Positions 1 to 32,000 of a stretch of 32,000 nt of DNA are shown here, one piece after another. The stretch is from Ignicoccus hospitalis KIN4/I (GTDB lineage Archaea; Thermoproteota; Thermoprotei_A; Sulfolobales; Ignicoccaceae), in contig NC_009776.1 of the NCBI RefSeq assembly GCF_000017945.1, forward strand, positions 810,001-842,000, in the 5' to 3' direction. Below the pieces are notes generated by a model. It did no database searches, had not been told where the DNA came from, and saw only the letters and a list, made by a program, of their open reading frames with translations. The first letter of the stretch is position 1; each line of letters begins with the position of its first letter. Both the position numbers and the translations under genes were made by a program.

Positions 1-663
1 CGTGTAAACTATCCTCTCGAACCGCGTCGCTATTACCTCTAGGGCCTTCCTCACCAAGTCAACGTAAATGGGGACCTCCTCCGGCGCAACCCTCTCCGGC
101 GGGTAGTCGTAGTGGGCGCTGGGGAAGTAGACGTCGAAGAACCTAGGGACTATAACTAAGGGCTCACTCATGACGAACCTCCAGACGTCGTTGCCGTACT
201 TGTTTATTATTGATTCTATCTTCTTGTACATGAAGCTGTCCCTGTAAGGCTTCACCTTCGAGCACGGGGTTATTAAGGCCACTTCCCCCGGGCCCATCTT
301 GTCCAACAAGTAGCTGAACAAGAACTCGTGGTAGTCCTTGACGGTCGGGTGTAGGAAGAGCCAGTCGCCCTCCAGAACCACCTCTCCGGGCGTCGCGTAC
401 ACCGTGTCCAGGTCGTACTCCCTCGCGAGGTAGAAGCCTATGGGAGTTACTACCTTAATTCCCTTAAAGTGTAAGTACTGGGGGTCCACTACCAGCGCCT
501 TGAGGGCTAAGTCTAGTTCCCTTTCATTTATCCTCTCATCATTCATTAAGGATTCTGCTATATTCACGAGTTCGTCCTTGTATTTTGATGCTGTCTCCTT
601 AGCCCTCCGCCACAGTTCCGCCCTGCACGCCTTCTTGTTGAGGCAAGCGACTAGGCTTTCCAC
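1..663 (-). CDS. ArcS-like / DUF5591-domain protein (archaeosine-pathway family). Partial: the 3' end runs off the left edge of the window.
   Basis: I translated the minus strand by hand; the ORF track omits it because it is truncated at the edge. The frame is open from the stop at 667-669 down to base 1. It reads ...KMGPGEVALITPCSKVKPYRDSFMYKKIESIINKYGNDVWRFVMSEPLVIVPRFFDVYFPSAHYDYPPERV... This matches the PC-x3-KPY-x2-S motif and the downstream 'P..hYD' block of the ArcS C-terminal/DUF5591 family. The start is ambiguous: GTG 663, which overlaps the upstream permease by 65 nt, or GTG 567, or ATG 546. Confidence 0.6.
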   Translation of the reverse strand, partial: MESLVACLNKKACRAELWRRAKETASKYKDELVNIAESLMNDERINERELDLALKALVVDPQYLHFKGIKVVTPIGFYLAREYDLDTVYATPGEVVLEGDWLFLHPTVKDYHEFLFSYLLDKMGPGEVALITPCSKVKPYRDSFMYKKIESIINKYGNDVWRFVMSEPLVIVPRFFDVYFPSAHYDYPPERVAPEEVPIYVDLVRKALEVIATRFERIVYT

Positions 664-1519
664 GCCTTAACCCGTTGAGAGTATAGGCCAACGACCCTAT
701 CCTCCTAGAGAGGGATAGTGATACTATCAGTAGGACGAAAGTAGCACCAACCACCCCGACCTCCGGGACCCCCCACTCGCCCGAGATCGCGCACCCGAGC
801 CAGCCCACCAAGGCTCCGGAGGCGTAGGTGGCTTCGAAGTTCCTCTCCACTTCCCTCAGCCCGGACCTCAAGCTGAAGGTCGCCGGGAGGATTAACAGCA
901 CTTGAGAACTCAATAGGCCGACAGTAAACGAGGCGAAAGAAGTCCCCAAAACCATAAAGAAGAATAAGAGCCAAGCCCAGAGCAGAGGCCTCTTCGCAGT
1001 AACTTTGAGGTACTCGTAATCAAACATGACTGCGGCTAACTGTAGTTTAAACGCACTACCTACCAGCATAATTGTAATAGCTATCGCTGCTAAGAAGTAG
1101 GAGCTGAGCTCGTCTACGGTCCAAAGGGAGCCAGAAAGGGACATCATGGCTTGTGCGGCAGCTTCTGGGCTGGCGTAGGCCATGCCTATGCTGGCGAGTA
1201 TTAGGAGCGTCGCGACCGCTTCAGAAACCTCTTCCAAGCCCGAGCTCACGAACTTCTTCGCGAACACGAGAGCTATTATGGAACTGACCAGAACGTCCAA
1301 CACGAAGGCGTGAGCCACATCTATGGACAAGACGAACGAGGCTATAGATAAGAAGAAGCCCAATAAGACGGAGGCTAGAAAGGGGCTTACGAGGTCCATG
1401 CAGACCACGCTGCACCCGATGGCGCCAGAGAGGGACGCCAAGGAGAAGGTGGCCAAGGCCGTGGGTAGGGGGAGCGTGGCCAATAGTATAGTCGTAGCGA
1501 TGGCTATCTCCGTTATCAT
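599..1519 (-). CDS. ABC transporter permease, probably the metal-chelate 'ABC-3'/ZnuB-like family
   Basis: Strongly hydrophobic polytopic protein with about 8-9 predicted TM helices. ATG 1519 overlaps the TGA of the upstream solute-binding protein gene (ATGA), so I prefer it to the track's GTG 1543. The family call comes mainly from this coupling to a TroA/ZnuA-like binding protein. Confidence 0.6.
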   Translation of the reverse strand: MITEIAIATTILLATLPLPTALATFSLASLSGAIGCSVVCMDLVSPFLASVLLGFFLSIASFVLSIDVAHAFVLDVLVSSIIALVFAKKFVSSGLEEVSEAVATLLILASIGMAYASPEAAAQAMMSLSGSLWTVDELSSYFLAAIAITIMLVGSAFKLQLAAVMFDYEYLKVTAKRPLLWAWLLFFFMVLGTSFASFTVGLLSSQVLLILPATFSLRSGLREVERNFEATYASGALVGWLGCAISGEWGVPEVGVVGATFVLLIVSLSLSRRIGSLAYTLNGLRRGKPSRLPQQEGVQGGTVAEG

Positions 1520-2349
1520 TTCTCTCCGCTCAGCGCTTCGCACGTGAGCTTTAAGTATTCATGGAAGGTCTCTACGGGGGGGTTCAGCAAGTACACCTTC
1601 ACTACCGGCTTGCCCAGCCTGTGCGCTTGGGCTATCATGTACTTGGCGGCCGGCGTATTGGAGCTGACGTCAGAGACCACCAGCATGTCAGCGTCTTTGA
1701 GCGCTTCCACGCCCTTCTTCATTTGCAGCCCGCTGACGGAGGCAGGCCCCTTCTCCATCACTACGAACTTCGTGACGACGCCGAAGTTGTAGATTATGTA
1801 CTGTTCACCGGGCAACATCACGACCGCGCTCTTGTCCCCGGCGAAACACTCCTCTAGGATTTCTCTGGATTTCTTAAGTTCCTCTATGAAGGAGTTAACG
1901 TACTTGGCACAGGAGCTCGGCTCAACCTCGCACGCGTGGGCGCTCACTTGGGACATCAGCAAGAACGCGTTAGGGGCGTAGAGCCACCAACCGTGGGGGT
2001 TCAAGTCCCCGTTGGGTAGCCTTAATATCGCGAAGCCAAGCTTGCTTAAGGCGGCCCCGGGAGTGCCGGGCACCGGCTCGGGAACGTTGCCGGCGCCCCT
2101 CCTCTCGGCCAACTGCCTCTCGAAGGGCCAGTGGACCGTGTTGACGAACACGTCCGCTCGAAGCGCTTCCTCTATTTGAGCGGCGGTGGGCTTCCAGAAC
2201 AGCGGCGAGGCCCCCGGGGGGACCAGGTAAGTCACCTCACCTACCACGGGCTTCACTACAATTGCTAGCGACTTCACTGTGGCTACCACGCTCAACGGAA
2301 AAACCGCTTGGGCAAGTAAGAGAGCTGCTACGAACGCCTTTCTCATCAT
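1516..2349 (-). CDS. Extracellular solute-binding protein, TroA/ZnuA-like (cluster A-I metal-binding family)
   Basis: N-terminal signal/anchor sequence MMRKAFVAALLLAQAVF. The block order is typical of ZnuA/TroA: '...VPPGASP..WKPTAAQIEEALRADVFVNT...', 'NPHGWWLYAPNA', 'AVVMLPGEQYIIYNFG'. Its ATG overlaps the Nudix stop (ATGA at 2346-2349). Confidence 0.6.
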   Translation of the reverse strand: MMRKAFVAALLLAQAVFPLSVVATVKSLAIVVKPVVGEVTYLVPPGASPLFWKPTAAQIEEALRADVFVNTVHWPFERQLAERRGAGNVPEPVPGTPGAALSKLGFAILRLPNGDLNPHGWWLYAPNAFLLMSQVSAHACEVEPSSCAKYVNSFIEELKKSREILEECFAGDKSAVVMLPGEQYIIYNFGVVTKFVVMEKGPASVSGLQMKKGVEALKDADMLVVSDVSSNTPAAKYMIAQAHRLGKPVVKVYLLNPPVETFHEYLKLTCEALSGEK

Positions 2350-2771
2350 GGAGATTTGCCCAGGTGAAGGAGCATCTTGAGGGCGTCTTTAAGTATTTCT
2401 GCATGGTCGAAGGCCAGGTCCTCCCAAGGTACCTCCGACAGCTCGAACCACTTGGCCTCCGCTGCGTCCGTAGACGCTTTGGGCTCTAAGTTGCCCTTCG
2501 GCGCGGCCAAGAAGGCCACGCTGACGTAGTGCCCCCTCGGGTCTCTGTTGGGGTCGGAGTAGACCGACACTAAAGTTACCAGTTCAGCCTCTATCCCGGT
2601 CTCCTCCTTGAGCTCTCTCAGGGCCGCTTCCTCCACGCGCTCTCCGCACTCCACCCTGCCCCCGGGCAAGGCCCACTTGCCCTTGAAGGGCTCGGCCCCC
2701 CTCTTAACGAGCAAGACCTTTCCTTCGTGAAATACTACCACGTCCACCGTGAGCACCGGGCAGCACTCCAA
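2346..2771 (-). CDS. Nudix hydrolase
   Basis: Complete Nudix box G-x5-E-x7-REUxEExGU, seen as GRVECGERVEEAALRELKEETGIE. TTG start at 2771. First gene of a three-gene string joined by ATGA overlaps. Confidence 0.85.
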   Translation of the reverse strand: MECCPVLTVDVVVFHEGKVLLVKRGAEPFKGKWALPGGRVECGERVEEAALRELKEETGIEAELVTLVSVYSDPNRDPRGHYVSVAFLAAPKGNLEPKASTDAAEAKWFELSEVPWEDLAFDHAEILKDALKMLLHLGKSP

Positions 2772-2802
2772 GCGCGTACCCTCGCGCTAGATGGGTCAAG
2801 CG

Positions 2803-2810
2803 TTTTATTG
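2803..2810. promoter_or_regulatory. A/T-rich TATA-like box (TTTTATTG / CAATAAAA) in the Nudix-gatA divergent intergenic region
   Basis: It is the only A/T-rich element in the 97-nt GC-rich gap. It lies about 35 nt upstream of the Nudix TTG (2771) on the minus strand and about 60 nt upstream of the gatA TTG (2869). The orientation cannot be assigned from sequence alone. Confidence 0.3.
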
Positions 2811-2868
2811 AGCGGAGCCCTCAAGGCCTGTCAAAAACGGCCCCTCCGAGCCGGCGCGGGGCCCAACT

Positions 2869-4206
2869 TTGGAGAGCTTGGAGAGGCTTTACGACGCGCT
2901 GGAGCGCGACGAGCTCAACGCTTTCATAACCTTGCGCCCCCGCGAGGAAGTCCTCAGAGAGGCGAGGTCCCTGCTGGAGAGGGGCCTGAGGCCAAAGCCC
3001 GTCACGATCAAGGACAACATAAGCACGAAGGGAATTAGGACCACCGCGGGCTCCTTAATGCTGAAGGATTACGTACCTCCCTTCGACGCGACCGTAATTA
3101 AGAGGTTAAAGGAGAGAGGCTACGTAATAGTAGGAAAGACCAACATGGACGAGTTCGGAATGGGCAGCACCGGTGAGAACAGCGCCTTCGGGCCCACCAA
3201 GAACCCCTTGGACCCGGCCAAAGTGCCGGGGGGCTCTTCCTCGGGGGCCGGCGCGGCCGCTAGGAGGTACTCCCTCCCGGGGCTGGGGAGCGACACGGGG
3301 GGCTCAGTAAGGGCTCCGGCGGCTTGGTGCTCCGCCTTCGGCTTGAAGCCCACCTACGGGGCGGTCTCGCGTTACGGGCTTATCCCCTACGCGGACTCGC
3401 TCGAGCAGATCTCCCCCATAGGCCCCACCGTCAAGAGCGTCGAGGAGCTCTTGGACGTTATAGCCGGTTACGACGAGATGGACGGGACGACCGTGAAACG
3501 GGAGCTGCGTGTGAAGGGCTGTAGCGAGAAGGGGGTGGAGGGCCTAAAGCTCTTCGTCCCGTCTAACGCTCTGGAATACGTCGATAACGACGTCAAAGCT
3601 GAGTTCAACGCCGCCTTGAGGAAGTTGAGCTCCGAGGGGGCAGAAGTAGAGGAGGGCCAGCTGCCCGAGCTCGAGGCCGCCTTGCCGGCGTACTACACAA
3701 TAGCTATGGCGGAGGCGTCCAGCAACCTGTCCCGGTACGACGGCATAAGGTACGGCCTAAGGGACGAAGACCTCCCGCCCATAACTGAGAACTTCTACGA
3801 GTACGTCTCGGAGGTACGCGGGAAGTACTTCGGCTGGGAGGTGAAGAGGAGGATAGTCGCCGGCGCGACGGTGCTCTCCGCCGGTTACAGCGAGGAGCTG
3901 TACTTGAAGGCTTTGAAGGCTAGGAGGAAGATAAGCGAACGCATATACGAGATAACCGAGGAAAGGCTCATAGTTACCCCCACCATGCCGGTCAAGCCGC
4001 CTAGCCTGGCCTCGGCCAGGTCGCCCAAGGAGCTCTTCGCAATGGACGTCTTAACGGTCTTCGCCAACCTCGCGGGCGTGCCCGCGGGGAGCGCGCCGGT
4101 GGGCGAGGGAGTGGGCCTCCAAGTGGTGGGACCGAGGTGGGGCGAGTGCGAGGTGTTGAGGGTTATGGGGACCTTCGAGAGGAAGGTTGACGCGCCGTGG
4201 CTTTAG
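2869..4206 (+). CDS. gatA: Glutamyl-/aspartyl-tRNA amidotransferase subunit A (amidase-signature family)
   Basis: 445 aa. Amidase signature GGSSSGAGAA, an upstream 'KDNISTKGIRTTAGS' block containing the catalytic Lys, and a GatA-like N-terminus (LNAFITL). No gatB or gatC is adjacent, so a generic amidase cannot be fully excluded. Confidence 0.8.
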   Translation: MESLERLYDALERDELNAFITLRPREEVLREARSLLERGLRPKPVTIKDNISTKGIRTTAGSLMLKDYVPPFDATVIKRLKERGYVIVGKTNMDEFGMGSTGENSAFGPTKNPLDPAKVPGGSSSGAGAAARRYSLPGLGSDTGGSVRAPAAWCSAFGLKPTYGAVSRYGLIPYADSLEQISPIGPTVKSVEELLDVIAGYDEMDGTTVKRELRVKGCSEKGVEGLKLFVPSNALEYVDNDVKAEFNAALRKLSSEGAEVEEGQLPELEAALPAYYTIAMAEASSNLSRYDGIRYGLRDEDLPPITENFYEYVSEVRGKYFGWEVKRRIVAGATVLSAGYSEELYLKALKARRKISERIYEITEERLIVTPTMPVKPPSLASARSPKELFAMDVLTVFANLAGVPAGSAPVGEGVGLQVVGPRWGECEVLRVMGTFERKVDAPWL

Positions 4207-4227
4207 GCTCTCCACTTAAAGGTCCGG

Positions 4228-4698
4228 TCACCCCTCCCCGAGTACAGCCCCAGTCATCGCCGCGACACACCTCATAGCCTCCCTTAAAGCCTTCTTGTGG
4301 GCCCTCTCCACGTGAAGGCCCAAGCTCGCCCCGACCACGGCCCTCTTCAGCTCCCTCCTCCCTACGGCCTCCGGCAAGAACGCTAAGGAGCCCAAGTCGA
4401 GCAGCTCTATGAACGCCAGAGAGGGCGAGCTCTCGAGCTCCCTCAAGGCCACTTCTATCGCGTTGAACAAGGTCTCCGCCTCCCTGGGCGACCGGTCCCT
4501 CTCGGCCTCCACGAGCCTCTCGACGTCGTCCTTGGCGGCGTCCAACCAGTAGGAGCCGTATTCTTGTACGTACTTAACTGCGACCGCTATCGTCTGGAGG
4601 GCGTTCTTGCACGCGTGGTAGAGCGCGAGCTCGAACGGGAGCTCGTTATACGGCTCCAGGGGGACTTGAGTTAGAGAGCGCTTGAGGCCCAACAGCAT
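4228..4698 (-). CDS. Hypothetical all-helical protein (156 aa)
   Basis: ATG start. The composition looks like a real protein (E/L/A/R-rich, not Ser-rich antisense-type). A GATAAA element lies about 27-30 nt upstream on the minus strand. I recognised no diagnostic motif. Confidence 0.5.
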   Translation of the reverse strand: MLLGLKRSLTQVPLEPYNELPFELALYHACKNALQTIAVAVKYVQEYGSYWLDAAKDDVERLVEAERDRSPREAETLFNAIEVALRELESSPSLAFIELLDLGSLAFLPEAVGRRELKRAVVGASLGLHVERAHKKALREAMRCVAAMTGAVLGEG

Positions 4699-4740
4699 GC
4701 TCTCGCAAAGCTTACTACTTGAGGTTTATCGGGTTTTTAC

Positions 4741-4778
4741 TTATATAATAAGCTTTTGTTCTCCGGCCTCCTTTTAAC
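4741..4778. promoter_or_regulatory. Divergent promoter region with TATA-like boxes (TTATATAATAAGC at 4741-4753, TTTTAAC at about 4772-4778)
   Basis: This is the most A/T-rich intergenic segment in the window, between the divergent genes 4228-4698(-) and 4809-5492(+). TTTTAAC sits about 33 nt upstream of the TTG at 4809. Confidence 0.4.
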
Positions 4779-4808
4779 GCTCCATGGCGCGCCGAGAGGG
4801 GGCCGAAC

Positions 4809-5492
4809 TTGGAGGGCTTCGCCTACGGGAAAAAGACGTTATTAATTTCCTTACTCAGCACCACGGCGTTCGCAGCGGTCCTATCCTTTTTCCCCCAGTA
4901 CTACGTCTACTTAATACTGGCATACTTCGTAATAATGCCAATTATAATGGTAAAGTTTATGTCAAAGCAGATCAAGGAGATGAGGGCCCCGGGGAGCGGC
5001 AAGACCCTAATGGAGGAGGACGCCAAGGAGCTCTTCGACAAGGACCCCCAAGGAGACATAATACTGAAGGCGCAGATGAAGCAGAACGCGCTAGGGATGG
5101 TACCATTCCTAATATTAATAGCTCTAGCTTTCACTTTGTGGCCAGCCATACTGCATTTGGAAGAGCCTTGGCTCCGCTTTATAGCAATATTCGCTTACTT
5201 CGAGAGCTACACCCTGCTGAACTACTTCTTGAACAAGTATAACTTAAAGAATATGAAGAAGGTGCCGAGACCCGTGTATCAATACAAGGTAACGGATAAG
5301 GGTATCCAAATCAAGCCCTTCGGCGGCATAACCTTCCCGCTCAAAGGGTATTCGATAAAGTTGGTCAAGGAGAGCAGCGCAGTTGACTTGGTGTCTAAGG
5401 AGGACGGCAAGCCCAGCTACCGGCTCTACGCTAAGGAGCCCGAAAGGCTTTACGACGTCTTGCGGAGGCTAGGCGGGGTTGAAGAAGCTTAA
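4809..5492 (+). CDS. Membrane protein: 2 N-terminal and 2 central TM helices, with a soluble C-terminal domain
   Basis: Hydrophobic segments TLLISLLSTTAFAAVLSFF / YYVYLILAYFVIMPIIMV / MVPFLILIALAFTLWPAIL / FIAIFAYFESYTLLNYF. These are followed by a beta-rich soluble tail (YQYKVTDKGIQIKPFGGITFPLKGYSIKLV...). It overlaps nep1 by 14 nt. Confidence 0.6.
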   Translation: MEGFAYGKKTLLISLLSTTAFAAVLSFFPQYYVYLILAYFVIMPIIMVKFMSKQIKEMRAPGSGKTLMEEDAKELFDKDPQGDIILKAQMKQNALGMVPFLILIALAFTLWPAILHLEEPWLRFIAIFAYFESYTLLNYFLNKYNLKNMKKVPRPVYQYKVTDKGIQIKPFGGITFPLKGYSIKLVKESSAVDLVSKEDGKPSYRLYAKEPERLYDVLRRLGGVEEA

Positions 5493-6108
5493 GGTCATAC
5501 TGCTCGAGTCCCCCCTAGAGCTGGCGCCTCCCTCTTGGCCCTACGGGCCGCTGATAGACAAGAGGTACCACTACCACAAGCTCTCCGCCTTTACGAGGAA
5601 GTGGAAGAGGGGGAGGCCGGACATAGTCCACACGACGCTGCTGGTCTTACTGGACTCGCTGTTAAACGCCAACGGCAGCTTGGAAGTGTACGTACATACC
5701 TTAGACGGCAAGGTTTACTACGTGAGCCCCGAGGAGAGGCTCCCCAAGCACTACGACGCCTTCAAGCAGATAATGGCCCAGCTCCTCCAGCGAGGCAAGG
5801 TCCCTCCCGAGGGGGAGCCGCTCATGTGGCTCGCGTACGAGAGCCTCTCGGACTTCGTGAAGGAACACGGAAAAATCATCCTGCTGTGGGAAAAGGGAGA
5901 GCCGAGGAGGTTCAAGGAAATAGCCTCAGAAGCCTTGGAGACCGGGGCCCCCGTGGGCATAGGCGCCTTCCCGAGGGGAGATTTCGAGAAGAGTACCTTG
6001 AGGAAGTCCGCTAAGAGGTACTCCGTGTTCGGCGGGAGGCCGTTGAAGGCTTGGACCGTAGCCTATAAGTTGGTGTGCGCAGCCGAAGAGCTCCTAGGGC
6101 TGGAATAA
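5479..6108 (+). CDS. nep1: Ribosomal RNA small-subunit pseudouridine methyltransferase Nep1/Emg1 (SPOUT family)
   Basis: 209 aa. Characteristic 'KRGRPDIVHTTLLVLLDSLLN' block and the overall Nep1 layout (LKVILLESPLEL... N-terminus, C-terminal 'SVFGGRPLKAWTV'). Confidence 0.8.
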   Translation: MKKLKVILLESPLELAPPSWPYGPLIDKRYHYHKLSAFTRKWKRGRPDIVHTTLLVLLDSLLNANGSLEVYVHTLDGKVYYVSPEERLPKHYDAFKQIMAQLLQRGKVPPEGEPLMWLAYESLSDFVKEHGKIILLWEKGEPRRFKEIASEALETGAPVGIGAFPRGDFEKSTLRKSAKRYSVFGGRPLKAWTVAYKLVCAAEELLGLE

Positions 6109-6144
6109 TACCTCAAGCCCCTCCGATAGCTGGGGGTCCGAGCT

Positions 6145-6570
6145 TTGGGCGTGGCCTACTTGTTCGTCTACGGCACGCTCATGCGCGGCTGCCCGCTTCA
6201 CGACGCGCTCAAGGAGGCGGGCGCGACGTTCGCCTCCCTCGCGGTCACCGCGGACCGCCACGCGCTCTACGAGGTTAGGTCCGGCAACGAGCGCTACCCG
6301 GCGATGTTGTTGGGCGGGGGAGAGCACTACGTTGCTGGGGAGCTCTACTTGATCCCCGAGGAGGGCTTGGATAAGTTGGACGTACTCGAAGGCGTCGTCG
6401 AGGGCGAGTACAAGAGGGAGAAGGTCAGAGTGAAGAGGGAGGACACGGGCCAAGTGGTGGAGGCTTACGCTTACGTGATAGATCCAGAGTTCCTCGAGAA
6501 GCTGATTTTGGAGGGGAGGGCGAAGTTGGTCACGTCCCTAGAAGGGGACTTAGTGCGCTGGAAGTGCTAA
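6145..6570 (+). CDS. Gamma-glutamylcyclotransferase-like (AIG2/GGACT family) protein
   Basis: N-terminal 'FVYGTLMRG' motif and a downstream 'GELY...LD.LEG...YKRE.V' block typical of the family. Start is TTG 6145 or GTG 6151. Confidence 0.7.
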   Translation: MGVAYLFVYGTLMRGCPLHDALKEAGATFASLAVTADRHALYEVRSGNERYPAMLLGGGEHYVAGELYLIPEEGLDKLDVLEGVVEGEYKREKVRVKREDTGQVVEAYAYVIDPEFLEKLILEGRAKLVTSLEGDLVRWKC

Positions 6571-6603
6571 AACCCTTACGCCGGACGCGCAACGGGCACG
6601 GCC

Positions 6604-6975
6604 TTGAAGGCGCTGGTCTGGGTCGCCGTAGGGGGCGCTCTGGGAGCCATAGTGAGGTACTTCTTCTACAAGTTCGTCCCCCAGGTCTATGACTTCCCCC
6701 TAGCCACCTTTTTGGTAAACGTAGTTGCGAGCTTTTTGCTCGGCTTCATTATCGGCGCGTTCGAGGCCAAGCCTTGGGGACAGCAGCTGAAGCTCGCCCT
6801 CGCCACAGGCTTCTGCGGGGCGTTGAGCACCTTCTCCACCTTCGCTGCTGATAACTACATCTTATTGAGGAGTTCCAAGTACATAACTGCCTTCGTTTAC
6901 ACTGCGGTCAGCGTGGGCTTGGGCATAGTCTCGGTCGCTCTGGGGGAGGACTTGGCTCAGCGCTTGCTCAAGTAG
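6604..6975 (+). CDS. crcB: Fluoride ion channel CrcB/FluC
   Basis: 123 aa with 4 TM helices. Family hallmarks 'GGALGAIVRY' and 'GFCGALSTFSTF'. Confidence 0.85.
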   Translation: MKALVWVAVGGALGAIVRYFFYKFVPQVYDFPLATFLVNVVASFLLGFIIGAFEAKPWGQQLKLALATGFCGALSTFSTFAADNYILLRSSKYITAFVYTAVSVGLGIVSVALGEDLAQRLLK

Positions 6976-7223
6976 TACAAGATCCTATTCTTTAGGGGTA
7001 AGCTGGCCCACCGGGGGCCTTCGACCCAGAGCTTCTCGCCGTCGTACTTCACCATCAGCCTCTTCTTCCCCTCCGAGTTCTCCAAGGTACAGTAGGTTAT
7101 GATCTTGTTAACCTTTACTAGCGTTCTCTCAATCCTTATGTAGCCTATCTTCCCCCTCAAGTCCCTTCCGGCCCTCTCGAGCGCCTCTAGGTACTCCTCT
7201 ACCTCTTTCCGCGTGAAGGGCAA
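6957..7223 (-). CDS. Hypothetical small protein (88 aa)
   Basis: TTG start and a K/E/R-rich composition consistent with genuine coding. Its 3' end overlaps crcB convergently by 19 nt. No recognisable motif. Confidence 0.45.
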   Translation of the reverse strand: MPFTRKEVEEYLEALERAGRDLRGKIGYIRIERTLVKVNKIITYCTLENSEGKKRLMVKYDGEKLWVEGPRWASLPLKNRILYYLSKR

Positions 7224-7279
7224 GGACTTCCCGGCGGAGTAAAGACCTCGGGACGTTACAAAAGCTCCGGGGTCGGATT

Positions 7280-7963
7280 GTGGTCCACCGGAAGCGCGTG
7301 GAGGTCGTGACCGACTTGATAGCGGAGGCTTTGGAGGAGGGCTGGGACAGGGAAAGGCTCAAGAAGGAGATGTACAAGAGGTACGAAGAACACGGCATAT
7401 CTCCCCTGAGGGGCATCGCCCTCCCCCCAGACATATTGGACAAAGAACTGGCCACTGTGTACGTGATATCCAAGTACGGCTTAGGTCTGGACGAGGAGTT
7501 GCGAGACCTGTTAGAGTTCGAGAGGAAGCTCGAGAGGGCTGCGGAAGCTATCCTCGAGAAGGGTAAGGACGCGAGGGAGCAAGTGACCTCGGAGCTCGGG
7601 CCTATAGACAGCAACTTGCTCTCCAGGATATTCAGAGTGGTCTTCACTTCAGTAGTGCTCGGGTTCAAAGACGAAGAGGAGCTCATAAGGCTCTTGCACA
7701 GAGCGTTGGAAACGTTCCCCGACATGGAGAATACGATAAGGAAGTACGCCAGGTTCTACGTAGCCTTTAGGGTTGCAGAAGCTATAGCGAAAGGGGAAGT
7801 TAGGAGTAGGATGGAAAAGGAGGCCTTGAAACAGTCCTTAGCGTTGAGAGTCGGGCTTCCAAAAGTAATTCCGGACGACAACTACATCTACAAGATAGCG
7901 AAAGAAGTCTTCAAAATCCCCGAGGAGAGGCTCCGTAAGGTCCTCAAGGTCAAGGAGGGGTGA
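7280..7963 (+). CDS. Hypothetical helical protein (227 aa), probably an archaea-specific conserved family
   Basis: Long ORF with protein-like composition. It ends 4 nt before the cbf5 start, so co-transcription with cbf5 is likely. The antisense 198-aa ORF (7129-7725) is Ser-rich and looks like a shadow ORF. Confidence 0.6.
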   Translation: MVHRKRVEVVTDLIAEALEEGWDRERLKKEMYKRYEEHGISPLRGIALPPDILDKELATVYVISKYGLGLDEELRDLLEFERKLERAAEAILEKGKDAREQVTSELGPIDSNLLSRIFRVVFTSVVLGFKDEEELIRLLHRALETFPDMENTIRKYARFYVAFRVAEAIAKGEVRSRMEKEALKQSLALRVGLPKVIPDDNYIYKIAKEVFKIPEERLRKVLKVKEG

Positions 7964-7967
7964 CGAG

Positions 7968-9017
7968 GTGAAGGAGGCGCTCGAGTGGTACGAAGAGATG
8001 CACCGGAAGTGCGACTTCCGCGGGAAGTGGGTGATTAGGGAGGAGGCGGAGACCGACCCCAAGTACGGCAAGGAGCCGTGGAAGAGGGACGTGAAGGAGC
8101 TGGTGGAGCTCGGCGTGGTGAACTTGGACAAGCCGCCCGGCCCGACCTCCCACGAGGTGGTGGCGTGGATAAAGAGGATGTTCGGGTTGGAGAGGGCCGG
8201 CCACGGGGGGACCCTCGACCCCAAGGTAACCGGCGTCCTGCCGGTGGCCCTAGCGGAGGCAACTAAGGTCATCCACTACGTGATGCTCTCTGGCAAAGAG
8301 TACGTGATGGTGATACAGTTCCACGACGCCGTTAAGGAAGAGGAGGTCATCGAGAACTTGAAGTACTTGGTGGGGGAGATATACCAAAGGCCCCCTCTGA
8401 GGAGCAGCGTTAAGAGGCAGTTGAGAACCAAGAAGGTGTATTACATACACGTCTTGGAGTTCTGGCCCGAGAGGAGGATGGCCTTAGTGAGGGTCGGCTC
8501 GGAGAGCGGAACTTACATGAGAAAGCTCGCCCACGACTTGGGCTTGCTCGTGGGAACGGGGGCCCACATGAGGGAGCTCAGGAGGACCCGGAGCGGCCCC
8601 TTCCACGAGGATTGGAACTTGGTTCGGATGCAAGACTTAAGCGAGGCTAAATTCTTATACGACAACTACGGCGACGACAGCCTCTTGAAGAAGTATATAA
8701 TGCCTTGTGAAGTAGCCACTTGTCATATGCCAAAGATAATGATCAAGGACGGCGCTGTGGACGCGGTGGCCCACGGCGCCAACGTCTCGATAAGGGGCGT
8801 TGCGGCGCTCACCGACAACATGAAGAAGGGGGACGTAGTGGCGGTGGTTAGCCTAAAGGGGGAGCTAGTGGCAATAGCACAAGCTCTGGTCTCTTCGCAA
8901 GAGGCCTTAAAAATGGAGAAGGGTTGGGTGGCGAAGACCAAGAGAGTGATAATGAAGCCCGGAACGTACCCGGACGTTTGGAGGAAGAAGAAGGCCTCAC
9001 AGCAAGAAGGGGGCTAA
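7968..9017 (+). CDS. cbf5: H/ACA RNP pseudouridine synthase Cbf5 (TruB family with a C-terminal PUA domain)
   Basis: TruB catalytic motif 'GHGGTLDPKVTGVLPV' with the catalytic Asp, the archaeal Cbf5 N-terminus (TDPKYG..P..R), and a PUA-like C-terminal region. Confidence 0.9.
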   Translation: MKEALEWYEEMHRKCDFRGKWVIREEAETDPKYGKEPWKRDVKELVELGVVNLDKPPGPTSHEVVAWIKRMFGLERAGHGGTLDPKVTGVLPVALAEATKVIHYVMLSGKEYVMVIQFHDAVKEEEVIENLKYLVGEIYQRPPLRSSVKRQLRTKKVYYIHVLEFWPERRMALVRVGSESGTYMRKLAHDLGLLVGTGAHMRELRRTRSGPFHEDWNLVRMQDLSEAKFLYDNYGDDSLLKKYIMPCEVATCHMPKIMIKDGAVDAVAHGANVSIRGVAALTDNMKKGDVVAVVSLKGELVAIAQALVSSQEALKMEKGWVAKTKRVIMKPGTYPDVWRKKKASQQEGG

Positions 9018-10232
9018 GGCCCTCTTGAGCGCGGCCAGCTTGTGCTCGGTCTCCTCCCACTCCTTTAGGGGTACGGAATAGTAAACTATCCCCGCCCCGG
9101 CTTGGGCCCTCAGCAGCCCGGACCTCGCGAAGAAGCTCCTTATGGTTATTGCGAACTCCGCCTCCCCGCCGCTCACGAAGCCCACGGCCCCGGCGTAGGG
9201 ACCTCTTCTCAACGTCTCCAAGTTCCCTATGATCTCCATGGCAGCAGGCTTGGGGGCGCCGCTGACCGTGCCGGCGGGGAAGGTAGCGGCCAAGACGTCC
9301 TCGGGCCCGAAGAGAGGGTCGAGCTCGCTCTCTACTTTGCTCACTAAGTGTTGCACGTGGCTGTACTTCTCCACGTACATCATGTTAGTTACTCTGACCG
9401 TCCCCGGTCTCGACACCTTGCCCAAGTCGTTCCTCGCCAAGTCAACTAACATCAAGTGTTCGGCCCTCTCCTTGGGGTCTGACTTCAAGTCCTCCTCAAG
9501 TCTCAAGTCCTCCCACTCGTCCTTCCCCCTAGGGCGGGTGCCGGCTATGGGGAAGGTCTCCGCCCTCCCGCGCTCAACCCGGAACAAGAGCTCCGGCGAG
9601 CTCCCCAACACCTCGCCGCTCTTCATTCTCAAGTGGAACATGTAGGGCGACGGGTTAATTCTCCTCAACTCGAAGTAGAGCCTCCTCAAGTCCCCCTCGT
9701 AACGGTAGGTGTAGGACTTTGAGATGACCACTTGTATGGCTTCTCCCTCCTCCTCTAACCTCCTCACCTCCTCTACCCACTTCACGAAGACGTCCTTAGG
9801 AACGTCGAGCCTCTCGTCGAAAACTTTGAGCTCGGAGGGCTCGCCGACCCCGAGCTCGTCCTTGTTGACCCCGCAGAGGGAGGCGTGGCCAAGCACGTGG
9901 TCGTAGACGACGAACTTCTTTGGCACGACGAACTCGCCCCAAGGCCACCCCATGTCGTTAGCTCCCTTGTGCTTGACCCCCTCCCACGCCTCCACGGCTT
10001 CGTAGCTGACGTAGCCTATCGGGCCCCCCTTGTACAAGGTCCCCGTGTCCGCGTCCCCGCCCCTCAGCTCCCTCAACGCTTCCCTGACGTCCTCGCCTTC
10101 TTTGACGATTACGTCTACCTCCGGCTCCCACGCGACCAAGCTCAGACGCGCCTTGGTCTCGCCGCCGGCAGCGCTCTCCAATATTAAGGAAGGACCTTCC
10201 AAGGACGAGAAGAGCTCCGCGGGCTTGGGCAC
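8997..10232 (-). CDS. trpE: Anthranilate synthase component I
   Basis: Chorismate-binding C-terminal core (GAPK...A...IGNLE..RRGPYAGAVGF). It also has the Trp-feedback motif LLES-x10-S, seen here as 'LILESAAGGETKARLS'. It sits directly downstream of trpF. Confidence 0.85.
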   Translation of the reverse strand: MPKPAELFSSLEGPSLILESAAGGETKARLSLVAWEPEVDVIVKEGEDVREALRELRGGDADTGTLYKGGPIGYVSYEAVEAWEGVKHKGANDMGWPWGEFVVPKKFVVYDHVLGHASLCGVNKDELGVGEPSELKVFDERLDVPKDVFVKWVEEVRRLEEEGEAIQVVISKSYTYRYEGDLRRLYFELRRINPSPYMFHLRMKSGEVLGSSPELLFRVERGRAETFPIAGTRPRGKDEWEDLRLEEDLKSDPKERAEHLMLVDLARNDLGKVSRPGTVRVTNMMYVEKYSHVQHLVSKVESELDPLFGPEDVLAATFPAGTVSGAPKPAAMEIIGNLETLRRGPYAGAVGFVSGGEAEFAITIRSFFARSGLLRAQAGAGIVYYSVPLKEWEETEHKLAALKRALAPFLL

Positions 10233-10251
10233 CGAGGAGAGCGGGAGCCTC

Positions 10252-10836
10252 TCACAGCGCGAGGCCGATCACCTCTGCTACCTTCATTACCTTCTCGGGG
10301 TCCTTGACGCCGGGTTTAACCTCTACCCCGCTGCTGACGTCTATTAAGTCGGGCTTGAAGAGGGCCACGACCTCCTTGACGTTCTCTGGCGTCACCTTGC
10401 CGGCGACCCCCACCTTGGTCCACCGAGCGCCCCACGAGACGAACTTCTCTTCGAAACTCTTCTTGTCCCACAAGACGTATTCGGCCCCCGCGTACTTGAA
10501 GGGGGTTGCCCTCAGCGGGGCCACCGCGACCGAGACGCCGTAGCCCTCTAGGAGGAGCTTCGCCCTCAAGAAGGAGGACTCGTCCCCCCAGTGGAGCTGA
10601 ACCACCTTAACTCCCGAGTTAAGCACCTTGTCCAAGTCCAAGGGCTTTCTCGCGTCCACCACCCCGACGGGCTTTACGTGGGAGGGGAGTACCGAGGCCA
10701 CGTCCCGCGCGGCCTCCGGCCCCACGAGCCTCGGGGAGGGGGCGTCTATTATCACGCCCACGTAGCTCGCCCCGGCCTCTACGGCCACCTCGGCGTCCTC
10801 GGGGTTCGTGACCCCACACACCTTTAGCTCCGGCAA
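10252..10836 (-). CDS. trpF: Phosphoribosylanthranilate isomerase
   Basis: 'LKVCGVTNPEDAEVAVEAGASYVGVII' N-terminal block and 'DVSSGVE' C-terminal block of PRAI. I place the start at TTG 10836, preceded by GGAGGTGAGG. The track's 254-aa version (to 11016) adds 60 non-homologous residues and overlaps the divergent gene. Confidence 0.8.
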   Translation of the reverse strand: MPELKVCGVTNPEDAEVAVEAGASYVGVIIDAPSPRLVGPEAARDVASVLPSHVKPVGVVDARKPLDLDKVLNSGVKVVQLHWGDESSFLRAKLLLEGYGVSVAVAPLRATPFKYAGAEYVLWDKKSFEEKFVSWGARWTKVGVAGKVTPENVKEVVALFKPDLIDVSSGVEVKPGVKDPEKVMKVAEVIGLAL

Positions 10837-10861
10837 GCCCTCACCTCCGGCAAGCGACGCT

Positions 10862-12037
10862 TTGAGGCTAAAGGCTGTGGCAACGGGCTTCGGCGGGATA
10901 TCGCTCGTAGCCGAGTGCGGCGAACCCTTCGCCTTGGACGCCGGGGTGGAGCCCGGCGTGGACAAGGTAATCTTGACCCACGCCCACTTGGACCACAGCT
11001 TAATGGCCCCTGGCAAGGAGGTCTACGCCACGCTCCCAACGCTTGCCTTGGCAAAGGAGTTGTGGTTGGACGCCAAGTCCCTCAACCCGGACCTCCCTTG
11101 GGAGGCGACTGACGTCCAGAAGACCTTGAACTCGTCCTTCCGGGTGCCTTACGGGAGACCCTTCAAGGTAGGGGATGCGACGGTCACTCTGTTCAACGCG
11201 GGCCACGTGTTGGGGAGCGCGATGGTGTTGGTGGAGTGTGAGGGGAAGAGGCTCCTCTACACCGGCGACTTGGGGACCTCGAGCTTCTTGCTAGACCACT
11301 GGTCGAAGGAGGTGCCACAGGCGGACGTGTTGGTGACGGAGAGCAGCTACTTGTGTAAGGATAGACCATCTGCGAAGAAGGAGTGGTCGAGGCTCTTGTA
11401 CTTCTTAAAGCAGAGGCTGCGGGAGGGGCCGGTGCTGATAGCGGCCAACGCAGTGGGAAAGGTTCAAGAGGTCATTAAGTTTCTTATGAACTATAAAGAA
11501 CAGATAGGGTTGAATGCAGTCATAGTCGAGGGTATGGGCTTCCGCGCTACGAAGATATACGACGAAATGATTGAGTATTTGAAGGAAAGCGAGGTGACGG
11601 CGTGGTTGAACGGGAACAGGAGGAGGCTAACGGACTTCGTAACTTTCCCGTCTTCTTTAAGAGAGAGGTTGGACATGGCGAGGCCCGGCACGGCGGTGGT
11701 CGCGCCTTCCGGCTCCCTGAGCGGGGGCATGAGCGTCTGGTGGGCGCTCAAGGGGGTGCCGTACGTCTTGTTGGGCCACGTGTTCGAGCCGGCCTCCTCC
11801 CTCCTAGCGGGCGGGGAGGTAACGTTGAAGGACCCCTTGGGCAACGAGGGCGTCGTGAGGCCGCCGGAGCTGCACTTGCAGATCTCCAGGCACGCGACGA
11901 GGCAAGAGCTCTTGCAATTTATCTCCCTTACAAAGGCCAAGGAAGTCTACTTGGTCCACGGGGACGAGGAGTGTAGGAGCGAGGCAGAGCGCATGGGCTT
12001 TCACAACCTAAAGGACGGGGAGGAGCTCACATTCTAG
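10862..12037 (+). CDS. Metallo-beta-lactamase / beta-CASP family ribonuclease (short aCPSF2-like form without KH domains)
   Basis: 'ILTHAHLDHS' (HxHxDH), 'GHVLGSA', beta-CASP motif A region 'VLVTESSY' and a C-terminal 'VYLVHGDEE'. I moved the start to TTG 10862; the track's GTG 10808 would overlap the trpF 5' end. Confidence 0.75.
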   Translation: MRLKAVATGFGGISLVAECGEPFALDAGVEPGVDKVILTHAHLDHSLMAPGKEVYATLPTLALAKELWLDAKSLNPDLPWEATDVQKTLNSSFRVPYGRPFKVGDATVTLFNAGHVLGSAMVLVECEGKRLLYTGDLGTSSFLLDHWSKEVPQADVLVTESSYLCKDRPSAKKEWSRLLYFLKQRLREGPVLIAANAVGKVQEVIKFLMNYKEQIGLNAVIVEGMGFRATKIYDEMIEYLKESEVTAWLNGNRRRLTDFVTFPSSLRERLDMARPGTAVVAPSGSLSGGMSVWWALKGVPYVLLGHVFEPASSLLAGGEVTLKDPLGNEGVVRPPELHLQISRHATRQELLQFISLTKAKEVYLVHGDEECRSEAERMGFHNLKDGEELTF

Positions 12038-13895
12038 CCGGCGCCTCCACCCCCAACAGCCACAGCCCCCTCCTTATCGTGTTCGCCACTGCCTTCACCA
12101 AGGCCAACTTTAGGTTTCTCAGGCCTTCGTCCGGCTCCTTCGCGACGGGCTCTTTGTGGTAGAACTCGTTGAACTTGTCCGCCAAGGAGAGCAAGTACGT
12201 CGCTATTAGGTCCGGCTTTAAGTCCTCTGCTGCCTTCCTCGCGACCTCGGGAAACTCCGCTATACTCAATATCATGTCCTTGTACTTCTCCGCCTTGGAG
12301 TAGTCCGCCCTCTCCAAGTCCGGCTCCCCGCCCTTCCGGAGTATCCCCACGGCCCTAGCGTAGGTGTACTGGAGGTAGGGGGCAGAGTTCCTCTCGAAGT
12401 TCAAGACCTCCTCCCACTTAAACGTTATGGGTTTTTCTGGAGACACCGAGACCATTGCGAACTTCACAGCTCCCACGGCTACCTTCTTGACGACCTCGTC
12501 CACGTCCTCGGCCTCGCTCCTCCCCTCTACGAGCTCCCTCACCCTCCTCTCCGCCTCGTCCAACAACCAGTCCAAGGTTATCATCCTCCCCCTCCTGCCG
12601 CTCATCTTCATTCCGGGAACGTTCACCATTTCGTATGCGTAGTGGATCAAGTTCTCAGCGTACTCCTTGAAGCCGAGCTCCCAGAGGGCCAGCCTCAGCT
12701 GGATCTGGGGGAGCCTCTGCTCGGCGGCTATCACGTTTATCACCCTATCCGCCCTGAACTCTTCGAACTTCTTTATCGTGTAGGCAATATCCCTCGTGGT
12801 GTAGAGCGTAGTCCCGTCAGACCTCTTGAGGACCAGCGGGGGTATCTGGAGGCCCTTGGGTATTCTTAACCTCCTCCGGACCTCGTCGTTCAAGTTCTTG
12901 AAGACCATCACAAGGGCCCCGTCCTTTTCGATTACCAAGCCCTTCTCCTTTGCCATGTTTATTATCTTATCAACCTCGCCGCTCCAAACCAAGTCGCTCT
13001 CCCAGTCCCACTTGTCCACATTCACTCCGACCCTCTCCATAGTCTCTTTGAACCCTTTCAACACTTCATTAACTACCTTCCTGAAGGTTTCCTTCACCTC
13101 CGGGTCACCCTCTTCGTACTTCTTCATTAGTTCCGAGACCTTGGCCTCTGGGTCCTCGTCGTCGAACTTCTCTTTCATCTCCCTCACTATTTCCGGCCAC
13201 TTGCTCTCGAGCTCTTTCAGCACCTCTTCCCACTCCTTCTTCTCATCGTCGCCCTTCGAGGGCGAGTTCAGCTCCACGAGGGCGTTCGCTACGCTGTAGA
13301 CTTTCCCGTACCAGTGGTCCGGCTTCTCCCCTTCCGGGGGCTCAAGCCTTCCGAGCTTCAACAGCCCGTAAACCAACACGGCCACTTGTCTCCCCATGTC
13401 GTTTATGTAGAACCGGGACTGCACGTCGGCTCCCCAGTTCTTCAGTATCCTGACCAAAGAATCGCCCAGGAACATGTTCCTTGCATGCCCGACGTGTAAG
13501 GGGTGCACGGGGTTGGCCGAGGTGTGCTCTACGACGAGGCGCCCGCTGAAGGACCACTTGCCGTAGTCCTCTCTGGAGGCCTCTCGGAGCGCCCTCTCCG
13601 CCAACCAAGACGGCTCCAACTCTACGTTCAAGAACCCCCCTATGGCTTTAACCTCCTTGACGCCGGCCAACCTCCCTTCTATCTCCCCCTTCAGCTCCGA
13701 CGTGAGCTCCTCGGGTCTGAGTCCCAACTTCTTCGCGTATCTGAAGAGCGAGACTCCCAAGTCGCCCATCTCTGGACTGGGGGGCCTCCCGGCCAGCCTC
13801 TCCAGCTCTTCCTCTTCTACCTCAAGCCCCCTCCTCTTCAGTGCCTCAGCAATTAGCTTTAGAAAATTCGACTTCGTCTCGCTCAAAACGTACAA
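12027..13895 (-). CDS. argS: Arginyl-tRNA synthetase
   Basis: 622 aa. 'HTSANPVHPLHVGHARN' (ArgS HIGH region), 'KMSGRRG' (KMSKS-equivalent) and the C-terminal anticodon-binding DALR-type region. TTG start at 13895. Confidence 0.9.
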   Translation of the reverse strand: MYVLSETKSNFLKLIAEALKRRGLEVEEEELERLAGRPPSPEMGDLGVSLFRYAKKLGLRPEELTSELKGEIEGRLAGVKEVKAIGGFLNVELEPSWLAERALREASREDYGKWSFSGRLVVEHTSANPVHPLHVGHARNMFLGDSLVRILKNWGADVQSRFYINDMGRQVAVLVYGLLKLGRLEPPEGEKPDHWYGKVYSVANALVELNSPSKGDDEKKEWEEVLKELESKWPEIVREMKEKFDDEDPEAKVSELMKKYEEGDPEVKETFRKVVNEVLKGFKETMERVGVNVDKWDWESDLVWSGEVDKIINMAKEKGLVIEKDGALVMVFKNLNDEVRRRLRIPKGLQIPPLVLKRSDGTTLYTTRDIAYTIKKFEEFRADRVINVIAAEQRLPQIQLRLALWELGFKEYAENLIHYAYEMVNVPGMKMSGRRGRMITLDWLLDEAERRVRELVEGRSEAEDVDEVVKKVAVGAVKFAMVSVSPEKPITFKWEEVLNFERNSAPYLQYTYARAVGILRKGGEPDLERADYSKAEKYKDMILSIAEFPEVARKAAEDLKPDLIATYLLSLADKFNEFYHKEPVAKEPDEGLRNLKLALVKAVANTIRRGLWLLGVEAPARM

Positions 13896-14096
13896 GCATT
13901 TTCCCCCGCGACGGGCGATTGAAACTTAAAGGCTTATGACGACTCGCGCCCGAGGCCCAGTGAAGAGTACTCCCGGAGCTGAAGGGTGAGGAGAAGGCAT
14001 TTGTCTGAGGGATGAGCGGGATTGCACGTCCCGGAGCGGTGACGAACCTCCACCGGCGGCGACCGGTTCCGTACATTGAGAAACCTTTCTACTTAC

Positions 14097-14104
14097 TTAA
14101 ATAT
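14097..14104 (+). promoter_or_regulatory. TATA-like box TTAAATAT upstream of the Roadblock-domain gene
   Basis: A/T-rich octamer about 35-40 nt upstream of the in-frame TTG at 14139. This argues that the true start lies downstream of the track's TTG 14076. Confidence 0.4.
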
Positions 14105-14138
14105 CGCTCCCCAAGGAAACTACTCTGGGTATCGGGGT

Positions 14139-14510
14139 TTGGCGGCTGAGACGCCCTTGAAGATAGTATTGAACGAGATGATAAGGGTAGAGGGCATAAG
14201 GGCAGTGCTGGTGGTCTCCAAGGATGGCTTCCTGATCGACTACGTATCTCAAATGGGGAAGGAGATAGACCCCGAAAGCGTCGCGGCGATGGTGGTGAGC
14301 GTTTACGGCGCCCTACAGAGGTTCGCCGAGGAGTTCAACCTAGGAGAGATGGACATGGCCACTGCCGAGTACAGCCGAAACATGATGCTCCTCACCGACA
14401 TAGGCGACGCTATGGTAGTCGTGATCACTGACAGAACTGCGCTGCTGGGCAGGATAAGGTACGAATTGAAGAAGCAGAAGGACAGGCTCAAAGCCGCGCT
14501 GGCCGCCTAG
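14139..14510 (+). CDS. Roadblock/LC7 (MglB-like) domain protein
   Basis: 'EMIRVEGIRAVLVVSKDGFLIDYV...ESVAAMVVSVYGAL...MLLTDIGDAMVVVITD' is the typical Roadblock/LC7 alpha-beta-alpha pattern. I prefer the start at TTG 14139 (123 aa). ATG 14178 is also possible. The track's 14076 start would include the promoter element. Confidence 0.65.
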   Translation: MAAETPLKIVLNEMIRVEGIRAVLVVSKDGFLIDYVSQMGKEIDPESVAAMVVSVYGALQRFAEEFNLGEMDMATAEYSRNMMLLTDIGDAMVVVITDRTALLGRIRYELKKQKDRLKAALAA

Positions 14511-14524
14511 CCCGGGGGAGGGGC

Positions 14525-14782
14525 ATGAGTTACGAGGAAGAACCTTTCCTTTTTGGGGAGAGCGAGACCACGGAGGAGGCCCCGCTCGTAGAGGAGGAAG
14601 AGGGAACCAAGGCTCCCACGACGGAGCGCTTCCCGCTGGAAGCCTACGAGATCTCGGTGGAGCTAGCCGACCTGTGGGACGGCGCCATAGAGGGTAAGGT
14701 CAGCTTAGAAGAGTTGAAGGAAACCATGCAAGCTCTCCAGTCCCTCGTCTCTACCGGGAGGAGGCGGAGGCGGAGGAGGTGA
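14525..14782 (+). CDS. Small acidic protein (85 aa) with a C-terminal hepta-arginine tail
   Basis: ATG preceded by GGGGGAGGGG, 14 nt after the Roadblock gene's stop. It has an acidic, probably disordered N-terminus (EEEPFLFGESETTEEAPLVEEEEG), a helical middle, and ends ...STGRRRRRRR. No family recognised. Confidence 0.5.
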   Translation: MSYEEEPFLFGESETTEEAPLVEEEEGTKAPTTERFPLEAYEISVELADLWDGAIEGKVSLEELKETMQALQSLVSTGRRRRRRR

Positions 14783-14888
14783 GGCCCCTAAGGGTGCAAG
14801 CTCTGAGGGCCGGAATGATGAACCGGTCTTAAGGCCGATCCGCGCAACACAAAAAATCCTCCTCCTCTTCTCTCGCCGGGTCCTAATC

Positions 14889-16148
14889 ATGCCGAAAACC
14901 ATGGCAGAGAAGATACTCGGCAGGGCCAGCGGCAAGGACGTGAGTCCCGGAGAGATCGTAGAGGCCAATGTGGACTTAGCCATGGTTCACGACTTGACCG
15001 GCCCCCACGTGGTGGAGGTGGTTGAGGAGATAGCGGGGGAGGTTAGGGTCTGGGACCCCGACAAGGTCGCCATAATATTCGACCACCACGTGCCCGCCGA
15101 CAAGATAAGGGCGGCGGAGCTCCAAGCGATAATGAGGAAGGTGGCTAGGAAGCTCGGCATAAAGAAGTTCCACGACGTGGGGAGAGGGGGGATTTGCCAC
15201 CAAGTGTTGGTGGAGGAGCGCTACGCGAGGCCCGGGATGCTGATAGTAGGCGCGGACTCCCACACGGTGACCTCCGGGGCGGTGGGGGCCTTCGCGACTG
15301 GTATCGGGGCGAGCGACATGGCCATGGTCTGGCTCACGGGCAAGCTCTGGTTCAAGGTGCCCGAGTCTATAAAAGTCAACGTTACGGGCGAGCTGCCCAA
15401 GGGCGTCTACGCGAAGGACGTAATACTTCATATAATAGGCACCGTAACCGTTGACGGCGCCACTTACAAGGCCGTGGAGTACCACGGAGACACAATCAAG
15501 AGGATGAACATAGCAGACAGGATGACGCTGGCCAACATGAGCGTTGAGATGGGCGCCAAGGCAGGCATGGTCCCCGCAGACGAGGTTACGGTCAAGTTCT
15601 TCGAGGAGGCCGGCATAAGCGTTAAGCCCTTCGGCCCCGACCCGGGAGCTCAGTACGAGGACGTTTGGGAGTTCGACGTGAGTAAGCTGGAACCTCAAGT
15701 GGCGGTGCCCCACAGCGTGGACAACGTCGTCGCGGTGGGCGAGGTGGAGGGAACTCCCATCGACCAAGCCTTCATAGGCAGCTGCACCAACGGGCGTTAC
15801 GAGGACTTCGTGGAGGCGGCGAAGATACTGAAGGGGAGGAAGGTAGCTCCCGGGGTTAGGTGCATAGCCATACCCGCCTCCTTGAAGCAGTACATGAGGC
15901 TACTCAAGGAAGGCATAATTGACATCTTAACCGAGGCGGGCTGCTTCGTCGCCCACAGCACTTGTGGTCCGTGCCTCGGAGGACACTTAGGGGTGTTGGG
16001 GCCCGGCGAGGTGGCGATATCCTCCAGCAACAGGAACTTCAAGGGCAGGATGGGCCACCCGGAGAGCAAGGTCTACTTAGCTAGCCCCGCCACCGTAGCG
16101 GCAAGCGCGGTGGAGGGCAAGATAGCTGACCCGCGGAAGTACCTCTGA
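14889..16148 (+). CDS. leuC: 3-isopropylmalate / homoaconitate dehydratase large subunit (aconitase family)
   Basis: 419 aa. 'MAEKIL' N-terminus, 'ICHQV', 'GADSHT', 'GSCTNGR', 'CGPCLG' (the Fe-S ligand cysteines) and 'SSNRNFKGR'. LeuC and HacA cannot be told apart by eye. Confidence 0.9.
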   Translation: MPKTMAEKILGRASGKDVSPGEIVEANVDLAMVHDLTGPHVVEVVEEIAGEVRVWDPDKVAIIFDHHVPADKIRAAELQAIMRKVARKLGIKKFHDVGRGGICHQVLVEERYARPGMLIVGADSHTVTSGAVGAFATGIGASDMAMVWLTGKLWFKVPESIKVNVTGELPKGVYAKDVILHIIGTVTVDGATYKAVEYHGDTIKRMNIADRMTLANMSVEMGAKAGMVPADEVTVKFFEEAGISVKPFGPDPGAQYEDVWEFDVSKLEPQVAVPHSVDNVVAVGEVEGTPIDQAFIGSCTNGRYEDFVEAAKILKGRKVAPGVRCIAIPASLKQYMRLLKEGIIDILTEAGCFVAHSTCGPCLGGHLGVLGPGEVAISSSNRNFKGRMGHPESKVYLASPATVAASAVEGKIADPRKYL

Positions 16149-16201
16149 GGTCCTCGGTGAGGCTAGGGGCTCTTCACCGCTCCGGACCGGCCTGGTGGTC
16201 C

Positions 16202-16888
16202 TCATCGGACCCCGAGGGCCGCGGCCAGCTCGCGGGGGGATTTCAACACCCTGGCCCACTTCTCCAACTTTTTCAGTATTTCTAGCTCCAACTCGTGGAC
16301 TTCGAAGGGCGCCTCGGAGAAGCATGATATAGCCCCGAACGGGCACTTGCCCACGCAAGCCTCGCACCCCACGCACCTCTCCAAGAGTATTCGCCTAACT
16401 CTGTCCCCCACTATCGCTCCGGTGGGACACGAGGCTTGGGGAGGACAAGCCTCGCACCCCACGCAGTCGTTAATGACGCACGGTAGGGTGGTAGACTTCA
16501 CCCAAGGGGCGTCCGTCGGCAAGGCCAAGATCTCCACTCCGGCCTTCCTAGCCATGGCTAAAGCCGTAGTAACCAAGTTGTCTGCTATTCCTAACACGAA
16601 CTTCGCTGCGGTGTTCGCAGTCATGGGGGCCACTACCACCGCGTCGTAAGCCCTCCGCATCACTCTCCCGTAGACGTGGGAGAGGGGCTTCGGGTCCACC
16701 TCCAGCTCCCTGTAGTAACCCCCTGTAGCTACCTCGAACTTCTTCAAGACGCCGTAGAGCTTCGCCACCTCGTAGCCTGCCTTACTAAATATTACCGTCA
16801 CTTGTGCCCTCTTAGCTAGCTTCTCAAAGACCTCGGCGCTCTCCCTCATCCAGTGCCCAGCGCCCGTAACCGCCCAGAGCACCTTCAA
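16202..16888 (-). CDS. HFCD-family archaeoflavoprotein (AfpA-like) fused to a 2x[4Fe-4S] ferredoxin domain (DmrX-like architecture)
   Basis: N-terminus 'MKVLWAVTGAGHWMRESAEV...VTVIFSKAGYEV' and 'VVAPMTANTAAKF' are typical of AfpA / the flavoprotein fold. The C-terminal half carries two CxxCxxC...CP clusters (CVGCEACPPQASCP and CVGCEACVGKCP). TTG start at 16888 with GGTGAT upstream. Confidence 0.75.
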   Translation of the reverse strand: MKVLWAVTGAGHWMRESAEVFEKLAKRAQVTVIFSKAGYEVAKLYGVLKKFEVATGGYYRELEVDPKPLSHVYGRVMRRAYDAVVVAPMTANTAAKFVLGIADNLVTTALAMARKAGVEILALPTDAPWVKSTTLPCVINDCVGCEACPPQASCPTGAIVGDRVRRILLERCVGCEACVGKCPFGAISCFSEAPFEVHELELEILKKLEKWARVLKSPRELAAALGVR

Positions 16889-17396
16889 CGCCCATCACCT
16901 TGGACAACTCGAATTTCCGCTCCTTCGTGGGGTTTCCCTCCTCCGCTTCCAGCCCGCTCACAAACACTTCGTCCGCCATCATAGAGGCTAAGAGCTTCGC
17001 CTTGTCGCCGTCGCTAAAGGCCGGCACACAAAGGCCGTTACCTCTGGGGCTCTGAACTACCGGAATTACCCTGTTTCCCAACGGGATTTTAATCAATTTC
17101 TCGAAGTTGTCGCCGTGGACGACTAGGAAGAGCAACTTCTCCTCCGAGGCCCTCGAGAGCTCCTCCGCCCTCGCCCCGTCGCCGTCTGACAGGAGGAAGT
17201 CGTAATCTTCCAGCTCGTTCGCCGCCCCGTCGACGGCCAGCTTAGGGCACCCCGTCTTGGGCGCTCCAAAGGGGCCGACCACTTCCACGCACTTGAGGCG
17301 AGGGACTTGTACTCCCCTGTCGAGAAGGGTCGCGACCTCCCACGCGCGCTTCTCTCTCTCTACGCTTAACCCCAAGGAGCGCAAGATTTCGAACAA
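16824..17396 (-). CDS. DUF115 / MptE-like protein (candidate 6-hydroxymethyl-7,8-dihydropterin pyrophosphokinase)
   Basis: The motif series 'AVDGAANEL', 'LLSDGDG', 'VVHGDNFEKL' and 'AFSDGDKAKLLA' matches the DxDG / HGDN / (F)(T/S)DGD pattern of the MptE family. Its 3' end overlaps the downstream flavoprotein gene by 65 nt. Confidence 0.55.
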   Translation of the reverse strand: MFEILRSLGLSVEREKRAWEVATLLDRGVQVPRLKCVEVVGPFGAPKTGCPKLAVDGAANELEDYDFLLSDGDGARAEELSRASEEKLLFLVVHGDNFEKLIKIPLGNRVIPVVQSPRGNGLCVPAFSDGDKAKLLASMMADEVFVSGLEAEEGNPTKERKFELSKVMGVEGALGGYGRWALDEGERRGL

Positions 17397-17423
17397 ATAG
17401 GGCTCCCAGCGGAGACATAAATC

Positions 17424-18974
17424 ATGAAACCCTTCGTTAATAAACTCCCGGATTGGGGGTCACCCGGTCGAGAGGGAGTGGGCGGTACCAAGAAGTTGAC
17501 TAGGGACAACCAGCACAAGTCAGCGAAGGTACTAAAGAACGAGATGCTTGGGACCAAGGTTGCCTACGAAGTCTCGAAGGGCTTCAAGCCGGACTTCTCG
17601 GACAATTTGCTGCTGTCCTCAAACTTGTACTCGAAGATTGAGGAGCTCGTGTTGGACGAAGTCATAGGGGGGATCAAACTGAAGGAGCCCACCCCCAACA
17701 TCTACGTCAAGTTCAAAAGCTTCGTCAACGCGAGCTCGACGGACGTATTCGCCTCCTTCGTGAACTACTACCTACACTTGCTCGCGTACAAGGCGGATGC
17801 GAACGTAGTCTTGGTGGCTTTCGACGAGCTCAAGAATAAGAACAGAATAATAGCAAAGAGGTTCGTCGCGTTGGCTCAGAAGCCGCGGGGGCCGGAGGGG
17901 GAACGCTCCGAAGAGGACGACACGGCCATACTGATAGGGTTACTGTTCTCGGACAGCCGCGCTAAGAGGTACAACCACAAGGCGTTGATTAGGAAGACGA
18001 AGAACGCCGCTCAAGGCTTCCTACAGAGGTACTCCCGGGAGCTGGGCCTCCCGAACGTAAAGCTTGCCGGCCCGACCCTCTTCGTCCACGTGGCCGCGGA
18101 GTTCCCCGAGAACGAAATAAAGATAGACGTGAGGGACGGGCACGAGAGCATAAAGATAACCATACCCTTGAGGGTTCCGGAGTGGAGCTTGGACGACTTC
18201 CCGGAGGAGTTGGGCGAAGAACTGAGAACCTTAGTTATAGACCCAATTACCAATAAGATGGCGTTTGCTCCGAAGGGGATGTTGCTCGTGGGGCCTCCCG
18301 GAGTGGGCAAGACCATCTTGGTCGAGGCGGTGGCGGGGGGGCTGGGGAGGAAGTTGTTGGAGCTCGAGCCGGGGATGTATAGGAGCATGTGGTACGGCCA
18401 GACCGAAAAGATCTTGAAAGAGATATTTAATGCTGTTAGCAAGAGAAAGGATGAGGTAGTGGTCCTCATAGACGACGCGGAGTTCTTGATGGACCGCGGC
18501 TTGGCGGTCCACGAGGGCTACGTAAGCGAGATGAACGTATTTCTGAAGCTATTACAGAACAGGGAAAGACCGCTAATAGCGATGACGACCAACCACCCCC
18601 AGCTGCTCGACCAAGCCCTGGTTAGGCCGGGCAGAGTAGACTTGGCCGTGATAGTGGGGTACCCCGACAAGGAGTTCCGGAGGAAGATCGTAGAGCGGGC
18701 GGCTAAGAGGTATGAGCTAAAGATGGACGAACACTTAATCGAGAAGGTGGTCAGAGTCACCCGGTGGTTCAGCAACGCGGAGATAGACTCGTTAATAAGG
18801 ATGGCTGCGGCCAAGGGTAAGGGCAAGATAACTGAGGAGAGCGTGGAGTGGGCCAGAAGGAGGTTCCACATAGACGAGGGGGAGAGGGAGAGGCTCCAAG
18901 AGTCGCTCCGCTGGTACGCGAACAAGCTACAAGGAATGGTAGTAAGCTACGTCAAGAACCCTTGGGAGGTGTGA
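17424..18974 (+). CDS. AAA+ ATPase (classical AAA clade, single ATPase module) with an uncharacterised N-terminal domain of about 280 aa
   Basis: Walker A 'GPPGVGKT' (18291-18314), Walker B 'VVVLIDDAEF', and second region of homology 'TTNHPQLLDQALVRPGRVD'. The start is uncertain: ATG 17424 is only 27 nt from the divergent gene, and TTG 17496 or ATG 17544 are alternatives. Confidence 0.8.
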   Translation: MKPFVNKLPDWGSPGREGVGGTKKLTRDNQHKSAKVLKNEMLGTKVAYEVSKGFKPDFSDNLLLSSNLYSKIEELVLDEVIGGIKLKEPTPNIYVKFKSFVNASSTDVFASFVNYYLHLLAYKADANVVLVAFDELKNKNRIIAKRFVALAQKPRGPEGERSEEDDTAILIGLLFSDSRAKRYNHKALIRKTKNAAQGFLQRYSRELGLPNVKLAGPTLFVHVAAEFPENEIKIDVRDGHESIKITIPLRVPEWSLDDFPEELGEELRTLVIDPITNKMAFAPKGMLLVGPPGVGKTILVEAVAGGLGRKLLELEPGMYRSMWYGQTEKILKEIFNAVSKRKDEVVVLIDDAEFLMDRGLAVHEGYVSEMNVFLKLLQNRERPLIAMTTNHPQLLDQALVRPGRVDLAVIVGYPDKEFRRKIVERAAKRYELKMDEHLIEKVVRVTRWFSNAEIDSLIRMAAAKGKGKITEESVEWARRRFHIDEGERERLQESLRWYANKLQGMVVSYVKNPWEV

Positions 18975-18979
18975 GCTGA

Positions 18980-19195
18980 GTGGCAATAACGTGGGAGCCC
19001 GTCTGGGAACTCGTTACGGTCGAGCACGAGGGCATGAGGATAAGGGTCTTAAGGGACAAGGAGACGGGCTTGCTGGCTTGTCCCATATGCTTGACTGAGA
19101 CCGTGAAAAAGAAGGGGAGGAAGGCCGCCGACGAGGGGTCGTTCTTCTTCGACGTCCAGTCCTTGATAGCGCACCTCACTACTCACGCCAGCTGA
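18980..19195 (+). CDS. Small C2H2-like zinc-finger protein (71 aa)
   Basis: GTG start with GGAGGTG 9 nt upstream, 5 nt after the AAA stop. Putative ligands are C-P-I-C (19079-19090) and H-L-T-T-H (19172-19186), with a basic KKKGRK linker between them. Confidence 0.55.
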
Positions 19196-19602
19196 GGCCC
19201 CTCGTTCAACCGCTTCCAAGCCTTGACTGCAGCCTCCACGGCGCGGCGCGCGTACTCCTCTATCCTCTCGGCCGCTTGCTCCCGCGTGGCCCCGGGGCCT
19301 ATAACGCCTAAGGTGACGGGCTTCCCGTACTCCAAAGACAAGTCCATTAACTTCCTAGCGACCTGGTGGGCCACCACTTGGTCGTGGTCGGTCTCGCCCT
19401 TTATCACGGCGCCCAAGACAGCTACCGCGTCGCAGCCCTCCTCCAGCAGCCTCTTCGCGGCCAGCGGGGCCTCGAAAGAGCCCGGCACCTTGAGCACCAA
19501 GACCTCCTCCACCCCGAGGAACTTAGCGTGGTCCAGAGCCTTCTCTAGCATAAGTCTGGTTATATCGTAGTTGAACTCAGACACCACTATGCCGAGCCTC
19601 AC
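19183..19602 (-). CDS. ribH: 6,7-dimethyl-8-ribityllumazine synthase
   Basis: 139 aa. '[14 protein letters not shown]', 'VPGSFE(A)P' and '[13 protein letters not shown]' are lumazine synthase hallmarks. Confidence 0.9.
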
Positions 19603-19641
19603 GCCCTCAACACCTTCCGTCCGGCTCTGGAGAGGAGCGTA

Positions 19642-20199
19642 TCAAGTTTTAGCGGCTACCACGAGGCCCAGGGAGGTCGGCACTACCAAGTACTTGACCT
19701 TGAGCTCTTTGAGCTTTTCGAAGAACGTCTGAGGAGGTGGCGGAAAGATCGCGTTGTGGAACAACATTACTCCTCCCTTACCCAACTTCTCATAGAGCAA
19801 TTCCAACACGTCTGGATACTGCTCCTTATCCACGTCTACGAACGCGAAGGCCACGGGCTCTTCGAACCCTTTTAAGAAATCCAAGGCGTCCCCGTGCACG
19901 GCCTCGAAACCGGCCTTCTCAGCCAAGCCCTTTAACTCTTCGAAGAATCTTGCCTCCCTCTCCACAGCTATGAGCCTCTTCCCGAAGGCCTTGGCTGCTT
20001 GGAGTATCCACAAAGCCGAGAAGCCTATTCCGGCGCCCAAGTCCAGCGCCACTCCCTCCGCGTTAGCCAGGGCGGCGAACGAGGTCCCTTGCAACACGTA
20101 AGCGTCCTCCAACGGTATGTGGGGTATTCCCAACCTCCGGGACCTCTCCATTACGTACCTATAGAGCTCTTCAAACCCCGTCATCTTGTGATTACCCAT
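19642..20199 (-). CDS. Class I SAM-dependent O-methyltransferase (family 3, YrrM/caffeoyl-CoA-OMT-like)
   Basis: SAM motif I 'VALDLGAGIGFS'. 'FAFVDVDKEQY...GGVMLFHNA' matches the family-3 'D.D K..Y ... DN' pattern. The second ATG at 20184 fits the TATA spacing better than ATG 20199. Confidence 0.7.
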   Translation of the reverse strand: MGNHKMTGFEELYRYVMERSRRLGIPHIPLEDAYVLQGTSFAALANAEGVALDLGAGIGFSALWILQAAKAFGKRLIAVEREARFFEELKGLAEKAGFEAVHGDALDFLKGFEEPVAFAFVDVDKEQYPDVLELLYEKLGKGGVMLFHNAIFPPPPQTFFEKLKELKVKYLVVPTSLGLVVAAKT

Positions 20200-20208
20200 T
20201 AATTCCCC

Positions 20209-20215
20209 ATATAAA
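20209..20215. promoter_or_regulatory. TATA box ATATAAA in the 36-nt divergent gap between the methyltransferase and the LeuRS-like gene
   Basis: It is the only A/T-rich element in the gap. Its centre is about 24 nt from TTG 20236 on the plus strand and about 28 nt from ATG 20184 on the minus strand. That spacing is compatible with leaderless or near-leaderless transcripts in both directions. Confidence 0.4.
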
Positions 20216-20235
20216 CTTCTCTACCGGGTGTACGG

Positions 20236-22773
20236 TTGCAACAGAAGTTCTTCGTTACCGCAGCTTTCCCCTACGCCCTCCCGCTCGACGTGGACGAGCT
20301 CGTAACTAGGGTGCGCTCCTACCTAGTAGCCGACGTGTACGCGAGGTACCACGAGGCTAGGGGGAGGAGGGTCCTATTTCCCATGGCTTTCCACTACAGC
20401 GGCACGCCCCTCGTTTCCTTCTACGAGAGGGTGAAGTCCCGCTCCCCGGAGGCGCTGAAGTTATTAAAGGAACTGGGCGTCCCCGAGGACGTAAAGAGCC
20501 CTAAGGAACTTGGGGACTTCATGTCCAGAAAGCTGAAGGAGCTCTTCGATTCGTTGAGGTTGAGGATAGATTGGGAGCACTCGTTCACCACGGAGGATCC
20601 CGGATTTAAGTCCTTTGTAAAGTGGATATACTTAAAACTGAAGGAAAAGGGCTTAGTGGTCAAGGGCACTTACCCGGTGCCGTGGGACCCGGTAGAAGAG
20701 GTCCCGGTGAGCTCCCACGACACTGAAGGCTTCAAGCAGATAAAGGTGGGATCCTTCTTCTTGTTAATGTTCGAGTTGAGCCCGGGCTTGTACTTGCCGG
20801 CGGCCGCCCGGCCGGAGACCTCATTCGGTATAACTAACATATGGATCAACCCCAAGGCAGAGTACAAGATAGTGGAGGCCGGCGGCAAGAGGATGATTAT
20901 GTCGTCCAAGGCAGCTTTTAAGATTAGGTTCCAGTTGGACGAGGTGTTTGAAGTAGGCAAGGTAGATCCTGAGGAGATCCTCGGCAAGAGGGCCGTCAAC
21001 CCCATAACTGGGGAGAGCGTGCCCGTGCTGCCCTCAAGCTCGGTGGACCCGGAGAGGGGAAGCGGCGTCGTGGCCTCGAAGCCTGCGCACGACGTGAACG
21101 ACTACCGCGAGGTGCAGAAGCTCTTGAGCAAACCCTTCGTGCTCGAGAGCTTCGACGTTGACCCGAAGGAGCTAGAGCCGAAGGCCGTGATAGAGCTGCC
21201 CGGGTGTGAGGTCCCAGCGGCTTGCTTCGAGGACAACAGGGAGCTCGTGCTCGCGGAAAGGAGCAAGGGCAAGCTCAAACCCGAAGCGGTCTTAAAGGCG
21301 TTGAAGGGCTCGGAGGACCAGTTCCTCAAGGGCTTGCTCTTGACCGTGTTGACCGAGCGACCGGTCGCGGAGGTCTCGGAAGTAATAAAGAGAGCTGCAA
21401 CCGTCGGGGGAGTTGCTTTAGAGTTTTACGACGTATTGAACGGACCGATAAGGTCTAGGTTCGGTAACGAAGTAGTGGTGAAGGTCCTCAAGGACCAGTG
21501 GTTCTTGAACTACGACGACGAGAAGTGGAAGAAGAAGGCGTTAGAGGTTCTTAGCCTGATGGAGGTGGTTCCCAAAGAAGTCTCGAGGTCCTTAGTAACG
21601 GTCATAGAAAGCCTCAAGAAGAGGGCGTTCGCTCTGGCACGGGGCTTGGGCACCCCGTTGCCGTGGGACGAGAACTTAGTAATAGACAGCCTCAGCGACT
21701 CCACCTTGTATTACTTGTTCTACCTATTTGCAGACGTCCTCAAGGACAAAGAAGTGAAACCCGAGGCGTGGGACTACTTGATACTGGGGGAGGGCAAGGC
21801 GGAAGACTTGAAGTACTTGAGGAAGAGGTTCTTGGAGTGGATGCCCCTAGACATGAGGGTTGTCCACGAGGAGCTCGTGAGCAACCACGTCGCCTACATG
21901 CTGTTCCACCACGCGGCCATCTTCGGAACCTCCAACGTTCCGAGGAAGTTGTTGGTAACTGGAGAGGTGGAGGGCGTCAGCGTAAACCCGTTTAAGGAGG
22001 ACCCGCAAGCCTTGAGGTTGTACTTGCTGACCGCGGCGAAGCCCACCTCGCCTCTGAAGTTCTCGGAAAAGGACCTCCGCGAGGTTCAAAAGAGGATAGA
22101 GGAGATACTCAAGGAGTGGCCCTCCGGGGACAGGGAGGCCGGGGAGCTCGAGGAGTGGCTGGAGTCGGCCTTGGCGCTGAGGGTTCAAAGGGCCGAGGCG
22201 GCGCTGGAGCAAGGGGACGTTAGGGAGGCGGCCCTACAAGCCCTGGGCTTCTTGAAGGACTTGAGGAGGTACTACCAGAGGTTGGAGGACAAGGGCTTGC
22301 CGCCCTCCAAGGAAGTGAGGAGGCTGCTGAGGGAGTGGGGCTCGCTGTTGTACCCGTTCGCGCCCTCGCTGGCGGAGGCCCTAGGAGGGGTCCCCCGGTG
22401 GCCTTCCTTGGAGCGGAACTTGGAGGTCGAGGCTAAAGAAGCATACTTCGATATGTTACTAAATGAAATTAAAAAGGTGAAGTCGGACAAAGTCCTAGTA
22501 GAGGTGGCCCCTAGGGAGGCGACTGAGGCGCTCAGGGAAGTGGTGGAGAGCGTGGAGGAGGGGGTCTGGGAAGAGCTGGAGGACGTCCCCCGGCAGCTGT
22601 TGGAGAGGGCCTTGAAGTTGAGCGAGGAGTGGAGGGAGTTGTTGTACTACATAAAGGACGAATACGAGATGGCGAGCTCCCTAAAGGAGGAGTTGGAGAG
22701 GAGGACCGGCAAGGAGGTCCACGTAAAGGTGGGAGACGCACAGCCCTTGTCCCCCAAGGTGAGGGGCCTTTGA
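20236..22773 (+). CDS. Leucyl-tRNA synthetase paralog with degenerate catalytic signatures (probable pseudo-synthetase)
   Basis: 845 aa with an archaeal LeuRS-like layout throughout ('FPY...', 'VLFPMAFHYSGTP', a CP1-type 'ARPETSFGITN', 'DSLSDSTLYY'). At the HIGH position it reads 'LPLDVDEL' (20266-20298). At the KMSKS position it reads 'GEVEGVSVNPF' (21961-21993). Confidence 0.8.
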   Translation: MQQKFFVTAAFPYALPLDVDELVTRVRSYLVADVYARYHEARGRRVLFPMAFHYSGTPLVSFYERVKSRSPEALKLLKELGVPEDVKSPKELGDFMSRKLKELFDSLRLRIDWEHSFTTEDPGFKSFVKWIYLKLKEKGLVVKGTYPVPWDPVEEVPVSSHDTEGFKQIKVGSFFLLMFELSPGLYLPAAARPETSFGITNIWINPKAEYKIVEAGGKRMIMSSKAAFKIRFQLDEVFEVGKVDPEEILGKRAVNPITGESVPVLPSSSVDPERGSGVVASKPAHDVNDYREVQKLLSKPFVLESFDVDPKELEPKAVIELPGCEVPAACFEDNRELVLAERSKGKLKPEAVLKALKGSEDQFLKGLLLTVLTERPVAEVSEVIKRAATVGGVALEFYDVLNGPIRSRFGNEVVVKVLKDQWFLNYDDEKWKKKALEVLSLMEVVPKEVSRSLVTVIESLKKRAFALARGLGTPLPWDENLVIDSLSDSTLYYLFYLFADVLKDKEVKPEAWDYLILGEGKAEDLKYLRKRFLEWMPLDMRVVHEELVSNHVAYMLFHHAAIFGTSNVPRKLLVTGEVEGVSVNPFKEDPQALRLYLLTAAKPTSPLKFSEKDLREVQKRIEEILKEWPSGDREAGELEEWLESALALRVQRAEAALEQGDVREAALQALGFLKDLRRYYQRLEDKGLPPSKEVRRLLREWGSLLYPFAPSLAEALGGVPRWPSLERNLEVEAKEAYFDMLLNEIKKVKSDKVLVEVAPREATEALREVVESVEEGVWEELEDVPRQLLERALKLSEEWRELLYYIKDEYEMASSLKEELERRTGKEVHVKVGDAQPLSPKVRGL

Positions 22774-23144
22774 GTCGCGAGGCGCTCGCGAAGAGGATGG
22801 CTAGGGCCTTCAAGGCCCTCGGCTTCTTCATATTTGAGGCTGACGAGTTGCCGGACGTCAAGGAGGTCCTCGAGGAGGCGAAGCTCCACGAGACTTTGAG
22901 GGTGGTGAAGCTTGGGGACGTAGACCTAAGAATTAAAAACTTGGAATTCGTCACATCGTACTACATGGTTACTTTGGACTTGGAGAGCTGCTTGAACTCT
23001 TGCAAGGACGACGAGTGCTTGAAGGCGTGTGCGGAGGAGAAGAAGGAAGCCGTGGCGAGGGCCTTGTTAGAGGTGAAGGGGCAGAAGCCCCAAGACCTCT
23101 CCTCCCTATTAAAGAGGCTGCGGGAAGGCTCGAGGGGGCAGTGA
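22770..23144 (+). CDS. Hypothetical small protein (about 124 aa) with a C-x3-C-x4-C-x3-C motif
   Basis: TTG 22770 overlaps the LeuRS-like TGA (TTGA); ATG 22797 is an alternative start. The motif 'CLNSCKDDECLKAC' lies at 22989-23030. The track's longer version (from 22629) lies inside the upstream gene. Confidence 0.5.
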   Translation: MSREALAKRMARAFKALGFFIFEADELPDVKEVLEEAKLHETLRVVKLGDVDLRIKNLEFVTSYYMVTLDLESCLNSCKDDECLKACAEEKKEAVARALLEVKGQKPQDLSSLLKRLREGSRGQ

Positions 23145-24043
23145 GGCATTTGCCCGAAGTAGCTGAGGCGCGAGGGTTAACCTTCATCAAGGGTCCGGGT
23201 TTGGACCACGTAATAGAGGAGAAGGGAATCAAGAGGATAGTGGTCTTGGACCCCTATTTCGGTGACATATACGGGGACTACCTCTTCGCTGGGTACGAGG
23301 TGGTCGAGGAGTTCCCCAAGGCTACCTTGCCGGACGTAGTGGGCTTCCACACGGCGGCGGTGCTCCTCAGCAAGAAGCCCGCGGTGGTGGTCTGCGGCTT
23401 CGACCCCTTGAGGTGTGCCGTCGCCCTCGCGGCTTACTTGATAAAGGAAGAGAAGGTAAGTGTGGAGGAAGCGGTGGAGGAGGCGGAGGAGAGGCTCTCC
23501 TCCCTCTACGGCGCGGCGAGGGTGCCACGGGTTCCCAAGAGGGGGCTAGAGGCCTACGCCCGCTTGGCCAGCCTCTTCGGGGACTACTTAGACGCGATTA
23601 TGGCTTTGGGCCTTAACTATGAGTTCGGTAAAGGGGGCCTCCATTGGGGAGAGGCAGTGACTTGGGCGAACTCAATGGAGTACGACGACCCTCTCTTCCT
23701 AGCGACGGCGCTTCACTTCTTGGCCGAGGGCCACGGGAAGAGGGATGAGGTGTTCCAGAGGAGGCTAGAGGTGGTGAGGCGCGAGGCCTTGGAGGAGATG
23801 TTGGGCGAGGAGGGCCTGGAAGCCTTAGAGCTCGTGAGGGAGTTCGCTGAGGGCAAGTTGAGGGAGCTCGAGTTCGTGGAGGCCCTCCAGCCGGGCGAGG
23901 GGTACGTGCGCGACGTGGAGAGGCGCGGGGACGAGGTGGTGGTTAGGTGCATCGGCTGTGAGGCCGTTAAAGGGTTGAACGAACTCCTCCCCCTAGAGAG
24001 GGCCGGCGTGAGGAAGGTCTCCTTCGAGCGGGTGACCGTTTGA
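23141..24043 (+). CDS. Hypothetical protein (300 aa). The N-terminal half resembles a cysteine-phosphatase (PTP/DSP) fold with an atypical C-x5-R loop. The C-terminal half is helical and unassigned.
   Basis: GTG 23141 overlaps the upstream TGA (GTGA), and the gene's own TGA overlaps the TTG of the next gene. 'LPD...(26 aa)...VVVCGFDPLRCAVALAAYLIKEEKVSVEEAVEEAE' mirrors the DSP pattern 'D...VHCxxGxxRS..v..AYLm...s..eA'. However, His and the central Gly are missing and an Asp lies within the loop. Confidence 0.55.
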   Translation: MRHLPEVAEARGLTFIKGPGLDHVIEEKGIKRIVVLDPYFGDIYGDYLFAGYEVVEEFPKATLPDVVGFHTAAVLLSKKPAVVVCGFDPLRCAVALAAYLIKEEKVSVEEAVEEAEERLSSLYGAARVPRVPKRGLEAYARLASLFGDYLDAIMALGLNYEFGKGGLHWGEAVTWANSMEYDDPLFLATALHFLAEGHGKRDEVFQRRLEVVRREALEEMLGEEGLEALELVREFAEGKLRELEFVEALQPGEGYVRDVERRGDEVVVRCIGCEAVKGLNELLPLERAGVRKVSFERVTV

Positions 24044-24942
24044 GGCTGTTAAAGAAGATCGCTAGGGAAGTCTTGGGGGACGAGGAGGTCTGGAGCAGGA
24101 TAGACGTAGTAGGCGACATAGCCCTAATACATAGGAAGTTCAACTATCCAATAGACAAATTGAAGGTCTTGGGGCAAGCCCTCTTAGAGAGGATGCCGGG
24201 AATAAAGTCGGTTTGGGCGGTAGAGCCCGGGACCAAGCCGCCCTACGTCTTGAGGGACTTGATCCACTTGGCAGGCGAGAGGAGGACCGAGACCGTTTAC
24301 AGAGAGCACGGCTGCGAGTACTTAGTGGACTTGAGCAAGGTCTTCTTGGTCCCTCGCCTCTCCGGCGAACACTTGCGCGTGGCGAAGCTCGTAGAGCCTT
24401 GGGAAGTGGTGTTCAACATGTTCGCCGGGGCGGGACTCTTTTCGATTCTCATAGCCAAAATGAAGGGCGCGAAGGTATATTCAGTGGACATCAACGAGTA
24501 CGCATACAAATACATGGTTGAAAACATAAGGAGGAACAAGGTTGAGGGACTCGTGGTGCCCATACTAGGCGACGCGGCCTCGGTGAGCTTGTGGCTGAGG
24601 GGAGGGGTCGACAGAGTCCTCATGCCCCTCCCGGAGCTGGTCCCCGATTATTTGGACTTCGCCTTGCTGGCCTTAAGGTACCCCGGGAAGCTTCACATGT
24701 ACTTACACGTATTAGTTAAGAGAGGGGAAAGGCCTAGGGACGCTGCGAAGAGGGTCGGGGTCCCGCTGGTGGCCAAGAGGTGCTCCTCCTTCGAAGTGGA
24801 GCGCGTCAGGCTGGTCAGAACCGTGGGGCCGAGGGTAGCACAAGTGGTCTTGGACCTCACGTTAGAGAAGTGCGAGCCCTCCCCGAGGCTGGGCAAGCCT
24901 TACAACCCTAAGGAGTTCTTAGAGACCGCTCCCCTCAATTAG
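24040..24942 (+). CDS. trm5: Trm5-family (Met-10+) tRNA methyltransferase, probably tRNA (guanine37-N1)-methyltransferase
   Basis: 'IDVVGDIALI', 'FLVPRLSGEHLRVA' (Trm5-type PRL..E..R), SAM motif 'VFNMFAGAGLFSILIA' and 'DRVLMPLPE' (equivalent of the NLP loop). The Taw2/Taw22 subfamilies cannot be excluded by eye. Confidence 0.8.
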   Translation: MRLLKKIAREVLGDEEVWSRIDVVGDIALIHRKFNYPIDKLKVLGQALLERMPGIKSVWAVEPGTKPPYVLRDLIHLAGERRTETVYREHGCEYLVDLSKVFLVPRLSGEHLRVAKLVEPWEVVFNMFAGAGLFSILIAKMKGAKVYSVDINEYAYKYMVENIRRNKVEGLVVPILGDAASVSLWLRGGVDRVLMPLPELVPDYLDFALLALRYPGKLHMYLHVLVKRGERPRDAAKRVGVPLVAKRCSSFEVERVRLVRTVGPRVAQVVLDLTLEKCEPSPRLGKPYNPKEFLETAPLN

Positions 24943-24972
24943 CTCCTCTCACTGGAGCCCCGGGCCCGCGCG

Positions 24973-26757
24973 TTGAAGTTTTCGGACGTCGTAGACGCCC
25001 TCGAGAGGCTGGAGAGGACTACCTCGAGGACACAGATAGTCGCTATATTAACGAACTTATTTAAGAAAGTCATTGAAGAGAACAAAGATATAATAGATAA
25101 GGTGGTTTACTTCATCCAAGGCAAGCTCTGGCCCGACTGGTACGGCTACCCGGAGATAGGGATCGGCGAGAAGGGGATAATAAAGGCCATCTCCTTGGCC
25201 GCTAACGTTAAGGAGAAGGAAGTGGAAGGCTTGTATAAGCAGCTGGGGGACTTGGGCTTAGTCGCCGAAAGGTTGATGGCGAAGGCCCCAAAGGGGGGCC
25301 TGATGATGTTTGTAAAGAAGAAGGAAGAGTTGACGTTCGAGAAGGTATACGAGACTTTGAAGAGGATAGCCTTCATGCAAGGGGAGGGGAGCCGGGACCT
25401 CAAGATAAAGACGTTGGCGGGCCTGCTCAAGGAGGCCTCGCCCAAGGAGGCGAAGTACATCGTTAGGTTCGTCCAAGGGAAGTTGCGCTTGGGCGTGGGT
25501 GACGCTTCCATAATAGAGGCTTTGGCCCACGTGGCGGGAACGACCAAGGACGTCGTCGAAAGGGCCTACAACTTGAGGGCGGACCTGGGAGCGGTGGCTA
25601 AGATAGCGGTCACCGAGGGCCCCGAAGCGCTGAAGAGGGTAAGGCCGAAGCCCGGCGTCCCGGTCCGCCCAATGTTGGCGGAGAGGCTCAACGACCCTAA
25701 GGAGATATTGAAGAAGCTCGGTGGCAAGGGGCTGGCCGAGTACAAGTACGACGGTGAGAGGGCTCAGATCCACTTGCTCCCGGACGGAAAGGTGGTGATA
25801 TTCTCGAGGAGGTTGGAGAACATAACTAGGTCCTATCCGGACGTCGTCCAGTACGCCAAGTCCGGCTTGAAGGCAAAGGAGGCAATAGTAGAGGGAGAGA
25901 TAATTGCGGTCAACCCCGAGACCGGGGAGCCAAGGCCATTCCAAGAGTTGATGAGGCGGAGGAGGAAGCACGACGTAGCCCTGGCGATGAGTGAGATACC
26001 GGTCAACGTGAAGTTGTTTGACATTATATACGTGGACGGCGAGGACATGACTAACAAGCCCCTCCCCCTCAGGAGGAAGAGGTTGGAAGAAGTAGTTGAG
26101 GAGAGCGAGGAGTTCTCCCTTTCCACGGCAAAGTTAGTAAGTACGCCCGAGGAGCTCGAGCAGTTCTTCCACCAGTCCATTTCCGAGGGACACGAGGGCT
26201 TGGTGGTGAAGGCCGTCCACGACAAGAGCGTCTACCAAGCTGGGGCCAGAGGGTGGCTCTGGATAAAGTACAAGAAAGACTACAAGAGCGAAATGGTAGA
26301 GCCGGTCGACTTGGTAGTTGTAGGGGCCTTCTACGGCAGGGGTAGGAGGGGAGGCACCTTCGGGGCCTTGTTAGTCGCCGGCTACGACGAGAAGAGGGAC
26401 GCCTTTGCGACGGTCTGCAAGGTAGGCTCGGGGTTCAGCGACGAGGAGCTGGCGAGGCTCCCGGAGCTCTTGAAGCCGTACATAAGCGAGACCAAGCCTC
26501 CTAGGGTCATAAGCAACGTTAAGCCCGACGTGTGGGTGAGGCCGGCGCTGGTGGCGGAGATCATCGGGGCGGAAATAACGCTGAGTCCTATTCACACTTG
26601 CGCTAAGGACGAGGTCAGCGCGGGGAGCGGGCTGGCGATACGCTTCCCGCGTTTCATACGCTGGAGGCCCGACAAGGGGCCGGAGGACGCCACCACGTGT
26701 GGAGAGATAGTGGAGATGTACAAAAGCAGGCTCAAGAAGGTCGAGGAACCTACGTGA
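24973..26757 (+). CDS. lig: ATP-dependent DNA ligase
   Basis: 594 aa. Adenylation motif I '[12 protein letters not shown]' (KxDG), 'EGLVVK', 'WLKYKKDY'-type motif V (seen as WIKYKKDY) and an OB-fold C-terminus. TTG start. Confidence 0.95.
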
Positions 26758-27850
26758 CGAGCTCTGCCAACCTCTTGGTCTCCCAAGCCAGCCTTATTTC
26801 CATGGCGACCCTCCGACCCAAGCTTATAGGCCTCCCGAACTGCAACTTGGAGTACTGGCTCCCTAACCCCATGTATATGTTGTTCCCGCCCCCTATCCTA
26901 GGGGCCACGTCGAACACCACGAACTCCAGCTCCGGCGTAACTACCGCTTGAAGTGTGAAGGGCCCCACCACTCCCGGAGGTTCCAACTTCCTCGCGGCTT
27001 CTACGAACTTCTCACCCATGTCGAACACTTTCTCCAATAAGCTCTCCCTCAAGGTGGCCGGAAGGTGGCCGACCTCTATCATCCTCGGGTTGCCGGCCAA
27101 GCGCAGCTGCTCCCTAGCCGGCAGCCTTAACCAGCCGTCCAAGTCGCTCTGTATCCTCCTGTCAACCGAGTGCAGCTCTAGGTCCTCTAACAAGGGGCTG
27201 TAGAAGTAGTTTATGTTGAAGTGAGCCCCCAAGACCAACTCCTCTATAGACGCGTTCTTGAGCCCTTCGTCGTCTATTACGCCGGCTTCCTTGAGCTCTT
27301 TCACCCTCTTCCAGTAGTCCTCTTTATCCATGGCAACGAAGAAGCCCCTCTCGACCCTCCTCTTAGCTTCTGGGACCTTCACGATGACCGGTCTGTCTAT
27401 CTCTTCGGGGGAGTTGAAAAGTTTGGGCCTCTTTATTCCAGCCTCGTCCAAGAGCTTGTAGTAGTTCTTCTCGCCTACCCTCTCCTCCCACCGGAGCAAG
27501 TACCGGTTCCCGAACACGGGGACCTCGAACTCTTGTTCTATTGCATCGTACCCGACGTAGACGGCGAAGCTCCGGTTGGGTACGAAGATCGCGGCCTCCT
27601 CCCTCAGCCTCCTCTGGACGTCCTCGCGGAGGACGTCCTTGTACCTCTCTAGGAGTATACACTCGTCAACCACACGGCTGAACTTGATGTACGGCTTTTC
27701 CCTCCCCTTTTGGCACACAGCTATTGTTCTGAACCCTTCGTCCTTTGCACCGTCGAACAAGTCCAAGGCGGAGTGGCTCGCTACCGCCGCTATTGCGGGC
27801 TTCTTGTCGTAATTGTTAACAATCTCCTTCATTTCGTCGCTCAGGCCCAA
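26750..27850 (-). CDS. purP: 5-formaminoimidazole-4-carboxamide ribonucleotide (FAICAR) synthetase PurP (ATP-grasp)
   Basis: 366 aa, collinear with archaeal PurP: '[21 protein letters not shown]', '[15 protein letters not shown]', 'NINYFYSPL', '[14 protein letters not shown]'. Confidence 0.85.
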
Positions 27851-27926
27851 GGCCTTCCACTCGAAAGCTACTTAGCCCTAGAGCCCTTGAAAACCCCACG
27901 CCGGACCCCTCGAGGGCGCTGAAGTC

Positions 27927-29087
27927 TTGAACGCCAGGCTTTTACGGTTCTACCCGCCCAGAGGCTTGAAGATCGTGAAGGCCTACATGCAGTACGTGTG
28001 GGACGACAAGTGGAACAAGTATTTGGACTACTACAACGGATACGGGGTAGGCTTCTTAGGGCATAGAAACCCGAGGGTGGTCGCCAAGATCGTAGAGCAG
28101 TTGGGGACCCTCATGATAAATTCCCCCTCGTTCGACGACCCCGCGAAGGAGGAATTGATGGCAAAGCTTCCCAAAATCTTGCCTAATACGTTGCTCAACG
28201 TTTACTTCCAGAACTCCGGGGCCGAAGCAGTAGAGTTGGCGCTCAAGCTGGCTTTACATTATACTAATAGGGAGAAGGTGGTAGCCTTCAAGAGGGCCTT
28301 CCACGGGAGGACTCTGGGAGCCCTCAGCCTGACGTGGGGCTCCGAGTACCGCAAGCCCTCCGAGAGGGCGCTGTACAAGAACGTCGTGTTCGCGGACTTC
28401 AACTCCGTCGAGGAGCTCGATAAGGTAATAGATGAGAACACAGCCGCAGTTTTCGTGGAGCCCGTCCAGGGCGAGGGCGGCATAAACCCTGCCACGCCGG
28501 AGTTCATGAACGCCGTAGCGAGGAGGGCTAGGGAGGTCGGCGCGGTCCTAGTTTACGACGAGGTGCAAGCCGGCTTCGGGAGGACCGGTTACGTGTGGGC
28601 CTACCAAGGGCTGGGGGCCCCCGACCCCGACGTACTTCTGAGCGGGAAGGCCATAGGCAACGGCTACCCGGTATCCATGGTGGCGGTTTCCGACAAGATA
28701 GCTGAGAGTGTTGTGCCCGGGATGCACGGCTCCACCTACGGCGCTAACCCCGTGGCGCTGGCGGCGGTGAGCGGGGCGGTGGACGTGCTCCTAGAAGACG
28801 AAGTCCCAAAGCAAGCTAGGGAGAAGGGCAAACTCTTCCAAGAGATGCTCGAGGAAAAGTTGAAGGACGTCAAGCTCGTTCGGGACTACAGAGCTATAGG
28901 CCTAATGGTCGGCGTAGAGCTCCGCGTCAAGCCCGGCAAGTACATAGAGGCCTTGCAGAGGGAAGGCGTGCTGAGCTTGAAGGCCGGTACGACAGTAATA
29001 AGGTTCTTACCGCCGTACGTGACGACCTCCGAAGATATTAATTTCGCAACGGAGAGACTAAGGAAGGTGTTAGTTAGTGGAGTTTGA
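27927..29087 (+). CDS. argD: Class III aminotransferase, acetylornithine / LysW-gamma-L-lysine aminotransferase type
   Basis: 'YLDYYNGYGVGFLGHRNPRVV', 'FQNSGAEAVE', 'DEVQAGFGRTG' and 'SGKAIGNGYPV' (PLP lysine). In Crenarchaeota this enzyme is often the bifunctional ArgD/LysJ. Confidence 0.85.
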   Translation: MNARLLRFYPPRGLKIVKAYMQYVWDDKWNKYLDYYNGYGVGFLGHRNPRVVAKIVEQLGTLMINSPSFDDPAKEELMAKLPKILPNTLLNVYFQNSGAEAVELALKLALHYTNREKVVAFKRAFHGRTLGALSLTWGSEYRKPSERALYKNVVFADFNSVEELDKVIDENTAAVFVEPVQGEGGINPATPEFMNAVARRAREVGAVLVYDEVQAGFGRTGYVWAYQGLGAPDPDVLLSGKAIGNGYPVSMVAVSDKIAESVVPGMHGSTYGANPVALAAVSGAVDVLLEDEVPKQAREKGKLFQEMLEEKLKDVKLVRDYRAIGLMVGVELRVKPGKYIEALQREGVLSLKAGTTVIRFLPPYVTTSEDINFATERLRKVLVSGV

Positions 29088-29502
29088 AGTAAGGCTGCCC
29101 TACCCACTTACGCTCGCGAAGAGGGGCAACAAGAGGCTCGTGCTGTTCTTGGAAAAACCGGTGGTAATTATAAATACGGAGAGGCCGTGGTCCCTCCTCC
29201 CCCTTAGGGGGATAGGCCTATTTGAGGGTAGAACTCTCGTGGCCAAGAAGGAGGACTGCAGGAGGCTAACCGTACTGATCACCTCCTTCGAGCCGAGGCC
29301 TTCGGACGAGGACCCGGAGGAGGTGTTCGAGCAGTTACTCTCCGGCGAGGGGAGCTGTTGGAAGGAGCTCTGGGGCCACAAGGCGATGGTTTGTGGAAAC
29401 GTCGCCTTGGTGCCGGGGTCCGTTAAGTTTCCCCCCTTGGGCTTCGGGACCATCAGGACGAGGGTGGACTCGATAGGCCCCCGCATAAGGGTCACAGCTT
29501 AG
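29077..29502 (+). CDS. Hypothetical protein (141 aa)
   Basis: GTG start overlapping the argD 3' end by 11 nt. Its composition is more protein-like than the Ser-rich antisense ORF at 29100-29495. No motif recognised. Confidence 0.45.
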   Translation: MEFEVRLPYPLTLAKRGNKRLVLFLEKPVVIINTERPWSLLPLRGIGLFEGRTLVAKKEDCRRLTVLITSFEPRPSDEDPEEVFEQLLSGEGSCWKELWGHKAMVCGNVALVPGSVKFPPLGFGTIRTRVDSIGPRIRVTA

Positions 29503-30622
29503 ACTTGTACTCCTCCATCAACTCCTCCACCAGCCCCTTAGGCGCTTTGTATATCTCCGCCAAGAAGGAGAGCGCCCTATAGACTACGTCCTCCTCGTAC
29601 CACCCCATGGTTCCTATCCTAATGCTAACTTCCTTCAGCTTCCAAGCCCCTCCGCCCACGTCTATTCCCCACCTCTCCCTCGCCAGCGCCCTCGCCTCCG
29701 AGGGCTTCACGCCCTCGGGCAGTATCGGCACCACTATCGTGTTGGACCTCCAACCCCTCTTGGGGTAGACCCTCCCGCCCGCGCGCTCCACGAGCTCGTT
29801 TAAGGCCTCTGCAAAAGCGGCGTGCCTCCTTATCCACCCGTTGATCCCTACCTCATTGATTATTATGTCGAGAGACTTGTTAAGGGCGTACATCAAGCTT
29901 ACGGCCGGGGTCGCGGGGGTCTCGTACTTTTCTAAATAGAATTTTTCATAGCTCTCCAAGTCCCAGTAGACGCTCTTCTTCTTAACGTTCTTCATCTTCT
30001 CGGCGGCCCTCTCGCCCCAGGCGACGAAGGCCAAGCCGGGGGGCGCCATGAGGGCCTTTTGGGAGGCAGAGGCTACAGCGTCCAGCTCCATGGACTCTAC
30101 GTCCAGCGGGTGGCCCCCCAAGTAGCTTACGGCGTCCACCAGCAGCAACGCGTCGTTCTCGTGGGCCACCCTAGCCAGCTCTTGTAAGTTCTTGTGGACG
30201 ACGCCGGTGCTGGTCTCGTTGGCCACGACCCCCACGGCGCTCGCCTTCGACCTCTTCAATGCGTCGTCCAGCTCCTCAGCGGTGATCCCCTCGCCCTCCG
30301 CGGGCTCCACGAGCTCCACCTCAGCGCCCAAGACCTCTGCTATCTTGGCCATCCTGTCGCTGAAGGTGCCGGTCTGTATTATCAGTAGCTTCTCCCCCCT
30401 CTCCACGAAGTTAGCTACCATAGCCTCCACCGCGCCCGTCCCGGAGGCGGTCAAGAGAGCCACCCTCTCCGCCCCGAAGAGCTTCTGGAGCTTGGACGTT
30501 AGCTCCCTCATCAGTTCTCTGAACTCCGGCCCCCTGTGGTTTATCATCGGCAAGGCTTGGGAGAGCTCCACCTCCGGGTGGAGGCTCACCGGTCCGGGGA
30601 GCAAGAGCTGCAAGCGCCTCAC
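29492..30622 (-). CDS. Class V PLP-dependent aminotransferase (serine-glyoxylate / alanine-glyoxylate / SerC-like)
   Basis: 'LLLPGPVSLHPEV', 'LLTASGTGAVEA', 'LLLVDAVSYLGG' and 'SASQKALMAPPGLAF' (PLP lysine) are typical of the AGXT/class V fold. Confidence 0.8.
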   Translation of the reverse strand: MRRLQLLLPGPVSLHPEVELSQALPMINHRGPEFRELMRELTSKLQKLFGAERVALLTASGTGAVEAMVANFVERGEKLLIIQTGTFSDRMAKIAEVLGAEVELVEPAEGEGITAEELDDALKRSKASAVGVVANETSTGVVHKNLQELARVAHENDALLLVDAVSYLGGHPLDVESMELDAVASASQKALMAPPGLAFVAWGERAAEKMKNVKKKSVYWDLESYEKFYLEKYETPATPAVSLMYALNKSLDIIINEVGINGWIRRHAAFAEALNELVERAGGRVYPKRGWRSNTIVVPILPEGVKPSEARALARERWGIDVGGGAWKLKEVSIRIGTMGWYEEDVVYRALSFLAEIYKAPKGLVEELMEEYKSKL

Positions 30623-30688
30623 GGCCTCTCTCCCGGCCCCACCCTTGATAATGAGAGGACTTAGTGCGAATCGCTCGGGAGAGGCAAG

Positions 30689-31441
30689 TTGTTAGCCCTA
30701 ATCACCGACTACGGTTACAAGGACGTCTACGCGGGAATACTCAAGATAGTTGCAAAGGAAGTATGTAAAGACGCTGAGATAATAGACGTCACTCACGGAA
30801 TAGAGCCCTTCAACGTGTTAGAAGGCGCGGTGGCTACGCTGGTAGCCGCTAAACACTTGCCCGAGGGTTCCACCTTGGTCGCCGTGGTAGACCCCGGGGT
30901 GGGGAGCGAGAGGGAAGCGGTGGCAGCGCGCGTAGGGGGGAGGTTCCTCATAGGCCCCAACAACGGCCTCCTGTGGCTGGCGGCGCAGGAGCTGGGCTTG
31001 GAGAAGGCGGTTAGGATAGAGAAGAAGCTAGTAAGGTATTCTTCTCACACCTTCCACGGTCGCGACCTCTTCGTCCCGGCGGGGGCGTTCTTGGAGTGCG
31101 GCGGGGGCTTGGAGGAGCTCGGCCCCGAGACCTCTCTGACCCCCCTCCCCTTCGAGCTCTACGCCAAGCTAGGGGACAAGAGGGTGGAGACCGTAGCAGT
31201 TTACGTAGACCGTTTCGGCAACGTCATGACTTGGGCGAAAGAAGCCCCCTTCGAGCTCGGAGAGCTTGTAAGAGTGAACGGGAGGCCAGCCCGCTTCGTC
31301 AGGACGTTTTCTGAGGTCAAGCCGGGGGAGCTGGCAGTTTACATAAACAGCTTCGGCTACCTAGAGGTGGCCCAGTACATGGGCGACGCGTCGAAGAGCT
31401 TAGGCTTGAGGCCCGGAGACCCGGTGGTGGTGGAGGCTTGA
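30689..31441 (+). CDS. S-adenosyl-L-methionine hydrolase (adenosine-forming; DUF62, fluorinase/chlorinase-like family)
   Basis: 'LITDYGYKDVYAGILKIV', 'VAVVDPGVGSER', 'IGPNNGLL', 'FHGRDLFVPAGA' and 'VYVDRFGN' are family hallmarks. Confidence 0.8.
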   Translation: MLALITDYGYKDVYAGILKIVAKEVCKDAEIIDVTHGIEPFNVLEGAVATLVAAKHLPEGSTLVAVVDPGVGSEREAVAARVGGRFLIGPNNGLLWLAAQELGLEKAVRIEKKLVRYSSHTFHGRDLFVPAGAFLECGGGLEELGPETSLTPLPFELYAKLGDKRVETVAVYVDRFGNVMTWAKEAPFELGELVRVNGRPARFVRTFSEVKPGELAVYINSFGYLEVAQYMGDASKSLGLRPGDPVVVEA

Positions 31442-31953
31442 GGGCGCTTTTCCCCGGGAGGTTTCAGCCCTTCCACAAGGGCCACTTGGCTGTGGTCAAG
31501 TGGAGCTTAGAAAGGGTCGACGAGCTGGTAATAGTCGTGGGCAGCGCCCAAGAGAGCCATACCTTGCAGAACCCAATGACCGCGGGCGAGAGGGTTTTGG
31601 CGATCAGAAGGGCCCTAGAGGACGAGGGAATAGACTTGAGGAAGGTATACATAATTCCGGTGCCGGACATACTAATGAACTCCGCTTGGGTGGCCCACGT
31701 GAGGACCTACGTCCCGCCTTTCGAAGCCGTAGTGACGAGGAACCCCCTAGTTAAGGTCTTGTTTGAGGAAGCGGGGTACGAGGTCCTCGAACCCCCTCCC
31801 TTCGGGAGGGAGAAGTACGTCGCGACGAACATAAGGGCATTGATGGCCTTAGGAGACCCCAAGTGGGAGGAGATGGTGCCTAGGGCGGTGGCAGAGATCA
31901 TAAAAGAGTTAGGAATAATAAGGAGGATGAGGGAGCTCTCGAAACGGGATTAG
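31438..31953 (+). CDS. nadM: Nicotinamide-nucleotide adenylyltransferase (archaeal NadM type)
   Basis: 'GRFQPFHKGHL' (HxGH nucleotidyltransferase motif), 'VIVVGSAQES...NPMTAGER' and 'ISATNIR'-type 'YVATNIR'. The TTG start overlaps the upstream TGA (TTGA). Confidence 0.9.
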   Translation: MRALFPGRFQPFHKGHLAVVKWSLERVDELVIVVGSAQESHTLQNPMTAGERVLAIRRALEDEGIDLRKVYIIPVPDILMNSAWVAHVRTYVPPFEAVVTRNPLVKVLFEEAGYEVLEPPPFGREKYVATNIRALMALGDPKWEEMVPRAVAEIIKELGIIRRMRELSKRD

Positions 31954-32000
31954 TCTATGTAACCCATGGCCCTCAAGTAGCCTTCCTCGCTGCCGTACTT

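Follow-up and report, generated by a model that had tools for sequence, protein, structure and literature searches.

Four consecutive open reading frames (ORFs) on the forward strand of Ignicoccus hospitalis KIN4/I raise the question of whether their products form one functional unit or whether the genes are simply packed together. They lie in a window (the whole stretch of DNA analyzed) of 32,000 nucleotides, and the features discussed here are collected in Table 1. A first-pass annotation had proposed that the product of gene 1, a degenerate LeuRS, acts as a tRNA(Leu) scaffold for a modification or quality-control complex. This proposal does not agree with the gene order, which is not conserved beyond the nearest relatives, with the occurrence of gene 3 on its own elsewhere, or with the Taw21-like character of gene 4. 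We instead favor, with moderate confidence, the reading that the string is lineage-specific, tightly packed and likely co-transcribed, and not a conserved functional module.

Table 1. Features of the four-gene string and its surroundings, numbered from the first letter of the window.
Feature	Position	Strand	Remarks
TATA-like box ATATAAA	20209..20215	+	Sequence read; ~24 nt before gene 1 TTG start; putative promoter
Gene 1, pseudo-LeuRS, 845 aa	20236..22773	+	Archaeal-type LeuRS paralog without aminoacylation signature motifs
HIGH-equivalent segment PYALPLDVDELVTRVRSY	20269..20322	+	HIGH replaced, 3-residue insertion; alignments and regex check
CP1 editing-domain core	20800..21105	+	T-rich loop AAARPETSFGITN and GSGVVASKPAHDVNDY
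KMSKS-equivalent segment VTGEVEGVSVNPFKED	21955..22002	+	KMSKS loop deleted or replaced; alignments and regex check
SD-like AGGTGA	22757..22762	+	8 nt before gene 2 start; putative function
Gene 2, 124 aa	22770..23144	+	In hospitalis subclade only, invariably flanked by genes 1 and 3
C-x3-C-x4-C-x3-C motif CLNSCKDDECLKAC	22989..23030	+	Invariant in gene 2 alignment
TATTAAA patch	23107..23113	+	In gene 2 3' end, ~30-40 nt before gene 3 start
Gene 3, Igni_0940	23150..24043	+	297 aa from TTG 23150; 300 aa if GTG 23141
P-loop-like segment VVVCGFDPLRC	23384..23416	+	C85, G86 and C92 invariant; P89 in most members
C-terminal Cys pair CIGC	23948..23959	+	Nearly invariant; C-x~10-C in most homologues
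SD-like GGTGA	24031..24035	+	5 nt before gene 4 TTG
Gene 4, aTrm5a/Taw21-like tRNA methyltransferase, 300 aa	24040..24942	+	D1 domain absent
Gene 4 motif A PRLSGEHLRV	24352..24381	+	His where M. jannaschii Trm5b has Arg186; aligned with 2YX1 (MJ0883) and 5YAC
Gene 4 NPPY/NLP-equivalent VLMPLPE	24616..24636	+	Aligned to IIMNLPK
ATP-dependent DNA ligase gene	24973..26757	+	30 nt after gene 4

The description of gene 1 as a catalytically degenerate LeuRS paralog holds. Its product scores 593.7 bits against NCBIfam PRK12300 (cut-off 677) and 452 against TIGR00395 (cut-off 648.5), residues 2-716 align to Pyrococcus horikoshii LeuRS (1WKB), and the LeuRS architecture is kept, with Rossmann-fold remnants, CP1, helical and C-terminal domains. 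The paralog forms an Ignicoccus-restricted clade of 12 clusters that are 50-100% identical, beyond which the next matches are canonical LeuRS at no more than 38% identity. HIGH and KMSKS are absent from all 12 clusters and present in canonical LeuRS, as evidenced through alignments and a regex check. With both motifs lost, this Ignicoccus-specific pseudo-synthetase should be unable to activate leucine and would therefore work by binding something, presumably tRNA-Leu, leucine or a partner. Though full length, the paralog has diverged more quickly than the canonical enzyme (57% vs 70% identity between the same two species). Paralog and canonical enzyme are found on the same chromosome in I. pacificus and I. 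islandicus, and a canonical LeuRS would be expected in I. hospitalis itself, both from necessity and from these two sister species.

The closest known system is LeuRS-I of the Sulfolobaceae (Weitzel et al., 2020, as summarized in PMC9437257), a non-aminoacylating enzyme of a hyperthermophilic crenarchaeon that also has a functional LeuRS; the reviewers put forward a tRNA-dependent role outside translation for this enzyme. Gene 1 is likewise a second LeuRS copy that is non-aminoacylating by sequence. As summarized there, however, LeuRS-I retains leucyl-adenylate formation, its CP1 is disrupted and its C-terminal domain is acidic and divergent, whereas the Ignicoccus paralog has no HIGH or KMSKS, a full-length CP1 and a shortened C-terminal part. 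Adenylate formation is not expected of the Ignicoccus protein because both motifs are lost. In a rough NJ tree it sits on its own long branch and does not group with Sulfolobales sequences; an origin independent of LeuRS-I is likely. Gene 1 is also comparable, as a duplicated LeuRS, to NmLeuRS2 of Natrialba magadii and other haloarchaeal duplicates, in which, as summarized in review (PMC4005665; PMC3436685), aminoacylation is strongly reduced and affinity for tRNA-Leu is kept. The low activity described in that summary indicates that the synthetic site of the haloarchaeal copy still works, whereas in the Ignicoccus copy both signature motifs have degenerated. The Ignicoccus pseudo-LeuRS clade is of modest novelty.

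Gene 2 is known from just three database clusters and from the hospitalis-subclade loci L002, L003 and L019/20, with an N-terminus that aligns from the TTG at 22770. It is coding and under purifying selection, with substitutions ordered 3>1>2 by codon position, and it has no match in Pfam, NCBIfam, PDB or PADLOC. The earlier label of Cys-motif protein is borne out by the alignment, and we infer a young protein in which the four cysteines would either bind metal or staple a hairpin through disulfides.

The translation of gene 3 from TTG 23150 is a 100% match to the 297-aa Igni_0940 in the protein collection. The predicted structure (AF2, 25 sequences; pLDDT 95.7, pTM 0.92) has an N-terminal PTP/DSP-fold domain, then a helical and a small C-terminal beta domain. 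Foldseek searches of PDB and BFVD, the kind of check suggested earlier for this gene, returned nearly all dual-specificity and archaeal PTP-fold phosphatases (DUSP14, SsoPTP, Tk-PTP) over ~150 residues (probability 1.0, TM(target) 0.5-0.7), in support of a Cys-phosphatase fold. In the model, the Cys stands where the central strand (81-84) ends and a helix (89-104) comes next, as in SsoPTP, Tk-PTP and eukaryotic atypical DUSPs, and an Asp upstream is nearly invariant. There is, however, no sequence-level match to phosphatase families in Pfam, NCBIfam or PDB, and gene 3 differs in its extra ~150-residue helical domain and in a beta domain with a near-invariant Cys pair. The C-x5-R motif, by which the protein was first described, is present in I. 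hospitalis but is not a family trait, as Arg91 is variable and only ~7 of 25 members have a P-loop Arg. The family signature is CGxxPxxC plus the C-terminal Cys pair. This is a small crenarchaeal family, represented 24 times in the 1.84 billion proteins searched, and is also of modest novelty.

Matches to PF02475 (126.7 bits) and to NCBIfam profiles (Taw21 at 206 bits, then Trm5b at 160) confirm that gene 4 belongs to the Trm5 family. The D1 domain is absent, since the match to Trm5b profiles and structures begins only at approximately position 81-99. Gene 4 resembles aTrm5a/Taw21 of Sulfolobus solfataricus (SSO2439; PMC5113207) in its TRM5/TYW2 domain, in this absence, in carrying His where MJ0883 has Arg186, a residue whose meaning is given in the same source, and in the Pro that opens its NPPY-type motif, a position held by Pro in aTrm5a and by Asn or Asp in Trm5b/c (PMC5113207). 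It is unlike aTrm5a/Taw21 in scoring well under the Taw21 equivalog cut-off of 400 and in its pairwise scores, which are higher with solved Trm5b structures (139 bits) than with P. abyssi Trm5a (93 bits). The hallmarks point to wyosine synthesis on tRNA-Phe rather than to m1G37 of tRNA-Leu, the activity assigned previously; the most likely methylation target of gene 4 is C7 of imG-14 at position 37 (PMC5113207). A separate Trm5c, if the genome encodes one, would make gene 4 monofunctional.

The genes were thought to be joined by three 4-nt start/stop overlaps, and TTGA (22770-22773), GTGA (23141-23144) and TTGA (24040-24043) are indeed read at the junctions. The two TTGA overlaps stand. The GTGA overlap is probably coincidental, because gene 3 has its conserved start at TTG 23150, in a context (TTTGCCC/TTTGACC) common to relatives, which leaves a 5-nt gap after gene 2. 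In relatives, the spacing at the first two junctions varies between an overlap and a gap of 19 nt, and the gene 3/gene 4 TTGA is the sole junction kept in all four hospitalis-subclade genomes. With ATG, GTG and TTG allowed as starts, an xTGA "overlap" arises by chance at around three quarters of TGA stops. Tight junctions are moreover the rule in the window, joining unrelated genes such as ZnuA-like/NUDIX (2346-2349), SAM-HAT/cytidylyltransferase (31438-31441), DUF2208/Nep1 and DUF2192/Cbf5, so that the overlaps are no sign of a stoichiometric complex.

The TATA box noted before gene 1 was recovered, and loci L002/L003 have CTATAAC and CTATATC at the equivalent place. Its position implies a leaderless or near-leaderless first cistron, with transcription most likely starting there. 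The internal cistrons would then be translated via SD-like GGTGA/GAGGG motifs and close stop/start spacing; AGGTG before gene 2 is also found in L002/L003. Contrary to what was first noted, an A/T-rich element does occur at an internal junction, the TATTAAA patch, a possible weak promoter candidate. In relatives, however, this position reads TACTAAA or TTCTTAA, which is not TATA-like, and the LLK(R/K)L coding sequence accounts for its conservation. Together, the single promoter-like element and the SD-like motifs make co-transcription plausible, and the four genes are probably co-transcribed. By the logic of the first-pass annotation the DNA ligase gene would join the "operon" too, as no TATA-like patch was found in the 30-nt gap after gene 4; the ligase, whose Pfam domains are present in the orthologous genes of L002/L003, is a possible fifth cistron of this very compact genome.

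The first-pass annotation had itself named a differing gene order in related genomes as grounds for rejecting its proposal, and such differences are observed. All four genes keep their order only in four hospitalis-subclade genomes (including L002, L003 and L019/20), where it is strict even at 57-68% protein identity and where 17 kb of flanks are syntenic as well. The neighbors of the paralog are entirely different in I. pacificus (L015), I. islandicus (L016) and three loci of MAGs (L017 and L018/L004), and neither gene 2, gene 3 nor Trm5 was found within 7 kb of the paralog at L015, L016, L017 or L018/L004. Gene 3 homologues outside the subclade are stand-alone genes beside Mo-oxidoreductase and Fe-S genes, the older genomic company of the family; three of five contexts are divergent from a 1230-1267-aa molybdopterin oxidoreductase and three of five convergent with a conserved Cys-rich protein of ~330 aa. 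No Trm5 or LeuRS gene was linked to them in these five contexts. RNA or translation genes make up approximately 5 of the ~32 in the window, and two tRNA genes close together are therefore no surprise.

A stoichiometric complex in which the pseudo-LeuRS recognizes tRNA-Leu and delivers it to the Trm5-family methyltransferase, with genes 2 and 3 as accessory or repair subunits, would fit the tight spacing behind a single TATA-like box, the order kept in four genomes, and the retention of CP1 and C-terminal domains; Sulfolobus LeuRS-I, also an inactive paralog, still binds tRNA-Leu according to the summary in PMC9437257. It is nevertheless unlikely. The paralog clade predates the cluster and has unrelated neighbors in the other species and MAG loci, the gene 3 family goes back even further and elsewhere keeps other company, and gene 4 appears directed at tRNA-Phe, while overlaps of unrelated genes are commonplace in this window and the proximity of two tRNA genes is unsurprising. 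As the four genes sit together solely in the closest relatives, a dedicated tRNA-Leu complex is not supported.

Narrower readings fare no better. A functional pair of genes 3 and 4, sharing, for example, a tRNA or a redox- or phosphate-dependent wyosine step with genes 1 and 2 as bystanders, seems improbable: the TTGA and its GGGTGACC context (GGGTGACC(G/C)TTTGA) are identical in all four genomes, and PTP-fold enzymes acting on RNA 5' ends exist and are among the weaker fold matches (1YN9, 2C46), but the same letters encode the conserved gene 3 C-terminus ERVT(V/L), a protein constraint that suffices to explain them, no Trm5 gene adjoins gene 3 homologues in the five other contexts, and the fold matches do not favor RNA phosphatases over protein DSPs. 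We also give little credence to a functional pair of genes 1 and 2 alone, in which gene 2 would have arisen in the hospitalis subclade as a small Cys4 protein serving the pseudo-LeuRS as an accessory subunit. Gene 2 lies directly downstream of gene 1 in all four genomes and is known nowhere else, with an SD-like AGGTG, an overlap or gap of no more than 13 nt, and purifying selection, yet its distribution equals the whole syntenic block, so that adjacency carries no independent information; the paralogs of the other Ignicoccus species do not have gene 2 beside them, and gene 2 has no sequence similarity to any part of LeuRS. Very unlikely is a trans-acting editing factor, in which CP1 still hydrolyses mischarged tRNA-Leu beside a dead synthetic site. 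I. hospitalis keeps the CP1 motifs RPET..G.TN and GSGVV..PAH...D, including, in GSGVVASKPAHDVNDY, the Asp equivalent to P. horikoshii D332, but a one-residue deletion in the T-rich loop AAARPETSFGITN removes the first Thr in all paralogs, and those of the I. islandicus type carry Ser for the Asp and Leu for the last Thr. The editing site is thus not conserved across the clade, and editing cannot be its conserved function.

The lineage-specific reading would have the four-gene juxtaposition arise in the hospitalis subclade and persist along with the synteny of the whole region. A clade-specific functional association may still exist, given the strict order within the subclade, the identical gene 3/gene 4 TTGA and the presence of gene 2 only between genes 1 and 3, and given that two of the four genes act on tRNA and that an AlaX-like trans-editing gene adjoins gene 4 in two relatives.

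The four plus-strand open reading frames that the first-pass annotation had joined into one translationally coupled operon are all present (see the table): a pseudo-LeuRS (gene 1), a Cys4 protein (gene 2), the phosphatase-fold protein Igni_0940 (gene 3) and a Trm5-family methyltransferase (gene 4). Their order is kept in relatives of the hospitalis subclade (loci L002, L003 and L019/20), along with that of the entire region, which includes aconitase, flavoprotein, AAA ATPase, lumazine synthase and methyltransferase genes upstream, and DNA ligase and aminotransferase genes downstream (L002 and L003, where the contigs extend). The four genes occur together only where this whole 17-kb region is syntenic. 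Where the flanking synteny is lost so is the linkage, both for gene 1 (L004/L018, L015, L016 and L017) and for gene 3 (L001, L010-14 and L022). Downstream of the gene 1 paralog there is a DUF357/cytidylyltransferase (FAD-synthase-like) gene in the metagenome-assembled locus L004/L018, whose paralog is 57% identical, an opposite-strand rubrerythrin-like gene in Ignicoccus pacificus (L015) and the metagenome-assembled locus L017, and an opposite-strand ferredoxin/hydrogenase gene in Ignicoccus islandicus (L016); no gene 2, gene 3 or Trm5 gene was found within 7 kb of the paralog in any of these. Loss of the order in related genomes is the outcome that the annotation had itself named as counting against its proposal. 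The findings are better explained, with somewhat more confidence than doubt, by genes that serve separate functions and form a young, lineage-specific string, probably co-transcribed, in a genome that is highly compacted. A functional association of the whole set confined to the clade, for which the shared order in the hospitalis subclade could be cited, is unlikely. The most far-reaching reading is that the pseudo-LeuRS, maintained without both signature motifs in all three named Ignicoccus species, would be a non-catalytic scaffold binding tRNA-Leu (or leucine) which in the hospitalis subclade recruited the Cys4 protein, the phosphatase-fold protein and aTrm5a into one co-translated tRNA-processing or quality-control complex; it appears very improbable.

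The junctions bear on associations of parts of the string. The tetranucleotides TTGA, GTGA and TTGA at the three junctions, and the ATATAAA at 20209-20215, are all in the sequence where they had been placed, and the TTGA sites do form start/stop overlaps. The GTGA overlap between genes 2 and 3, however, is probably fortuitous, since the homologous start of gene 3 is TTG 23150, as seen from DNA comparison with three relatives (TTTGCCC here, TTTGCCC or TTTGACC in the relatives) and from the resulting 297-aa Igni_0940, which matches the protein-collection sequence; the real junction would then be a 5-nt gap. In the relatives, genes 2 and 3 are separated by 15-19 nt, and the junction of genes 1 and 2 is either the TTGA overlap or a gap of 1 or 13 nt. 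A clade-specific association of genes 1 and 2 could be argued from the position of gene 2, which always lies between genes 1 and 3, but is judged very doubtful. The TTGA between genes 3 and 4 is the sole conserved junction, and an association of this pair might be read from it; it lies inside GGGTGACC(G/C)TTTGA, which doubles as code for the conserved C-terminus of gene 3, and a functional pairing of genes 3 and 4 is held to be equally doubtful.

Co-transcription of the four genes is plausible on the proxies used, which come from sequence only (a lone TATA-like box, motifs of SD type and close spacing). In crenarchaeal operons the first gene is usually leaderless and those inside are led by SD motifs, and the string fits this pattern, with the start of gene 1 at ~24 nt from the TATA-like box and AGGTGA, GAGGG and GGTGA ahead of the three internal starts. 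The claim that no A/T-rich element lies at an internal junction is not fully accurate, as there is a TATTAAA patch at 23107-23113, ~30-40 nt before the start of gene 3; the equivalent sequence in the relatives is not TATA-like. A literature search found no expression data for the gene string and no papers naming the Igni_0938-0942 locus tags, and entries for these are absent from the proteomics supplement of PMC3149612. Downstream of gene 4, 30 nt away on the same strand, lies the gene for an ATP-dependent DNA ligase. The gap between them holds no A/T-rich patch, the nearest one being ~255 nt upstream of the ligase gene, within gene 4. By the reasoning first applied to the string the ligase would therefore count as a fifth member, and it may be co-transcribed with the four genes. 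On the other side, a divergent methyltransferase gene starts just 36 nt from gene 1 (19642-20235). Only 10 nt lie between the single ATATAAA and the start codon of this gene, too short a distance for a promoter, and the gene has either a promoter inside gene 1 or a true start further in.

The overlaps had also been taken as the mark of stoichiometric co-expression, but tight junctions join unrelated genes within the same window as well (see the table), a sign of how compact this genome is. With three permitted start codons, any TGA that follows A, G or T gives an apparent overlap. The window (G+C ~57%) is also rich in genes for translation and RNA modification outside the string, which raises the chance expectation of finding two tRNA or RNA genes close by; no tRNA genes or Rfam RNAs were found within it. 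For genome scanning this is a caution: when an archaeal genome is very compact, a functional complex cannot be read from start/stop overlaps and a lack of internal promoters alone.

Coordinates of genes and junctions (window-relative unless a locus is named)
Feature	Position	Strand	Remark
Divergent methyltransferase gene	19642-20199	-	
Gene 1, pseudo-LeuRS	20236-22773	+	845 aa
Gene 2, Cys4 protein	22770-23144	+	124 aa from TTG
Gene 3, reading frame as first annotated	23141-24043	+	300 aa from GTG
Gene 3, Igni_0940	23150-24043	+	
Gene 4, Trm5-family methyltransferase	24040-24942	+	300 aa
DNA ligase gene	24973-26757	+	
ZnuA-like/NUDIX junction	2346-2349		overlap or gap <=4 nt, unrelated functions
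DUF2208 membrane protein/Nep1 junction	5479-5492		overlap or gap <=4 nt, unrelated functions
DUF2192/Cbf5 junction	7964-7967		overlap or gap <=4 nt, unrelated functions
SAM hydroxide adenosyltransferase/cytidylyltransferase junction	31438-31441		overlap or gap <=4 nt, unrelated functions
Amidase (GatA-like) gene	2869-4206		translation/RNA-modification gene outside the string
Nep1/EMG1 gene	5479-6108		translation/RNA-modification gene outside the string
Cbf5 (TruB_N + PUA) gene	7968-9017		translation/RNA-modification gene outside the string
AlaX-like gene	L002 9775-10497; L003 9807-10529	-	

The description of gene 1 as a catalytically degenerate LeuRS paralog is borne out by alignments and a motif check. 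Its product is 100% identical to the NCBI entry 'class I tRNA ligase family protein [Ignicoccus hospitalis]' and has the LeuRS architecture of catalytic core, CP1 editing domain, anticodon-binding-type helical domain and C-terminal domain, with Pfam matches to tRNA-synt_1, tRNA-synt_1_2 and Anticodon_1, LeuRS profile coverage from positions 31 to 925 of 946, and an alignment to Pyrococcus horikoshii LeuRS (1WKB/1WZ2) over residues 2-784. It scores below the curated LeuRS cut-offs (593.7 against 677 for PRK12300 and 452.1 against 648.5 for TIGR00395). In an alignment of 11 paralogs with eight canonical LeuRS, the canonical PYP..HLGH of the HIGH motif is replaced by PYALPLDVDELVTR, with a 3-residue insertion, in 11/11 paralogs, a loss also evident from the 1WKB alignment and a regex check of 12 clusters, and the canonical GKKMSKSLRN of the KMSKS loop gives way in all paralogs to a shorter, unrelated segment of EGVSVNPF type. 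In the CP1 core the I. hospitalis protein keeps RPET..G.TN and the Asp equivalent to D332. Editing is nevertheless unlikely as a conserved function, because every paralog lacks one residue of the T-rich loop and those of I. islandicus type have changed Asp to Ser and the last Thr to Leu; trans-editing was rejected as the conserved role for this variation of editing-site residues within the clade.

The paralog clade comprises 12 clusters at 50-100% identity, followed by a sharp drop to canonical LeuRS at <=38%, and in the database search is restricted to I. hospitalis, I. pacificus (IPA_06975), I. islandicus (EYM_02315) and close MAGs. Canonical LeuRS genes lie on the same chromosomes in I. pacificus (1035 aa) and I. 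islandicus (1030 aa), so the family is a true paralog kept beside a working enzyme, and we infer that I. hospitalis itself has a canonical LeuRS as well. Compared within one and the same species pair, the paralog (57% identity) evolves faster than its canonical counterpart (70%) but stays full length. A scan of the genome contigs with gene 1 returned only one true orthologue and five canonical LeuRS, and a rough NJ tree places the paralogs on a single long branch apart from Sulfolobales sequences. The canonical enzymes of I. pacificus (P0087) and I. islandicus (P0144) carry a ~60-residue insertion shortly after the HIGH region (alignment columns ~118-180), which neither the paralogs nor the other aligned crenarchaeal LeuRS share and which explains the unusual length of these enzymes.

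The nearest described analogue is LeuRS-I of the Sulfolobaceae, which binds tRNA-Leu and forms Leu-AMP but does not aminoacylate, and has a disrupted CP1 (review PMC9437257). At the sequence level the Ignicoccus protein differs in each feature: LeuRS-I retains leucyl-adenylate formation whereas gene 1 lacks the signature motifs needed for activation, the CP1 of LeuRS-I is disrupted and its C-terminal domain divergent and acidic whereas the CP1 of gene 1 is full length, and the lineage is not that of the Sulfolobaceae, the paralog clade being restricted to Ignicoccus and close MAGs and placed on a branch of its own. Judged on these motifs, the Ignicoccus paralogs are further degenerated than LeuRS-I. 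No published description of them was found in the literature search.

Gene 2 is encoded only by three database clusters and at L002, L003 and L019/20. Its alignment begins at TTG 22770 and has an invariant C-x3-C-x4-C-x3-C, and substitutions between orthologues follow a coding pattern (third > first > second codon position). Searches of Pfam, NCBIfam, PDB sequences and PADLOC gave no significant match; the cysteines may either bind a metal as a Cys4 site or staple a hairpin through disulfides. That gene 2 might be a detached LeuRS domain was rejected, as it has no similarity to any LeuRS, and a defence-system reading was rejected after the PADLOC search. The gene was seen solely in JGI- and ENA-derived clusters and not on the 1.3-Mb NCBI chromosome record carrying genes 1 and 3. 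Its conservation as a coding gene is clear, and the GenBank record may leave it out or annotate it in another way.

The product of gene 3 is 100% identical to Igni_0940 of I. hospitalis KIN4/I and belongs to a tiny family, with 6 relatives by word-indexed search and only 24 when 1.84 billion representatives were searched exhaustively by HMM; named members are from Ignicoccus and Hyperthermus, and a metagenome scan with alignment A2 returned a single 1.2-kb fragment. There was no match in Pfam/NCBIfam (E<=0.1), including DSPc and Y_phosphatase, or in PDB sequences, and nothing significant in PADLOC, and so PTP/DSP membership is not seen at the level of sequence profiles. An AF2 model from the 25-sequence alignment reached pLDDT 95.7 and pTM 0.92 (pLDDT 48.7 from the single sequence), and Foldseek searches of the PDB and BFVD matched its N-terminal ~150 residues to the PTP/DSP fold (probability ~1.0, target TM 0.5-0.7), including dual-specificity and archaeal PTP-fold phosphatases such as DUSP14, SsoPTP and Tk-PTP. 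The best 50 PDB matches all have this fold save the exopolyphosphatase 8JGR, which is badly superposed (rmsd 19.8 A), and those in BFVD are overwhelmingly DSP/PTPs, with a few weak outliers low in the list. In the model C85, invariant in 25/25 members, lies between strand 81-84 and helix 89-104, the predicted position of the catalytic Cys at the strand-to-helix P-loop. The first-pass annotation, which had read gene 3 as a C-x5-R protein, was thus right about the fold, but the Arg is found in just ~7/25 members: Arg91 is present in I. hospitalis and replaced elsewhere by G, N, A, S, P, Q, V, F, L, K or E. The positions conserved in all or nearly all members are C85, G86, C92, D65, D37, Y160, G163, R208 and the C-terminal C270 and C273, while most also have P89; as read from the alignment, the family signature is CGxxPxxC with two distal cysteines rather than a canonical phosphate-binding loop.

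Outside the hospitalis subclade gene 3 stands alone, with opposite-strand genes on either side. Three of five contexts have a molybdopterin oxidoreductase of 1230-1267 aa (72-77% identity among the loci) divergent from it, and three of five a conserved Cys-rich ~330 aa protein convergent with it, although these loci may come from related genomes. The neighborhoods, all outside Ignicoccus, lie at L001 4113-9985, L012 2027-6879, L022 987-6916 and L010 6001-7915; polyferredoxin genes are found near the ~1250-aa oxidoreductase, and the convergent protein is 324-337 aa long with ferredoxin-like CxxCxxCxxxCP motifs. Taken with the four conserved cysteines, the oxidoreductase and Cys-rich neighbors hint at redox or Fe-S biology rather than tRNA, as a lead only.

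Gene 4 does belong to the Trm5 family: PF02475, the class I methyltransferase domain of TRM5/TYW2, is matched with 126.7 bits (cut-off 28). Its best NCBIfam model is Taw21 (206 bits, below the cut-off of 400), followed by Trm5b (160) and Taw22 (105). Proteins of aTrm5a type are without D1 and have Pro or Thr, not Asn or Asp, first in the NPPY-type motif, and that of Sulfolobus (Taw21) converts imG-14 to imG2 in tRNA-Phe and makes no m1G; Desulfurococcales generally have both aTrm5a and aTrm5c (PMC5113207). D1 is absent from gene 4, in which only ~15-20 residues precede a match that begins at Trm5b profile position 81 (residues 88-99 of solved Trm5b structures). The NPPY-type motif begins with Pro (VLMPLPE against IIMNLPK and VIMNLPK, thus PLP where Trm5b has NLP), and motif A has His (LSGEHLRV against LGGERARI), with GEH at the GER (Arg186) of Methanocaldococcus jannaschii Trm5b (MJ0883). 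This GEH has Gly rather than the Tyr of 'YEH', and PMC5113207 is ambiguous on which subfamily carries the His. From these hallmarks, the best model and the published work, the substrate is most likely tRNA-Phe in the wyosine pathway, which would remove the link to tRNA-Leu drawn in the first-pass annotation; gene 4 may also be bifunctional, with Taw22-like activity. In two close relatives the Trm5a and DNA ligase genes are separated by an opposite-strand AlaX-like gene of 240 aa (tRNA-synt_2c + tRNA_SAD, trans-editing type). The corresponding gap in I. hospitalis (24943-24972) holds no such gene, nor does one follow Trm5a at L019/L020, whose next gene call is a short fragment on the same strand at the contig end; the AlaX-like gene has been either lost or moved.

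If the scaffold reading were true, it would describe a young, still-assembling synthetase-derived module, and a four-protein tRNA-Leu machine would be a new kind of synthetase-derived complex, something that comparative genomics does not back. The locus holds moderate but real interest in two of its parts. One is the Cys-phosphatase-fold family, tiny and crenarchaeal, in which four cysteines rather than C-x5-R make up the conserved chemistry and whose older neighbors are molybdenum oxidoreductase and Fe-S genes. The other is a seemingly undescribed clade of LeuRS paralogs that have lost HIGH and KMSKS but, throughout Ignicoccus, are kept at full length beside the canonical enzyme, which offers an added test case for pseudo-synthetase function.

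What the first reader, a model, noticed from the sequence alone, without database searches (positions are those of the whole stretch)
20236..22773. LeuRS paralog lacking both class-I signature motifs
In canonical archaeal LeuRS the segment after 'FPY' carries the H(V/I)GH motif. Here it reads FPYALPLDVDELV (20266-20298). Where '(G)KMSKS(K)GN' is expected, the sequence is TGEVEGVSVNPF (21961-21993). The usual 30-40 aa N-terminal extension before 'FPY' is also absent. The rest of the protein, including the CP1-type 'ARPET.FG.TN' block, is retained.

Loss of both ATP-binding signatures predicts no aminoacylation. Duplicated LeuRS genes with a non-canonical copy are known in some Crenarchaeota (Sulfolobus and Aeropyrum have two leuS-type genes). 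The function of the inactive copy remains open.
Basis: partly seen in the sequence, partly recalled or inferred. Interest (0 to 1): 0.6.

Follow-up and report, generated by a model that had tools for sequence, protein, structure and literature searches.

The report
Dead leucyl-tRNA synthetase duplicate in Ignicoccus
Ignicoccus hospitalis, and every sampled member of its genus, keeps and strongly expresses a second full-length leucyl-tRNA synthetase that has lost its ATP-handling motifs and its tRNA-Leu recognition residues, so it cannot charge tRNA and must have an undescribed job.

Summary
Window 20236-22773 (+) encodes an 845-aa archaeal-type LeuRS look-alike, Igni_0938 of Ignicoccus hospitalis. 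HxGH is replaced by acidic and hydrophobic residues, a 14-15-residue deletion removes the KMSKS loop, and about 35 N-terminal residues are missing. A canonical LeuRS (1022 aa, HLGH and KMSKS present) lies elsewhere in the genome.

All six sampled Ignicoccus genomes carry both genes, and no genome outside the genus carries the paralog. It arose by duplication in the Ignicoccus stem. Both copies share the loss of the zinc-knuckle cysteines. A common clade with Sulfolobaceae LeuRS-I is rejected (AU p = 0.005).

The gene is under purifying selection. Published proteomics finds the protein at roughly 0.55-0.7 of the canonical enzyme's level.

Kept: the fold, the five leucine-pocket residues, and the CP1 editing Thr and Asp in 8 of 10 orthologs. 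Lost: the C-terminal residues that read the tRNA-Leu variable loop. The C-terminal domain is shorter, strongly acidic and well conserved.

Best reading: a non-aminoacylating pseudo-synthetase with an ATP-independent role, possibly deacylation in trans. The exact activity is unknown. I found no paper on it, and databases mostly call it leucine--tRNA ligase. This scan has noted motif-less LeuRS paralogs in other genomes, often beside odd tRNAs. No such RNA lies next to this gene.

The parts
20236..22773 (+). CDS of the LeuRS paralog (845 aa; Igni_0938/Iho_0938), TTG start
   Evidence: ORF and translation. LeuRS homology. AF2 model with pLDDT 91.9; best fold match is the P. horikoshii LeuRS-tRNA-Leu complex 1wz2_A, TMq 0.77. 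Protein detected by proteomics.
20266..20304 (+). FPY followed by the ablated HIGH site (FPYALPLDVDELV), with a 3-residue insertion and acidic residues where H-x-G-H should be
   Evidence: Alignment of 10 paralogs against 40 HIGH-bearing LeuRS (33 canonical plus 7 Sulfolobaceae second copies): no His at either HIGH position in any paralog.
21859..21876 (+). 'VVHEEL', which replaces the conserved 'SGKDL' of the Rossmann fold
21958..21993 (+). Site of the 14-15-residue deletion that removes the KMSKS loop (TGEVEGVSVNPF)
   Evidence: In the AF2 model this is a confident short connector, with pLDDT block means of 95 and 89.
20806..20838 (+). CP1 threonine-rich editing motif (A-RPET-SFGITN). The Thr equivalent to E. 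coli T252 is kept; the Thr equivalent to T247 is deleted.
   Evidence: Residue equivalences are from PMC7229842.
21082..21105 (+). CP1 editing motif PAHDVNDY, with the Asp equivalent to E. coli D345 / human D399 kept
   Evidence: The Asp is kept in 8 of 10 orthologs and replaced by Ser in the I. islandicus clade.
20710..20724 (+). SSHDT: the His equivalent to human LRS His251, part of the leucine pocket
   Evidence: PMC7229842.
21685..21705 (+). DSLSDST: the Leu and Ser equivalent to human LRS Leu594 and Ser597, part of the leucine pocket, invariant in all paralogs
22396..22770 (+). Remodelled C-terminal domain (aa 721-845). It has three deletions and a mean net charge of about -9. The tRNA-Leu variable-loop readers are lost, yet the domain is as conserved within the genus as the canonical CTD.
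   Evidence: PhLeuRS reader residues are from PMC4005665.
20209..20215 (.). A/T-rich TATA-like element about 20 nt upstream of the TTG start, in the 36-nt gap to the divergent methyltransferase gene
   Evidence: Sequence read. Not tested further.

Best explanation
Shown here:
- The gene is a lineage-specific duplicate of the Ignicoccus leucyl-tRNA synthetase, made in the stem of the genus.
- All sampled Ignicoccus genomes keep it under purifying selection.
- In I. hospitalis it is an abundant cytoplasmic protein.

Inferred from sequence:
- It cannot activate leucine or charge tRNA. The HIGH histidines are replaced by acidic or hydrophobic residues, the KMSKS loop is deleted, and the GKD motif is changed.
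- It cannot read tRNA-Leu in the canonical archaeal way. The C-terminal residues that read A47c and G47d of the variable loop are gone.
- The five leucine-pocket residues, the overall LeuRS architecture and, in most species, the CP1 hydrolytic pocket are kept.
- The C-terminal domain has become a shorter, strongly acidic and conserved module.

Proposed mechanism (inference):
- The protein is an ATP-independent pseudo-synthetase that still docks a leucyl or aminoacyl-adenosine end.
- In most species it hydrolyses (mis)acylated tRNA in trans through CP1. P. horikoshii LeuRS without its C-terminal domain can still do this.
- The acidic C-terminal module docks it to a basic partner that is not yet known.

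I give about 0.9 to 'functional protein that does not aminoacylate' and about 0.3-0.35 to the specific trans-deacylase activity.
For: Motif loss is present in all 10 orthologs. Canonical-invariant residues are lost at HIGH, KMSKS, GKD and elsewhere in the catalytic core.

A canonical LeuRS exists in the same genome. Both genes are present in 6 of 6 Ignicoccus genomes.

The family is confined to the genus. Outside the paralog clade (at least 857 bits), the best hit scores 481 bits in the word-indexed search. In the exhaustive search of 1.84 billion representatives, the sole other clade representative scores 878 bits and the next hit 442.

Origin:
- The paralogs are monophyletic and sit next to the Ignicoccus canonical clade.
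- Holding the two together is not rejected (AU p = 0.33).
- A clade with LeuRS-I is rejected (p = 0.005).
- Both copies share derived states: WCP to WDP, YCRCG to YSRFG, and PVG to PVS.

Selection: dN is 0.27-0.48, against 0.19-0.31 for the canonical gene in the same genome pairs. dS is saturated at 1.3 or more, and no stops or frameshifts occur in 5 genomes.

Expression: Iho_0938 has ASpC 294/321 and RSpC 102/169. Canonical Iho_0150 has ASpC 637/556 and RSpC 182/242 (PMC3149612 Table S1). RNA-library contigs from two studies cover most of the gene.

Retained parts:
- Leucine-pocket equivalents F11, Y13, H161, L486 and S489 are invariant (PMC7229842).
- The CP1 Thr and Asp are kept in 8 of 10 orthologs across a stem of 1.3-1.9 substitutions per site.
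- CP1 and the C-terminal domain are nearly as conserved as in the canonical enzyme, while the catalytic core is 2-2.7 times more diverged.
- The full LeuRS fold is predicted with pLDDT 91.9.

PhLeuRS lacking its C-terminal domain keeps editing activity (PMC4005665).

The genome is highly streamlined and poor in paralogs (PMC2614490), so keeping a 2.5-kb dead copy argues for a function.
Against: No assay exists. Every functional statement rests on sequence.

The I. islandicus clade (P0012, P0013) has Thr to Leu and Asp to Ser in the editing pocket. Editing therefore cannot be the function shared by the whole family.

The Thr equivalent to E. coli T247 is deleted in all paralogs. The window's own protein has no Thr at either position upstream of RPET.

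The canonical Ignicoccus LeuRS keeps its own CP1 with the Thr and Asp. There is no obvious need for a helper editor.

Loss of the variable-loop readers and a net charge of about -9 on the C-terminal domain make tRNA binding itself uncertain.

Retention of five of five leucine-pocket residues is not statistically striking. About 66% of canonical-invariant catalytic-domain residues are retained anyway, and these residues also belong to the structural core.

No conserved gene neighbourhood points to a pathway.
Confidence: 0.5

Rival explanations
1. It is a purely non-catalytic scaffold or regulator. The LeuRS body serves only as a folded platform. The conserved acidic C-terminal module binds a basic partner, such as another translation factor, the canonical LeuRS or a ribosomal protein, possibly in response to leucine bound in the retained pocket. 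No hydrolytic activity is involved.
For: The acidic C-terminal domain is as conserved as the canonical one (divergence ratio about 1.0). Its net charge is -6 to -12 in all 10 orthologs. The editing residues are dispensable in the I. islandicus clade. The protein is abundant, at a level similar to translation factors such as aIF5B. Sulfolobaceae LeuRS-I also has a divergent acidic C-terminal domain and no known catalytic output beyond adenylate formation (PMC9437257). From my own knowledge, archaeal LeuRS is reported as a core of multi-synthetase/EF1A complexes.
Against: The CP1 Thr and Asp and the surrounding GSGVVAS.PAH motif stayed intact in 8 of 10 orthologs while the catalytic site was dismantled. 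That pattern is easier to explain if the pocket is used. No partner is indicated by gene context.
Confidence: 0.3
2. It is a tRNA-targeting accessory of the downstream Trm5/Taw21-like methyltransferase, with which it forms a tightly packed four-gene unit in I. hospitalis.
For: The genes at 20236-24942 overlap start to stop. The last one matches TRM5/TYW2 (PF02475, 1.1e-36) and Taw21 (206 bits, below the 400-bit cut-off). The same order is found in the closest genome, G042.
Against: The linkage is absent in I. pacificus, I. islandicus, G031 and G052. There the methyltransferase and the 300-aa gene lie at distant loci or on other contigs. Protein levels are very unequal: ASpC 294 for the paralog against 16 for the methyltransferase. 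Taw21-type enzymes act on tRNA-Phe, not tRNA-Leu; this is what the NCBIfam description implies and was not tested.
Confidence: 0.05
3. It is still an active leucyl-tRNA synthetase that uses non-canonical residues for ATP binding.
For: The leucine pocket is intact. The protein is abundant. Source databases mostly name it leucine--tRNA ligase.
Against: Both HIGH histidines are replaced, mostly by acidic residues. The whole KMSKS loop is deleted. GKD is changed. The C-terminal residues whose loss abolishes aminoacylation in PhLeuRS are gone. A canonical LeuRS is present and more abundant.
Confidence: 0.04
4. It is a decaying pseudogene or an annotation artefact.
For: Catalytic motifs are lost, and amino-acid change is about 1.5 times faster than in the canonical gene.
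Against: The frame is intact in 5 genomes with 47-67% amino-acid identity, although synonymous sites are saturated. 215 of 845 positions are invariant among 10 orthologs. The AF2 model is confident. Proteomics gives hundreds of spectral counts.
Confidence: 0.01

Closest known systems
LeuRS-I of Sulfolobaceae (Weitzel et al. 2020, J Biol Chem 295:4563, as summarised in PMC9437257)
   Same: It is a second, full-length archaeal-type LeuRS kept beside the working enzyme in a crenarchaeal lineage. It does not aminoacylate, has a divergent acidic C-terminal domain, and its function is unresolved.
   Different: It is an independent duplication: the two Sulfolobaceae copies are sisters (SH-aLRT 96-99), and a joint clade with the Ignicoccus paralog is rejected (AU p = 0.005). 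The Sulfolobaceae second copies sampled from reference genomes keep HIGH and KMSKS, and the characterised enzyme makes Leu-AMP but has a disrupted CP1; here the editing Asp reads His in those copies. The Ignicoccus protein has the reverse pattern: ATP motifs destroyed and CP1 largely intact. Two uncultured members of the LeuRS-I clade (P0127, P0128) have also lost both motifs.
Canonical archaeal LeuRS (Pyrococcus horikoshii LeuRS, PDB 1WKB/1WZ2; TIGR00395)
   Same: It has the same fold and domain order: Rossmann core, CP1, helix bundle and C-terminal domain. Sequence E-values are about 1e-111 to 1e-110, and Foldseek TMq is 0.77. The leucine-pocket residues and most CP1 motifs are the same.
   Different: It has no HIGH, no KMSKS loop and no N-terminal extension. 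It lacks equivalents of Asp845, Ile849, Ile966 and Glu967, which read the tRNA-Leu variable loop. Its C-terminal domain is acidic. It scores below the curated family cut-offs.
LeuRS2 of Halobacteria (Natrialba magadii NmLeuRS2; PMC4005665)
   Same: It is a second LeuRS with strongly reduced aminoacylation, coexisting with an active one.
   Different: NmLeuRS2 is a bacterial-type enzyme with an archaeal C-terminal domain. It still charges tRNA weakly and recognises tRNA-Leu in the archaeal mode. It has a different origin and a different degree of decay.
Crenarchaeal ThrRS-ed, the free-standing editing paralog of threonyl-tRNA synthetase (Korencic et al. 2004; recalled from my own knowledge, not checked here)
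   Same: The concept is the same as my proposed mechanism: a synthetase paralog with a degenerate catalytic site that edits mischarged tRNA in trans.
   Different: It belongs to a different synthetase class and is not homologous. In that system the catalytic partner lacks an editing domain, whereas the canonical Ignicoccus LeuRS keeps CP1. Editing residues are not universal in the Ignicoccus family.

Membership tests
Archaeal leucine--tRNA ligase (TIGR00395 / PRK12300) | Scores at or above the curated family cut-off | tested here: not met
   TIGR00395 scores 452 against 648.5 bits, and PRK12300 scores 593.5 against 677 bits.
Archaeal leucine--tRNA ligase (TIGR00395 / PRK12300) | Class-I HIGH (HxGH) signature | tested here: not met
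   No His at either position in any of 10 orthologs. The site reads D/N-x-D/E/N-E/D-L/M with a 3-residue insertion.
Archaeal leucine--tRNA ligase (TIGR00395 / PRK12300) | KMSKS loop | tested here: not met
   A 14-15-residue deletion removes it in all 10 orthologs.
Archaeal leucine--tRNA ligase (TIGR00395 / PRK12300) | C-terminal domain residues that read A47c/G47d of tRNA-Leu (PhLeuRS Asp845, Ile849, Pro962, Ile964, Ile966, Glu967) | tested here: not met
   The canonical-invariant Asp is variable in the paralogs, and the next 7 residues are deleted. Only a 'PLxPx(V/I)' remnant is semi-conserved, and the terminal residues vary in sequence and length. The residue list is from PMC4005665.
Archaeal leucine--tRNA ligase (TIGR00395 / PRK12300) | CP1 editing domain with a Thr-rich motif and the catalytic Asp | tested here: inconclusive
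   RPET and PAHDxxDY are kept in the window's protein and in 8 of 10 orthologs. The first Thr is deleted in all, and both Thr and Asp are lost in the I. islandicus clade.
Archaeal leucine--tRNA ligase (TIGR00395 / PRK12300) | Overall LeuRS fold and domain order | tested here: met
   The AF2 model has pLDDT 91.9. The top Foldseek hits are 1wz2_A and 1wkb, followed by human LRS.
Archaeal leucine--tRNA ligase (TIGR00395 / PRK12300) | Leucine activation and tRNA-Leu charging activity | not testable with these tools
   This needs ATP-PPi exchange and aminoacylation assays.
Sulfolobaceae LeuRS-I | Descends from the Sulfolobaceae duplication (same clade) | tested here: not met
   The Sulfolobaceae copies are sisters of each other. 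The Ignicoccus paralogs group near the Ignicoccus canonical enzyme. A joint clade is rejected by the AU test (p = 0.005). Zn-site changes are shared with the Ignicoccus canonical enzyme only.
Sulfolobaceae LeuRS-I | Keeps the synthetic site (makes Leu-AMP) but has a disrupted CP1 | tested here: not met
   The pattern here is the opposite: HIGH and KMSKS are lost while the CP1 Asp is kept. The second copies in Sulfolobaceae reference genomes keep HIGH and KMSKS and have Asp replaced by His (PMC9437257).
Sulfolobaceae LeuRS-I | Divergent acidic C-terminal domain | tested here: met
   Mean net charge is -9.3 over 125 aa, against +1.2 in the Ignicoccus canonical enzyme. The second Sulfolobaceae copy has -2.9. 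The resemblance is convergent, not inherited.
Free-standing trans-editing synthetase paralogs (ThrRS-ed-like logic) | Intact hydrolytic editing pocket in all members | tested here: not met
   The pocket is lost in P0012 and P0013, the I. islandicus clade.
Free-standing trans-editing synthetase paralogs (ThrRS-ed-like logic) | The partner synthetase lacks its own editing domain | tested here: not met
   The canonical Ignicoccus LeuRS keeps CP1 with the Thr and Asp. Only RPET is changed, to RAET.

The most novel reading that the evidence does not exclude
The protein keeps the leucine pocket and the acceptor-end pockets but no ATP site. On this reading it takes ready-made Leu-tRNA-Leu (or free leucine) as a ligand or substrate. 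It would then be either an ATP-independent leucyl-tRNA-dependent enzyme or a leucine / Leu-tRNA sensor, with the acidic C-terminal module passing the signal to a partner. That would be a new biochemical use of a full-length class-I synthetase body, evolved within one archaeal genus.
Probability: 0.12. Interest if true: 0.8.

Novelty: new variant of a known kind. Interest (0 to 1): 0.6.

Why it matters
Duplicated synthetases that no longer charge tRNA are a known but poorly understood class, and the role of the one studied LeuRS example (Sulfolobaceae LeuRS-I) is still open. The Ignicoccus protein is a second, independent experiment of nature on the same enzyme, and it decayed in the opposite way. 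The ATP site and the tRNA identity readers are destroyed, while the leucine pocket and editing pocket are largely preserved.

The organism has one of the smallest and most paralog-poor genomes of any free-living cell. Even so, it spends about 0.2% of its genome on this protein and makes more than half as much of it as of the real LeuRS. That makes a non-translational or quality-control role directly testable with recombinant protein.

There is also a practical point. The gene is annotated 'leucyl-tRNA synthetase' or 'leucine--tRNA ligase' in the sources seen here. That label is almost certainly wrong and would mislead metabolic reconstructions.

Tried and rejected
**Gene context.** The four-gene unit with a Trm5/Taw21-like methyltransferase is conserved only in the closest genome. 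The neighbours in I. pacificus and I. islandicus are unrelated (prefoldin, metallophosphoesterase, rubrerythrin-like, GlmS-like, a NiFe-hydrogenase fragment, carbamoyltransferase). I did not use context as functional evidence.

**A private tRNA or tRNA-like RNA next to the gene.** This was a lead from other notes in this scan. ARAGORN and Rfam find none near the paralog in four genomes, and the genome has the five ordinary tRNA-Leu genes at distant loci.

**dN/dS.** Synonymous sites are saturated, with dS at 1.3 or more or undefined. Only dN relative to the canonical gene, plus frame integrity, could be used.

**AU test under the site-heterogeneous model.** With 50 rows it did not finish in three attempts. 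I repeated it with 27 rows under LG+G4. That model is more prone to long-branch effects, so the test is supported by the shared rare changes.

**Subfunctionalisation.** I looked for loss of editing in the canonical enzyme. The canonical Ignicoccus LeuRS keeps its editing residues, and only Pro to Ala in RPET is lineage-specific.

**The Weitzel 2020 paper.** It could not be read by DOI or by PMC id. Its content is cited only through the review PMC9437257.

**RNA-library contigs.** They cover most of the gene at low depth but cannot prove transcription or give its level. Window 22134-22495 was not covered, which proves nothing.

**Literature.** Searches for Ignicoccus with LeuRS or leucyl-tRNA synthetase, and for the locus tag, found no paper on this protein.
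Full report
**What is there.**
The window lies at 810001-842000 of a single 1,297,538-bp contig. That is exactly the published chromosome size of Ignicoccus hospitalis KIN4/I (PMC2614490 Table 1). The closest named relatives of the protein are from I. pacificus and I. islandicus.

The ORF at 20236-22773 (+) encodes 845 aa from a TTG start, with only seven open codons upstream. It is clearly a LeuRS homolog:
- PRK12300 E = 7e-178 and TIGR00395 E = 4e-135, both below the curated cut-offs.
- P. horikoshii LeuRS E of about 1e-111 to 1e-110.
- An AlphaFold2 model with mean pLDDT 91.9, whose best fold match is the PhLeuRS-tRNA-Leu complex 1wz2_A (TMq 0.77).

**Check of the observation.**
I aligned 10 orthologs of this protein with 40 other archaeal LeuRS that all carry HIGH and KMSKS (33 canonical enzymes and 7 Sulfolobaceae second copies).
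- Where those enzymes have H(L/I/V)GH, all 10 orthologs have a 3-residue insertion and residues such as D-V-D-E-L-V. None has a histidine there.
- A 14-15-residue deletion removes 'EGKKMSKSLGNIIP'.
- 'SGKD' reads 'VHE(E/D/G)'.
- The N-terminus starts 10 residues before FPY, against about 45-50 in canonical enzymes. Four orthologs start at the same point.

Their coordinates are slightly off: 20266-20304 and 21958-21993.

A canonical LeuRS of 1022 aa, with HLGH and KMSKS, lies at G000:C1:135275-138343 and is 34% identical to the paralog.

**Distribution and origin.**
All six Ignicoccus-genus genomes in the reference set have both genes. Among 145 other genomes of the same order, only one family (Sulfolobaceae, judging by named hits) regularly has two copies.

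Two searches show that the paralog family has no members outside this small clade.
- In the word-indexed search of 5.8 billion proteins, scores fall from at least 857 bits for clade members to 481 bits for the first canonical LeuRS.
- In the exhaustive phmmer search of 1.84 billion representatives, the only other clade representative scores 878 bits and the next hit scores 442.

In maximum-likelihood trees:
- The paralogs are monophyletic on a long stem of 1.3-1.9 substitutions per site.
- Their internal branching parallels that of the canonical genes.
- They sit in a polytomy with the Ignicoccus canonical clade and one neighbouring lineage.
- Holding paralogs and Ignicoccus canonical genes together is not rejected (AU p = 0.33).
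- Holding the paralogs with the second Sulfolobaceae copy is rejected (p = 0.005).

Rare changes settle the origin. Both Ignicoccus copies, unlike nearly all other archaeal LeuRS, have lost the zinc-knuckle cysteines: WCP became WDP and YCRCG became YSRFG. Both also share PVG to PVS.

The canonical Ignicoccus gene has a genus-specific 50-63-residue insertion that the paralog lacks. So the duplication happened in the Ignicoccus stem, after the zinc site was lost and before that insertion was gained.

**Is it a live gene?**
Yes. Frames are intact in five genomes at 47-67% amino-acid identity, although synonymous sites are saturated (dS at 1.3 or more). dN is only about 1.4-1.6 times that of the essential canonical gene for the same genome pairs. 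215 of 845 positions are invariant among the ten orthologs.

Published shotgun proteomics of I. hospitalis lists Iho_0938 (845 aa, named 'leucyl-tRNA synthetase').
- Iho_0938: adjusted spectral counts 294 (pure culture) and 321 (co-culture); RSpC 102 and 169.
- Canonical Iho_0150: adjusted spectral counts 637 and 556; RSpC 182 and 242 (PMC3149612 Table S1).

The paralog is thus present at roughly 0.55-0.7 of the real enzyme's level. Contigs from RNA libraries of two studies cover most of the gene, which is weak supporting evidence. The genome paper stresses streamlining and a low frequency of paralogs. That makes retention of this 2.5-kb gene notable.

**What is kept and what is lost.**
Of 135 columns that are at least 97% invariant in 33 canonical LeuRS, 127 fall at positions present in the window's protein, and eight more fall in its deletions. 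The numbers kept in at least 8 of 10 paralogs are:

| Region | Kept in at least 8 of 10 paralogs |
|---|---|
| N-terminal Rossmann half | 25 of 38 |
| CP1 | 25 of 32 |
| C-terminal Rossmann half | 32 of 49 |

All six invariant KMSKS-loop columns are deleted.

Divergence within the genus, relative to the canonical gene, is 2-2.7 times higher in the catalytic core. It is about 1.2 times higher in the CP1 centre and about 1.0 in the C-terminal domain.

The five residues that line the leucine pocket of human LRS are Tyr52, Tyr54, His251, Leu594 and Ser597 (PMC7229842). They map to F11, Y13, H161, L486 and S489. All are kept in every paralog, with the same residues as canonical archaeal enzymes.

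In CP1, the Thr equivalent to E. coli T252 and the Asp equivalent to D345 are kept in 8 of 10 orthologs, including the window's protein. The Thr equivalent to T247 is deleted in all. The I. islandicus clade has Thr to Leu and Asp to Ser.

The C-terminal domain has three deletions, one of which removes a basic GGKKK patch. Its net charge is -6 to -12, against about +1 in the canonical enzyme. PhLeuRS reads A47c and G47d of the tRNA-Leu variable loop with Asp845, Ile849 and the terminal Pro-x-Ile-x-Ile-Glu (PMC4005665). The equivalents of these residues are not conserved in the paralogs.

**How it most likely works.**
- *Shown:* the gene is an expressed, selected, genus-specific duplicate.
- *Inferred with high confidence:* the protein does no leucine activation and no tRNA charging. 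The ATP-binding motifs are destroyed, and so are C-terminal residues whose loss abolishes aminoacylation in PhLeuRS.
- *Inferred with modest confidence:* it still docks a leucyl or aminoacyl-adenosine end. In most species it hydrolyses aminoacyl-tRNA in trans through CP1. PhLeuRS without its C-terminal domain retains editing.
- *Speculative:* the conserved acidic C-terminal module suggests a new, probably protein, partner.

The main rival is a purely non-catalytic scaffold or regulator. The loss of editing residues in I. islandicus favours that rival.

An accessory role for the neighbouring Trm5/Taw21-like methyltransferase is unlikely, because the linkage exists only in I. hospitalis and its closest relative. 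No tRNA or tRNA-like RNA accompanies the gene.

**Comparison with what is known.**
The nearest described case is Sulfolobaceae LeuRS-I. It binds tRNA-Leu and forms Leu-AMP but does not aminoacylate. It has a disrupted CP1 and an acidic C-terminal domain, and it is needed for optimal growth (PMC9437257).

My alignment confirms that the second copies in Sulfolobaceae reference genomes keep HIGH and KMSKS and have Asp replaced by His in CP1. The Ignicoccus protein is not a member of that clade and shows the opposite decay pattern. The acidic C-terminal domain is convergent.

Halobacterial LeuRS2 is a bacterial-type enzyme that is still weakly active.

I found no paper on this protein. The proteomics table and UniRef name it as a leucine--tRNA ligase, and NCBI names its orthologs 'hypothetical protein' or 'class I tRNA ligase family protein'.

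Earlier notes of this scan report motif-less LeuRS paralogs in other, unrelated genomes, often next to odd tRNAs. This one differs in being full-length, archaeal-type and without an RNA partner.

**Verdict.**
Interest is moderate to high for synthetase biologists, because it gives a second, independent and oppositely decayed LeuRS duplicate that is abundant and easy to test in vitro.

Noticed in passing
Outside the window: G000:C1:135275-138343 (L002:991-4059); also L036-L039: The canonical LeuRS of all five Ignicoccus genomes examined carries a genus-specific 50-63-residue insertion in the Rossmann fold after 'AMSEKVK'. No other archaeal LeuRS in the alignment has it, and the paralog lacks it too.
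   Followed up: partly
Window 20674-20685 and 21447-21461 (paralog residues 147-150 and 405-409); L002 and L034: Both Ignicoccus LeuRS copies have lost the zinc-knuckle cysteines that are otherwise conserved in archaeal LeuRS: WCP became WDP and YCRCG became YSRFG. One neighbouring lineage (L034, genome G116) shows a similar loss, with YSRWG.
   Followed up: partly
Proteins P0127 (864 aa, unnamed assembly) and P0128 (943 aa, 'Thermoprotei archaeon' MAG): Two uncultured members of the Sulfolobaceae LeuRS-I clade have also lost both HIGH (SVEA, DFYY) and KMSKS. Complete loss of the ATP motifs has therefore happened independently inside that clade as well.
   Followed up: partly
Window 22770-24942 (+): Three genes follow the paralog with overlapping stops and starts. 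They are a 124-aa protein with no family match, a 300-aa protein with no family match (Iho_0940, abundant in proteomics with ASpC 217/69) and a 300-aa Trm5/TYW2-family methyltransferase that best matches Taw21 but falls below its cut-off. This order is kept only in the closest relative, G042.
   Followed up: partly
Window 19642-20199 (-): A divergently transcribed family-3 O-methyltransferase-like gene (PF13578, PF01596) lies only 36 nt from the paralog's start. One A/T-rich element sits between them. RNA-library contigs over this upstream gene show about five times higher word depth than over the paralog, but such depth is not a measure of expression.
   Followed up: no
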